In this document: positions 1 to 64,000 of the stretch, piece by piece | Numbering within the stretch: position 1 is the first letter of the stretch | How the letters are laid out: each line of letters opens with the position of its first letter | Assembly: GCA_951406725.2 (NCBI GenBank) | Contig: OX597826.1 | Span: forward strand, 9,052,001-9,116,000 | DNA: 64,000 nt | Direction of reading: 5' to 3' | Source of the DNA: Octopus vulgaris | Lineage: Eukaryota | The notes under the pieces: model-generated | Database searches by the model: none | Told to the model about the DNA's origin: nothing | The model's input: only the letters and a program-made list of their open reading frames with translations | Position numbers and translations under genes: made by a program

Positions 1-964
1 TTATGGTTTTTTACAAGCATTTGTTTGTTTGAACTTGAATTTTTAATGCAGCTTTGACTCATACTCATAACTGTTTCAGTTATGTTACTAAAAGCCCTAA
101 AATTGGTTTTAACAATTTTTTTTAATGTTTAGACAGCCGACAAAGGATAGCATTCCATCCATGACCTTTTTTTTACAGAACCTCTGCGGCTAGTGGGAGT
201 TGGAGACCTGTCAACAGAGCTTGATTTGGGGCATAATATAAACAAGCTCAAATTTAGTGCCAACAACATTTCATAGAGGAATCAAGATAATTAAATGATA
301 TACATATTTTGAATATTTTGTGAAAGCTTTTAATGTGAATTTTTAATAAGGTGCCTTCATGCATTGTAGAGCTTAAGGCTTCATCATCATCATCATCCAG
401 TTGTGCTTATTGCATGGACCACTGTGACTCCTTCTCTCCAGTCTGTCCAGTCCGCCAGTGGATATAGTAGGTTTTAAGAAGACCTTCAGGCCTTACTAAG
501 TCAAATTTTGACATTTCCTTGAAGGAATGCACTTAAGGACCAAGTGGTAACATAACCAGGTGATAGATCAAGTATACTACTCAAGAATAGGTACACTCCA
601 TTTGACAGTATGCCATATAGTTTCTATCTATCCAGTTTCACTCAGAAGGTTTGGGGAGTTGGCACGAGACTATAATGACAACAACTTTTTGAAATCACTC
701 AGGTTATTAATGATAAGCATAAATACATACATACATATTACACAACTGAATAAGTATTTTGCTTGGGACTATAGATGAAAACACTTACCCAAGGTGTTGC
801 ACTGTGTGAAATTGAACTCAAATTCATGGGGGTGATATTCTTAGCCATACAGCTATAGCTAATCAGTAGAAATTACAAATTGACTAAAGGGCTGATAGTT
901 TCTTGCATTGGCACCAATTTGTATTACCAGACCTATATATATATATATATATATATATATGTCT

Positions 965-1338
965 TTTAACTTTTACTTGTTTCAGTCATTTGACTGCAGC
1001 CATGGTGGGGCACTACCTTGAAGAGGTTTAGTTGAACAAATCAGCCCCGGGATTTTTTAAAGCCTGGTGCTTATTCTAACGGTCTCTTTTACTGAACCAC
1101 TATGTCACAGGGATGTAAACACACCAACATCAGTTGTCAAGCAGTTGTGGGGGACAAGCAAAGACACACACACATATAATGGGCTTCTTTCAGTTTCCAT
1201 CTACCAAATCCACTCACAAGGCTTTGGTTGGCCCAAGGCTATAGAAGAAGACACTTGCCCAAGGTGTCACACAGTGGGACTGAACCTGGAACCATGTTGT
1301 TGGGAAGCAAACTTCTTACCATACAGCCATGCCTGCAC
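965..1338 (-). mobile_element. tRNA-derived SINE, family A (CORE-like segment, central microsatellite)
   Basis: Reverse strand reads GGTGCAGGCATGGCTGTATGGTAAGAAG...GGTTCAGTCCC (A/B-box-like), then CACCTTGGGCAAGTGTC, and ends GACTGAAACAAGTAAAAG. More than 15 related copies occur in the window. Confidence 0.85.
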
Positions 1339-1365
1339 CATATAGTTTTTTCCTTTTTTCACTAC

Positions 1366-1414
<49 letters not shown>

Positions 1415-4316
1415 ATATATGAAAGTTTAACGACTGACATTTACTTGCCTGAAAATAAATGTTCATTGATTAATTTAGTGCTGTCCTATATAAACATTTA
1501 GATCAATCTCTACAATTAAAAAAAAATAATAGATTCACATTAAAGATATTTTTACTTTGGGAAAAACATTTACTTTTAATATATATATATCTTGTTTTGT
1601 ATATTAAGTGTAGTTAAAATTTAAGAAGTAAAATCAACATTGTTCTAGTTTTTTTTTCTTTTGCACTTTTATTTCCATTTTATATATACACATGATTGCA
1701 TTCATGCACACTGATATGCATACGTGCATATTTATACATTCATGCATACACACGAAAACATTTATATATCATATATTTTAAAGAAAAAACAATGTTTTCT
1801 TTCATTATTTTCAAAATTGAATTTTGCTTGATTTATCAACATCATGCCAAAAATGAACTAAAAATTGATATATATATTACATATATTTCAGATACTGTTA
1901 ACCTGTGTCCACTCTATCATATTTATCTGATATATTTTGATGATTTCAAGAAATTAGATCTGACCTTTCTCTAGAAATATAGTTAGTTCTAGTATGTAAA
2001 AAAAAAAACAACAACCCAAAACAAAACAAACAACTCTTAAATCAGACCACAAAAATATTTTATTTTTTACCTTCAATTCAAGAATTGTATAGCTAGACAG
2101 TTTTTATTATTATTGTTGCATTTCTTTTTATTTACGTAATAAAGCAAAAACAGAATTAAAATGGAAAATATATAAAAAAAGAATATTCTTGTAAAACTTT
2201 TGAAGAATTTTGAAGATCAATAGAAAGTTAGATCCGATTTCTGCTAGATGATGCAGAGTGTTTGTATTTGTGGAATAAACATAGATATATGTTGGTAGGA
2301 TCGAAATGTAATAAAATAGAATAGTTTTCCTTTTGTGGAATAATAGAACAGATATATGTTGAAATTAGACTAGTTTGTAGTAACATAAACAAGGATAATG
2401 AAGTATGTTTGGTAACTGATATCAGCTGCATAGAAAAAAAACTCCTTTGAAATTGGTGCACGAGGTATGGTAGAGACATGCAATATGCCTTCCTATTGGT
2501 ACAGAACTGCTGTTACACATCACACACACACACACATTGTAGATAACATTGAAAAGAAAGCCATTTGACTGATTGGCAAATATTCACTCACCAATACACT
2601 ATATAATCTCTGGTCCGCAGATGCCCTTCTCTCTCTCTCTCCTCACTCTTTGTAATCTATCACTACTGCAATGGTGTCCGTTCCTTTGAATTAGCTAATT
2701 GTATACCACTTCCAACCCGACCATACCAGTACACTTGTCTCTTCTGCTCTAATGGCCCCCACCTCCCCTGTTTCCTCTCTTGGGTTCTATAGTAACCACT
2801 TTGTTCAGTTCTCCCCTGTCCTTTCAGAATGTTAACCCTTCTGAAATTCCATCCCTACTCAGAAATACCCTATGGATATTGACTTAATGATGCCCAAGCT
2901 GGACATAAACTATATTGATTTCACCATTCTTGGTGGACTTGGGAAGGTTACAGTTACAACCCTTTAATTTTAATTGAATTATTAAAAAAAACAACAAAAC
3001 AAAACTTTACCATGTTTACCCCAGTTTTAGAATAGATAGACCATGTTACTGCATAGCAAAAGGGATGGCTAGAAGGGCTGGTTATAGGAAGTGCATCTAA
3101 GTGTATAACTATCTCAACAAACAAGTTCAACTCATGCCAGCATGGAAAAGCAGGCATAACAGAATGACATGAGACAGCAGTGAAGCTGACAATGACATGC
3201 TTTGGATATTTGTTGGGAGTTGTTTGCATAACATGGAAGGGGTACATTTTGTCAATTGGATAGCATAAACACCAGTAATATAATGGAATAAAATGATAAA
3301 TCAATAATAAATGCATCATCATCACCATCATCGTCATTTTAATGTCCACTTTTCCATGCTTGCATAGGTTAGGGTTTGATACAGATTTTATGTGGCCAGA
3401 TGCCCTTCTTGAACCAAATCTCACCTATTTCCAAGCAAGGTAGTATTTTCCTGTGACAAGATATGTTTTTGCAGAATATTGGAAATGAACAATCCCTCTT
3501 GTATAACAGCAACAATCATTTTAGAACTCTCACATGATGTGAAAACAAGGAGATATAAACATAGACTCACACACATGTATGTATGTATGGTAGGCTTCTT
3601 TCAGTTTCTGTCTATCAAATCCACTCAGAAGGCTGAGTTATTTAAGTTATAATCTTCAGCATTAATGTTTCTTATCTAGTCCAATACTGCTACACTTAAG
3701 ACATATAACTATCCTAGTCTCTGTTCAATAGCTGTAGATAACTACCATGGGGAGGCACAGCTGCTAGTTAGAGATAGTCAACCCGAAAGAAAACTTTACA
3801 TGGATCAAAATTTATCGTAGCTTGATTTATTACTAACCATTTCTACAATATCGTGGATGAGATGGCTGATATCTTGGATTGGTCATTTAGAAATCAAAAC
3901 AAGTCTGTGTTGAGCTGCAACAAGAGTTCTTTATCTTGGTGAGCAATTTGGTCAGGATTTTTCATTCAGTAGAGTTGTGAGCTTGAAATTAACAATGATG
4001 TCCTACTTGTTTGTGTCAGTCTTCAGCTGTACCGTGCCGTCAGTTCCGTCAGTTCCTTGATTAATACAACGAGGAATACACTTGGTCTGCTGCTAGTTAT
4101 GTGAGACATACTTTCAGCAAAATCTCTCTCGAATATTCTCATTAATTTGTTGGAGTGAGATGGAAACTATAAGCTGTAAGTATTGTTATCAACAATCAAA
4201 TCAAACACGGTACTCATGGTGATGATGCTTAGTTGATTAATTTAACCAGTACTGGCTGTGGATTTCAGAACAAATATTATAGCATAAATATGATATACTG
4301 TGTTCTTACACACTGT

Positions 4317-4643
4317 ATATGTTTGTGTGTATGAGTATATATCTGTGTGTATATGTACATTTGTATGTGTATATGTGTGTGTGCATCTATTATATATCTA
4401 TGTATAAAATATATATATATGCATTTCTTTGTGTATATATGTGTATGTGCATCTCTCTATATATGCATGTATGCATTTCTCTGTGTATATATATATATAT
4501 ATGTGTGTGTGTATGTGCATCTATCTATCTATATATATATATATATATATGCATGTGTGCATTTCTTAGTATGCATCTATCTGTATGCACATGTGTGCTT
4601 GAATGTACATATATATAAATGCATGTGTGCATTTGTGTGTGTT

Positions 4644-4686
<43 letters not shown>

Positions 4687-4710
4687 ATATACATACACAC
4701 ACACACATTC
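4317..4710. repeat. compound (TA)n/(TG)n microsatellite tract
   Basis: Directly visible; explains ORFs 4319-4715. Confidence 0.95.
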
Positions 4711-4824
4711 CATGATATTTCACTATTTTATTTTATATAAGTGTGATAATGTTAAACATCAAAAGTCTTAATTTCTGCTTGACCTTTCAGTAATGAATGG
4801 CATCCTTAACAAAGTACGTATATT

Positions 4825-5140
4825 TATATGGTCACCTAACCTGCTTAAAATAGCAGTTAGTTAGATCTCCCTCAAATCTATTCCTTCTATCTGGAAAAAA
4901 TAAAATAGAATAAAATAAAAGCTCCATTGGATAATATAATTCTTATATAAAAAATACAGGATGGTCATGGTTGGAATAACTGTGGTCTAGTCATTACTGC
5001 TACACTTAGTATCTCTGTCTTAAACATGAAGTTGTCTTTGAGTCTGTTCAATAGCTGTAGATAGGTACCATGAGAAGGTACAGCTGCTAGTTAATGTTAG
5101 TCAACCTTGCTTGATCAGGTTGACCTGTGGTTAAACAATA
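4825..5140 (+). mobile_element. dispersed SINE-like repeat, family D (GGTCAC..CCTGCTAGAAATAGCAGCC...GGATGGTCATGG...CTAAACAACAA)
   Basis: Related copies at ~8530-8700, ~25940-26130 (-), ~41395-41600 and ~41630-41825. Several end in AAC/AAT-rich tails. Boundaries approximate. Confidence 0.55.
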
Positions 5141-5967
5141 AGCAATTACCTCTGTTGCCATGTAAGGAGGGACGAGATGGAAGTTGTGGTATTCATACTT
5201 TTCCAAAGGCATTAATGATGTAAAAGAAGCGAGGTGGTTTCACATAGAAACAGATAATATAGTGGAGACCAGGCACTGAGAGCAGTATTTGTTACCATGT
5301 AGCCATTGTCTTGCTCCACCATGTATGTCATATGTTACTGACATTAACAATAAAACCATACTAGATAATGCCATAGCATTTTGTACTATGCTGAATTATC
5401 ATATTATTGAATAAATAAACCATCATGGCTCTCATGTCATCATCACCATTGTCATGTGATCATTGCCATCATCACCACCACCACTACCATCATCACTGTC
5501 ATCATCATCCCCAGCATATAATTATCAATTGTCTGTCATCATTATTACTATCATCATCATCACAGCTATCATCACTATTATCACCATCTTTATCACCACC
5601 ACCAACAACAACAACATAACAATATGATGATCATCTTGCCATTATCATTATTGCACCACCACCACCACCACCACCACCATCAGTATTACCACCTCCATCA
5701 TCACCATTGTATCTCTAACACTATAATAATAGTCATCATCACCATTTCCCTTCTTACAATCACCAGGAACAGGATTATTCATGTCAATACTTAGTGCATC
5801 CCTCCATATTCTGAGAGATAATATCCCTACTTAAACATGGATGTTCTGTTGGAACAAACTATACTGCAGTAAATATCATGAGAGAAACTCTCCTATTGGC
5901 ATTTTGGTGCAAAAGGCATGCTTGTTTACATTACTAGGAGGGGGATAAATCACCTCCGTCACTGAGA

Positions 5968-6014
5968 CTACTAGATCACGTGATTTTGACCTTCCTTGGT
6001 CCCGTCAATGATGG
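5968..6014 (-). ncRNA. degenerate type I hammerhead ribozyme motif
   Basis: Minus strand: CCATCA TTGACGG GACC AAGGAA GGTC AAAA TCACGTGA TC TAGTAG. Stem II and the palindromic stem III are intact; both core boxes are mutated. Confidence 0.45.
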
Positions 6015-6679
6015 ATGCTCGACTGCTAGAGATAGCAGTAACTTATCCCTCTGCCAGTGGTATATAGAATAACTGGCCTGTCTAAAATATGCCGAGAGCA
6101 ACTAAACCATTCTGCATGTACTTGTTCAGTGGTTAAGCTGTTCTTGACTTAATGGAATTATGTGAAACTGTTTTGTAAGATAGATCTGGTTATCATCTGA
6201 GTCTGTCATGAGAATCACCCTGCTGCTGCCTTCTGGTTAAGGGGAGCAGGCAACTTTCAACTGTCTTCTTAGTGTAGCGATTGACATTGCATGTGAACAA
6301 CTTTGAAAGCATTGAGGACAGACATTTTTCTCTTTATCCAAGTCCACATCAACTTCAGGTTCCATTTGGAGAAGAAAGTGAAAAGAGATGATGGTGTTGC
6401 CCTACAGCGAATATCCTGAAAGATAAAGAGTGATAAGAATGGCTACCATGAACAATCCTTCTCTCAGCATACATCTGTAGGCCACACGATGCAGCTAAGA
6501 AAAGCACTTGCCTTCAGTAGTCAGATTAATCATAGATCTATGGGGTTTCTTGATAAGCTGGAGATGGCTGTGCCCCTGTTGGCATGTTTCATGTAATTCC
6601 TTTTGTATTCCACTGTTTTCCATTCCTCTTTTCTCATCATTGATTCTGTGAAAAGCTCTGCTGCTACTACTACTACTAC

Positions 6680-7173
6680 TATTATTATTAATATTATTAT
6701 TATTATTATCATTGAGTGAGAGAGCAGTTCATGCCATCAAAGTGACACTGGGGTAAAATATACGAAGCCCAATATACCCATCATGACAACCCATCTGATA
6801 AGGGTACACCAGGCACATCCATCACAACCATATGTAAGTGACATGGTGATCTCATATCAAGACAAACAGCACATGACCTTGCAGGTGGGGCCCAGTTAGA
6901 ATTTTCTTCAGGTTGAGTAGCTCATCCTGCTCAAAAGGTCCCTGAATAAGGGTTGCCCAAGGATGTTGAAAGAACCATCCATATTTCCAGAGGTGAACTA
7001 TTCAAACCCCAAAGAATCCCTCTCAACACATGGCTATGATGCTCCCCCACTACTTCTGCTCGTGATCAGATATTCACATATCATCAGCCACTAAGGGGAC
7101 ATGCTCAACTGGTTAAGGTCAAACAACTGACAAGCAATTCTGTGGTATTGAGCAGAATATTTGCTGTAGCCCA
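6680..7173 (-). mobile_element. 5'-truncated non-LTR retrotransposon 3' end (R4/Dong-like) inserted in an (AAT)n tract
   Basis: Flanked on both sides by (TTA)n. The minus strand begins with ..ATANILLNT.., resembling the G-T-A-x-I-L C-terminus of R4/Dong RLE ORFs, followed by a 3' UTR ending in (AAT)n. Confidence 0.5.
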
Positions 7174-9254
7174 TATTATTATTAAATGATCACCATTGTT
7201 ATATTTGTTTAGGGTTTTTTCTTTTTCTAACTTCACATTTCACCAATGTCAACTTCACCTCTCATCCTTTCAGAGTTGATAAACTAAGGTACCAATCTAA
7301 TACTGGAGATGAGTTAATTAACTAAACCCTCTTCCAGAATGTACTACTTTGTAACAATGTTGGACATCTTTATTTATATTATTGCAAGAGCTGCAGACAG
7401 TAGAAATGATTGAACACTGGACAAAGGCCTTTCAGTGTTTAGCAATATCTATTGTGGAATTTTGAGATTGTTGGCTATCATGTAAAGAGTGTCTAGATTC
7501 TTAAAGAATTTTCAGAAAAGTGACATTTTCATTCTGTTGGAAAGGCAATATAAATATTTATGTCATGACTAATTTGATATAGGGAGAAAAGTTTCCAGCT
7601 TCATGTCTGCAACGTTGATTACAAAAATAAGTGATGCCTAAATAATTATAGATATACTTTGCATTCAAAGGTAATCGCATAAAACATTTTGCACACACTT
7701 ACACAAACACACACACATACACACACACACACATACTTTCACAAGTATACACAATTTATATATGTAGATGCACATATATGGATGCATGATCGCAAACACA
7801 CACATGCACACACATTCACAAACATATTCATAGTCATATACGCATATATATCCATACATTTACGTAGACATGCTCATGAACACACATAACCACATATGTA
7901 CACTTGCATACATAAACTCTTGATTGCATGCTCATTCACTCACATTTGCATATGGACACACACACACACACACACATGCACATACATATACTCATAAATA
8001 CTTGCACTCACTCACACACAGACAAATATGCACATGCTCTCTTTGTTCATGAGGTCCTTTAATTCTCACTTTCTCAAGTACAATTAAACATTGGACCATA
8101 AGTGCTAACTCAATGGTTTCTCAAGTGCAGGATATTAATTCAGTGTACACAGGACTGAAATATATATGTATTTCAATGATTGTTTCCTCTAGCAAAATCC
8201 ATTGTCATGATGCCAACAGTTTCACCATAACTAACTCTAGCGTTGGTTTACATAACTCATGAGTGGGAGGTTTGTTTTTAATTTGGTATTGGCATTCTGC
8301 TAGATGGGTTTCTTGCCAACATCAAATGAGTCCTACTTAACTACCTGTATACCTGGAAATTGTAGGTTTTACAGTCTGTATCTGGAAGATATTTGACAGA
8401 AAACAGATTATCTGCCTCCCTTTGTGTGTATATACACACACACACACACACACATCATGTGTGCATGCATGGAAGTGCACACATGCACATATATAGACAT
8501 ACACATAATAAAGTTGATAGAAGTTATCACTAGGTGGTTGATCAACCTGCTAGAAGCAACAGCCAAATTACTATTAAATTGCAATCTAATCTACTATCTT
8601 TACAAAAAAGAAAAAGAAAAGATATATTAGATAAAGTAGCTCTAAACACAAAATATCTGAAAATACAATGAGGTGGGCATAGCTGGAGTGTCTATGATAA
8701 TTACAGGCAACATGAAACCAGTGAGATTTATGTACTTAATGTTACTTTTGAAAAGTTGTAAGTCAGCGGCTGTGAATAGAACATGGATAGGGAAGGAATT
8801 AGATTTTTGCATGGAAACGCTTGCCAGACATATTTTCTTCTCATCTCTCTTGCTTGCAAAACAACCACGCACACACACACACATATGCTCACATACATAC
8901 ACACACACACATGGATCTTCAAATGTCTAGCATTCCACTGCACATGTACCCTTAATATAAATCTTAGGCAGAATCAGCATGATAGAATGTGTGTGACAAG
9001 GTTGTAACTTTTTAATTACAAGTACACTTCACTCTGTAGGCTTTTAAACAGTTTCCATCATCCTGATTTCACTCTCAATGTATGGGTCAGCCTGTGGCTA
9101 TAGAAAATGACATTTTCCCAAGATGCCATTCAGGGACATTGAACCCAGGTCCTTGTCGTAATGAAGCAAACATTTTAGATATTTAGTCATATTGTGCTTA
9201 CTATATATCTATATGCATAAAACAGAGTTTGTGTGTCTGTGTGTGGTGCATATG

Positions 9255-10320
9255 TTCGTTAAGGATTCGAAAACTGAGTTGCCAGTTTTGACATATCGGG
9301 TATCAAAAGATTCAGTAATCTTTTGGCTACCAAATGAAGTATGTTTTTTGCACAACTCCTCTTTTTTACTACAAAAATAACCTCAAAAACAAGGTCAGGT
9401 CGCACAATTTTGAGGTCATTTGGGGGCAATATTTGGATTTGCTTCAAATCTATGTTCCCAATTCTAATGTTTTTGGTGTCAGAAAATGCAGTAATGTACA
9501 AAGAGTGTTATAAGTGCATTTGTGATACACAAAACTGTATTTGTCAAGAGAAAATGACTAAAAAACATGCATTTTTGGAAAAATTATTGACATATTTTCC
9601 ATCAATAATTGCTTTGTGCTACAACTAAACTGCCAATGTGAATGTCTTCTGTATTCCACGATTAAACAATGTCTTTGAAGTATTGTGATACCATTTCTTT
9701 GCACAAATCCTTATTTTTCAACAGAAAATTGACTAATGAACCATGTTTCTGGCATAATTGTGATCGCTTCTGGCATTACTACTGCAAACAATTTTTTCAT
9801 GTAGGTTTTCTTGGTAGCAAATGACTCAGGAATGCCAAACAAGTGTTCTCAGGTTTAAATTCAATAAAATTTCCCTAAGGATGAAGCAGAATAAGAGCCA
9901 ATATTCATTGAAGTGTGGTAAAAACATGAAGCAATGACTAAAACCTTTCAAGCTTTTTTTGCATTTAACATTTTTCTCTTTATTCAACCCAATTTATGCA
10001 AAGTTTACTACAGTCTCCCTAGTTTTCACAGTGGTTGAGCATCTACTATAAATGCAGGTGGTGTGATGGAAAACAAATGTCTGACCTGATAACCTCAGTG
10101 AAGACAACAACAACGCTGTGCATCTAGGTGAGGGCAAATTAAGGTAACATAAACATGAGTCTGCCTACAGTGCGTGTCTCTTCATTGCTTGGGATGCACA
10201 GTGGTTTTCCTTATCAAAGACATGTGCTGCAATACTAGTTGGTTGTGGTGTTATTGTTATCAATGACCCAGGCAATGCTGGAGTGCATTGTATGTGGTGC
10301 ATATGTTCTGCTTGAACTTG
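9255..10320. mobile_element. probable decayed DNA-transposon fragment, family unresolved
   Basis: Non-simple sequence bounded by microsatellites, with stop-riddled coding-like composition. No intact motif recognised. Confidence 0.25.
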
Positions 10321-10326
10321 AAAATT

Positions 10327-10419
<93 letters not shown>

Positions 10420-10421
10420 TA

Positions 10422-10583
10422 GACGCAGGAGTGGCTTTGTGGCAAGTAGCTTGCTTACCAACCACATGGTTCTGGGTTCAGTCCCGCTGTGTGGCACCTT
10501 GGACGAGTATCTTCTACTATGGCCTCAGGCCAACCAAAGCCTTGTGACTGGATTTGGTAGATGGAAACTGAAAGAAGTCTGTC

Positions 10584-10614
<31 letters not shown>

Positions 10615-10812
10615 TGTGTGTCTGTTTGACCCCCCATTATCACTTGACAATCTATGTTGGTGTGTTTACATCCTTGTAACTTAGCAGTTTCGCAAAAGAG
10701 ACTGATAGAATAAGTAGTAGGCTCACAAAAGAATAAGTCCTATGGTTGATTTCTTTGACTAAAGGTGATGGTCCAGTGTGGCTGCAGTCGAATGACTGAA
10801 ACCAGTAAAAGA
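10422..10812 (+). mobile_element. tRNA-derived SINE family A, full length
   Basis: GACGCAGGAGTGGCTTTGTGG...GGTTCAGTCCC head, central (TA)n, tail GACTGAAACCAGTAAAAGA. Confidence 0.9.
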
Positions 10813-10884
10813 ATACACACACACAATGTGGCTGTAGGTCATAACACCTGGGTAATGCTGGGGTGCTTTGCTAGTATATATATG

Positions 10885-12146
10885 TTGGGTCATCCCACAA
10901 ATAATGCAGATTTTTTTATACAATTTTTTTATAAAATTAAGATAAACAAAGTTCTTTTTTAATCTCAAATATACTCTCCTTCATTTTCTACAATGCTCTT
11001 CCATCTATCTGGCAGACTTGCAAGGCCTGTTTCAAAATTCACATATATGTGATGAAAAATACTCCTCCAGTACTGTTCTGACTTCATCTCCAAAATTTAT
11101 ATTTTTTCCGACTAAATGATTTTGAAGACTGCAGAATAAATGATAATTAGATAGAGCAATGTCTGGCGAATATGGTGGGTGGGACATCGTTTCCCATTTA
11201 AACTGCTGCAGCTTTGGAATGTCATCCTTGCTGTGTGTGGTCAAGCATTATTCTGTTGGAAGAACACCTTTCGTCTTCAAACCAAAGATAATCGTGTTTC
11301 TTCTAGCGCTGACTTAAGCCGCTCAAGCTGCTCACAGTTGATCTCCCTTGTTATCATTTGGTTTGGGTTTAAAAATTCAAAGTGGACTAAACCCTTCATA
11401 TCCTACCAAACAGATAACATCTTATGTGGGTGAAGACCTTCTTTAGCCTGGGGTGCCAGAGTTTCTCCTTTCCCTACCCACTGTCTTTGGTGCTTGACAT
11501 TTTTATAGAGAACCCATTTCTCATTACCAGTCACTATTTGGTCCAAAAGAAAAAAGTTCATTCCTGAGACATGACAGCAAAGAAGAGCGCACATTCACTC
11601 TCTGCGTGCGATTACATTTTGAAAGTTTGTGAGGAACTCATTGACCCAATTTGCTGACTTTTCTGATGGCATGCAAGTGCCATTGAATGACCAAATCCAA
11701 TCTTCTCTGCTAGTTCAACAGCTATGATGGGATTTTGTTCTACTAGGGTTTGCAGGATGTCCTTGTCAAGCTCTACAGCCCTTCTAGGACAAGGCTTGTC
11801 TTCTGGGCTGCAGCCTGGAATTTCTGGAACCACTGTTAACACTGGTTTATGCTTATTGTCCGATCCCCATATACTGCATTAATATTTCTCACTTTCCATT
11901 GTGTTGTTACCTTTATTGAACTCATAAAGCAAAATATACCGAATACGCTCCTTTGTCCCTTCCATTATAGCTTTGAAAAAATAACTGTTAAAATCGAACT
12001 GCACTCTTCAAAACTTGCACTAAGATTAAGCACAAGGTAAAATTATTACATGGTTTTGTAGCAAGTTGATGCAGGTAGTTTATCCTGTTCCACTCTGACT
12101 TTTAGTTCATGCAATTGAAAAAAAACTGTATTATTTATGGGCTGAC

Positions 12147-12150
<4 letters not shown>
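10885..12150 (-). mobile_element. full-length mariner (DD34D-type) transposon, inactive
   Basis: Imperfect ~30-bp TIRs: TTGGGTCATCCCACAAATAATGCAG at the left, and the reverse complement of CTGTATTATTTATGGGCTGACCTAA at the right. TA-rich flanks; 1,266 bp long. Confidence 0.92.
10960..11990 (-). pseudogene. mariner transposase pseudogene (frameshifts and stops)
   Basis: Fragments IVTGNEKWVLY (consensus VTGDEKW) and HPPYSPDIALSNYHLF (consensus YSPDLAPSDYHLF), plus HTH-region LVEQNP..ELA, split across ORFs 11032-11842. Confidence 0.9.
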
Positions 12151-12184
<34 letters not shown>

Positions 12185-12946
12185 TATATCATATAATGAA
12201 TGTGAAAACTAATTTCTGTGTCAGTGTGCCACACTTGGACTTCCCTATTCAATGACACTCCTACTATTCCTTGTGATAGGGTGAGAGTAATAGTAGGCAT
12301 AGAGACAGAGAGGGAGAGAAAGAGAGACAAAGAAATTTAGGGAGAGTTGATGTTTTATTAAAAGTAGTGGTGTTGGTGGTGGTAGTGGGAGTAATAATAA
12401 AAAGAGAGAAAGAGGGAAATGATGTACAACTTTGTTTAACCATGTCTCTTTGACAAATTCCTGTCGCCGACATACTGAACACCATCATTTTTGTTTTATT
12501 TTTTGCTTTCTTTAATACATATATATGTATATACACACACATATAAAATACAGTTTAACTGAAATAAAGTTTCACCCAAATTAATCATATCTAATATGAT
12601 AAGCGTGAATGTTTGTGTTACACTTTTTCAACTTTAATAAATCCTTTCTGCTGGAAGCACAAGGCCTCAAATTTTGGGGGAAGGGATTAAGTCAATAACA
12701 TCGACCCCAGTATGGAACTGGTACTAATTTTATTGACTCAAAAAGGATGAAAGGCAAAGTTGACCTTGACGGAATTTGAACTCAAAACTTAATGTCAGAC
12801 AAAATACCGATAAGCATTTTGCCCGGCCTGCTAATGATTTTTGCCAGCTCGCCGCTTTAATATAATAAAATAAATGTAAATGTTAGTGTGTCAGTGTGTC
12901 ACACTTTTTCAACTTTACTCCTAGAGGTGATAGCCCAACATATACC

Positions 12947-13177
12947 TATTTCTTTATTACCCACAAGGGGCTAAACATAGAGGGGACAAACATGGACAGA
13001 CATAGGTATTAATTCAATTACATCGACCCCAGTGCATAACTAGTACTTAATTTATCAACCCCGAAAGGATGAAAGGCAAAGCTGACCTCGGCGGAATTTG
13101 AACTCACAACGTCACGGCAGCCGAAATACTGCTAAACATTTCGCCCGACGTGCTAACGATTCTGCCAGCTCGCTGCC
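12947..13177 (-). mobile_element. tRNA-derived SINE family B (GGCGGCGAGCTGGCAG head; CCTTTCATCCTTTCGGGGTCGATAAA central domain)
   Basis: TSD CAACATATACC at 12936-12946 and 13178-13188. Another copy lies at ~12640-12857. Confidence 0.9.
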
Positions 13178-13199
13178 CAACATATACCATTTTAGAACG

Positions 13200-13615
13200 A
13201 AACTGACTCTGTGAGTAAATTAAAAACATTCCAGGCCGAATCCGAACCTACAATCTTGAAACTTTGGATTCCCATTTTTTCATTACAGCGATTGTTTTTG
13301 ACGATTTTTTTTTTTTTTTAGGTGACTTTTTGCAACAAATTTATTATCTAAAGGCTAACTCTGTGAGTAAATTAAAAACATTCTGGGCCGAATCCGAACC
13401 CACAATCTTGAAATTTTGGATTCCCAAGTTTTCATTACAGCGATTATTTTTTCTTTTTTTTTTTTAGGTGACTTTTTGCAACAAATTTATAATCTAAAGG
13501 CTAACTCTGTGAGTAAATTAAAAACATTCTGGGCCGAATCCGAACCTGGAATCCTGAAATTTTGGATTCCTACATTTTCATTACTGCAATTGTTTTCAGT
13601 GATTTTTGTGACAAA
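13200..13615 (+). repeat. ~150-bp tandem triplication inside the Helitron
   Basis: TCTGTGAGTAAATTAAAAACATTC..GCCGAATCCGAACC recurs at ~13209, ~13360 and ~13506. Confidence 0.9.
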
Positions 13616-13757
13616 TATGATCATCATTGGGATATGACTCTGGAGGAAGCAATTGCAACAAATTCTCCAAAACAAGTCAGGGATCTGTTTGCAGATCTTC
13701 CCATTCAGGGTCAGTTGCTTAAAAGTTATATAGGGTGGCTTTTAAGCTAGTGATATA

Positions 13758-13793
<36 letters not shown>

Positions 13794-14254
13794 ATGTGTG
13801 TGTGTGTGTGTGTATGTGTGTTTTTGTTTCTGACTTACAGTCAACTAACTGGGCAATACCCTATCATTTATATTCTGATTTCCGTAACTTTGCTAGCACG
13901 TATCTCTCTCTTGTCTACTCTATCATCCTATATATATTCTGATCCCTGTTCCTTCTGAGTGTGCCCTGGTACTAAGCCACCATCTTTCTCCTGTTCTCTC
14001 TTGCACTCTCACTCTCCTCCTCTCTCTTTCTCTTGCTCTCTCTCCCTCTGACTGTATCTCCTCTACATTAACACACCTGTTTCTGTTCTCATTCTCAATC
14101 ACACTCTCTCTCTTTGACCAGGTAACCATGTATCACTTCAAGACCTCTATTTTTGTCATTCTGTTACACACTGAACTTTCATCATCTGACATCAGACCAC
14201 CTCCTCTAATGCTCCCTCCCATCTCAAAGGATCTTTGTCTTGCAAGTTTATTGA

Positions 14255-14615
14255 AGTAGATTTCCTACAGCCTGATGCACTTCCTGTCACTAACCCTTAC
14301 CTGTTTCCAAGCAATATAATGTTTCCCATGGCCAAACATGTTTTTGTAGAATGCAATAAACAATATTGAATGACATTCATTTACCACAACCACATGATGT
14401 CAAGACAAGAAGAGACAAACACATGCATGCACACACACACACACACACACACACACGATGAGCTTCTTTTGGCTTCCATCTACCAAATCCACTCATAAGG
14501 CTTTGGTCAGCCTGGTGCTATAGTAAAAGACACTTACACTAGGTACCGCACAGTGGAACTGAACCCTAAACTATGTGGTTGAAAGCAGTCTTCTTAACCA
14601 TACAGCTATGTCTGC
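14255..14615 (-). mobile_element. SINE family A head with alternative RTE-like tail
   Basis: Family A head followed by TTGTCTTGACATC...GGAAACAGGTAAGGGTTAGTGACAGGAAGTGCATC. Similar copies at ~3350-3630 and ~36620-37325. Confidence 0.7.
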
Positions 14616-15299
14616 ATACATACTTGTTAAGCCTTTGGAAATTCTACTAGAAACATGAATTATTCCTCTTCAATACAAAATCATTATAATGAATAATGGT
14701 AAAAAAAAAACAGAAAGCAAAAAACAACCCAGCAAAACAGAACAATGTCATCACCGTTATTGTGATTACTACCTACAGCTATGAAACAAACTACTGCAAC
14801 TCCACCACACCCACAACAATGAAACAAACCGCATCACCGCTGCCACCACCACCACCACCATCACAACCAGTAGTAAACAAATAGACAACTGTTACAAAGT
14901 GTAACATTTACTTTTTAAATGTTGAAATTTATGAAGCAAATGTCCAGGTTCAGTGTTGAAACGAATTAAATCATAGACAATTTTTCAAATATAAATTTTA
15001 GTCTGATAAAAAGAAGTCTTTGCTGGCGTCTCCTTATTCTTACCACAACCACCAGCAATGCCATGTAAAGCATGAATTATTCATCTTCTCTATGAAATCA
15101 CTGTAAAATCTTGGGATATATGAATGTAGTATTATATTAACACATTAAAGTTCATATTTTTTTTTAATGGAAATAGCTAATAATTTTTGGTATTTGACAG
15201 TATGCTGTAAAAATAAAATTAAATCGATAAGAGTTCATTTTAATTAAATAAGTAGAGTTGCAGGAAGCAGGGATGACTAAAATATATTTGTGTAAAGTT

Positions 15300-15785
15300 A
15301 TATTTAATATACTTGAACACACTTGGACATGGAAATACCTTCTGATGTGGAAATAGTTGCTGGAGACAATTCTCCTCTTAGACAATCAGTGAAAACACAT
15401 TGGGCTGTGAATGATGTTAGTGGATCATAGGATGCAGGCATTTCTGTGTTCTTTCACATCATTAGCTATAAACACCAAAGCTGTCTTTCACAACTCAATA
15501 AGAATGAATTTGTTCTTATATCAGGTTTGCTGATATATGTAAACTTGGTCACACTAGAACTAAATAAAGTTGTATTAAGCAGCATTGAATAAAATGTAGT
15601 CATATAAAGTTTGATTCAACACATTGAAGTCAGCTTGGATGTGGGAAGACCTTCCACTGCGTAAGTAGTCCGAGGAGAAAATTCATTTTCTTCCTTGGTA
15701 AGTGGAAATACAATGGGCAAGAATGACTTCATTGGATTGTAAGAGGCATATGTTTCTTTGTTCTTTCACATCATTAGCTATCTCC
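15300..15785 (+). repeat. diverged ~313-bp tandem duplication
   Basis: GTTCTTTCACATCATTAGCTAT at ~15448 and ~15761; CTTGGA..GACCTTC/TACCTTC blocks at 15322 and 15634. Confidence 0.7.
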
Positions 15786-16056
15786 TTTCTTCTTTTTTGC
15801 TCTCTCCTTCCTCCCTCTCTTCTGCTATTATCAGTAACGATGTCATCACACCACTAAACTAACTGCCAAGTTTCTTTATTAAAATTAGTTTCAGATTTTG
15901 ACACAAGGCCAGTAATTTTGGAGGAGCGGGTAAGTTGATTCCATTGGCCCCACTGCTCAACTAGTATTCATTTTATCAAAACTGAAAAGATGAGCGGCAA
16001 AGTCGACCTCAGCAGAATTTGCACTCGGAACAATAGTGCAGTCAATAGTGGGTTAG

Positions 16057-16108
16057 ATGAGAGCTGAAGAAGGGGCAATGACCCCTGAAATATGGTATAT
16101 ACACTCAT
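16057..16108 (+). ncRNA. type I hammerhead ribozyme, core intact
   Basis: ATGAGAG CTGAAGA AGGGG CAATGA CCCCT GAAA TATGGTATA TA CACTCAT: stem I 6/7 bp, stem II 5 bp, near-palindromic stem III. Confidence 0.85.
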
Positions 16109-16278
16109 TACCCACTTTTGTCTTCAATTACATTGTCTGTTTACATCTGATGTCTCAATATGAAATATTGCAAAAATTAATGCTAGCTATAATGTAAAGA
16201 GCACTGCTGGCACAATAGAATGTGGTACTGACTCATGAAAACATTTAGTATACCTTATAATATATTGTGTTTACAAAA

Positions 16279-16763
16279 GGATCAGAATGGAAATCGATCA
16301 ATGGAAATTGCAGATGTGTTACCAGTGCCAGTGGCATGTCGAAACTCTACTTGTGAAGACCCGTTGAGGCAAGTGAGGATCAGAATGGAAATCAATGGAA
16401 ATTGCAGATGTGTTACCAGTGCTGGTGGCATGTAAGAGAACCTTCCGTTTCGCGACCGTTGCCAGCACCGCCCCGTTTCGTGTCCGTAGCCAGCCTCGCC
16501 TGGCCCTTGTGCCGGTGGCACATAAAAAGCACCATCCGTTCGTGGCCGTTTGCCAGCTCTGTCTGGCACCTGTGCGGGTGGCACGTAAAAAGCACCCACT
16601 ACACTCACGGAGTGGTTGGCGTTAGGAAGGGCATCCAGCCGTAGAAACACTGCCAGATTTGACTGGGCCTGATGAAGCCTTCTGGCTTCACAGACCCCAG
16701 TAGAACCGTCCAACCCATGCTAGCATGGAAAACGGATGCTAAACGACGATGATGATGATGATG
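16279..16763 (+). mobile_element. RTE-type LINE 3' UTR fragment with (GAT)n tail
   Basis: Repeated GTGCCGGTGGCAC(G/A)TAAAAAGCACC hairpins, then GTGGTTGGCGTTAGGAAGGGCATCCAGC, ending GATGATGATGATGA. The same tail follows RTE ORF ends elsewhere (20330-20700, 62690-63035). Confidence 0.8.
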
Positions 16764-16862
16764 AAACCAACCCCAGGAATGCATCTAATATGTAAATTGG
16801 TATATCCAATAACTTAGCACTGCTGTATGCTGTGGCTATGTTTGGAGGCAATAGTGGGTTAG

Positions 16863-16914
16863 ATGAGTGCTGAAGAATGGGCAACGACCCCTGATATATG
16901 GCATATACACTCAT
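16863..16914 (+). ncRNA. type I hammerhead ribozyme, second tandem copy (GAAA>GATA)
   Basis: ATGAGTG CTGAAGA ATGGG CAACGA CCCCT GATA TATGGCATA TA CACTCAT, with a perfect 7-bp stem I. Confidence 0.75.
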
Positions 16915-17265
16915 TACTCCCTTTGTCTTTGATCACATTGTCTGTCTACATGTGACGTCTTGATATGAAACGTTATAGCAAAAATCATTGCTAGCTATAA
17001 GTTCAATAGAATATCTGTAGAAATAACCTAAACAAAATAATGTAAAGAGCACTGCTGATGCAATAGAATGCAGTACTGACTGATGAAAACATTTAGTATA
17101 GCTTATAGTATATTGTGTTTGCATAACAAAGTACCATGTACCAACGGATCTTTAATAATCAGAGCATAAAGATGGATGAAATGCCGCTAAGGATTTTGGC
17201 TGGCATGCTGACGATTCTGCCAGCTTGTCGCCTTAGTTACAATATTAATATTATGGTTTGTGTTA

Positions 17266-17480
17266 AGGTGGCAAGCTGGCAGAATTGTTAGCATGCTGGG
17301 CAAAATGTTTAGCAGCATTTTGACCCTCTTCATGTTCTGAGATCAAATTCCACTGAGGTTAGCTTTGCTTTTTCATCCTTTTGGAGTCAATAAAATAAAT
17401 ACCAGTTGATTACTGGGGTTGATGTAATTAACTCAGTCCTTTCCCTGAAATTGCTGGCCTTGTGCCAAAATTTGAGACCA
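17266..17480 (+). mobile_element. SINE family B
   Basis: AGGTGGCAAGCTGGCAGAATTGTTAGC head; TTTCATCCTTTTGGAGTCAATAAAATAAATACCAG domain. Confidence 0.8.
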
Positions 17481-17783
17481 ATATTATCATGTGTGTATGT
17501 ATGTGAATGTTTCAGTAGGTCACTGGATTTGTGAAGTTAGTGTGCAAGCAAGGTAACTACACTGTTACAGATATGTATTGTATATGGAAAAGCAGTTTAA
17601 AGTGATCCATGTGGAAAGAATACGCAGATGACCAAGGAAGATAGCTCTCAGCATGCTAAGGAAATGACTTATTTTTGCATCAAGTAGTGAGACAAAGACC
17701 TAGAGATCTATCCAACCCCTGTAAAAATGGATAAATGGATGTAAAAAAAAGTGGTGATGATGGTGTATTTATGTGTGTGTATG

Positions 17784-17821
<38 letters not shown>

Positions 17822-17830
17822 CACACACAA

Positions 17831-17861
<31 letters not shown>

Positions 17862-17881
17862 TGCATATATACACACATGTT

Positions 17882-17926
<45 letters not shown>

Positions 17927-18208
17927 ATATACACACAATGCATAAAGAGATGTGCTGCTAATACAGCTTAATGCCATCTTTATCTATTGTACATTTTAAA
18001 CATCATTATTTATGCATTGCCATTTAAATACATGGCATTTATTTTGTAAAATATTGTTCTATTTACCTTATTACAGTCCACACAACCTACTTCAGCATCC
18101 ACTGAATGTCACAGATGGGGACATATTCATACATACTCAAGCATACACACACACACACAGGCAAAATAAGCATGTTCTATGCTGCATTGGTAAAATAGTT
18201 CTACCATA

Positions 18209-18580
18209 GGTGCAGGAGTGGCTGTATGGTAAGAAGTTTGCTTCCCAACCACATGGTTCTAGGTTCAGTCCCATTGCATGGCACCTTGGGCAAGTGTCTT
18301 CTGTAGCCTGAAGCCAACCAAAGCCTTGTGAGTGGATTTGGTAGATGGAAACTGAAAGAAGCCTGTCGTGTGTGTGTGTATTTGTGTCTGTGTGTGTACC
18401 TCCATCATTGCTTCATAATTGATGTTGGTGTGTTTACATCCCCATAACTTAGTAGTTTGGCAAAAGAGACCCATAGAATAAGTACTAGGCTTACAAAGAA
18501 TAAGTCTTGGGGCCAATTTGTTTGACTAAAAGCAGTTCTCCAGCATGGCCACAGTCAAATGACTGAAAAAACCAATAGAA
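18209..18580 (+). mobile_element. SINE family A, full length
   Basis: GGTGCAGGAGTGGCTGTATGGTAAGAAG head through GTCAAATGACTGAAA tail. Confidence 0.9.
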
Positions 18581-18783
18581 TACTGCATATTGCTATATAT
18601 AAGAAATGTTTTTCATCTCATCCTTGAAACAAAACATAATTTTGTGATTCGACCTTACTATTTCTTTGTGTCCGCATATTTTGAAATCATTTAATATATA
18701 TGTTTCAGGTCTACATAGAATATGATAGGAAATGCATCCATTACATAAGACCTTCCAGAGTTAAAGTATTTCAATATATATAT

Positions 18784-19654
18784 AAGGTGTGGTAAGTAAA
18801 TTCTTGCTATTTTATAATTTTAGTTACGTGCATGGGCAGTTTGTTTTTGATTTTGTCAACTACACAGTATAGTAGGGTTAGTTGGGAACTGTCTGGTAGA
18901 AAAACAGTACCATGACGCAATTCACTCTGCCTTAAATTTGGAAATGACATGCTGGATTGCTTGGCATTCATGCTGGGAGCTGAAATACAAACAGATGGTG
19001 AACACACAGAACAACCATTGGCTTGCCATGTCCCCAAAACATGTACTAAGAGTGATAAAAATCAAACATCCAGTCAACATCATGGTGTTTCGAGTGATTA
19101 CTAGCGATGGTGACGTTCATCTTCCCATATGGCTTTAGATTCAACATGGAGGCCTACGTCAAATGCCTGGAGGAGTTAGTGCTACTCTGGGTCAAGAGAG
19201 AGGCTGTTGGAAGACCCAATGTATGGCAACAGGACTCTGCACCACACCACACAAACAGAGAAACCCAGTCATTTCTGTCAGACAATTTCTGTGACCACAT
19301 CACCCCTAATGTCTGACCACCTAACTCAGACTGCAACCCCCTTGATTATTATGTGTGGGGTGCAGTTGAGCAAGAGACCAACAAAACTCCTTGTTACACC
19401 AAAGATGAACTGAAGGCAAGGATTATGGCAGCATTCACCAACTTAAACTAGGAGACTTTCCAGAAGAGTTGCAGGAGATTCTGAAGTCATCTGGAGGCCA
19501 TGGTTGAAGCCAATGGTGATTTTATTGAATTAATTTACTTTTTAATATTTCAAGATATTTTAATGTAATTTTGGTAAATATATCTGTTAAAATGAGATGT
19601 CAGTATTATATCATTTTTGCATAATTTAGATGACAGTATATTCACTGCACCCTT
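18784..19654 (+). mobile_element. internally deleted Tc1/mariner-superfamily element, DD37D (maT)-like
   Basis: Peptides IMVFRVITSDG, WQQDSAPHHT, *PPNSDCNPLDYYVWG and LEAMVEANGDFIE. The D..D spacing is ~36-37. The right end is the reverse complement of the CAGGGTGCAG-type TIR. Confidence 0.85.
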
Positions 19655-19659
19655 ATGTG

Positions 19660-19695
<36 letters not shown>

Positions 19696-20329
19696 AGTGG
19701 CTCTTTGGTAAGAAGCTTGCTTCTCAACCACATGGTTCCAGGTTCAGCCCCACTGCATGGCATCTTGGACAAGTGTCTTCTACTATAGCCTCTGACCAAC
19801 CAAAGCCTTATTAGTGGACTTAGTAGATGGAAACTGAAAGAAGCCCGTTGCATATATATATATATATGTATGTATATATATTTGTGTATGTGTATGTATA
19901 TATATATATATATAGGTGTAGATATGGCAGTGTGGTAAGAAGATTGCTTCCCAACCACATGGTTCCAGGTTCAGTCCCATTGCATAGCAGTAAGTATCTG
20001 CTTTGTAGCCATGAGCCAATCAAAGCCTTATCAGTGTATTTGGTAGAGAAACTGGAAAAGCTCTGTCATATGTATGTATATATATATATATGTGTGTGTG
20101 TCTGCGTGGCTGTATTTGTTCTCCCATCACCACTTGACAACCAGTGCTGGCATGTTTACCTCCCCATAACTTAATGGTTCAGCAAAGAGACCAATAGAAT
20201 AAGTACTGGGCTTAAAAAAATAAGCCCTGAGGTCGATCTGTTCAACTAAAATCCTTCAAGGCTCTCTAGCATTGCTGCATTCAAATGAGTGAAACAAATA
20301 AAGGAATATATATATATATATATATAGAT

Positions 20330-20705
20330 CCATAAAGAAGTGCGAATCTCTGGAAGTGAATGGAACTTGTGAAAGAGGAAGACCCGGGAAGACATGGAAT
20401 GAGTTACTGAAGAATAACCTCAGGATACCAAACCTTTCAGACAAGATGAAAAAGCACCAAATACATCTGGCACTTTGCTGTATTCAAGAAGACCCATCCT
20501 CCACAGCAGAAGTGTTAAGGCCACTCACCCTGAAGAGGAAGACTAGCCTGCAGGAGTCCTGTGCTGGTGCCACATAAAAAGCACTCATGTTGGTGCCATG
20601 TTAAAAGTGCCCAGTACACACTGTAAAGTAGTTGGCATTAGGAAGGGCATCCAGCTGTAGAAGCCAAGCCAAATCAGATAAGAGCCTGGTGCAGGCTGGT
20701 GTAGT
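20330..20705 (+). mobile_element. RTE LINE 3' end (ORF C-terminus plus UTR)
   Basis: KKCESLEVNGTCERGRPGKTWNELLKNNL (RTE GRP..TW motif), then the AGGAAGGGCATCCAGC tail. An inverted tail fragment follows at ~20735-20970. Confidence 0.75.
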
Positions 20706-21933
20706 CCTCCAGCTCTTCTGGGTGGCTTAGTGGACCACATTCTGCTCATATGTTCTATTTTGGCATAGTTTCTATGGTTAAATACTCTTCTTAACACCAA
20801 ATATTCACAAAGTGTCTTGTGTATATTTTGATGTGGCACCAGCTTTAGAGAGGTTGCCATGTCCTCACTCAGACCAAAGGTGTCTCTTGAACTTAGGTTG
20901 TCTCAGCTTCTTTAGCTCCCACTTTATAGTGTGTACTGGGTGCAATTTATCACAGCACCAGCACAGTTGCTCAGTGGTTCCATACATATAGAGTCTTCTC
21001 TATGACATACACATACACTCACACATCAAGATATGCTGTAAATGATTTCCAATTCATTATAAAAATGCTAATTTAATGCATGGAATTCAGTGTATAATTC
21101 AGTAAATGGCTATTATCTTCATGTTAGACAGGCATAATATCTGCAGCCTTTCAAGTTCAATGTTTATATTAGGTGTAAATCTATTTCAGCTCCATAATTC
21201 ATAAAATATTGCGAAAATAGAAGCAGAATTTATAATGCTTACACTATGCCATTACAGAATGAGGAATGTGTGTGTGTGTGTGTGCGTGTGTGTGTAATGA
21301 TTGAGATAATTTTAAGAGATATATTATTCCATGTAAATGCATAAAATAGTAATAAAGAATGTGTGTTTGTGCATATGTATATAAATATATATATGTTAGA
21401 TGTGTGTTTGTGTTAAAAATACAAATATGTGGATTTATAATGTGTTTATAATAGGCTATATTTGTTTGCTTGAATATGTTCGTACAAGTCACTTAACTTT
21501 TTTATTCTTATATAAATAAATGTGTGTATGTGTGTACAAGAGTAGGCATGTGATTAAGCTTGCTTGTCAACCATGTGGTTTTGGATTCAGTCTCACTGAG
21601 TGGCACCTTGGGCAAATGTCTTCTAGACAGAAGTGGCACAAAGCTCATTGTGTGTGTGAATGTTTTACATTCTGCATTTTGCATGAAAAAGGTAGGAGTT
21701 ATAACCTGTTGTTTGTTGACATTTCCTGTCAACAAATCATTTGCTAGTTCTGCACTTTCAAAGACCTGCAGAATAAAGATTCCCTCACTTGAAAAAACTT
21801 ATAAGAGTTAGCAACTGGAAAGGCATCCAACTGTAAAATAATCCCTTAGTAATATTCATTTGTCTAACCAATGTTAGCATGATAAAACTTTTTATTTGCT
21901 AAGAAGCAATAAATTACAGAGTTCCCAGAGCTC

Positions 21934-21970
<37 letters not shown>

Positions 21971-24051
21971 TGTGTGTTGGCAATCCCTCTGGGCTGATTA
22001 TTCACCTAATTTAACTTTTATAGATATGATTATGTAGGTCAGGGCTGGATCTACAAGTCCTGTCACAGACAAGGCATCTTTTTGTTTTGTGGGAAACGAT
22101 GCACAATGTTGAACAGTTTGTGCCACATTCTACAATTATACTTATTAAAATATTTGGTTTTTGCAATATCAAAGTGTTGGGTGTCTGGTGTTGGTTATTA
22201 ACAAACAATTTCTTTTTTTACATATTGTTGCCACACTTTCACAAATTTTCAAATGTCATTGAGTCACTTTCCTTTGTCAACCTTTTAATGCACTTCATTC
22301 ATTCAGCAGTCTGTTTGGGCAACTGATGGTCACAATTCATCCAACTTAGCCTGGCTTTGCCTTCAAATATCATGTCTCATGATCATGACTTACTTGTTCT
22401 GACTTTGAATGTGCACGGTTTTATTTTCTGCCATCCCTGGTGATATTCATTTTATAGAAATGGTGTCTATGAATTGTCCAGATTTCAGAGCTCTATAAAA
22501 GAGTGTGTAAACATGAAGAAGTTGTACCCATTCTTCTATATGGCTGATGACACTTCTTGATTACACTGGAAATGTCAGAAGGAAATCTTACACAACTATT
22601 GATAGAACAACTAGAAGATTCTGTCGGGTATACTCAGGCAAGCCAATTTTTCTCTTGCATTGGAACTGTGGTTATGTGATGATATCAGCTTCAATGAACT
22701 GGCCATGTTGTACGAATGGTCAACCAGCAGTAGCCCAAACAACTGTTTGACCCACAGATAATCTTTTAATTCATTTCAAATATGTATTTAAGAGTTTGAA
22801 AGTTTTGCGCCATTTTGGTGTCGATTGAAATATGCTTTGTAGAACATATTACAAAAGCTAACCATAAAGATAAATAATTTTCTGTTCAACTAAAGACACT
22901 CATGCTCTACAGAACACATCATAATACACCCAAAATGAGACAAATATTTATGGTGCTCAAGGTATTTAAAATGAATTTAAAGAATTTTTAAAACTGACTA
23001 TTGTCTAAATAACAAATGGAATGAATTTTTTAAGAATTGAGATTATTCCATACAAAACATTTATGGCAAACACCTTCAGAATTTGAGAAAACAAAACATG
23101 TATTGTTTTTGCAAGTGAGATATGGCTTGCATTTCAGCTGGATACAAAAAAAAAAAAGACTAGTTTGGGTTGACTGCTAGCTGCTTTAAGTCAACACTAA
23201 CTGAAGGATAAGAAATTTGGTGAAGAATTGAATAGTGTTGGCATTGATAACAACAACACTTCCTTTCAGAAACTGTCAGGGCCTGTAAATTGCTGAACCT
23301 GTTCAAAACAAAATCTGCTCAGAAAGAACTAAGAGTATATAGATACACAGGAACCGTTTTAATTCCTCAAAAATTGAGGTCAAATTATTAAGTTCCTTGA
23401 AAGATTCAAAGTGGACTTCAAAAATTTTAGAGACATACCTATTGTTTTTATATGAATGTTTTTCATTGCACTGAAAAACAATTAAGAAATTGTTGATGCA
23501 CTTAGCATGGACAGTTACAAAAATTGTTTTCACCTTTTAGCAGTTAAACTGGTCATATCTGGCACAAATATTCCACCTGTTTTATGTTGAAAATGGCCAG
23601 ATTCAGCTTCTCACACCTACCCTATTATGTTGTCCTAACAATAAGCAATAACATCTTCAAAATCTCAACACTACAAGATAATACATAATTAATTTTATGG
23701 AATGTAAATAAGCATGGCATTTGACAGAAAATCTGAATCTTAAAGAGATTCAAGTTAAACATTTAGTAAAACATTGAAAACATTTGTTTACTTTATGAAA
23801 CATACTTATTATAATAAAATTATGAATAACATGTTTTTCATAAAGCTCAATCATTGGTATTTTCTGAAGCCCTAAATCATACATCTCTAAATTTAAGGCA
23901 CATCTAGATATACGTTGTAGCACACCAGCACAGTGTGGCAAACTTTCTGAGAATCACTAATTCGAGTGGTTAAAAATGGAATAGATTTGAATAACTAAGA
24001 TTACTTCCATTACAAAATACTTAGTATTCAGAATGACTTAGTAGCATGTAT

Positions 24052-24255
24052 CATCATCATCATCGTTTAACGTCTGCTTTCCATGCTAGCATGGGTTGGA
24101 CGATTTTGACTGAGGGCTGGTGAGCCAGATGGCTGCACCAGGCTCCAATCTTGATCTGGCAGAGTTTCTACAGCTTGATGCCCTTCCTAACGCCAACCAC
24201 TCCGAGAGTGTTGTGGGTGCTTTTTACGTGCCACTGGCATGGGGGCCAGTCAGGT
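24052..24255 (-). mobile_element. RTE 3' UTR fragment with (GAT)n tail
   Basis: CATCATCATCGTTTAACGTC...CCCTTCCTAACGCCAACCAC. Similar copies at 35482-35768, 38740-38925, 39040-39270, 44900-45190, 49495-49890, 51905-52190, 52290-52570 and 58940-59145. Confidence 0.85.
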
Positions 24256-26089
24256 GGTCTGAAAATATTTAGGTGTTGTTGTTGGTGCAGTGTCATCATA
24301 GCTGCATTGTTGGTGTAGTGTAGTTACAGGCAGGCATAGATACCTTCTGCAGCCTTCCAACTTTAACTTGTAGAACAACCAGGAAGTGACATCTGTACAG
24401 GAGAAAGACTGTACTAGTGTTTGGTTGGTACTCATTTCAGTTGAGTTTGTTGGAGCAACACCAGATGCCTTGCTCAAGGACACAACTTGCTACCCAGCAC
24501 AGGAATTGAACTCACGATTTCATGACCATGTGCTCAACACCCTAACCACTTGGTCATGTACATTCACACACACACACACACACAATCATTTTTGTTAACA
24601 ATAGGCCCTATTGAGGCAATATAAAAAATTATTTTAACAACTGTTTACTTTAATACCTAATGCTTACTCTAAGTGTATATATGTGTTTGTATCTGTGTGT
24701 GTGTGTGTATTCTTCTGTTCTTCTACATGTTTCATCATTTGACTATGACCATGCTGGAGCACTGCTTTGAGTTTTGGTCAAAGGAATTAATCCCAGGACT
24801 TATGCTTTGTAAGCCTAGTACCTATTCTGTTGGTCTCTTTTCCTGAACTGCTGAGCTACAGGGACGTAAAGACACCAACATCAGTCAAGCAATGGGGAGG
24901 GGGACAGACACACACACACACATAATGGGCTTCTTTCAATTTCTGTCTACCAAATCCACTCATAAGGCTTTGGTTGGCCCAAGACTATATTAGAAGACAC
25001 TTGTGCAAGGTGCCAATGCAGTGGGACTGAACCCAGAATCGTGTGATTGGGAAGCAAGCTTCTTACCACACAGCCATGCCTGTGTGAGGAGCTTTCACTC
25101 AACTTCTGTCTATCGGATTCTGTTCACAAGGTGTTAGTGAAGCTGAGACTATATTATGAGACGCTTGTCTATAACCACATGGTTGTGAAACAAATGTCTC
25201 AACCACATAGCCATGCCATACTTATATGCAATATATCAACTAAAATTTTTTTTTAATCCTTGAAGTCAGTCCCCCAGCATGGCTAGTCAACGCACAGAAG
25301 CTCATAGAAGAATAAACTAAAAGGATATGTCATATTTTATATCAAAAATCTTTCTCCTTATATATACATAATATATGCAATATGTGCACACATACACTAA
25401 GTGCATTGATATTATTTTGATTTGCTTATACCCAGTCTCATCTGTATTTCTTCTTTCACTAGTGGTTGAAGGAAACCACCCAACAGCTTGCATGATTCTA
25501 AATTTTACCTGTAGACATATTCTTAATATTTATTCTTGTCTCCTATTTACAAAAGAGAGCAGAAAAACGAAGAGGGTTGGGATGGGATGGAGCACGTGAA
25601 AGCAGCTTCGTTGCTGATGTTTCTTTGTTCCATCTCCAGTGAAGCAACAATAGTTATATAGATTTATATTGAGTATTCTTAAGAGAAAACAGATATCTAT
25701 CTATCTATCTATCTATCTCCCCCCTCTTGCTCTCCTAATCCTACATCTTGCTTTCTCCATCCTCCCTTATATTCTCCCCCACCTTTGCTATCACCATCTC
25801 TCTCTCTCTCTCTCACACACTCTCCCTCTCTCACACACACTCTCCCTCTCTCACACACACTCTCTCTCTCACTCTCTCTCTCACTCTCTCTCCATATTTG
25901 GAATATTTCATTCCTAGTGGTTGTAGTGTTTGTGGGGTTGTTTAACCCTAGTCAGCTCTGAGCAAGCAGATTTTTCTCTGATCAAAGGCATTTTAGCAGT
26001 ATCCATTATTTCTTTTGTTATTTTTGCAGACTTACTGTATCCAGGATTACATATATTTTTTTAAAGTGACAGCTCAGTGTCATTTCTGA

Positions 26090-27970
26090 GGAGATTTGGC
26101 TACTATTTCTAACATGCCAAGCAGCCATCAGTGGGTATTATTGTTTAGCTCTGATTGGACAGACTTTTGAGAAAAGCCATTTTAGTAGTGATCATTATCT
26201 CATCTTTATTTCATTTTATGCATACTGTATTCCAGAATACACTATCTAAAATTTCCTAATTTGAAGAGAGATTTGACTGCTATTTCTTGCAGGTTGAGAG
26301 ACCACATAGAGGCTCACGTGGCTCAATATCTCCTTGACACCAATGAAACAACAAAAGATATGGGTTTTTTTTCCTTTTTAGCTGTGAGAGAGCATTTTGT
26401 TGCTATTTCTAGCAAGTTGAGTGACCATATAGAGGCTCTCTCCGATGTTAGCTCAAAATTTCTGTTTATCACCAAAGAAATAACTTAATGAATTTATCCT
26501 TCTCAACTGTGAGAGTTGAAGAATTTGGATGCTATTTCTAGCAAGATGAGAAATCATATAGTCTCCCTCTCTCTCTCTTTCTCTCTCTTTGGCTAAGTAT
26601 TTCTTTGTTTGCCATCAAAGAAGTGACAATAGATATAGATTTATCTTTGCTAACTGTTAGAAAAAGGTTTGGTTGCTATTTCTAGCAAGTAGAGAGACAA
26701 TATACAGGGTGCAGCGAATATGTTGTCTAAATTACACAAAAATGAAAATAACATTGACATCTCATTTTAACTGATATATTTACCAAAATTACATAAAAAT
26801 GTCTTGAAATATTAAAAAGTAAATTTATTCAGTAAAATCACCATTGGCTTCAACCATGGCCTCCAGATGACTTTGGAATCTACTGCAACTCTTCTGGATG
26901 GTCTCCTTATTTAAGTTAGTGAATGCTGTCATAATCTTTGCCTTCAATTCATCTTTGGTGTTACAAGGGAGTTTGGTTGGTCTCTTGCTCAACTGTTCCC
27001 CACACAATAATAAAGGGGGTTGCAATCTGGAGTGTTGTTATGTGGCCAGATGTTAGGGGTGATGTGGTTTCAGGAATTCTCTGACAGCCATGACTGGGTT
27101 CTTCTGATTGTATGGCATGGTGTAGAGTTCTGTTGCCAGACATAGGGCCTTCCGGCAACTACCCTCTTGACCCAGGGCAGCATTACCTCCTCCAGGTAGA
27201 GGCCATGTAGGAAAATGAATGGAAGCATAACATCACCATTACTAGTGATCACTCCAAACACCATGATGTTGACTGGATGGTTGATTTGTATCACTCTTGG
27301 TACATGTTTTGGGGACTCAGCAACCCAATGGTTGTTTTGTGTGTTCACCATCCCTGCCAGAAATTTTTCTTATCTGAAAAATACTTCATTATCAACAATG
27401 AAACAACAATAGATATGGGTTTATCCTTCCTAACACTGAGCGAGAAGAATCTGGCTGCTATTTCTAGTGAGTAGAGAGACCGTATACAGGCTGTCTCCAT
27501 TATTTTTTCAATATTTCTACATCATCGATGAAAAAATGATGTGGATTAATCTTTCTTAAAAGTGGAAGAGAAGAATGTGATTACTATTTCTAGCAGGTTG
27601 GGAGACTACATAGAATCTCAATCCCTCATTAGTTCAATATTTCTTTACTTGTCCCCAATGAAGAAATTATATGGGTTTATCCTTCCTAATAGTCGAGAAG
27701 AATTTGGCTGCTATTTCTAGCACGCTGAGAGATCACATAGAAATTCTCCTTGTTATTGACTCAGTATTTCTTTGTTCTTAATGAAGAAACAATAGACATG
27801 AATTCATCCTTCCTAACAGTGGAAGAGAAGAATTCAGCTGCTATTTCTAGCAGGTTGGGATACCACATAGAGGCTCTCTCTCTCTGTCATTGGTTTAATA
27901 TTTCTTTGTTTGTCACCAACGAAGCAACAATAGATATGGATTTATCCTTCCTAACAGTGGGAGAGAACAA
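26090..27970 (+). repeat. degenerate tandem array, ~125-140-bp unit, ~9 units, split by a maT insertion
   Basis: GCTATTTCTAGCA.GTTGAG.GACCA.ATAGA recurs at ~26103, 26281, 26404, 26533, 26677, 27459, 27585, 27713 and 27843. Confidence 0.85.
26705..27352 (-). mobile_element. second DD37D/maT remnant (one TIR)
   Basis: TA followed by the CAGGGTGCAGCGAATATG terminus. Peptides HPVNIMVFGVITSNG, GRPYVWQQNSTPCHT and LEAMVEANGDFTE; paralogous to 18784-19654. Confidence 0.85.
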
Positions 27971-28049
27971 ACTTTGTCAAACGCCATAACCATGGAACAT
28001 TCCTTTCATAGTGGTTGGGTGGTGGTGCTGCTGCTGCCTCTGGGATAAT

Positions 28050-28200
28050 TTACATTCCACAGCCTTGGAATCATCTGACAGAATTGGAAATTCCATATAT
28101 GTGATGTGTGTGTGAAGTGGAGATGGAATCTATTCCAAAATTTGTCTCCAAGAATGTCAAGCATCTGGTCTCCCTCCCTCGTTCCTTCCATACCACCGTT
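28050..28200 (-). mobile_element. possible CR1/L2-group LINE C-terminal scrap
   Basis: ORF 28006-28191 contains HIWNFQFCQMIPRLWN, resembling the (F/Y)..R.I..WN end of CR1-group ORF2. Confidence 0.35.
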
Positions 28201-28913
28201 TGTCTGTTGACTGTTGTCTGCAGACTGTTCTCCGCTCCCACCTCTGGCGTTGTCTTGTTAGTCATCTTTGGTCTGCAGGGATTACTCCCTCACACAAACA
28301 CCCATACTCATGCCTCTGGCTCTGTCCTTTTGTGTGTGTGTGTGTGTGGAGGGGGAAACACTTAAAGAGAAGTTGTAACTAACTAACTAGTGGTGGTGTT
28401 GGTTAGGGTTGTGGTGGTGATGTTATTTAGTGGAAAACCAGGATTTTTAAAGAAAATAGAAACAAATGTTGAGTGAACAATATTATGTATGTAGCCATTT
28501 GTGTGTGTGTGTGTATGGTTATAAATGAGTGTATTGTACATGTAGAAATAAGATGGATTGAATAAAGGGTTAGTGGATTCCATTTTTCACTGGGCACATG
28601 GCTTATTTGAATTTATTCCACTTCATGAAAGTTTGAAGTTGCTGCCAGTAGAATTGTGAAATATATATAATACAGGCACATCCATTCAAAACACACACAC
28701 ACACACACACGTGTGTGTGTGTGTGTGTGTGAGTGTGTGTGTGAGAGTGTGTGTGCAACCTTTCATTTTGCCAGCCTCTGTCAAACCATTCAACCCATGC
28801 TTGCATGGAGAATGGATGATTATATATTCTCTCTTGCATCATCATCATCCTTCAACATCCATTTTCCATGCTGGCATGGGTTGGACCTAGCATATGAGTG
28901 TATGTGTGTGTAC

Positions 28914-28950
<37 letters not shown>

Positions 28951-29790
28951 AGTACACACATATACATAACTTGAGGTTGTCATCTGAATAGTTAAGAACT
29001 GCAGGAATGTGTCGTACCCTGTGACTAATCTAACAGCATCATAGTAAACTGCTTACAAGGACAAAGGTAATTTTTTTTTTTTTAGCGAGAGGAAATCATA
29101 GAGGCAAAAAATTATTGGACCAGGCTATAAGTACCTTTTGGATTCATGCCCAAAAGAGGTACCACGAATGCAATAATCCTAAGAACAACTTCAGAAGAAA
29201 TATTTAGCTATGCGTAAACCACATTGCTTGGCATTTATTGACATGGAGAAGGCCTTTGACAGGGTTTCATGCTTTATAATCTGGTGGTCATTAAGAAAAC
29301 TAGGTGTAGAGGAATAGTTTGTAAGGTTTTTGTACAAAGGTGCATTAAATAAAGTCAGTCAACAATGAATTCAGCAATGAACATAGTATGATGGTAGGAT
29401 AGGTCAAGGCTCAGTCTCCATCTGTTTTCATAGACCTGTAGGCTATCATAGAGGTGTTTAAGACAAGCAGTCCTCAAGAGTTCCTATATGCTGATGATTT
29501 AGTTTTTATAGCTGAATATATAGTGGAATTAGAAACATCATTGTTGTTTATCATCCATTTTCTGTGCTTGCATGAGTTGGACTGTTTGACAGGAGCTGGC
29601 CCAGTTCTAGGAGCGGAGGGGATGGCCATAAAGGACATATCTGTATATATGGATGACTGTGGTTTTGCTTAGCTTGATGTGCAGAAAACCACCCCAAGTT
29701 CTAGTTCCTTGTCATCTTAGTGAGGTCCAGTGTCTGAAGATCCTTTCTCACCACTTCATCCCATGTCTGCCTGGGTCTATCACTTCCACA

Positions 29791-30018
29791 TATTTCTTTA
29801 CTACCCACAAGAGGCTAAACACAGAAACAAGGACGGACAAACGGATTAAGTCGATTATATCGATCCCAGTGCGTAACTGGTACTTAATTTATTGACTCCG
29901 AAAGGATGAAAGGCAAAGTCGACCTCGACAGAATTTGAACTCAGAATGTAACGGCAGACGAAATACGGCTACGCATTTCGCCTGGCGTGCTAACGTTTCT
30001 GCCAGGTTGCTGCCTTTT
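29791..30018 (-). mobile_element. SINE family B with 21-bp TSD, inside a minus-strand RTE C-terminal fragment (~29680-30130)
   Basis: CCTGGGTCTATCACTTCCACA at 29770-29790 and 30019-30039. The host fragment encodes RYGHVMRM...GRPR-type residues. Confidence 0.9.
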
Positions 30019-30480
30019 CCTGGGTCTATCACTTCCACAGATTCCCTCCACAATCAGAGAACAGCACATCTTTAAGCAGCTGTTCACATCCATACGCATC
30101 ACATGACCATACCGGTGCAGTCTTGGGAGCAAAAACTAGAATCGAGAGTCTTCCATGTAAACGTAGTAATGACCAAACTGTTTAATATGTAAGAAAGAAA
30201 AGGAAGTACCCTGTTATCACCAGGGAAATGGCCTGCTCAGTATGCAGGAAAGTAGATGTAGCCTACATGTGTTGTACCTACTGAAAGCTACAGCTACATG
30301 AGATATAGTGGAATCACAGGCAGACTAACAAAGAAAGTAAGCTTTGTGTGAGGCTGATGCACTGGAACAATATGCATAAGAACACACCAGAAATAGACAC
30401 TCTGGAATGCGTTGCTGGTTTAGTAACCGTCAATACCTAGGTGACATAATTAAGTGGAAAGATGATTGTTAAGAAGGACA

Positions 30481-30909
30481 GCATCACGTGATGCAGTTTA
30501 CCTTAGTAGAAGGTAGTAACTCCAGATAAGAAATGATTTGGGCAGTGACAATCCATCCAGACCATGCTAGCATGCAAACATAAATATATAGGCATAGGAG
30601 TGGCTGTGTAGTAAGTAGCTTGCTTACCAACCACATGGTTCTGGGTTCAGTCCCACTACGTGGCACCTTGGGCAAGTGTTTTCTACTATAGCTTCGGGCC
30701 GACCAAAGCCTTGTGAGTGGATTTGGTAGACGGAAACTGAAAGAAGCCCGCCATATATATGTATATATATGTGTGTGTGTGTGTGTGTGTCTGTGTTTGT
30801 CCCCCAACATCGCTTGACAACAGATGCTGGTGTGTTTACGTCCCCGTAACTTAGCGGTTTGGCAAAAGAGACCGACAGAATAAGTACTAGGCTTCCAAAG
30901 AGTAAGTCA
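30481..30909 (+). repeat. near-identical inverted copy of 33652-34093 (unique flank plus SINE A lacking its tail)
   Basis: ORFs 30484-30810(-) and 33753-34091(+) are almost identical. Both copies share private SINE variants (GTGTAGTAAG, GGCTTCCAAAGAGTAAG). Confidence 0.9.
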
Positions 30910-32383
30910 GGATAAGAGCAGATTAGAGAAAGTTTAGGAAGCTAATATTTCTGCTGGCAATGAAGGTCTTCATACATTCTACCTCTCCCTCAGAGGGAAG
31001 GGTTGAGCATATGATGTGTTAGAACTTTGGATTGCAATGCTGCATGATAGTGAGATGTGGGCTGTGAATGCAGAAGACTTGTAAAAGCTAGACTTGGAAC
31101 AAAGTGATAGAGGCTGATGCCATGCAGAAAAGATGACAAAGGACTGTGTTGATGATATGCAGTGCATATCATCACCATCAATACACACCATGTACCCACA
31201 GCAGTATGTACCCTGACACAAGCACAGTGTTTAGACAGTGCAATATTTTCTCCCCTATCAAGCCTACATTTGAGGCCACCACAACTTACATCCTTGATTG
31301 CTCCATCTACCTATTCATATGTAGCTAGAGAGTTGGGTGGATCTAGTGTAGTGAGAAGGCTGCACTTTTAGTGGGGTGGCACCACTTTTGGGTCTGCTGT
31401 AGGCAATATGTATTTTTTACGTGGAGGCCCAGGAGCAGCAAACTGAAGGGCTGCCCCATATGGCACACACTCTAGCTATGCTAGTGTATTCACACTTTTC
31501 TTCCTCTCTCTTGTCTTCTTATCCATCGTAGCCACCTATTTGTCACCTCTATACCACCTGTATTGACTACACCATCCTCATTACTCTGTTTCTCACACTC
31601 AATAGGCCTATATATATAAATATATAGGAAGCTGCAATAGTCTACCGTCATCACCCCCTCTTGAATATATTCTAACCCCATCCTACTGTGCTGTCATCTA
31701 CCTCTCCTCTTTCTCTCCCTTCTGAAGCACCTCTTTTGCCAACCTTCACCTACGCTTTTATCTCTTCACTCACCTCTCTACTTTTGTTCACCTCTGCCAT
31801 TGCCAATCACACCCCTACTGACACTACCCTCTAAAATCCCTGCCTTTTTCCTATCATACTCTTACTTCTTCCACCCGTTCTGGTCCTCTTGATGTCATTG
31901 CTCTCTCACCTATTCCCCTCCTTGGACACCTGAGCAAAGGTATACAACCTAGGTTATTGAGTACTCTTTATACCTACACTAATTTAATCCTACCTACTTT
32001 CTCAAATATCCATTTCTATCCATCTTTTCCTCTCATTTTCCCCTCTTGGTCTACACACTTTAGGTTACAGAATATTCTCTACATTTACTGTATACAGGGT
32101 ATCCCACTTACCTTTCACACTATAAAGTGGTTGGCTAGTGAGCAGAGAAACCGTACAGCTGTTAGGTCCCTCATGAGCAAAAAGCACCCGGGACATTCTC
32201 TAAAGTGGTTGGTAATAGGAGAGTGATCTGACTCTAGAAACCAAGCTAAATGACATGCATGAGCACCAATCTATGGGACCAGTGGCTTCCAGTCGGAAGT
32301 GACTTGGATTATTGGAAAGTCGACGCAAAAGGATTATGATGAAGCTGTAGTTGACTCTGTATCTCCTGAGCTTTCATTCTACC

Positions 32384-32418
<35 letters not shown>

Positions 32419-32619
32419 TTTTTTCCTGGCTCTCTTCTTTATCTCCTTTCTGCTCTTCCTTGTTTCTCCTGGACTTTCCTCTAGTATTCGAAGAAGGAGT
32501 AAGTCCAGAATGTAATCTTTATATATATTTCCATTCTTCCTTACGCATCAACCTAATAATGGCTGTGAATGTCTCTTGTACTTTTGTTGCTTTTTTTGTG
32601 ATTTATATTTGCTTTACGT

Positions 32620-33070
32620 GTGTGTGTGTATAATGCATGTATATGTGTGTGTGTGTGTGTGTATAATGCATGTATATGTGTGTGTGTATGTATACATATA
32701 TATACACTGTTTGGATGCACAGGGAAAGAAAGATAAGTGAATAAATTGAAACTTCGAAAGATTCATAGAAGTGGCCAAATATATCTTGATATGTATATAG
32801 AAATGGATGTATATATATATATATATATATTTTTGTATGTATGAATGTGTATATATGTATGTATGTATGAATGTGTATATATGTATGTATGTATGAATGT
32901 GTATGTATGTATGAATGTGTATGTATGAATGTGTATGTATGTATGTATGTATGTATGTATGAATGTGTGTATGTATGAATGTGTATATATATATATGTAT
33001 GAATGTGTATATATATATGTATGAATGTGTATATATGTATGTATGTATGAATGTGTGTATATATATATAG
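32620..33070. repeat. compound (ATGT)n/(GTATGAATGT)n microsatellite
   Basis: Directly visible; explains the His/Ile/Thr/Tyr ORF 32603-33076. Confidence 0.9.
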
Positions 33071-33574
33071 TGTCATTTCTATATATGTATCAAGATAGAT
33101 TTGACCAGTTGCCTGAATCTCTCAAAGTTTCAATCTATTCACTTTTCTCTCTTTACTATATATATATGTGTGTGTGTATGTACGTAATTCCATTTCTGTA
33201 TTTTTATCAAGATAGAACCACCAATATTTATCTTACAACCATCAACTATCTTTGCACTTTCCTCACAACTAAATCATTAATAAAAATCTCCCTCTGACCA
33301 CTTTCTTTTTATATTTAAACTATTTATCAACAAGCTAAGATTATCCAGAGGACCCCCATGCATATCTATGTTTGTAGCTATGTGGCTAAGAAGTTTACTT
33401 TTGCAATGAAACAGTTCAGTGTTTGACCTTAGTATGTTGCTGCTTGGTCATGTATTTTCTGTTATAACCTCTGGTTGACCAGAACCTTGTAATTGAAATC
33501 TGGTAGACAGAAACTCAGTAGAAATGATTTGGATTTATGATCATCATAGCCATTATCATCATCATCGTTTTATT

Positions 33575-33772
33575 CTTTTATTCTTTTACTTGCTTCAGTC
33601 ATTTGACTGTGGCCATGCTGGAGCACCGCCTTTAGTCGAGCAAATCGACCCCAGGACTTACTCTTTGGAAGCCTAGTACTTATTCTATCGGTCTCTTTTG
33701 CCAAACCGCTAAGTTACGGGGATGTAAACACACCAGCATCGGTTGTCAAGCGATGTTGGGGGACAAACACAG

Positions 33773-33813
<41 letters not shown>

Positions 33814-33985
33814 CATATATATGGCGGGCTTCTTTCAGTTTCCGTCTACCAAATCCACTCACAAGGCTTTGGTCGGCCCGAGGCTATAGTAGAAGACACT
33901 TGCCCAAGGTGCCATGTAGTGGGACTGAACCCAGAACCATGTGGTTGGTAAGCAAGCTACTTACTACACAGCCACTCCTACGCCT
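33575..33985 (-). mobile_element. SINE family A, young full-length copy (CpGs retained)
   Basis: Full head and tail; likely donor of the 30481-30909 duplication. Confidence 0.9.
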
Positions 33986-35779
33986 ATATATTTATGTTTG
34001 CATGCTAGCATGGTCTGGATGGATTGTCACTGCCCACATCATTTCTTATCTAAAGTTACTACCTTCTACTAAGGTAAACTGCATCACGTGATGTAGTCCT
34101 TCATCTCATGATGTACTTTTATCTCAACATGGAAGTGGGTGTATGTATTTGTGCAAGGTGTCTCGTCTTTTTATGGCTGGTTGAGGTGTCATACAAAGCA
34201 CTGAGGTCATTATAATGGACTAAAGTTGCTACTCCAGCATGGCCACAAACCACTGACTGAAACTGGGGGAAAAATATATAAAAGGAAAACTTAACCAGAT
34301 TTCTGTTTGAGGATTTCTCTAAAAGGAAATTCCTTACATACTCTTTTTTACTCTTTTATTTGTTTCAGTCATTTGACTGCGGTCATGCTGGAGCACCGCC
34401 TTTAGTCAAACAAATCAACTCCAGGACTTATTCTTTATAAGCCTAGTACTTATTGTCAGTCTCTTTTGCCAAGCCGCTAAGTTTTGTGGATGTAAACACA
34501 CCAGCAGTGGTTGTCAAGCGATGCTGGGGGAACAAACACAGACACACACACAATGGGCTTCTTTCAGTTTCTGTTTACCAAATCCACTTACAAGACTTTG
34601 GTCAGCCTTAGGCTATAATAGAAGATACTTGCCCAAAGTGCCATGCAGTGGGATTGAACCCGGAACTTACCACACAGCCACCTCTGCGCCTACATGTCTA
34701 CATAACATGTAAATCTTTGCGATTCTTATTGGAAAATGAAACACATAATGGAAAATAAATAATACTAAAAAAAACTCCATTTTCCTCTTTTGTTTATTAA
34801 ACAACACTGCAAATAATATTTCCATAATCCTCAATTTTAATGTGTGTTTTGATTTACATAAAGCAGTAATAAAGGATACATATTGAATATAATAATGGAA
34901 TAAGCAGATGTGCTTCAAGAGGAAATAGCTGGGATTTACCCTAAACACTTATTTAATAAATGAATTGAGATGCATTTTATTTAAAATCATTCTGATACCA
35001 GTTCACCTGATATAACTTCTATGATTAAAAAATGCAAAAAAACTGTGTATTTTAATCTTTTAACATTCAGACTGCTGTGTTAAATGTAATACTTATTTAT
35101 TAACATTGTTTTGAATTAACCATGCATTATCTTGTAGCTATGAGATTTTGATGGTGTGATATTTTTTAGAATGACATTGTTAGGTAGGTATAAGAGACCT
35201 GATATGGCCAGTTTGAACTTAAAAAAGTAGAATATTTTGAGCTGGATATTGCTGATTTAAATGCTGAAAAGTTAAAACTTTCTTATCTAAATTAGGAGGC
35301 TAATTGGTAGTCATTAAGGCATCAGACAAAGTGCTTGCAGATTTTGTCCTGACTCTGTTCACCAAGTTCAAATGCCATCAACATCAACTTTTATTCTTTT
35401 GGGATCGTTAAACAAAGTTCCAGTCCAGTGTGATGGATTTGTGAAATTGTTTAAGTGTTAGTTGAGATATATATATATATATCATCATCATTGTTTAACG
35501 TCCGTTTTCCATGCTAGCATGGGTTGGACGGTTCGACCGGGGTCTGGGAAACCAGGAGGCTGCACCAGGCTCCAGTCTGATCTGGCAGTGTTTCTACAGC
35601 TGGATGCCCTTCCTAACACCAACCACTCCATGAGTGTAGTGCCAGGGGAGGCTGGCAACGGCCACGATCGGTTGGTGCTTTTTACGTGCCACTGGCACGG
35701 AAACCAGTCAAGGTGCGCTGGCATTGGCCACGTACGGATGGTGCTTTTTACATGCCACCGGCACAGGTGTATGTATATA

Positions 35780-35813
<34 letters not shown>

Positions 35814-36821
35814 CCACGTGGTATCTATTCTGGCTTTGAGTGTTCTGAGTTCAAATGTAGCTGTTACAGGGGGTGAAAAAAAAAAAATGGTAATGCTTCT
35901 GTCAGCAATTGGCAGCTAAAAATATCAGCAACCGAAAAACTTAATGGTAGTTTAGTTTCTTTAGTTCAACCAAAATATCAGCCATGACGTATCTTGATTA
36001 AAACTTTCCTTCAGAATTTTATGTAAACATCTCTTATAAAGATATATGAGGCGATTAGTAAGAGTGTTGTACGCGCCACTCTGGCTGTTTTCGAGGAGAG
36101 TATATAATTTTCCTTGTCCCGACATCTAGAATCCGAAAAAGTTGGAAGAACCAATGAGGCTTGCAATAAGGTTGAAAATACTGTTAAAATAAATTCTACC
36201 TCAGTGCTATTGACACGACACTCAGCCACCCAAACTTGGACCAGAGAGCTGAGTAACACTCCATCGTTAGCACACACACTCAATCAATAACTTTGGTGTG
36301 GTCCCTGTATTGTTCTTTGAGGTGTTATGGCTCACTTTCTAACATTCCTCATTACCTCATTACCAATAATGGGCTATTATTTTACCATCTTGTCTTACTT
36401 ACCTTATGTATATTAGAACACAAATAGTACCTTGGAGGGAGCGGGGGTCTCTGTATGGTTTTTCTAGGTATCATGGCTAAAATATGCAATGTGATGCACT
36501 GTTTCATGGTACTGGTATATTCTACAAAGTGAGAGAGATGCAGTCATTGTTTCATCTTTCAGATGCATATATAAATAATTTTACATAGGCAGAAAAAAAA
36601 AAACGTAGGTGCTAGAATAGGTCAGTGGGCAGCACCTTTGGCAAGTGTCTTCTGCTATAATCCCAGGCTGACAAAAGCCTTGTGAGTGAATTTGGTAGAC
36701 AAAAACTAAAAGAAACCTGTTGAGTGTGTGTGTGTGTGTGTACCCTTGTCTTGACATTGATGGTTGTAAATAAACATCACCATCATACAAGTGATGTTGT
36801 TCGCTCCTAGTCTTCCATTAA

Positions 36822-37128
36822 CCCCTTACCCGGCAGAAATGAATATATTCGTTTTGACTGAAATCGTTTTTTCTATCTCTGGCGAGTTAACTCGTCAAAA
36901 GATAGACTCGCCAAAATCGACAGCAAATGAGTTCCTTCGTCTAAAAATGGGTTAACTCGTTTCTGCCCAAAGCGGTAATTTAAAATCAATATTATTGAAT
37001 TAAAATTCATAATAAATAAGGTTTGAAATATACCTCGAAATCACCATTCAAAACATAGTAAAATAAAACAATTAAAAAATATGTCTGAAAAAATACATTT
37101 ATTTTCAAAATAATTGTTGGGTAAGGGG
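36822..37128. mobile_element. piggyBac-like MITE, 307 bp
   Basis: TTAA at 36818-36821 and 37129-37132. TIRs CCCCTTACCCGGCA / TGTTGGGTAAGGGG. Splits a SINE tail. Confidence 0.88.
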
Positions 37129-37592
37129 TTAAAAAGGAAGGTCTTGCTATGGCAAAATATTGCATTACTTGCAAACGCGAGGGTTGATAACAGGAAGGGC
37201 ATCCAGCCATAAAAAAAACATACCAAATCAGACTGGAGTCTGGTGTAGCCCTCCAGCTTACCAACCCTCATCAAACCGTCCAACCCATCCAGCATGGACA
37301 ACGGATGTTAAATGATGATGATGATATTTAATTCAGAGAACATCTAAACAAATTAGAAATTGTTACCATATTTGATGGCATTTAAGACACAAAATGTCTC
37401 AAAAAGTTGCTCTGGTTCCTATGTGCAAATTTGGGTCTCTTACAAGGTTTAATGCACTAAAATCTCTTTTCCTGAATATGCACTATTGAAATTGGGTGCG
37501 TCTAATAATGCCCATGTGTCTTTTATGCCATCAAGTCTGGTCTTGTTCAGTGACTCATATCAATTTTATTATTTCAGCAATTATAGGAGTGA

Positions 37593-37636
37593 ACTTCAGA
37601 TATGTTTTAGTCTTGTTATGACTTCATCAGTGAAGC
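37593..37636 (-). ncRNA. minimal hammerhead motif (GAAA>AAAA)
   Basis: GCTTCA CTGATGA AGTC ATAACAA GACT AAAA CATA TC TGAAGT: 6-bp stem I and 4-bp stem II. Confidence 0.6.
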
Positions 37637-38112
37637 AGAGATTTCATCCTACCTGTCTATAGTTCACTGTAGCTTTACTTTTGTATGCTTTTTCTTTCTA
37701 TCTTTCGCAAGTTTGTCTATAGCTTTGCCTGCCTATATATGGTATAATCTATCTTTCAGTCTACAATAACATCGGTTTATAGTTTGCTGTGTCTGTCTAT
37801 AATTCTGTGTATGTCTAATTCTGTAAGTTTATAATTCTTTCTTTTAATCTGTAGTGGTGTCTGTCTAGCAAGTTACATATATAGTTGTTTGGCTGTCTAT
37901 ATATACTTCTCTCTTATTCTCTCTCTCTCTAGTAACTGTCACAATTACTTATGATGTAAAGAAATATGTATATTTGACTACATTTCATATTAAGTTTTAT
38001 ATCAGATGTTTTTAATCAATAGTCAAGATATATGCATATATATCAAACACCTATACAATACATACATATATACATACATCATACATATATATAGTCTGTA
38101 TAGATTTGTCTG

Positions 38113-38152
<40 letters not shown>

Positions 38153-38605
38153 CATATATATAAAGCTATCTAATTATTTTTCTTTATTCTTTTTTGTTTT
38201 CTTTGTTTATTTCTTTTGCTGACCAGTCTGATGATGATGCTCCAGCGCAGTCTTGGTCAATAATGGTTTAAGCAACATAAAGCTTTTTGTACATCAATCT
38301 GTCCATAGGCTCTCTCCATCTATTTCTTTTCATTACAGTTCATCATTTTCTAGTGTTCTCCTTCCCTATCGCTACCCCTCTCTCATTCTTTTAGAAAACC
38401 AAAAAAATGTTATTTCTAATTCCCAGCAGCAGTACTTTGTCTATTAACCATAGTTAACTTTACTGTATTTATATTTAGTATGTAGGATGTTTGCGTTAGG
38501 TATTTTTCCTGAGCTACATTATTGGTATTTATAATCAGCACCACAACATTGCCTTGGCACTATGTACTTTTTCTTGAGAAATTCTAATTAATTTTCATCT
38601 GTATA

Positions 38606-38687
38606 CACCTGATGAAAATGATTTTTTTCTTTGCATGATGTAACACTTCTGTCATTAATAAAAAGCATGTCTGAAACACCTGTAGTG
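38606..38687 (+). ncRNA. hammerhead motif with long, decayed stem II
   Basis: CAC CTGATGA [57 nt imperfect hairpin] GAAA CACCTG TA GTG, followed shortly by (TA)n. Confidence 0.5.
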
Positions 38688-39265
38688 AACCACAATCTAT
38701 TGGTTGTTATTGTCTGTCTGTATATATATATATATATATCATCATCATCATCGTTTAACGTCCGTTTTCCGTGCTAGCAAGTGTTGGATTGTTTGACTGG
38801 TGTCTGGGAAGCCAGGAGGCTGCACCAGGCTCCAGTCTAATCTGGCAGTGTTTCTACAGCTGGATGCCCTTCCTAACGCCAACCACTCCGAGAGTGTAGT
38901 GGGTGCTTTTTACGTGCCACCGGCATATACATACGACAAGTGACTGAGATCTTTGGTGATACACTGTGCCTGAGGAGACTCCTCAAGCCAAGTGAAATTG
39001 TAGTTGTGACTGTTGCCAGTGTCATGTAAATGGCACCCACGAAATCATAGTCATGGCCATTGCCAGTGTGATGTATATGGCACTCCTGCCAGTGGCACAA
39101 AAAATTACCCATCACACTCTTGGAGTGGTTGGTGTTAGGAAGTGCATCCAGTCATAGAAATTATGACAAATCAGACTGGAACCTGGTGCAGTTTTCCAGT
39201 TTATCAGTTCCAGTCAAACCATCTAACCCATGTCAACATGGAAAGCAGATGTTAACAGATAATGA

Positions 39266-39305
<40 letters not shown>

Positions 39306-40659
39306 TATGCCTACTAAGTTAGAATGTGCTTTGATGATGAGGTCTAATGAAAATGAAACATGTTCTTTTGCTTTTTACCAGTTGGTTTTATAAACTATTT
39401 CCATTCCAGTGGTGTATTTTCTATATTTCCCAGAATTTCAATTAAGTGATTTTATTAGAGTTAACCTCCTATGCTTTCTTTTAGATATAAAACATCCCAG
39501 AAGAGAGCTTTTGTCTATTAATTACATGAATAATCTGAATAGATTGAAGTTTTTCCATCTAGAATTATATTGCTTATAATACAAATATTTGTGTTTAATA
39601 TGCAAAATGCTCTCTTGAGGTATTTAGCTGCAGCCCTGTTATTGAAAGTTGCATCAGACATCGCAGCCCTTTTTAAAATCTTTGTTCACTGCTGCCTATC
39701 TCTGCAACCATTCTTTCCTGTTTCTCTTCCTGTGTCTCACCCTCTCTTTCTCTCTAGCACTCACTTTCTCATTACGACCCTCCCTCCTATTTATTGTCTT
39801 CTCTACCCCATGAACAATTGTACATACACTCACGCACCATATATTTTCTTTTACTTGTTTCAGTCATTTGACTGTGGTCACACTGGGGCACCACCTTCAA
39901 GGGTTTTAGTTTAACAATACGACCCCAGGACTTTACATTTTTAAAGTCTGTTACTTTTTCTATCGATCTCTTTTTCTGAACTGCTAAGTGACATAAATAT
40001 ACCAACACCAGTTGGTTGTTAGGCTGTGGTGGGGGACAAACTCAGACACACACACACACACACAGATATATACATGTATATATGACAGGCTTCTTTCAGT
40101 TTTCACCTACCACAAGCCTTTGGTCAGTCTGAGGCTTTAGTAGAAGATTCTTGCCCAAGCTGCCATGCAGTGGGGCTGAACCCAGAACCATGTGGCTAGG
40201 AAGCAAGCTTCTTACTACACAGCCATACCTGCACCTATGGTATATTTTAAACTTGTTTTGGTCATTGGACTGCAGCCATACTGGTACACAACCTTGAAGG
40301 GTTTAGTTGAACAATCAGCTTTAGTACTTATTTTATTCTTAAACTTGGTACTTATTCTACGAGTTGCTTTCACTGAACCACTAAGTTATGGGGACATAAA
40401 CAAACCAACACCGGTTGCCAAACAGTGGTGGAAGCAAACACAAACACGGGCACACACACATAGCCACACAAGCATGCATGCATACACACACCTATGGCAG
40501 GTTTCTCTCAGTTTCCATCTACCATATCCAGTCACAAAGCTTTGGTTGGCCTGAAGTTAAAGAAGACACTTGCATACTAGTACTGAACCGAGAGTACCTG
40601 TTTGGGAAACAAGTTGAACCCAAAGCATGCATGCGCGCGTGTGTGTTTGTGTGTGTGTG

Positions 40660-40980
40660 AAGGTGCATGGTTTAGTGGTTAGGGTATTCGGCTCACGATT
40701 GTAGGGTTGTGAATTCAATTCCCGGCAATGCGTTGTGTCCTGAAGCAAGACACTTTATTTCACACTGCTCCAGTCCACTCAGCTGGCAAAAATGAGAAGT
40801 ACCTGTATTTCAAAGGGCTAACCTTGTCACACTCTGTGTCATGCTGAATCTCCCTGAGAACTACGTTAGGGGTACACGTGTCTGTGGAGTGCTCAGCTAC
40901 ATGCATGTTAATTTCATGAGCAGGCTGTTCCGTTGCTTAAATCAATTGAATCCCTTGTCACTGTAACCGACAGAGTGCCA
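40660..40980 (+). mobile_element. tRNA-derived SINE family C
   Basis: GGTGCATGGTTTAGTGGTTAGGG (A box)...GAATTCAATTCCC (B box), then GTTGTGTCCTGAAGCAAGACACTT. Partial copies at ~8930-9010 and ~24470-24560. Confidence 0.8.
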
Positions 40981-41022
40981 GTTTATATATGTGTATGTAT
41001 ATATATGTATGTGTATATATAT

Positions 41023-41245
41023 ACACCTGAGTAAACACATAAATGTGAAACAAGGTAGAAAAAAGAGTACTCAAATACCAGTGGTAGAGTAATATACTTT
41101 ATTTAAAGCAGCAGAAAATTCAACAAAACCTGTTACTCTGAGTTTCCCGTTGCCGTTCATCTATTCCAGTCTTTACAAAAACTGTCCGATGAACGGCAAC
41201 GGGAAACTCAGAGTAACAGGTTTTGTTGAATTTTCTGCTGCTTTA

Positions 41246-41251
<6 letters not shown>
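41023..41251 (-). mobile_element. small PLE-like element with perfect 64-bp inverted arms and a hammerhead-like motif, within (TA)n
   Basis: 41098-41161 is the exact reverse complement of 41188-41251. Plus arm reads CTGT CCGATGA ACG GCAA CGG GAAA CTCAGAG TA ACAG. The minus arm continues through AATAAA to (TA)n. Confidence 0.7.
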
Positions 41252-41290
<39 letters not shown>

Positions 41291-42103
41291 CATACATACA
41301 ATATCTTACATATTGTTGTTGCTTTCTCTTTATCCACTCATTCGTGATGTTTTTAGCCCTCATTTTTGCTCTTTGCTGTCTTGAAGTTTCTGTTCAGTTG
41401 CTCAACTGGCTAGAAACAGCAATGACCCACCCCTCTCAAAATTCCCTTAATTACACTCTGTTACCATCTTAAAAAGAACGCATTTGATAATATAGTCAGA
41501 GATAGGCTATTCCTGGAAACATTATGGAGTTTTCAGTTAGAATGATGTTGATGATAGTTTTACTCAGTCGGAGTTGACCTGGGGCTAAACAACATCATCA
41601 AAACAACAGTCTCTTTGACGCCTCTACAAAGTCCCTCAAACTGTTAAAAATAACAGCTAAAAGAAAAAAAAAAACTCACATCCACATACTTTCCATTTAA
41701 AAGAGTGTTAAGGCACAGCAGACGATGTAGTCGATGTGAGATAAGTGTTCAGATTAGATGGTCATGGATGGAATATCTTTAATAATAGATCTGCTCAATC
41801 AGGGCTAAACATCAACAATAATAACTTCCACATCTCTCCCCCCCCCCCCGTCTCTTATTGTAATTTGCTTATCTATCCAGTCATCAATCTGGCTATCCTT
41901 GCTTTGTTTTCCATATTCTTTTGTTTTAATTTGAACTCCCATCTCCACCCTTCCCCCCCACCTTTTCCAGTCTTCTATTCCAGTCTTTGCTCTCTCTCTC
42001 TTTGTTTCACCCATACTCTTTCACATTTTCTTTCACTAAATCTCTTTTCATTCTCATTCTCCCTTTCTCTCATTCTATTTATCTCTCTAACACATTCTCA
42101 TCC

Positions 42104-42104
<1 letters not shown>

Positions 42105-42176
<72 letters not shown>

Positions 42177-42354
42177 ATGTATGAATAAATGGTAATTAGC
42201 AACGTGTGTGTCTGTGTGTGTGTCTGTGTGTATGTGTGTAAAGAGTAAGTATAGCATACTATCTCTGAGGAAAATAAAATTCTTTGTTTGTGGTATGTGC
42301 ATGTGTGTAATGAAAATGAAAAATTCTGTGTGTCTGTTGCATGTATGTGTATCT

Positions 42355-42418
<64 letters not shown>

Positions 42419-42480
42419 GTGTGTGTGTGTGTTTAAGAATATATGTACTCACACACACGTGTGTGTGTGTGTGTGTGTGT
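42105..42480. repeat. (CA)n/(TG)n/(TA)n microsatellite cluster
   Basis: Directly visible. Confidence 0.95.
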
Positions 42481-43088
42481 ATAACTCTTAATGCTAACAT
42501 TTCTTCTGATATATGATAGATTAGATTAATAGACTAAAAGAGAAATGAAAAAGAGATAGGAGAGAGAGAGAGTGAGAGAGAGTGAGAAAGAAAGAAGAGA
42601 GGAAGATGGTGGAACAAAGCGTCTAAAACTGAGTCTGGGTAAAATAATTACCAAAAACTAGCAAAGATCAAAATCAAAATAAAGGCAGCAGACAACAAGA
42701 TAGAAAAGGTAGTTTTCTCACTAAACTTGTCTGTTTGTCTGACCACCACCACCACCAGCACCAACGTTAGTTTTCTTAGTCTAAACCCCATCACCATCCA
42801 CCCAGATTTCTCATTTTCTTAAGTCTGATTACCTCTACCCACCCCACTGTCACCACCCGGTTATGGTCTTTTAAACAGCTCTCCCTCTCATATGTCAGCA
42901 TGTATGTGTTGTAAGAGACTAAAACAAACATTACAAGGTAAGAAGAACGTATTTATCGGTTTATGAATGGCTGTCTCTGAGTGTGTGTGTGTGTGTGTGT
43001 GTCTTTTATAAAGTTGTTTTGTATACAGAATGACAAAACTAACAAATTTCTGTATGTTAAATGCAGTTAAAAGAGGAGTAATTTTTAA

Positions 43089-43528
43089 CCCTTTAGCATT
43101 CAAACTGGCCATATCCAGCCCTTACCTGTTTTACACACAATCTATCAAGGTTTGGCCTCTTACACCTTACCCTATAATGTTATTCTAAAACTATACAGTA
43201 TCATCATCGATGTCTCAAAGCTACAAAATAATTGCATGATTAACCCTTTCGTTACCAACCCGGCTGAAACCGGCTCTGGCTTTGAATACAAATGTCTTGT
43301 TTTCATAAGTTTTGAAATAAAATCTTCCACCAAACCTTAGTCATAATTTAATGTTACTAACACTAGCTGAATGATAACAAAATTATTTTACTAAATTCTT
43401 TGTTATATTTAAAGTAATTGAAAGAAACACAGAGCTTCTCAAAATAAATACAGTAACGAAAGGGTTAATTCCAAACAATGTGAATAAATAAGCATTACAT
43501 TTGACAGAGTAGTCTGAATACTAAAGGG
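43089..43528. mobile_element. piggyBac-like MITE (CCCTTTAGCATTC TIR) carrying a nested MITE
   Basis: TTAA-CCCTTTAGCATTCA ... TGAATACTAAAGGG-TTGA. Older copies at ~23530-23750 and ~35050-35275. Confidence 0.8.
43244..43464. mobile_element. piggyBac-like MITE, 221 bp
   Basis: TTAA TSDs at 43240-43243 and 43465-43468; perfect 12-bp TIR CCCTTTCGTTAC. Confidence 0.9.
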
Positions 43529-43802
43529 TTGAATGTCTAACAACATAGAAATAGAAAGATAACTAGATGAAAGGACTTGATGCATGCATAGAGTTAACAA
43601 AATTAGGGTGTCTGTTTTAAGGTCTGCCCTATTATGGCCACAATCCAATGTCTAAGCTAATAAAAGACTAAAAGTTCACACACACACACACACACACATT
43701 CTTTCTAACACAATTACATGTAGATGATATATAAACTCACTTGTCTGCATGTGTGAATACACACACATGCACACATATATTTATATGTTTGTATGTGTGT
43801 AA

Positions 43803-44024
43803 AGGCGGCGAGCTGGCAGAAACGTTAGCACGCCGGGTGAAATGCTTAGCGGTATTTCGTCTGCGGCTATGTTCTGAGTTCAAATTCCGCCGAGGTCGAC
43901 TTTGCCTTTCATCCTTTTGGGATCGATTAAATAAGTACCAGTTACGCACTGGGGTAACTTAATCCGTTTGTCTGTCATTGTTTGTCCCCTCTGTGTGTAG
44001 CCCCTTGTATGCAGTAAAGAAATA
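43803..44024 (+). mobile_element. SINE family B, young copy
   Basis: GGCGGCGAGCTGGCAGAAACGTTAGC...GAGTTCAAATTCC...AAAGAAATA. Confidence 0.9.
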
Positions 44025-44857
44025 AAACCTATATATAACTACTCCAGCATGGCCTTATCCATAACGTTAAAAGAAACCAAGAACTAAGTTTACATCTCTA
44101 AACACTACTTAATACATATTCCTGCAAAATACACAGACACAAAACTGTTTCCAAACTCCTGTAATTTCTTCTGTTTCCTTCTTATGAAGCAAAACTACAC
44201 ACATAATAAAGTAGTATTAAGTCTAAACACTTTGTTAAACATATAACTCAAGATATCTAATATATCTAATCATTTTTTTCTTTTGTCACCTCATTCTTTA
44301 CTTTTTCTTCAGTGTCTTATGAACAATGGCCTGTGTTTTTACCTCTATGTTTATATCTGTATCATTTTATCTTTGAATATCTCTCCATTACAACCATTCT
44401 GTCTATCTCACTGTTCCTGTCTGTTTACTTCTCTATCCCTCTCTTTTATCATTCTGTATATCTATCACACACACTCTTGTACACTCTGTCACTCTATCTA
44501 CAACTCTCTCTCTCTCTCTCTCTCTCTCTGCCACATACTATCTTTTTATCACTCTTCCCCTGTTCTCACTGTCTTTTATTCTGTATCGTACTTAGTTTCT
44601 CACTCTCACCATCACTCCATTTCTATATCTCTCTCTGACTCTTTCCTACCTGTACACCTCTATCTATCACTGTCTGCTTTCATCTCTTCATCTGTCTCCA
44701 TATATGACTGTGTGGTTAAGAAGTTCACTTTGCAACTACATAATATCTGGTTCAGTTCCACTGTGCAGCACCTTGGGTAATAGTGTCTCCTACAACCTTG
44801 GGCTGACCAATGTCTTGTGAGTGAATTTTGGTTGATAGAAACTGTGTGGAAGTCCAT

Positions 44858-44899
<42 letters not shown>

Positions 44900-45764
44900 C
44901 ACCCGTGCTGGTGCCATGTAAAATGCACCCATGCCGGTGCCATGTAAAATGCACCCATGCCGGTGCCATGTAAAATGCACCCATGCTAGTTCCATGTATA
45001 AAGCACTGACTGGTACTGGCGCCATGAAAAAAGCAGCCAGTACATTCTGTAAAGTGGTTGGCATTAACAAGGACATCCAGCCATAGGAACCATGCGAAAA
45101 CAAATAGCTTGAACCTGGTGCAACTCTCAGGTTGGCCAGCTCCTGACAAACCACCCAACTCATGCCAGCATGGAAAATGTTAAATTATGATTATATATAT
45201 ATATATATAGGCACAGGAGTGGCTGTGTGATAAGTAGCTTGCTTACCAACCACATGGTTCTGGGTTCAGTCCCACTGCATGGCACCTTAGGCAAGTGTCT
45301 TCTACTATAGCCTCAGGCCAACCAAACCCTTGTGAGTGGATTTGGTAGACGGAAACTGAAAGAAGCCAGTTGTGTTTTTTCTCTCTCTCTCTTTCTTTCT
45401 ATCTTTTCTCTTTACAAAACAAAAAATGTTTCTTCCAGCATTCACTATTTTCCTCTCATTTTGGTCCAACGACCCTCTGTGTTTCTTTTCATTCGGTTTC
45501 GTTGTCTGTCTCCACTGTCATGTTTTTGTTCCCAACTTTGACTCTCCATAAATCCTAAATTTTATTTTAGAATTTATGGGAGCAACTGTCTTTGAAGACT
45601 CATATTGTCATTGAGTGCTCAAAATGAGGAGTAGATGGACAGCCAACAACTGATGAAGGATCCCTTCTCTGTGTTTACTTGTCCTGTTTTCCATTTTATT
45701 TATCGTTGTTTACATATTTCATGTTATTTGCACCATTGGTGACATCCTGTGCCCATATGTGCAT

Positions 45765-46060
45765 ATATATATATATATATATTATTTATATATATATATG
45801 TTATTTATATATATGTATGTATGTATATATATATATATTATTTGTATGTATGTATGTATATATATATATATATATTATTTATATATATGTATGTATGTAT
45901 GTATATGTATGTATATATATTATTTATATATATGTATGTATGTATGTATATGTATGTATATATATTATTTATATATATGTATGTATATATATATATTATT
46001 TATATATATGTATGTATATATATATATTATTTATATGTATATATATATATATATATGTAA
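45765..46060. repeat. AT-rich compound micro/minisatellite (TATTATTTATATATATGTATG..)n
   Basis: Directly visible, inside the middle of a SINE A (head 45210-45370, tail 46060-46250). Confidence 0.9.
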
Positions 46061-46249
46061 ATGTGTGTCTGTGCTTATCCCTCCCCTATCGCTTGACAAT
46101 CAATTTTGGTGTGTTTACATCCCCGTAACTTAGTGGTTTGGCAAAAGAGACCAATAGAATAAAGAATAAGTCCTAGGGTCGATTTGTTTTGACTAAAGAT
46201 AGTGCTCTAGCATGGCCAACAGTCAAATGACTGAAACAAATAAAAAAAT

Positions 46250-46637
46250 ATAGGAGTGGCCGTGTGGTAAATAGCTTGCTTACCAGCGACATGGTTCTGG
46301 GTTCAGTCCCACTGTATGACACCATGTACAAGTGTCTTCTACTTTAGCCTTGGGCTGACCATAGACTTGTGAGTGGATTTGGTAGACTGTAACTGAAAGA
46401 AGACCATTGTGTGTTTATATATATATGTGTGTGTGTGTGTGTGTTTGTTCCCCCAACATCGCTTGACAACCGATGCTGGTGCATTTACGTCCCTGTAGCT
46501 TAGCAGTTCGGCAAAAGAGAGTGATAGAAAAAATACCAGACTTAAATGAGAAGTACTGGGGTTGATTTGCTTCACTAAAGCCTTCAAGGTGGTACCCCAG
46601 CATGGCTGCAGTCCAATGACTGAAACAAGTAAAAGAC
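46250..46637 (+). mobile_element. SINE family A
   Basis: Head immediately follows the tail of the preceding copy; full tail present. Confidence 0.88.
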
Positions 46638-48082
46638 TAATGGAGATAATTTCAAAGTGGAAGGTTGTACCAATGTTGCTTCAGTTTTTCTGGGTCTCCA
46701 AGAATGGCAGAAGGAGAGGAGGAAGTTATCCAATAATTGCATGGAGACCTGATCCAAATGCTTAGAAATAATGTGAACTCTGTCGAAGACATCCAAAGGA
46801 CCTGGTGTAGGTGCTCTTATCAAGCAATGAACTAAATCTATGACCCAAGAACTAAGAATGCAAAGAGCTCAAACAAATACTGCAAAGCATATCATCTGAT
46901 ACTCTGATAATCCCATCAGTCCACTAGAAATACTAATCCTGTATTGGTAGTTTTAGTTTATCTACCCCAAAAGTTGACCTCAGCAGGATTTGAGCTCATA
47001 ACACAGAAATGAAATAAAATACTGCAAGGTCCTTCATCCTATGTCCTAACAGCTCTAGTGCATTTTTTTCTTTCATTCTGTCTTTTTCTCTACATAGGCA
47101 CATGCATGGCTGTGTGGTCAAGATTACTTTGCAACAAACAACATGCTTTCAAGTTCAATCCCACTGCACAGCACCTTGGCCAAGTGTCTTCTACTTTAGC
47201 CCTGAGCCAACCAATGCCTCATGAGTGAATTTAGGAAACAGGAACTGTGTGGAAGCCCATTGTCTGTGTGCACATGCACCTTTGTGTTTGTATTTGTTCT
47301 CCTCACTACTTGACATCTTATGTTGGTTTGTTTACATCCCTGTACTTTAATGGTTTAATGGCAAAAGGGATGAACAGAATAGGTTCTTAGAAATAAGTAC
47401 TGGCGTCAATTTATTCTACTAAAACTCTTCAGAGAGGTGCTCCAGCATGGCTGAACTCTAATAACTGAAATAAGCAAAAGATTAAAGATAATTCTTCTCT
47501 CCATTCTTCTCACTCTCCGTTTCTCTCAATTAGACCTCAAGTCTGCCTATTTATCCATGTGGAAGATTGATTAATCTTAGAGGTAATTGTAATTATATAA
47601 TCATAATGTTTTAATATACATATTTATTGTACTAAAATATGGAGGCTGGGGGTTTACACTGCTCATGGCCCTAGCCCCCTCCTGGTCTGAGCCCCTCCTT
47701 GTCAACAGCTATATTCTCAGTTCCTCTGCCTGTTTATTGAAGTAGTAACAACAGCTGACTGTATAAAAATGTTACTTTTCAGCCATTAAATATTTTCTCT
47801 CACTTGTTCTAACAACAAAAGCAGATCAACACATATTTACTCAGATATTTACCTGTAAACAGATTTCTATTTTCCTTACCTTTTATATAGTAGTTTGTGA
47901 GCAACAGCATTGTTTGTTACAGGTTTCTAAGTGGCCAATCATTGGTTAAGTCCATTTCTGACAGAGAGAAGGACATGGGAGTGTCTCTAAGTATAGAACA
48001 AACATCTGTAGGGAATTTTTTTGACAAGCACTGGCTTTACAAGTTTCTCGACATTTTTATGTTTACATGTGTATGCACGCAT

Positions 48083-48118
<36 letters not shown>

Positions 48119-48119
48119 T

Positions 48120-48157
<38 letters not shown>

Positions 48158-48182
48158 TTATTGAACTGAAACTGAATGTTTA

Positions 48183-48225
48183 TCTTGTAATTTGAGTTTC
48201 ATGCTACTGCAGTCTTCAGGTGAGA
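48183..48225 (-). ncRNA. hammerhead motif in a PLE-like 3' fragment (~48155-48385)
   Basis: TCTCAC CTGAAGA CTGC AGTA GCAT GAAA CTCAAAT TA CAAGA, then AATAAA and (TA)n. The upstream minus strand encodes RKIKESQ, resembling the GIY-YIG C-terminus. Confidence 0.5.
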
Positions 48226-48503
48226 ACGGTTACAATATGCTTTTGGTGGAATGTTTATTAGGGTGGGTATGGTTTCAAGCTTGCATTTGTTTATTGGTCT
48301 GTGTTTTGAGTTTGCAGATTGGCTTTCCTTTATTTTTCTGATTCCTCTTCAGATTTTTTGAAGCAGGGCATGTTTCTAATTATGTGTATGAACACACACA
48401 CTTGTATATAAATATGATACCCTGCACTTTTTCTGTCTACAAAAAATCCACCCATAAAGAAGTATTTGTTAACCTGAAGCTATGGTAGAAGATATTTGAT
48501 TAA

Positions 48504-48725
48504 CCCTTTTGTTACCATATTTCTGTTGAGATACTCTGTGTTTCTTTCAATTAATTTTAAATATATCAAAGAATTTAGTAAAATAACTTAATTATCATTA
48601 AGCTGGTGTTAAGAACATAAATTGTAACTTAGGTTTCGTGGAAGATTTTAATTCAGAACTTTTGAAAACAAGACATTTGTACTACAGAACCAGAGGTGGT
48701 TTCATCCAGGCTGGTATCAAAAGGG
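48504..48725. mobile_element. piggyBac-like MITE, same family as 43244-43464, opposite orientation
   Basis: TTAA-CCCTTTTGTTACC...GGTATCAAAAGGG-TTAA. Confidence 0.88.
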
Positions 48726-49119
48726 TTAAGGTGCTCAGTAGAGGGATTTCAACATTGACATACATTGTTGTGAAGTAAACTTCTTGACTACACAGTCATA
48801 CTTTGCACTCATTCACAGATTGATATAAACGTAAAGATATAGAAAGATACAAATAAACAGATAATATCTGAGTAGATGGACAAATGACTATATATGGAGT
48901 TGGATGGATGGATAAATAGACAGACAGATGGTTATATGCAAGGATGGAGAAGATGTGAATAGACACAGATATGGCTAGTTAGTTAGTTAGATATGTGTGG
49001 AGATGGAATTGATGGGTGAGTATGTAAATTGATTGATTGATTGATTTACTTGTAGAAAGAGAATATTGTCATGATTAAATTAATTGAGTAATGAACTAAC
49101 TTAAATTAAACTTTCAAAT

Positions 49120-49400
49120 AAAGTGAGCAGGGGTGTACACATTCTCTCACTGGAGCTGCAGAGAAAGCTGCTTGGTGGCTTTTGATAAAGAAGCAGACTC
49201 GTGACTTGTTGGTATGAGATGCAAGTCAGGACATGGTCTCTCTTGACTGAGTGAACAGGGCAAAGAGGTCTCACAATGTAAGATCCCAACCCCCCATGAC
49301 ACTAAGAACATTACTGCTTTTGTATTCAATAGTGCAAGATTCATCTCCCACTCCTTATGATTCCAATAATGTTACTGATGAAGTATGTATCCAAGACCAT
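49120..49400 (+). mobile_element. HERO-like (RLE non-LTR) 3' end remnant
   Basis: Encodes TGAAEKAAWWLLIKK, matching the AAE.AS.WLW.KR C-terminus as I recall it from HERO-clade ORFs. Confidence 0.5.
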
Positions 49401-50099
49401 TTAAGAGATCTACCTTGAAACCCAAGTGTAAATCAGTACAGGGTATTAAATGGCTGAAATAGAATTAAATATGAGGTGAAGATTATTTTAGCCACAACTG
49501 AAATTTCTGGTGATTTGCTGTGCTTGAGAAAACACATCAAGCTAAGTGAAATCATGGTTGTGGCCAGTGCCAGTGATGGATAAAAGGTACCCGTGCTAGT
49601 GACACATAGGAAGCACCTGTGCCAGTGACATGTTGATGGCACTCATGCTTGTGACGTGAAGCACACCTGTGCTAGGGACTGTGCTGGTAACATATGAAAG
49701 GCACCTGTGTCAATGACACATAAAAGGCATATAGTATCTCAGTAAAGTGGTTGGCATTAGGAAGGGCATCCAGTTGTAGAAACTAAACCTGAACACACAG
49801 CTGGAGCCTGGTGCAGCTCTCTGGCTTACCAGCTCTGGTCAAACTGTCTAACCATTGCCAGCATAGAAAATGGACATTAAATGATGATGATAGTGATTTT
49901 GCAAGTCCTCCAAGACCGATGAAATTGTTGCAGGTCAGCACTGGCAAGAAAGATGAGCTGAGAAAAGATTTCAGAGGGATGATGTTGTGGGAAAGAAGGA
50001 TTGGGGGTAATGATTAATGCAGGAAAAAAGGGGAGTTGGATACAACAAAGAGATGGAGAGATGAGTTGCTCAGAAGAGCTTGAGACTTATGACACCTGA

Positions 50100-50900
50100 G
50101 AATGACAGACAGTGTGTTAACAAGTCTATGAAAAGATTTTAGCGCAGACAATTCCACTGTTTCATGTTTTTTAATGCTGTATTTACTTTTAGTATGATAC
50201 ACTGATGGCAATTTTAATTAAATACTGTTTCAGTTGTATATGTTGAGTTTTTGCTACAACCTGGCAAGCTTCCACAATACTAGCAAATTTTTTTTTTATG
50301 TACTATTTCTTATACATTGAGGCATGAATTTCATTTAAGCAGGTGACATTTGAGTACACAACATTGACAAGTTTCAAGAAAGGTCAAATGTTTCTGTCAT
50401 TCTTGAGAGTCACTGCAGCAATGATGTTCATTTTGCTCTGATATATATTGTTTTTAAGCTAAGTCTATAAAAACATTTTATCTCAGACTTTTTCACAGCA
50501 TCATGCCTGCTAATATTGTCCATACATTTAATATGATACACAAATGGCAATTCATCATTGTGTAATGCATGGTAGATACAGCAGTTTGATGGAACCTATT
50601 GATCTCCAAGTTTTACATATTTCAATGACAACACCACCACCACCACTGCTTTTAGTGCTGAGCAGTTCCAGAGTTATCAGCTAAACAAGTCTGTCCAAAC
50701 ACCAACATACATACTTTGTATCACATTCTAGTTAAACATCTCCTTCTACTTCATATTTCTCAGCTGAAAAATAAATATTTCTCTCAGTTTTATCTTTGAA
50801 TGGCCAGAATTAAGAATCTGTAAATACCAGTTCCAATAATAATTCAAGCAAATATCTGCATTTTTAGAACTATCTAACCTTTATTAGCTTGGAAAATCTA
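50100..50900 (-). mobile_element. decayed DNA transposase fragment, superfamily uncertain
   Basis: Minus strand shows GGGVV upstream of LHNDELPF, resembling a C.LH.NELP motif of invertebrate cut-and-paste transposases. Confidence 0.3.
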
Positions 50901-51567
50901 ATGTAAACTTGGAGAAATCAATAATAATCATACTTGTTAACATCAGCCACTGTTTAACAGCTGGTCTGTTATATTTCATTATAGATTTGTTTGATATTGA
51001 CCAGCCACATATTCTTTTATTCGTTACTGTCTTTGGATAATGGACATGCTGGGGCACCTTTAAGGCATTTGGTCAACTATATTGACACCGCAACTTTGTC
51101 TGGTATTTATTTTGTCAATAGCTGTTTATTGAATGGTTAAGTTTTATCTTTCTTTGTAATGGGCAAAAACTCAATACTTAATATCATATGGTATTTTTGG
51201 TTATCACAACAATTATGTACCAACACACCTCATCATCATCATCATTTTTAATGTCCACCTTCCCATGCTTGCATTGTTTGAATGGAATTTATTGAGACAG
51301 ATTTTCTATGGTTGGATGCGCTTCCTATCAACAATCCTTACTGGTTTCCAAATAAAGTAATATTCCCCATGACCAGACATTTTTTACAGAACATTGGAAA
51401 TGAAGGAAGTTCACGAAGGAAATAAATATATTTATTTAATTGTGTTGCTGATTAATGCATGTTATCCTTATTAGTTGAGCCATTTCAAGCTAGGTTTAAG
51501 TTTTATGACTGATTTAAACAGCATTTACTATGAAGCTCTCTTCATAGGCAGAAGAGTAAGAGATATT

Positions 51568-51612
51568 TGTCCTCTGAAGAGTGGCCAATGAACCATGAAA
51601 AATCTCAGGGCA
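51568..51612 (+). ncRNA. minimal type I hammerhead, core intact
   Basis: TGTCCT CTGAAGA GTGG CCAATGAA CCAT GAAA AATC TC AGGGCA: 6-bp stem I; stem III is one change from the AGATCT palindrome. Confidence 0.7.
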
Positions 51613-51782
51613 CTCTACTTGGTTTTTGTGTGTGAAGAGAATAACAAAATGCTCATGTTTATAACACATGCTATGGAAAGGTCATAGGTGTTATAAACTG
51701 TAGTCAAAGTACATAAAATTCAGAATGCTTGAAACATATATAATGTAGATAAATCTACAGCTATTTATTTGGAAACCTTATC

Positions 51783-51820
51783 TTTGAGTTTCTTTCAGAA
51801 TAATTGTTCCTCATCAGAAA
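51783..51820 (-). ncRNA. possible minimal hammerhead
   Basis: TTT CTGATGA GGAA CAATTA TTCT GAAA GAAAC TC AAA; stem I is weak. Confidence 0.4.
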
Positions 51821-52571
51821 TGTATTACTATTCTTTGGTTACCTACAGAACTTTGAACCTAAATCACTATATATAGCAGGCTATAACATTAAGAGCTGTC
51901 TTCCTCCTCATCATCCTTTAATGTCTATTTTTCATGCTGGCATGGGTTGGATGTTTTGACCAGAGCTGACGAACAGGAGAGCTGCTCTAGGTTCCAGTCT
52001 GATTTGGTTTGATTTCTATGGCTGGATACCCTTCCTAATGCCAACCACTTTATAGGGTGTGCTGGGTCCTTTTTATGTGGCACTGGCACAGGTGCTTTAA
52101 TATGGTGCCAGCATAGGTATCATTATGTAGTGCCAGCACAGGAGCTTTTCATGTGGCACCAACATGGTTGCTTTTTATGTGGTACAGGACTCTTGCAGGC
52201 TAGTCCTCCTCAGCAAGGGAGTGGCATTAACAACACTGCTGTGAAGGTTGTGTCTTCTTGAGCCCAGCAAGATGCCAGATATCCATACATCATCATCATT
52301 TAATGTCCGTTATCCATGCTGGCATGTGTTGGACAGTTTGACCAAGGCTGATAAACTGGAAGGCTGCACCAGACTCCAGTCTGATTTGGCATGATTTTCT
52401 ATGGCCAGATGCCCTTCCATACACCAACCGCTCTGAAAGCGTAATATGTGCTTTTACATGCCACCAGCAGATGTGCCATTTGTGTGACACTGGTATCTGC
52501 TATGACTGCAATTTTGCTCAGCTTGACGGGTCTTCTTCTCAAGCACAACATAATGCCAAAGGTCCCAGTCA

Positions 52572-52808
52572 TTGCCTCTGTGAGGCCCACCATTCAAAAG
52601 GAACTCAGCCACTTTGCCTCCATAAGGCCTAATGCTCAAAAGGAACTCAGCCACTTTGCCTCCATGAGGCCTAATGCTCAAAAGGAACTCAGCCACTTTG
52701 CCTCCATGAGGCCTAATGCTCAAAAGGAACTCAGCCACTTTGCCTCCATGAGGCCTAATGCTCAAAAGGAACTCAGCCACTTTGCCTCTGTGAGACCCAA
52801 CTCTGCCA
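52572..52808. repeat. 42-bp minisatellite, ~5.5 copies, at the 5' edge of a minus-strand RTE 3' fragment
   Basis: (AAGGAACTCAGCCACTTTGCCTCCATGAGGCCTAATGCTCAA)n. Confidence 0.95.
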
Positions 52809-54189
52809 AGTAGTAAATTAAATAATATATATTCATACAGAAAATAATATAATTCAGAATACATGAAAGATTTGTAATGTAGATAACCTTAGATTTATAT
52901 ATTGGAAAATCTGGTGATTGAGTTGATGTGAAAATAACTTATTGTTCTCTTAACAAAAAAAATTCACTTCTAAGATGTTGGTTAATCTGAGGTGACAGTC
53001 AGTAAAGGACACCTTCCAATAGGATTGAACTAAGAACAATGCGGCTGTGGAGCTTCTTAAACAGACAGCTTTATCTGTGCTTATGTTTATCGTTATGTAT
53101 TATAATAAGGTTAAAAATAACCATTCCTCCACTTTAAGTATATTCAGCCAAATTCCTTTCTGTTCATCTTCAATGTATATTGCAAGGGCTTCAAAAGTAT
53201 GTAATTCTAACATCAGTGGTCATATCAACATGTGTTCCATAACTGACGGAATTGTGTCTCAATCACATATGATGTTATTGAAAGAGCTGTGTCCCCATTT
53301 GCTGGAGTTACCTTGCTGTAAAGCATAAAGTCCCAAAGTCCAGTCTATATGATGTTGGTACATTTGGGTGCAAGCTGGATTCGAACCTAAAACATTAAGG
53401 GACATAAGCAAATCTTTGTCTCTGTCATTCTATCAATCTTAAGCAGCTCCCCATACTACTGCAACTGCTTCACACCACCATCATATTATTCTTATAATAT
53501 CAATGATATTGATTTCTAACAATTGTACAAGGCCACCAATTTTAAGGTGGAAGTGGGTTTATAGTTCAGCAGTACTCAGACTGATAGTGGTAAGAAACTT
53601 TCAAGAGAACCTAACAGCAGAAAGTCTTCAGAGAAGAAACCCCCCACCTCAGGCAAGTGTTTTGGCTCTTAACTTCTTAAACTCTAAGGGGGCTGCACTG
53701 CATCCAGTTCATGACTCCTGGGTGCCCTTCTAACAATTTTTAGCCACTTGGATATTGAAGACTTGTGCATTTAAACTGTCTTGAGATTTGATCCAGTTGC
53801 AACAAATGGCATCCCCTCCAAAATATCAAAGTAACTTCTTGCCCCTCTCCTAACATTTATTAATAAGATGATGAAATAGAATATACGAGTCCAATTTGTC
53901 CACTTTCTTTTCAACCCTCACTGTCCTAGCCCACGTCTATGATCATAACCATGGTATAGTTGTATGGCTTGGTTAGCAGGGAGCTGCAGATTTGTTTAGG
54001 CTGTGTATTGTTTCCCACATAAAACCAACCGTAATTTTCAGTTTTAATGAATCATATTTATTTCCATATTACCATTATAAAGGTTTCTTGCTGAAGGCTA
54101 TTATGCTGAATACCAGCAGCTAATGTGTGATAGGAGACGATGTTGTATTCATGCTTGGCAAGAGGAGGAAATGTTACATGCATGCTTTG

Positions 54190-55069
54190 TGAGGTGGTCT
54201 GAGTTCAAGATCAACTTTACCTTTCATCCTCTGAGGGTCAGTAAAATAAAGTATCAGTGAAGCACTGGGGTCAGTGTAATCGAATTACCTCTTCCCACAC
54301 ACCATATTGCTGGCCTTGTGCCTAAACCAGAAAGAATTATTATTATCATCATCATCATCATTATTATTAAGAAGTACCAAACTGGCAGAATTGTTATGAT
54401 GCCGGGCAAAATGCATAGAAACATTTTGTCCATCTTCACATTCTGTGTTCAGATTCTGTTGAGGTTGACTTTTCCTTTCATCCTTTCGGGGTTGATAAAA
54501 TAAATACCAGTTGAACACTAAGGGTTGATGTAATTGACTTATACCCTCTCCTAAAATTGCTGGCCTTGTGTCAAAATTTGAAACCCTTTTTTATTAAAGT
54601 GATGAGATAGATGAATCATTACCACAGTGGACCAAGTGCTTAGTGGCATTTCTTTCAGCTTTATCTTCTGAGATAAAACTCTACTGATGTCAACTTAGTG
54701 TTTCATCCCTTCAGGTCAATTTATAAGTACCAATCAAGAACTGGAGTCAATATAATTGATTAGTCTTCTCTTTCAGGCAAAATGCTTGGCAGCAATTCTT
54801 CTGGCTTTACATTTTGAGTTCAAATGCTATCAGTGTTAACTTTGCTTTTAATCCTTTCAGAGTCGATGAAATAAGTACCAGTTGAGCACTGGAGTTCTTG
54901 TAATTGTGTAGCTCCATCCCCACTAAATTGCTGGCCTTGTGCCAAAATCTGAAGCTATTATTATTAAGGTGGTGAGCTGGCAGAATCATTACTGCACCAG
55001 AAAAATGCTTTGCAGCATTTCTCACAGCTTTATGTTCTGAGTTCAAATTCTGCCAAGGTTGACTTTGCC
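54190..55069 (+). mobile_element. head-to-tail cluster of about five SINE B copies
   Basis: The TTTCATCC..GTC.ATAAA.TAAGTACCAG..TTGCTGGCCTTGTG module recurs at ~54220, 54475, 54700, 54845 and (split) 55060/56545. Another copy lies at ~57030-57250. Confidence 0.85.
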
Positions 55070-55157
55070 GGTTCTATATTTAAGAGATGAAGAATTATGT
55101 ACATTATTTATATTGTTTACATTTGATGGATATTTGTCCTCATCTTGTTTGTTCTTT

Positions 55158-55203
55158 AACACAATGTTTCGGCTGATATACCCTCCAGCCTTCATCAGGT
55201 GTC
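55158..55203 (-). ncRNA. minimal type I hammerhead (PLE type)
   Basis: GACAC CTGATGA A GGCTG GAGGGTATAT CAGCC GAAA CA TT GTGTT. Confidence 0.8.
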
Positions 55204-55250
55204 TTGTGGAAATTTTGAACCTGGGTTCTTATTCCTAAGGTATTTTTCGA

Positions 55251-55294
<44 letters not shown>

Positions 55295-55302
55295 TCACTG
55301 CT

Positions 55303-55364
55303 TAGAATCAAACTCAGAATCTTTGTGTTAGTAGCCCATGCTCTTAACCACTATGCCATATACC
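55303..55364 (-). promoter_or_regulatory. tRNA-like Pol III internal promoter (A and B boxes)
   Basis: A box TGGCATAGTGG (55358-55348); anticodon-arm-like TGGG CTACTAA CACA; B box GAGTTTGATTC (55315-55305), one CpG-type change from GTTCGA. Confidence 0.7.
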
Positions 55365-55419
55365 TGTGGGTATTCCAGGCAGTGATCTGAATCATAATAA
55401 TAATAACATTGAAAAATAC

Positions 55420-56423
55420 TGTTGCGAACCACCTGCCATCGCTCAAACTCTTCGGGAAAACCCGGGACCCTACCAAGTCAAGCAACGACGATTTACCGGC
55501 CCGATCGATCGGCGAACTCGCCACGGACTCAGGGAGAGAGAGAACTCGGTGGGGGAAAAGCGGCAGCAAACACGGCAGCCGGCGACCGGAGATAACAACA
55601 GTAGGAAGAGACACAAAGAGAGTCGGCGGAAGGCAATTGGCTACATTTAACAACAGTAGTTTATACAATTATTACAACATCAAATAAATCAAAGATACAT
55701 CAGGTATACATTAAAGAAAACAACAAATCAAATTAAAACATGCAAATACAGTTCAATACATTTCAGATCAATTAATGTTCACGATACAGTTCAAAGTTCT
55801 TTAAAGTCTTTCTCCTTCTTTCTTTCTTTTCAACAACTCTTTTACTTAATTCACAATGTCTTTACACAGTTCTTTCTTTTTCCTCTTTCCTTCCTTCACA
55901 TATCAATTCTTTTACATTTCAACATCAATACAACAATCAAACACATACCGTTACAACATAGCCAGTGCCCTCATACCGTAGTCCCTCTCTCTTAGCTCCT
56001 TAATCCTATCTGTCTGTCTTCCTCTACGCTGTCATTGCCTCATGCCGTAATCCTATCTGCCTGTCTTCCTCTTTCACATTCACTGTCATTCTCTCGCCTG
56101 TCATCCCTCAGATTGTCTGTCTGTCTTTCTCAACTGACCGCCTCCTCTGACCTCTTTTGCTGTCTCAGCAGAACTCCTCAACTGCCCTGTTACCAACTCA
56201 CTGTCTCCGGCCGAACTGTCCCAAACTCACAGCTCGTCGCTTTTTAAAGGGTAGCTTCCTCGACCCTTCTTTGACCGGAAAAAGGGCAGAGGTCTCTCCG
56301 AAAGTCATTACTCTTTCGTGAATCTGGCAGAACAAAGACAATAACTTTATATCCCAGACTTTCAGACTACAATGAGCAAAGTAGGTCATAACATTTGTTT
56401 CCCGAATTGACCTACTCATAACA
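55420..56423. mobile_element. solo LTR, 1,004 bp (Gypsy-like)
   Basis: TGTT...AACA termini with 4-bp TSD ATAC (55416-55419, 56424-56427). The empty site GAAAAATACCTTAGG is preserved in the other arm. CpG-rich ends. Confidence 0.85.
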
Positions 56424-56463
56424 ATACCTTAGGAATGAGAATCCAGGTTTGAAATTTTCCCAA

Positions 56464-56509
56464 GACACCTGATGAAGGCTGGAAGGTATATCAGCCGAAA
56501 TGTTGTATT
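56464..56509 (+). ncRNA. minimal type I hammerhead (inverted copy)
   Basis: GACAC CTGATGA A GGCTG GAAGGTATAT CAGCC GAAA TG TT GTATT. Confidence 0.78.
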
Positions 56510-56654
56510 AACAACAAACAAGATGAGGACAAATAATGTTGATTTTGCCTTTCATCCTTCAGGGTCGATAAATTAAGTACCAGTCGAGCACTGGGATTGA
56601 TGCAATCAACTAATCCTCTCCCCCAATATTTCAGGCCTTGTGCCTATAGTATAA

Positions 56655-57004
56655 AGGAGGGGGTATTGTTTTCAGTCATGTTTGTTTGTTTGTCTGTCCG
56701 TGAACAAGATATCTCAAGAACCTGCTGGATGGATTCGGATGAAACTTTCAGGGATGTTTGGCCTCGTGACTGGCACAAACTGATTAGATTTTGGGATTGA
56801 TCCAGTTCTGGACAAGGATTCTGGATTATTTTTCCTGTTTTTTTTACTTAACTTTTGAGAGTGGTCAGGTTCATTTTTAGTATTCTCATTTTTGAGAGCA
56901 GTCGAGTTTATTTCAGATATTCACATTTTAAAAATCATCTCTGGTTAATCGTTGAGAGGACGCTGGTGTTGCCTTGGCGGAGGTTTGCACTCTCTGAGTG
57001 CTCT
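56655..57004 (+). mobile_element. non-autonomous Helentron/HINE (DINE-1-like) element, 5' end decayed
   Basis: GGTATTGTTTTC followed by a (GTTT/GTCT) microsatellite; subterminal CCTTGGCGGAGG; terminal hairpin GCACTC-TCT-GAGTGC followed by T-rich sequence. Confidence 0.7.
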
Positions 57005-57982
57005 TATTATTATTACTATTATTATTATGGTGGTAGTGGTGAGTTGACAGTCGTTAGCATGTTGAGTGAAATACTTTGTGGTATTTTGCCCATCGCCACA
57101 TTCTGAGTTCAAATTCTGCCATGGTCGACTTTGCCTTTCTTTCCTTCGGGGTCAGTAAATTAAGTACCAGTGAGACACGGGGGTAGATGTAATCGATTAG
57201 TCCCCTCCCCCAAATTTCAGGCCTTGTGCCTTTAGTAGAAAGGATTATTATTTTATCACCACCACCATCATCATCATTCCAACTACTATTTTTGTGATCA
57301 TAGTATTGCTTCTAATTGCTAAAAAAATTATCCAATACTATGACCACCACTCTCATCACTATTGCTATGACAACAAATATTATTATTATCCACTACCATG
57401 TCTGCTATAACTATAATGCTATTTCTACTACTACTACTACTACTACTACAGCTGAGTAGTTTCCTCCTCCACGCTCTTTACCAAATCCCTAAAACTTCAA
57501 TTATTTATTGTTTTTAATCTCCTCCCAGTTGTTTTCTCTTAATCCTGACTACTAATTAACAAAAAGAAAAGGAAAAAAAAGTTATGTCTTAATTGGTTTC
57601 TAACCTCTGACCTGAACCCTGTCTAAAATACCTGCTTGAATGTACTTTGATGGAATTAATCTCCATGTAGTTCCTACACACCTCATTGGTTATTCTGATT
57701 TTTTATTTTTATGTTAATAAAATTAATCTTTCCGCTTATGTGTGATTAGAATTAATTAATTTTTGCTTTTTTTTTTCCCTCCTTTCTTCTCTGTAATGAA
57801 GCATTGATAAGTGGGAAAGGGTGGGACCACCCTTAATAAATTGTGTAGAGCAAACTAATCATATTACAACTGAAGTACAAGGGTCAAATGAAAGAATATG
57901 TATGTATGTGTGTGTGTATATGTGTGTGTGTATGCATATGGAAGTGTACATGTCTGTGTATATGTATGATTGTGTGTGTATG

Positions 57983-58014
<32 letters not shown>

Positions 58015-58886
58015 TGTATGTATGATTGTATATGTATGATTGTATATATATATATATATATATATTTATATGTGTGTGTATAATTGTATATATATTATGT
58101 ATGTGTGTGCATGTATGATTGCGCGTGCGTATATATATATGTATATATACACACACAAATGTGTGTGCGCATAGATAAACTAAGAGATACACAACTATAT
58201 CGACATGTCAATGCTAATGCCAAATTTAGTAAAATATTCAATATCTTCCAAGGGCAACAAGCATGCATATATGCATGCATACACTCATGCATGTATGTGT
58301 ACACACTAGATAGTATATATATGACTTTAGTATTTTCTACACTAAATTACAAAGTTAAACTCTCACACACAAACACACACAGTTACCAGACACTTATAGT
58401 AATTTATTTTGTTACTGTTGTTGTTTGTCACCATAATTAATAGTAGTGATTAAAATTTAATAAAATTATTGCCGAGTGAAACTTCTCAGTTGATGGCTTA
58501 ATCCTTTTGATATAAAAATCTGCCCAAGATCACCAATGGTTCCTGGATTAAAACTAAAAACAGGAAAAAACTAACTCGTCTTTTAAGTTGCTCATATTTA
58601 AATTAAAAGTCTCCATTATAGCTTTTATCTAAAAACTTTCTGTAAGTTATACATAACAATATAGGGGAAAGTTAGGCTCTTTTACTGAATCCCTTCAAAG
58701 TATTCATTATTTCTAAAAATTTTACTAAAGCTTAGGCATAGCTGTGTGATAAGAAGTTTGCTTCCTAATTATGTGGTTCCCAGTTCAGTTCCACTGTGTG
58801 GCACCTTGTGCAAGTTTCATCTACTCCAACCTTGGGCTGACCAAAGCCTTCTGAGTGGATTTGGTAGAAGGAAACTGAAAGAAGCC

Positions 58887-58940
<54 letters not shown>

Positions 58941-59779
58941 CATCATCATCATAGTCATCATTTAATGTCTGCTTTCCATGCTGGGATGGATTGGACGGTT
59001 TGACTGAGGACTGATGAGCCAGAAGGCAGCACCAGACTCCAATCTGATCTAGCAAAGTTTCTACATCTGGATGCCCTTCCTAATGCCAACCTCTCTGAGT
59101 GTGTAGTGGGTGTTTTTATGTGTCACCGGCACAAAGGCCAGTCAGGCGATTATATATATATATATATATATATATAAATATAAATATTACATGTGTGTCT
59201 GTATTTGTTGCCTCTCCACAACTTTACAACTGGTGTTGGTGTGTTTACATCCCCATAACTTAGTGGTTTGGCAAAAAAGATCGCTAGAATAAGTACCAAG
59301 CTTTACAAAAAAATATCAAGTACTTGGGGCTATTTGACTAAAATTCTTCAAGATGGTGTCGCAACATGGCCACAGTCTGATGACGGAAACAAGCAAAAAA
59401 TAGAAGGTAAAGCATAAGCAGAGTATTTCGTCATAAATTTGATTACAAAAGGGTTTAACAATACCTTTCCTATATTCATTTAAAAAAAAACCCCCAAAAA
59501 AACCCCAAACAAACCGAAGTTAACATTGCTCAATTGCTCAGTTCTCTTTTATGTAAATAAGTATCATGTCATGGTGCAACTGTGAACATTTGCTATAAGA
59601 GACTTTGTTAGATTAGCATATTGAAAACACTGCTGTGTATATCTTGCCTTGATCCCTTAATGAAGAGGAGATTTTCAGTGATATTCAAAGCAATAAACAG
59701 GTTATAGAACCTTAATTAGATGACATCGTTTCAGCTCACCTTACTGTCCACAAATAGGAATGAAGACCCCTAGATATTA

Positions 59780-61200
59780 TTGCAATAGACCAATGTGGTA
59801 TCAAAGAGAATAATTTGTCTTCTGTGTGATTCATGTTAATTAGACCAGATCTCTAAGCTCTGACACTTAGGGCTCCTTCAGGTCTAAGCCAATATGTATT
59901 TTATAAACACATACATGTCATACAGAATATCATCTATATGCACGCATGTACACACACACGTGTGTGTGTTAATGAGAGTAAACTATAAGATAGTTTAGTA
60001 ACATCTTTTTAATGGTCTGATTATTTCTTCAATGTCTGTTGTGGAATGCTACAGGTACCAAAAGATGGATGAAAATATATCCAAAGAGGGGGCCCTGTAA
60101 CAAGGAATGCATAACCAGGGAATGGATAAAAAAAAAAGGATCTTTAGAAGTCTCTTTATACAATAAATCATTGACTCCCAATGTGTATACCATTCCAGTA
60201 TTTGTAACAACTTTTGGGTTAGTTGATTAAATAAGAGATGAAATTCAATCCATTGGTATTAAAACCTATGAACTATTAACTCTGATATCTCTATATCAAC
60301 AATAAGAAAATATCTCTAAAAGGAAAGCTTGTAGAGGCTTAACATTGATTCAGAGAGCCTATGGATGTTACATTGTATCCTTTCAACAATATCTACTAAT
60401 CACAAAGCATCTAAGTGTATTTGTGGATCAATAACTTTGGAAAAACACTCCATGGGAAGTATTTCTTGACTGATGACCTGGAGCACACTCCCAGGGTATT
60501 TGCACAGCTCTGCTACAAGTTATCTGGTGAAAAGCTTTGTGCCTGTCAGCAGCAGGTCATGCATAGCTATGTCAGAAACCATGTGAAGGACAATGACATG
60601 GATAACTAAAGTAATCGATCTTGGGCCAATGACTGTTATATTATCTCTCATTTTGAAAAGCATGCCTTTACAATCCAGAGCCAGGAAATAACAACATAAT
60701 AACTGATCTGCAAAAAAGATCAGAATATAGGTAAAACAACTTTATGTGACAAGAATATGTGAAATTGATACCAAAGATTTCATCCACATCATAAAAGAGC
60801 TGTTCGAAAATTCCCTCCTGATACTAACTGCCATGAGACATGATATCATGGCCCAAGCAATATCCAGTATATATATTCAATACATAGAAAGATAATCTTG
60901 AAGATGAGAATGTAAGAAGTTACATTAATGTTGGGGTATACTCGCTCATAATATAAAAAAAAATTGGTGGAATGTTCCTGCCAAAACTTCTTGCCAACAA
61001 TGTAAGCATTAAAATAACAGACATGATGATTTGGGACAAAAAGGAAATTTTAACAGCAGTGGGAACAAGTTGCTTAGCAGATACTAACATAATGAAGACA
61101 AGTGGAAAAGAAAGTAACTGTCAAAACTAATGAGAAGTCTACAACTATTACCCATACTTATCGAGGCACTTCATAAAGCCAAAACAAACACAGCTAATTA
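59780..61200 (+). pseudogene. decayed R4/Dong-like non-LTR retrotransposon C-terminal region (zinc knuckle plus RLE)
   Basis: Ordered scraps LHGKY, LCACQQQV..YVRNH, PMRHDIMAQAI, WWNVPAKT, DMMIWDKK and PILIEAL (compare RHD, PD....D and PIIIGALG motifs). Confidence 0.6.
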
Positions 61201-61556
61201 AGAAATTGTAACAAGTCATTAAAATAACTGAAAATATGTAACTATCTAGAAATTTACACATATAAACCCATTTATATGTGTACATATTAGTCAAAACATG
61301 CAGAGCCATCAAATACTGACATATGTGTGAAGATACGTATATACACCCTTAGAAAGTAAATAACTCGTTATTTTTTATCATCTCCTCACAACCATCTGCC
61401 TTTTGTTTTATGCATGTAACTACTCACCTATTTGTCTCTTCTTTAATATATTACTTTCAACCTTTCTCTCTAATTACCACCTACCTTATCACATATACTA
61501 CTAGTAAATCTGCTTCAAAATGTAGTTAATTAGCCACCCACCACATCTATGTAAAT

Positions 61557-61890
61557 CAGTGGTTCTCAAGCATTTTTTTTATCTATGGACCTCTTTGATT
61601 ATTATTTTACTCTGGTAACCTCTCATAACCTCTCAGTGTTTAAAAACTAATTTTATTGAAATTTCTTTCAAAATTCCTATTTTTCTTTTCACACATCAAC
61701 TTGTGTAAGTTGAACAAAGTAAAATGTTAGAGAAAGAAACTTGGTTGTTCCTTGCAATAAATACATCCAAAGTAACATTTCTTCAAGAACCCTTGATATA
61801 CTACTGCAATTTACTACTTTGTTTGCATGGAACCCCAAAAATCTTATATGGATCCCCAGGGTCATGTGAACCCTGGTTGAGAACCACATT
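61557..61890. mobile_element. hAT (Charlie-like) MITE
   Basis: CAGTGGTTCTCAA ... TTGAGAACCAC TIRs, flanked by similar 8-mers ATGTAAAT / ATTTAAAT. Confidence 0.75.
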
Positions 61891-62451
61891 TATTTAAATT
61901 GTTGCATCTATTGTCCTTCTAATCAAATACCCATTTCATATTTCTCACTAGCTGATCACTTCACCTGTGTCTCACCAGATGATACATATCACCTGTCTTA
62001 TGAAATATGGTTAGTCAACCGGCTAGAAAATCATCATCAGATCAAATTTTGATGAAGCTTCATTGACAATGAACTTCCACTGATCCCTGTCTTCCATTGC
62101 AGATGGCAGCAGGTCAAGGCTGATGTTAGTCATGTTTCAGCACCTGAATGGACATTGCTGTATTAGTTCTTATAATAACACTCCGGGAAAATTCATTCAT
62201 TTTTACTTCTCCAACCATGTAGTTGAGAAGCTTGCTTTGCAACCACATAGTTAGAAGTTCAGTCTCACTGCATAGCACTTTGGGTAAGTGTCTTCTTCAA
62301 TAGTCCCAGGCTGACTGATATCTTGTGAGTGGATTTGGTAGATAGAAACTACAGAAACACATCATATATATGTGTGTGTGTGTGTAAGTAAAAGGGCTAT
62401 GAAAGGTCTCTGTATATTTTTGTTAGTTGTAATTATTCAAACTGGTATGTA

Positions 62452-62541
62452 ATTCCTGATGAAGAATCTAATTTTTATTTCAAGAAGAGTTTTCAGTTTT
62501 TGCCTTTGGAATTAATTTGACTCTGAAACAATTTTTAGAAT
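62452..62541 (+). ncRNA. hammerhead motif with long stem II, in a microsatellite-embedded fragment (~62385-62640)
   Basis: ATTC CTGATGA AGAATC..GACTCT GAAA CAATTTT TA GAAT; downstream AATAAA, then (TA)n. Confidence 0.5.
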
Positions 62542-62636
62542 GTATATTGGTTCTGTACCAACCGGGATTATGAATAAAAGATCCTCTACACCTACAATTT
62601 TTTCCTTTCCTTATACTTTATTTATGTTTGTGTGTG

Positions 62637-62688
<52 letters not shown>

Positions 62689-62689
62689 A

Positions 62690-63035
62690 TCTTGGGATGC
62701 TGGGCCTCACTAAGGAAATTACAAAGAACTGGGGGATGTGGCAATCTGCTGTACTAAAGACATGTCATGCTAAAGAAAATTGCTGTCTTCCACACATACA
62801 GGCTTGCACCTTTCAGGTGGTGGTGCCACTTAAAAATCAGTCGTGCTGTGTTAATGCACCTGTGACAGTCCTGCATAAATGCACTCATGCTGGTGTCACT
62901 TAAAAAGCACCCAGCACATTCTGCTAAGTGGTTGGCATTAGGAAGGGCATCCAGTTGGAATCTGGACAGCTCCTTGCTAGCTAGCTCCATGTCAAACCAT
63001 CCAGCCTGGAGAGCAGACATTAAATGATGATGATG
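62690..63035 (+). mobile_element. RTE 3' end with (GAT)n tail, between (TA)n runs
   Basis: LGLTKEITKNWGMWQSAV C-terminus, then the AAAAGCACC / AGGAAGGGCATCCAG tail. Confidence 0.75.
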
Positions 63036-63036
63036 T

Positions 63037-63084
<48 letters not shown>

Positions 63085-63087
<3 letters not shown>

Positions 63088-63226
63088 AGAGTTTACGAAA
63101 AAAACAAAAGACGTAGACAGGTGGTGTACAAAACAAACAGATGTATTAGTATAACGCTCAGGAATAGAAAAAGTCTTTTATGTTTCGAGCCTACGCTCTT
63201 CTACAGAAAGGGACACAGAAAAAAAC
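63085..63226 (-). mobile_element. short PLE-like fragment with variant hammerhead (63175-63210), ending in (TA)n
   Basis: CTTT CTGTAGA A GAGC GTAG GCTC GAAA CA TA AAAG. A related, more decayed copy lies at ~32440-32615 (+). Confidence 0.6.
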
Positions 63227-64000
63227 ACACATACATATACACGTATGTCTCTTTATTTTTGTGTTTATTCCAACCACCACCACCACTATCACTTGACAAC
63301 TGGTGTTAGTTTATTTACATCCTCATAACTTAGCAATTTGGTCCAAAGAATCCAATAGAATGAGTGCCAGACTGGAGTTGATTTGTTCAACTAAATCCTT
63401 CAAAGCAATGATCCAGCATGGCTGCAGTTCAATGACTGAAACAAGTAAAAGAGCAGAAAAGAAAAAGATGAATGTAGACAGCACACACACACAATTACGC
63501 ACAAATACAAGTGAGTGTGTGAGCGCACAGAGAGTAAATGTATTGTTCTTCAGAGATGCATTGTTGAGTCTTTCAGCTGTTTGGCCAATGGAACTACCTT
63601 TTTATTGATTTATAGTGTAACACCGAGGCTGTGGTAGAAGACACTTGCCCATTGTGCCGTGGAATGTGGGTCAGACTTGGGCTACATGATTGCAAAACTA
63701 ACTTCTTAACAATCTAGCCATTTCTGTGTCCTGCCTACACGGATACTGAGATACTCTGGTTCACATATATTGAAACATAGACTTGCATACACAAATACAT
63801 CTACATGTGCACAAATACAGGCAGGCAGGCATACACATGATGATAATAGACAAACATGTATACACACACATGTATAATGTATTTATAATGCATGTATATA
63901 TTACAGTATCAATATCATAATTAAGTTGTTCAGTTCACCTAGTATTGTGTGTGCATGTGTGTGTTTGTATATACATGCATATAATAGGTGTATATGTTAA

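Follow-up and report, generated by a model that had tools for sequence, protein, structure and literature searches.

Non-LTR retrozymes have been established in corals, mussels, amphibians and other animals, and the available part of their description (Cervera & de la Pena 2020, PMC7229834) outlines a cycle of tandem transcription, one hammerhead cut per unit, ligation by an RtcB-type enzyme and reverse transcription by a helper, for which Penelope-like elements (PLEs) were named as a candidate. According to the same source, the units of Mytilus galloprovincialis measure 350-390 bp, and retrozyme target duplications, when present, exceed 4 bp. A recent preprint (Li, Clavereau & Pollet 2026, 10.64898/2026.07.22.740005), as far as its available text goes, reports animal retrozymes averaging about 100-650 bp depending on the animal class, in a survey of 31 vertebrates, 3 insects and 1 anthozoan with no mollusc among them. 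As for cephalopods, 235 Rfam hammerhead-1 loci were counted in the giant squid genome (PMC6962438, available part), the words "hammerhead", "ribozyme" and "retrozyme" do not occur in the available part of a repeat paper on Octopus vulgaris (PMC13282606), and neither octopus nor cephalopod occurs in two supplementary files of PMC4209133. Our own search, which stopped short of most subscription papers, Repbase, Dfam and key supplements, found no published report of a cephalopod retrozyme.

We analysed a 64,000-nucleotide stretch of the O. vulgaris genome (contig OX597826.1), hereafter the window, in which an earlier note had proposed an octopus retrozyme or non-autonomous PLE family. This assignment was supported by a multi-copy family with a conserved hammerhead core, by ORF-less head-to-tail joints and by folding across the whole unit. 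We consider it likely that positions 16033-17158 are one old retrotransposition product, namely a decayed non-autonomous non-LTR retrozyme whose unit measures about 400-410 bp and whose helper was probably Penelope-like. The element, which comprises about 1.8 units and has a GC content of 36%, split a SINE-like repeat, and its parts are as follows.

15860-16032, unstranded: left half of the split SINE-like host repeat, high-copy, matched by many copies in the window.
16025-16032, unstranded: left target-site duplication of 8 bp, TCGGAACA, agreeing with the right copy in 6 of 8 letters.
16033-16042, forward strand: 10 extra letters at the 5′ junction, where CAATAGTG at 16031-16038 recurs at 16043-16050.
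16043-16277, forward strand: copy A, a 5′-truncated unit starting at the ribozyme, lacking 40 bp (16997-17036 of copy B) and about 40 bp at the nested insertion.
16277-16765, forward strand: nested dispersed repeat of 489 bp with a (GAT)n tail; its bounds may be off by 1-2 bp.
16766-16848, forward strand: the part of the unit upstream of the hammerhead, found once at this locus and elsewhere following the sequence of 17133-17156 in go-back joints.
16849-17158, forward strand: copy B, which extends about 250 nt beyond its predicted cleavage site, to where the insertion ends on the 3′ side.
17159-17166, unstranded: right target-site duplication, TCAGAGCA, from the host-repeat alignment and the junction test.
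17159-17240, unstranded: right half of the split SINE-like host repeat, from window copies, alignment and the junction test.

The ends of the element were set by the host repeat. In the alignment, the left flank tracks the host-repeat consensus to 16032 and the right flank picks it up at 17159. After the left half had been fused to 17167 onward, which drops 8 bp, 9 of 10 BLAST matches to window copies crossed the junction, 6 of them gapless; keeping both 8-mers forced an 8-nt gap against the host copies, and removing either one gave gapless matches. Because the halves rejoin without a gap once 8 bp are taken out, the bounds 16033-17158 and the 8-bp duplication are established together. The duplication (6 of 8 letters identical, at one locus) is longer than 4 bp, and the ends given by the split host repeat show no LTR structure. 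The repetition of CAATAGTG at the 5′ junction possibly reflects slippage or microhomology. The original insertion started at the first ribozyme and ended about 250 nt beyond the second cut site. The nested 489-bp repeat has many relatives within the window; no target duplication was seen at its ends, about 40 bp of the unit were lost there, and it is a putative RTE insertion, as the earlier note had labelled it. ARAGORN predicted no tRNA genes in the window, and thus no tRNA origin was seen for the SINE-like host repeat. Two other repeats lie next to the element. A 61-nt direct repeat (15409-15469 and 15721-15781, 312 bp apart, 79%) is found upstream, without a hammerhead core, and two back-to-back SINE-like halves form an imperfect inverted repeat at 17159-17340 (77-nt arms, 79%). 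The Rfam matches of miRNA type at 17192-17307 were discarded, being below the gathering score and arising from these two inverted halves.

The two hammerheads do lie 806 bp apart, as had been noted from the letters, within repeat family D5 (82 nt, 89%). Alignment of copy A (16043-16278) with copy B (16849-17126) gave 207 identical columns of 235, a Jukes-Cantor (JC) divergence of 0.13 with 19 transitions and 9 transversions, which looks neutral, and a 40-bp gap in copy A facing 16997-17036 of copy B. Each copy opens with the layout of a type I hammerhead.

16047-16116, forward strand: hammerhead A, type I, with an intact core; stem I has one mismatch, stem II is closed at its base by A-U, and the cut is predicted after 16101.
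16853-16922, forward strand: hammerhead B, type I, with a core mutation at 16895 and mispaired letters in stem II and distal stem I; predicted cut after 16907.

In both, stem I consists of a 7-bp distal part, a UAG/U internal loop and a 7-bp proximal part, and is followed by CUGAAGA and a 5-bp stem II with a 6-nt loop; the 3′ part contains the GAAA box (GATA in copy B), a short stem III and AUA. Hammerhead A has one A-A mismatch, in stem I. In hammerhead B the box reads GATA instead of GAAA, stem II contains a U-C mismatch and distal stem I is mismatched once; from these letters it is predicted to be catalytically inactive. The positions of the mismatches confirm that the defects of the two copies are complementary. 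The claim of a complete hammerhead in each unit holds for copy A, the only one of the two copies at 16033-17158 with a full core, and fails for copy B, whose box is GATA and whose hammerhead folded no better than shuffled sequences (z -0.3). The fold of hammerhead A gave z -3.3 in one run and -2.9 in another. A structural descriptor matched once in the 64-kb window, at copy A, and in 1 of 200 dinucleotide shuffles, so that hammerhead A is beyond what chance would produce. The pattern CUGANGA...GAAA...NUH, around a three-way junction with an open helix I, is present in copy A and in the family majority and is broken in copy B.

Several details of the ribozyme merit description. The closing pair of stem II is A-U in both copies in place of G10.1-C11.1, and no variant at 16877 or 16892 appeared among the 40 of 152 variant places listed. 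A purine-pyrimidine pair at the stem II base may suffice. The G10.1-C11.1 pair is called "highly conserved" in hammerheads (PMC4209133, available part). The UAG/U internal loop in stem I and the 6-nt C...A loop 2 may provide the elements of a contact between loops 1 and 2. Together they presumably resemble the Schistosoma motif. Rfam returned no hammerhead match for either copy, at the gathering score or at E values up to 10, a match there not being a defining feature of a hammerhead. Stem III had been described as nearly palindromic, and the computed energies agree: the self-duplex of the 11-mer gave -8.4 kcal/mol for copy B and -4.6 for copy A, and the monomer hairpin +2.9. The pairing probability of stem III in the monomer was at most 0.05 in copy A and in the majority fold, and cofolds of copy B and of the majority version contained the dimer helix III. 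On these models the suggestion of dimeric cleavage in the earlier note appears reasonable; cleavage favoured in the dimer is usual for metazoan type I hammerheads (PMC4209133, available part).

Across the window, the loose core pattern occurred 12 times, where 3.35 occurrences were expected. One candidate, the CUGAAGA...GAAA match at 51574-51600, which is 80% like hammerhead A over 30 nt, was rejected, having a weak stem II and failing the full descriptor. Another hammerhead family, unrelated to this one and of the minimal PLE type, was observed at 55121-55215 (reverse strand) and 56456-56530 (forward strand), inverted as in Penelope-type insertions. Its members show CUGAUGA, an unpaired A, a 5-bp stem II, GAAA and a two-letter helix III insert resembling a decayed CG palindrome. 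Between them lies a 1004-bp insert (55420-56423) with TGTT...AACA ends and a 4-bp duplication (ATAC), which looks like a solo LTR. Open frames at 52445-52813 derive from a short tandem repeat with a 13-residue period in translation, probably a non-coding minisatellite.

To describe the family, contigs from 4 of 24 listed sequencing runs were aligned to 16766-17158 at a likeness of at least 80%. The run index gave 20 rows with the stretch or part of it, 7 of them with at least half of its words; of the rows with a small share (0.06), X12 and X15 were used. It named no RNA run as containing the stretch, which says nothing for or against expression. There were 848 such contigs in DNA run X4 (organism coded A) and 1056 in DNA run X15 (organism coded E), mostly less than 95% like this locus, and the element therefore belongs to a multi-copy family in both organisms. 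Exact-motif scans gave no matches in metagenome_contigs and viral_contigs.

The unit of about 320 bp proposed before must be given up. The distance of 806 bp less the nested 489 bp leaves 317 bp, a decayed remnant of a family period of 399 bp or slightly more, from which the 40-bp deletion, a 3-bp indel and the roughly 40 bp lost at the nested repeat are missing. This period was read from go-back joints that lead from 17133-17156 to 16766-16773 with known intervening letters. Among the joints listed (15 of 72) there were 8 of these, four in each of X4 and X15, with a period of 399 in 7 and of 386 in 1, in window coordinates. Many family copies hold about 9-11 additional letters behind 16837-16843, and thus the family unit measures about 400-410 bp; the predicted circle of about 320 nt is accordingly of the wrong size. 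Four further joins (16839 to 17002, 16900 to 17007, 17125 to 17006 and 17156 to 17000) did not enter the period count, and they indicate that rearranged, hammerhead-less or internally deleted derivatives exist. TRF reported no 320- or 400-bp period and missed the tandem. The head-to-tail arrangement, with one type I hammerhead per unit and a period inside the range of about 150-450 bp typical of metazoan non-LTR retrozymes, is seen in the family up to the dimer, the contigs showing adjacency only.

The family letters repaired the core of copy B. At 16895, its GATA site, A accounted for 86% of depth in X4 (34 contigs) and 95% in X15 (54 contigs), at 16878 in stem II G made up 81% and 94%, and at 16918 and 16920 C and A made up 48-85%. 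The free core position N7 (16874) was variable (33% and 49%). The core is kept in the family, with N7 free to vary. The consensus hammerhead reconstructed in the earlier note departs from the family at the fifth letter of loop 2 (16886), for which it had G and the family majority is A (85% and 92% of depth in X4 and X15). Two outcomes that had been set against the retrozyme reading, namely other copies without core conservation and copies always attached to a full PLE ORF, were not encountered as far as the contigs show. In two further runs, X12 and X23, which we guess to be RNA (the library type is not on record and DNA is possible), 37 and 27 family contigs were found; none was at least 99% like this locus, and all those covering 16895 carried A (8 and 3). 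The letters of the loose ends at 16852-16856 and 16918-16922 suggest a subfamily with a distal stem I pair changed on both strands, the two sides being in different contigs.

At 2 of 14 informative places (16886 and 16993) copies A and B both carry letters that are in the minority in the family; of the others, 10 are private to B and 2 show a third letter. An apparent third shared place, 16920, was dropped as an alignment slip, copy A having the majority letter in the +806 register. The shared minority letters fit one source for A and B, and fit equally a circle, a multimer, a template jump or a later DNA duplication. The last of these is a possible alternative source of the two hammerheads: a monomer would have been inserted first, unequal crossover or slippage would have made the second hammerhead, and the tandem would be uninformative on a circular template. 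Local amplification by unequal crossover has been proposed for retrozymes (10.64898/2026.07.22.740005, available part), and the minority letters common to A and B would follow directly. Nevertheless, we hold this course of events to be very unlikely, since head-to-tail joints are a trait of the family in two organisms and the insertion spans two cleavage sites while being bounded by one target duplication.

The folding of the whole unit was then compared between the decayed copy and the family. Copy B with the upstream part (391 nt), folded as a circle, was no better than shuffles (z +1.0 and +0.9). Putting in 20 majority letters brought the circle energy of -75.4 kcal/mol down to -107.8 (z -5.6), a value that none of 100 shuffles equalled; it also extended stem I by 10 bp and produced several long hairpins. 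None of 150 sets of matched random changes was as good as the majority letters, and the same count (0 of 150) was obtained when the five hammerhead letters were kept and the other 15 randomised. At 12 of these 20 places the majority letter has a pairing partner to which the letter of copy B could not pair. The plus strand folded better than the minus strand (-107.8 versus -98.0). The monomer with majority letters is predicted to be highly self-paired (65% paired), a property lost in the decayed copy B. Such a pattern is to be expected if selection acted on a structured RNA across the unit and the copy at this locus then decayed neutrally. The linear fold gained as much (-82.0 to -113.7), and for this reason the gain does not speak for a circular RNA.

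These data also bear on the present state of the locus. Judged by its letters, it is a decayed remnant in which no more than one core could be competent, and it is probably dead. If it were instead a live or host-recruited ribozyme cassette still making a small circular RNA, such as the circle of about 320 nt suggested in the earlier note, the full core of copy A with its fold at about z -3 would be expected, and so would the presence of much of 16766-17158 in runs of several coded organisms. We give this almost no credence: the mutated core of copy B leaves no second cut, the 806-nt spacing holds a nested repeat in place of a unit, the family fold is gone from copy B (z about +0.9), and the divergence of A and B looks neutral. 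By the rule of the 2026 preprint, in which an "active" retrozyme has complete hammerheads in two consecutive units, the locus is not active, the core of B being broken; among 9 Xenopus dimers assayed in that work, 8 showed no cleavage (10.64898/2026.07.22.740005, available part). The per-copy divergence here is JC 0.065, a value equated with about 18 million years (PMC13282606, available part), and the insertion would be of about that age if this equation applies.

The same body of evidence has to be weighed for another origin, in which the 400-bp piece is mainly the pLTR of an autonomous, ORF-bearing PLE and the ORF-less dimers are by-products of truncation or template jumping that do not propagate themselves. 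Insertions of PLEs are indeed truncated at the 5′ end and form partial tandems, the hammerheads lying in the pLTR (PMC8557442). Among 57 Xenopus retrozyme families, 24 correspond to Repbase elements, almost all of which are PLEs, the match being at the PLE termini (10.64898/2026.07.22.740005), and 30 Penelope families of recent activity are listed for O. vulgaris (PMC13282606), each as given in the available part of the source. The loose ends are mixed before 16773 (agreement only 0.54) and behind 17029-17036, and the contigs are compatible with ORF-bearing copies that share the unit as pLTR. However, the identical 399-bp go-back joint occurs in both organisms (7 of 8 joints listed), folding is conserved across the whole unit, and the ribozyme is canonical, with an extended stem I and a 6-nt loop 2, and is not of the minimal type of PLEs (PMC4209133, available part). 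The unit had been described as free of ORFs, and the protein scan upheld this: 34 of 55 stop-to-stop frames of at least 45 aa in 13500-19500 were scanned, those left out being mainly microsatellite or low-complexity sequence, and none reached a Pfam cut-off or matched RT or GIY-YIG. With both insertion ends accounted for, there is no ORF with RT and GIY-YIG between pLTRs at this locus, and no RT remnant was seen nearby in these 34 frames. On balance we regard a pLTR origin as unlikely and prefer a non-autonomous retrozyme.

Depth along the unit was far from even in both DNA runs, and two blocks stood out.

16780-16821, forward strand: high-depth block 1, about ten times as deep as the hammerhead bins in X4 and in X15.
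16990-17045, forward strand: high-depth block 2, at about tenfold the hammerhead depth, overlapping the 40 bp missing from copy A.

Relative to one copy, the hammerhead bins reached 52-76 and 80-187 times and the blocks 635-1203, ratios that are rough and are not copy numbers. With majority letters, block 2 contains an 11-bp hairpin (17000-17024). Long loose ends that agree poorly with one another depart from 17029-17036. A pairing between the two blocks was considered and rejected (-9.1 kcal/mol, 398 of 500 shuffles as good). The blocks may be common to diverged subfamilies or to a helper; they may also mark where short copies end, stem from derivatives without a hammerhead or be produced by the contig graph. 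We lean against, while noting as a tentative idea, their being cis signals at which the Penelope-like RT-endonuclease would bind or start on the parasite RNA, common to the terminal repeat of the helper and to hammerhead-less derivatives. In PLE RNA, internal initiation and a protein-binding region have been described (PMC11167929, available part). If this idea were true, the family would allow genomic and biochemical tests of which enzyme moves animal retrozymes and whether the circle is copied. Such a test would also use dispersed insertions with both ends that cross two cleavage sites, and the two high-copy blocks could point to the recognition signal of the helper.

Taken as a non-autonomous retrozyme, the element may have arisen through the following cycle. 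A tandem source locus would be transcribed, and type I hammerheads would cut the RNA once per unit, according to the computed folds probably best as dimers via the near-palindromic stem III. By analogy with known retrozymes (PMC7229834, available part), the monomer would be ligated by a host RtcB-type ligase into a self-paired circle. A Penelope-like RT-endonuclease acting in trans would then copy about 1.8 units of a circular or uncleaved multimeric RNA, and the copy would be inserted at a staggered cut; both template and helper are our proposal. What is observed of this step is the more-than-unit length, both ends and the 8-bp duplication. Since the insertion spans two cut sites, a single linear monomer cut at both ends cannot have been the template, which leaves a circle, an uncleaved multimer or a template jump of the enzyme, or else the later DNA duplication considered above. 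The subsequent decay of the copy is seen in its point changes, the 40-bp deletion and the nested 489-bp repeat with about 40 bp lost. The 30 recently active Penelope families of O. vulgaris (PMC13282606, available part) mean that a potential helper is at hand in octopus. The clean footprint (ends, 8-bp duplication, about 1.8 units and two cleavage sites) fits the proposed, unproven step in which a PLE enzyme copies a circular template. Together with the selection on RNA structure across the whole unit, this footprint makes up part of the value of the locus. That value is modest, a further retrozyme family being expected rather than surprising.

On its testable features the element belongs to the metazoan non-LTR retrozymes and is a new family of a known class, which thereby appears extended to octopus. 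As in that class (PMC7229834, available part), the unit is non-coding, low in GC and a few hundred bp long, is arranged head to tail with one type I hammerhead each, has a self-paired predicted circle and a target duplication of more than 4 bp, and shows no LTR; mussel units are the closest in size, the octopus unit lying at the upper end with about 400-410 bp. Unlike these retrozymes it has A-U at the base of stem II, and its helix III is of 4 bp with a 3-nt loop (a 10-bp dimer helix with a central G-G), compared with the usual 1-2 bp. With the PLE-derived animal retrozymes (Li, Clavereau & Pollet 2026, 10.64898/2026.07.22.740005, available part) it shares pLTR-like hammerhead dimers and monomers and a proposed PLE helper, whereas this locus fails their "active" rule and was missed by TRF. 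The type I ribozyme, the palindromic helix III, the 5′-truncated partial tandem and the dispersed copies are also found with PLE pLTR hammerheads (PMC4209133, Cervera & de la Pena 2014; PMC8557442, Craig et al. 2021; available parts). In contrast to canonical PLEs, as described in those parts, there is no RT/GIY-YIG ORF at the locus, and the octopus ribozyme is canonical, with no unpaired base before G10.1, where PLEs have the minimal type (PMC4209133). The satellite-2 repeats of newt and axolotl (330-350 bp, per the available part of PMC7229834) are alike in their weak monomer helix III and their dimer-favoured cleavage, which for octopus is a prediction; unlike satellite-2, the octopus copy is a dispersed insertion, and the contigs show no large array.
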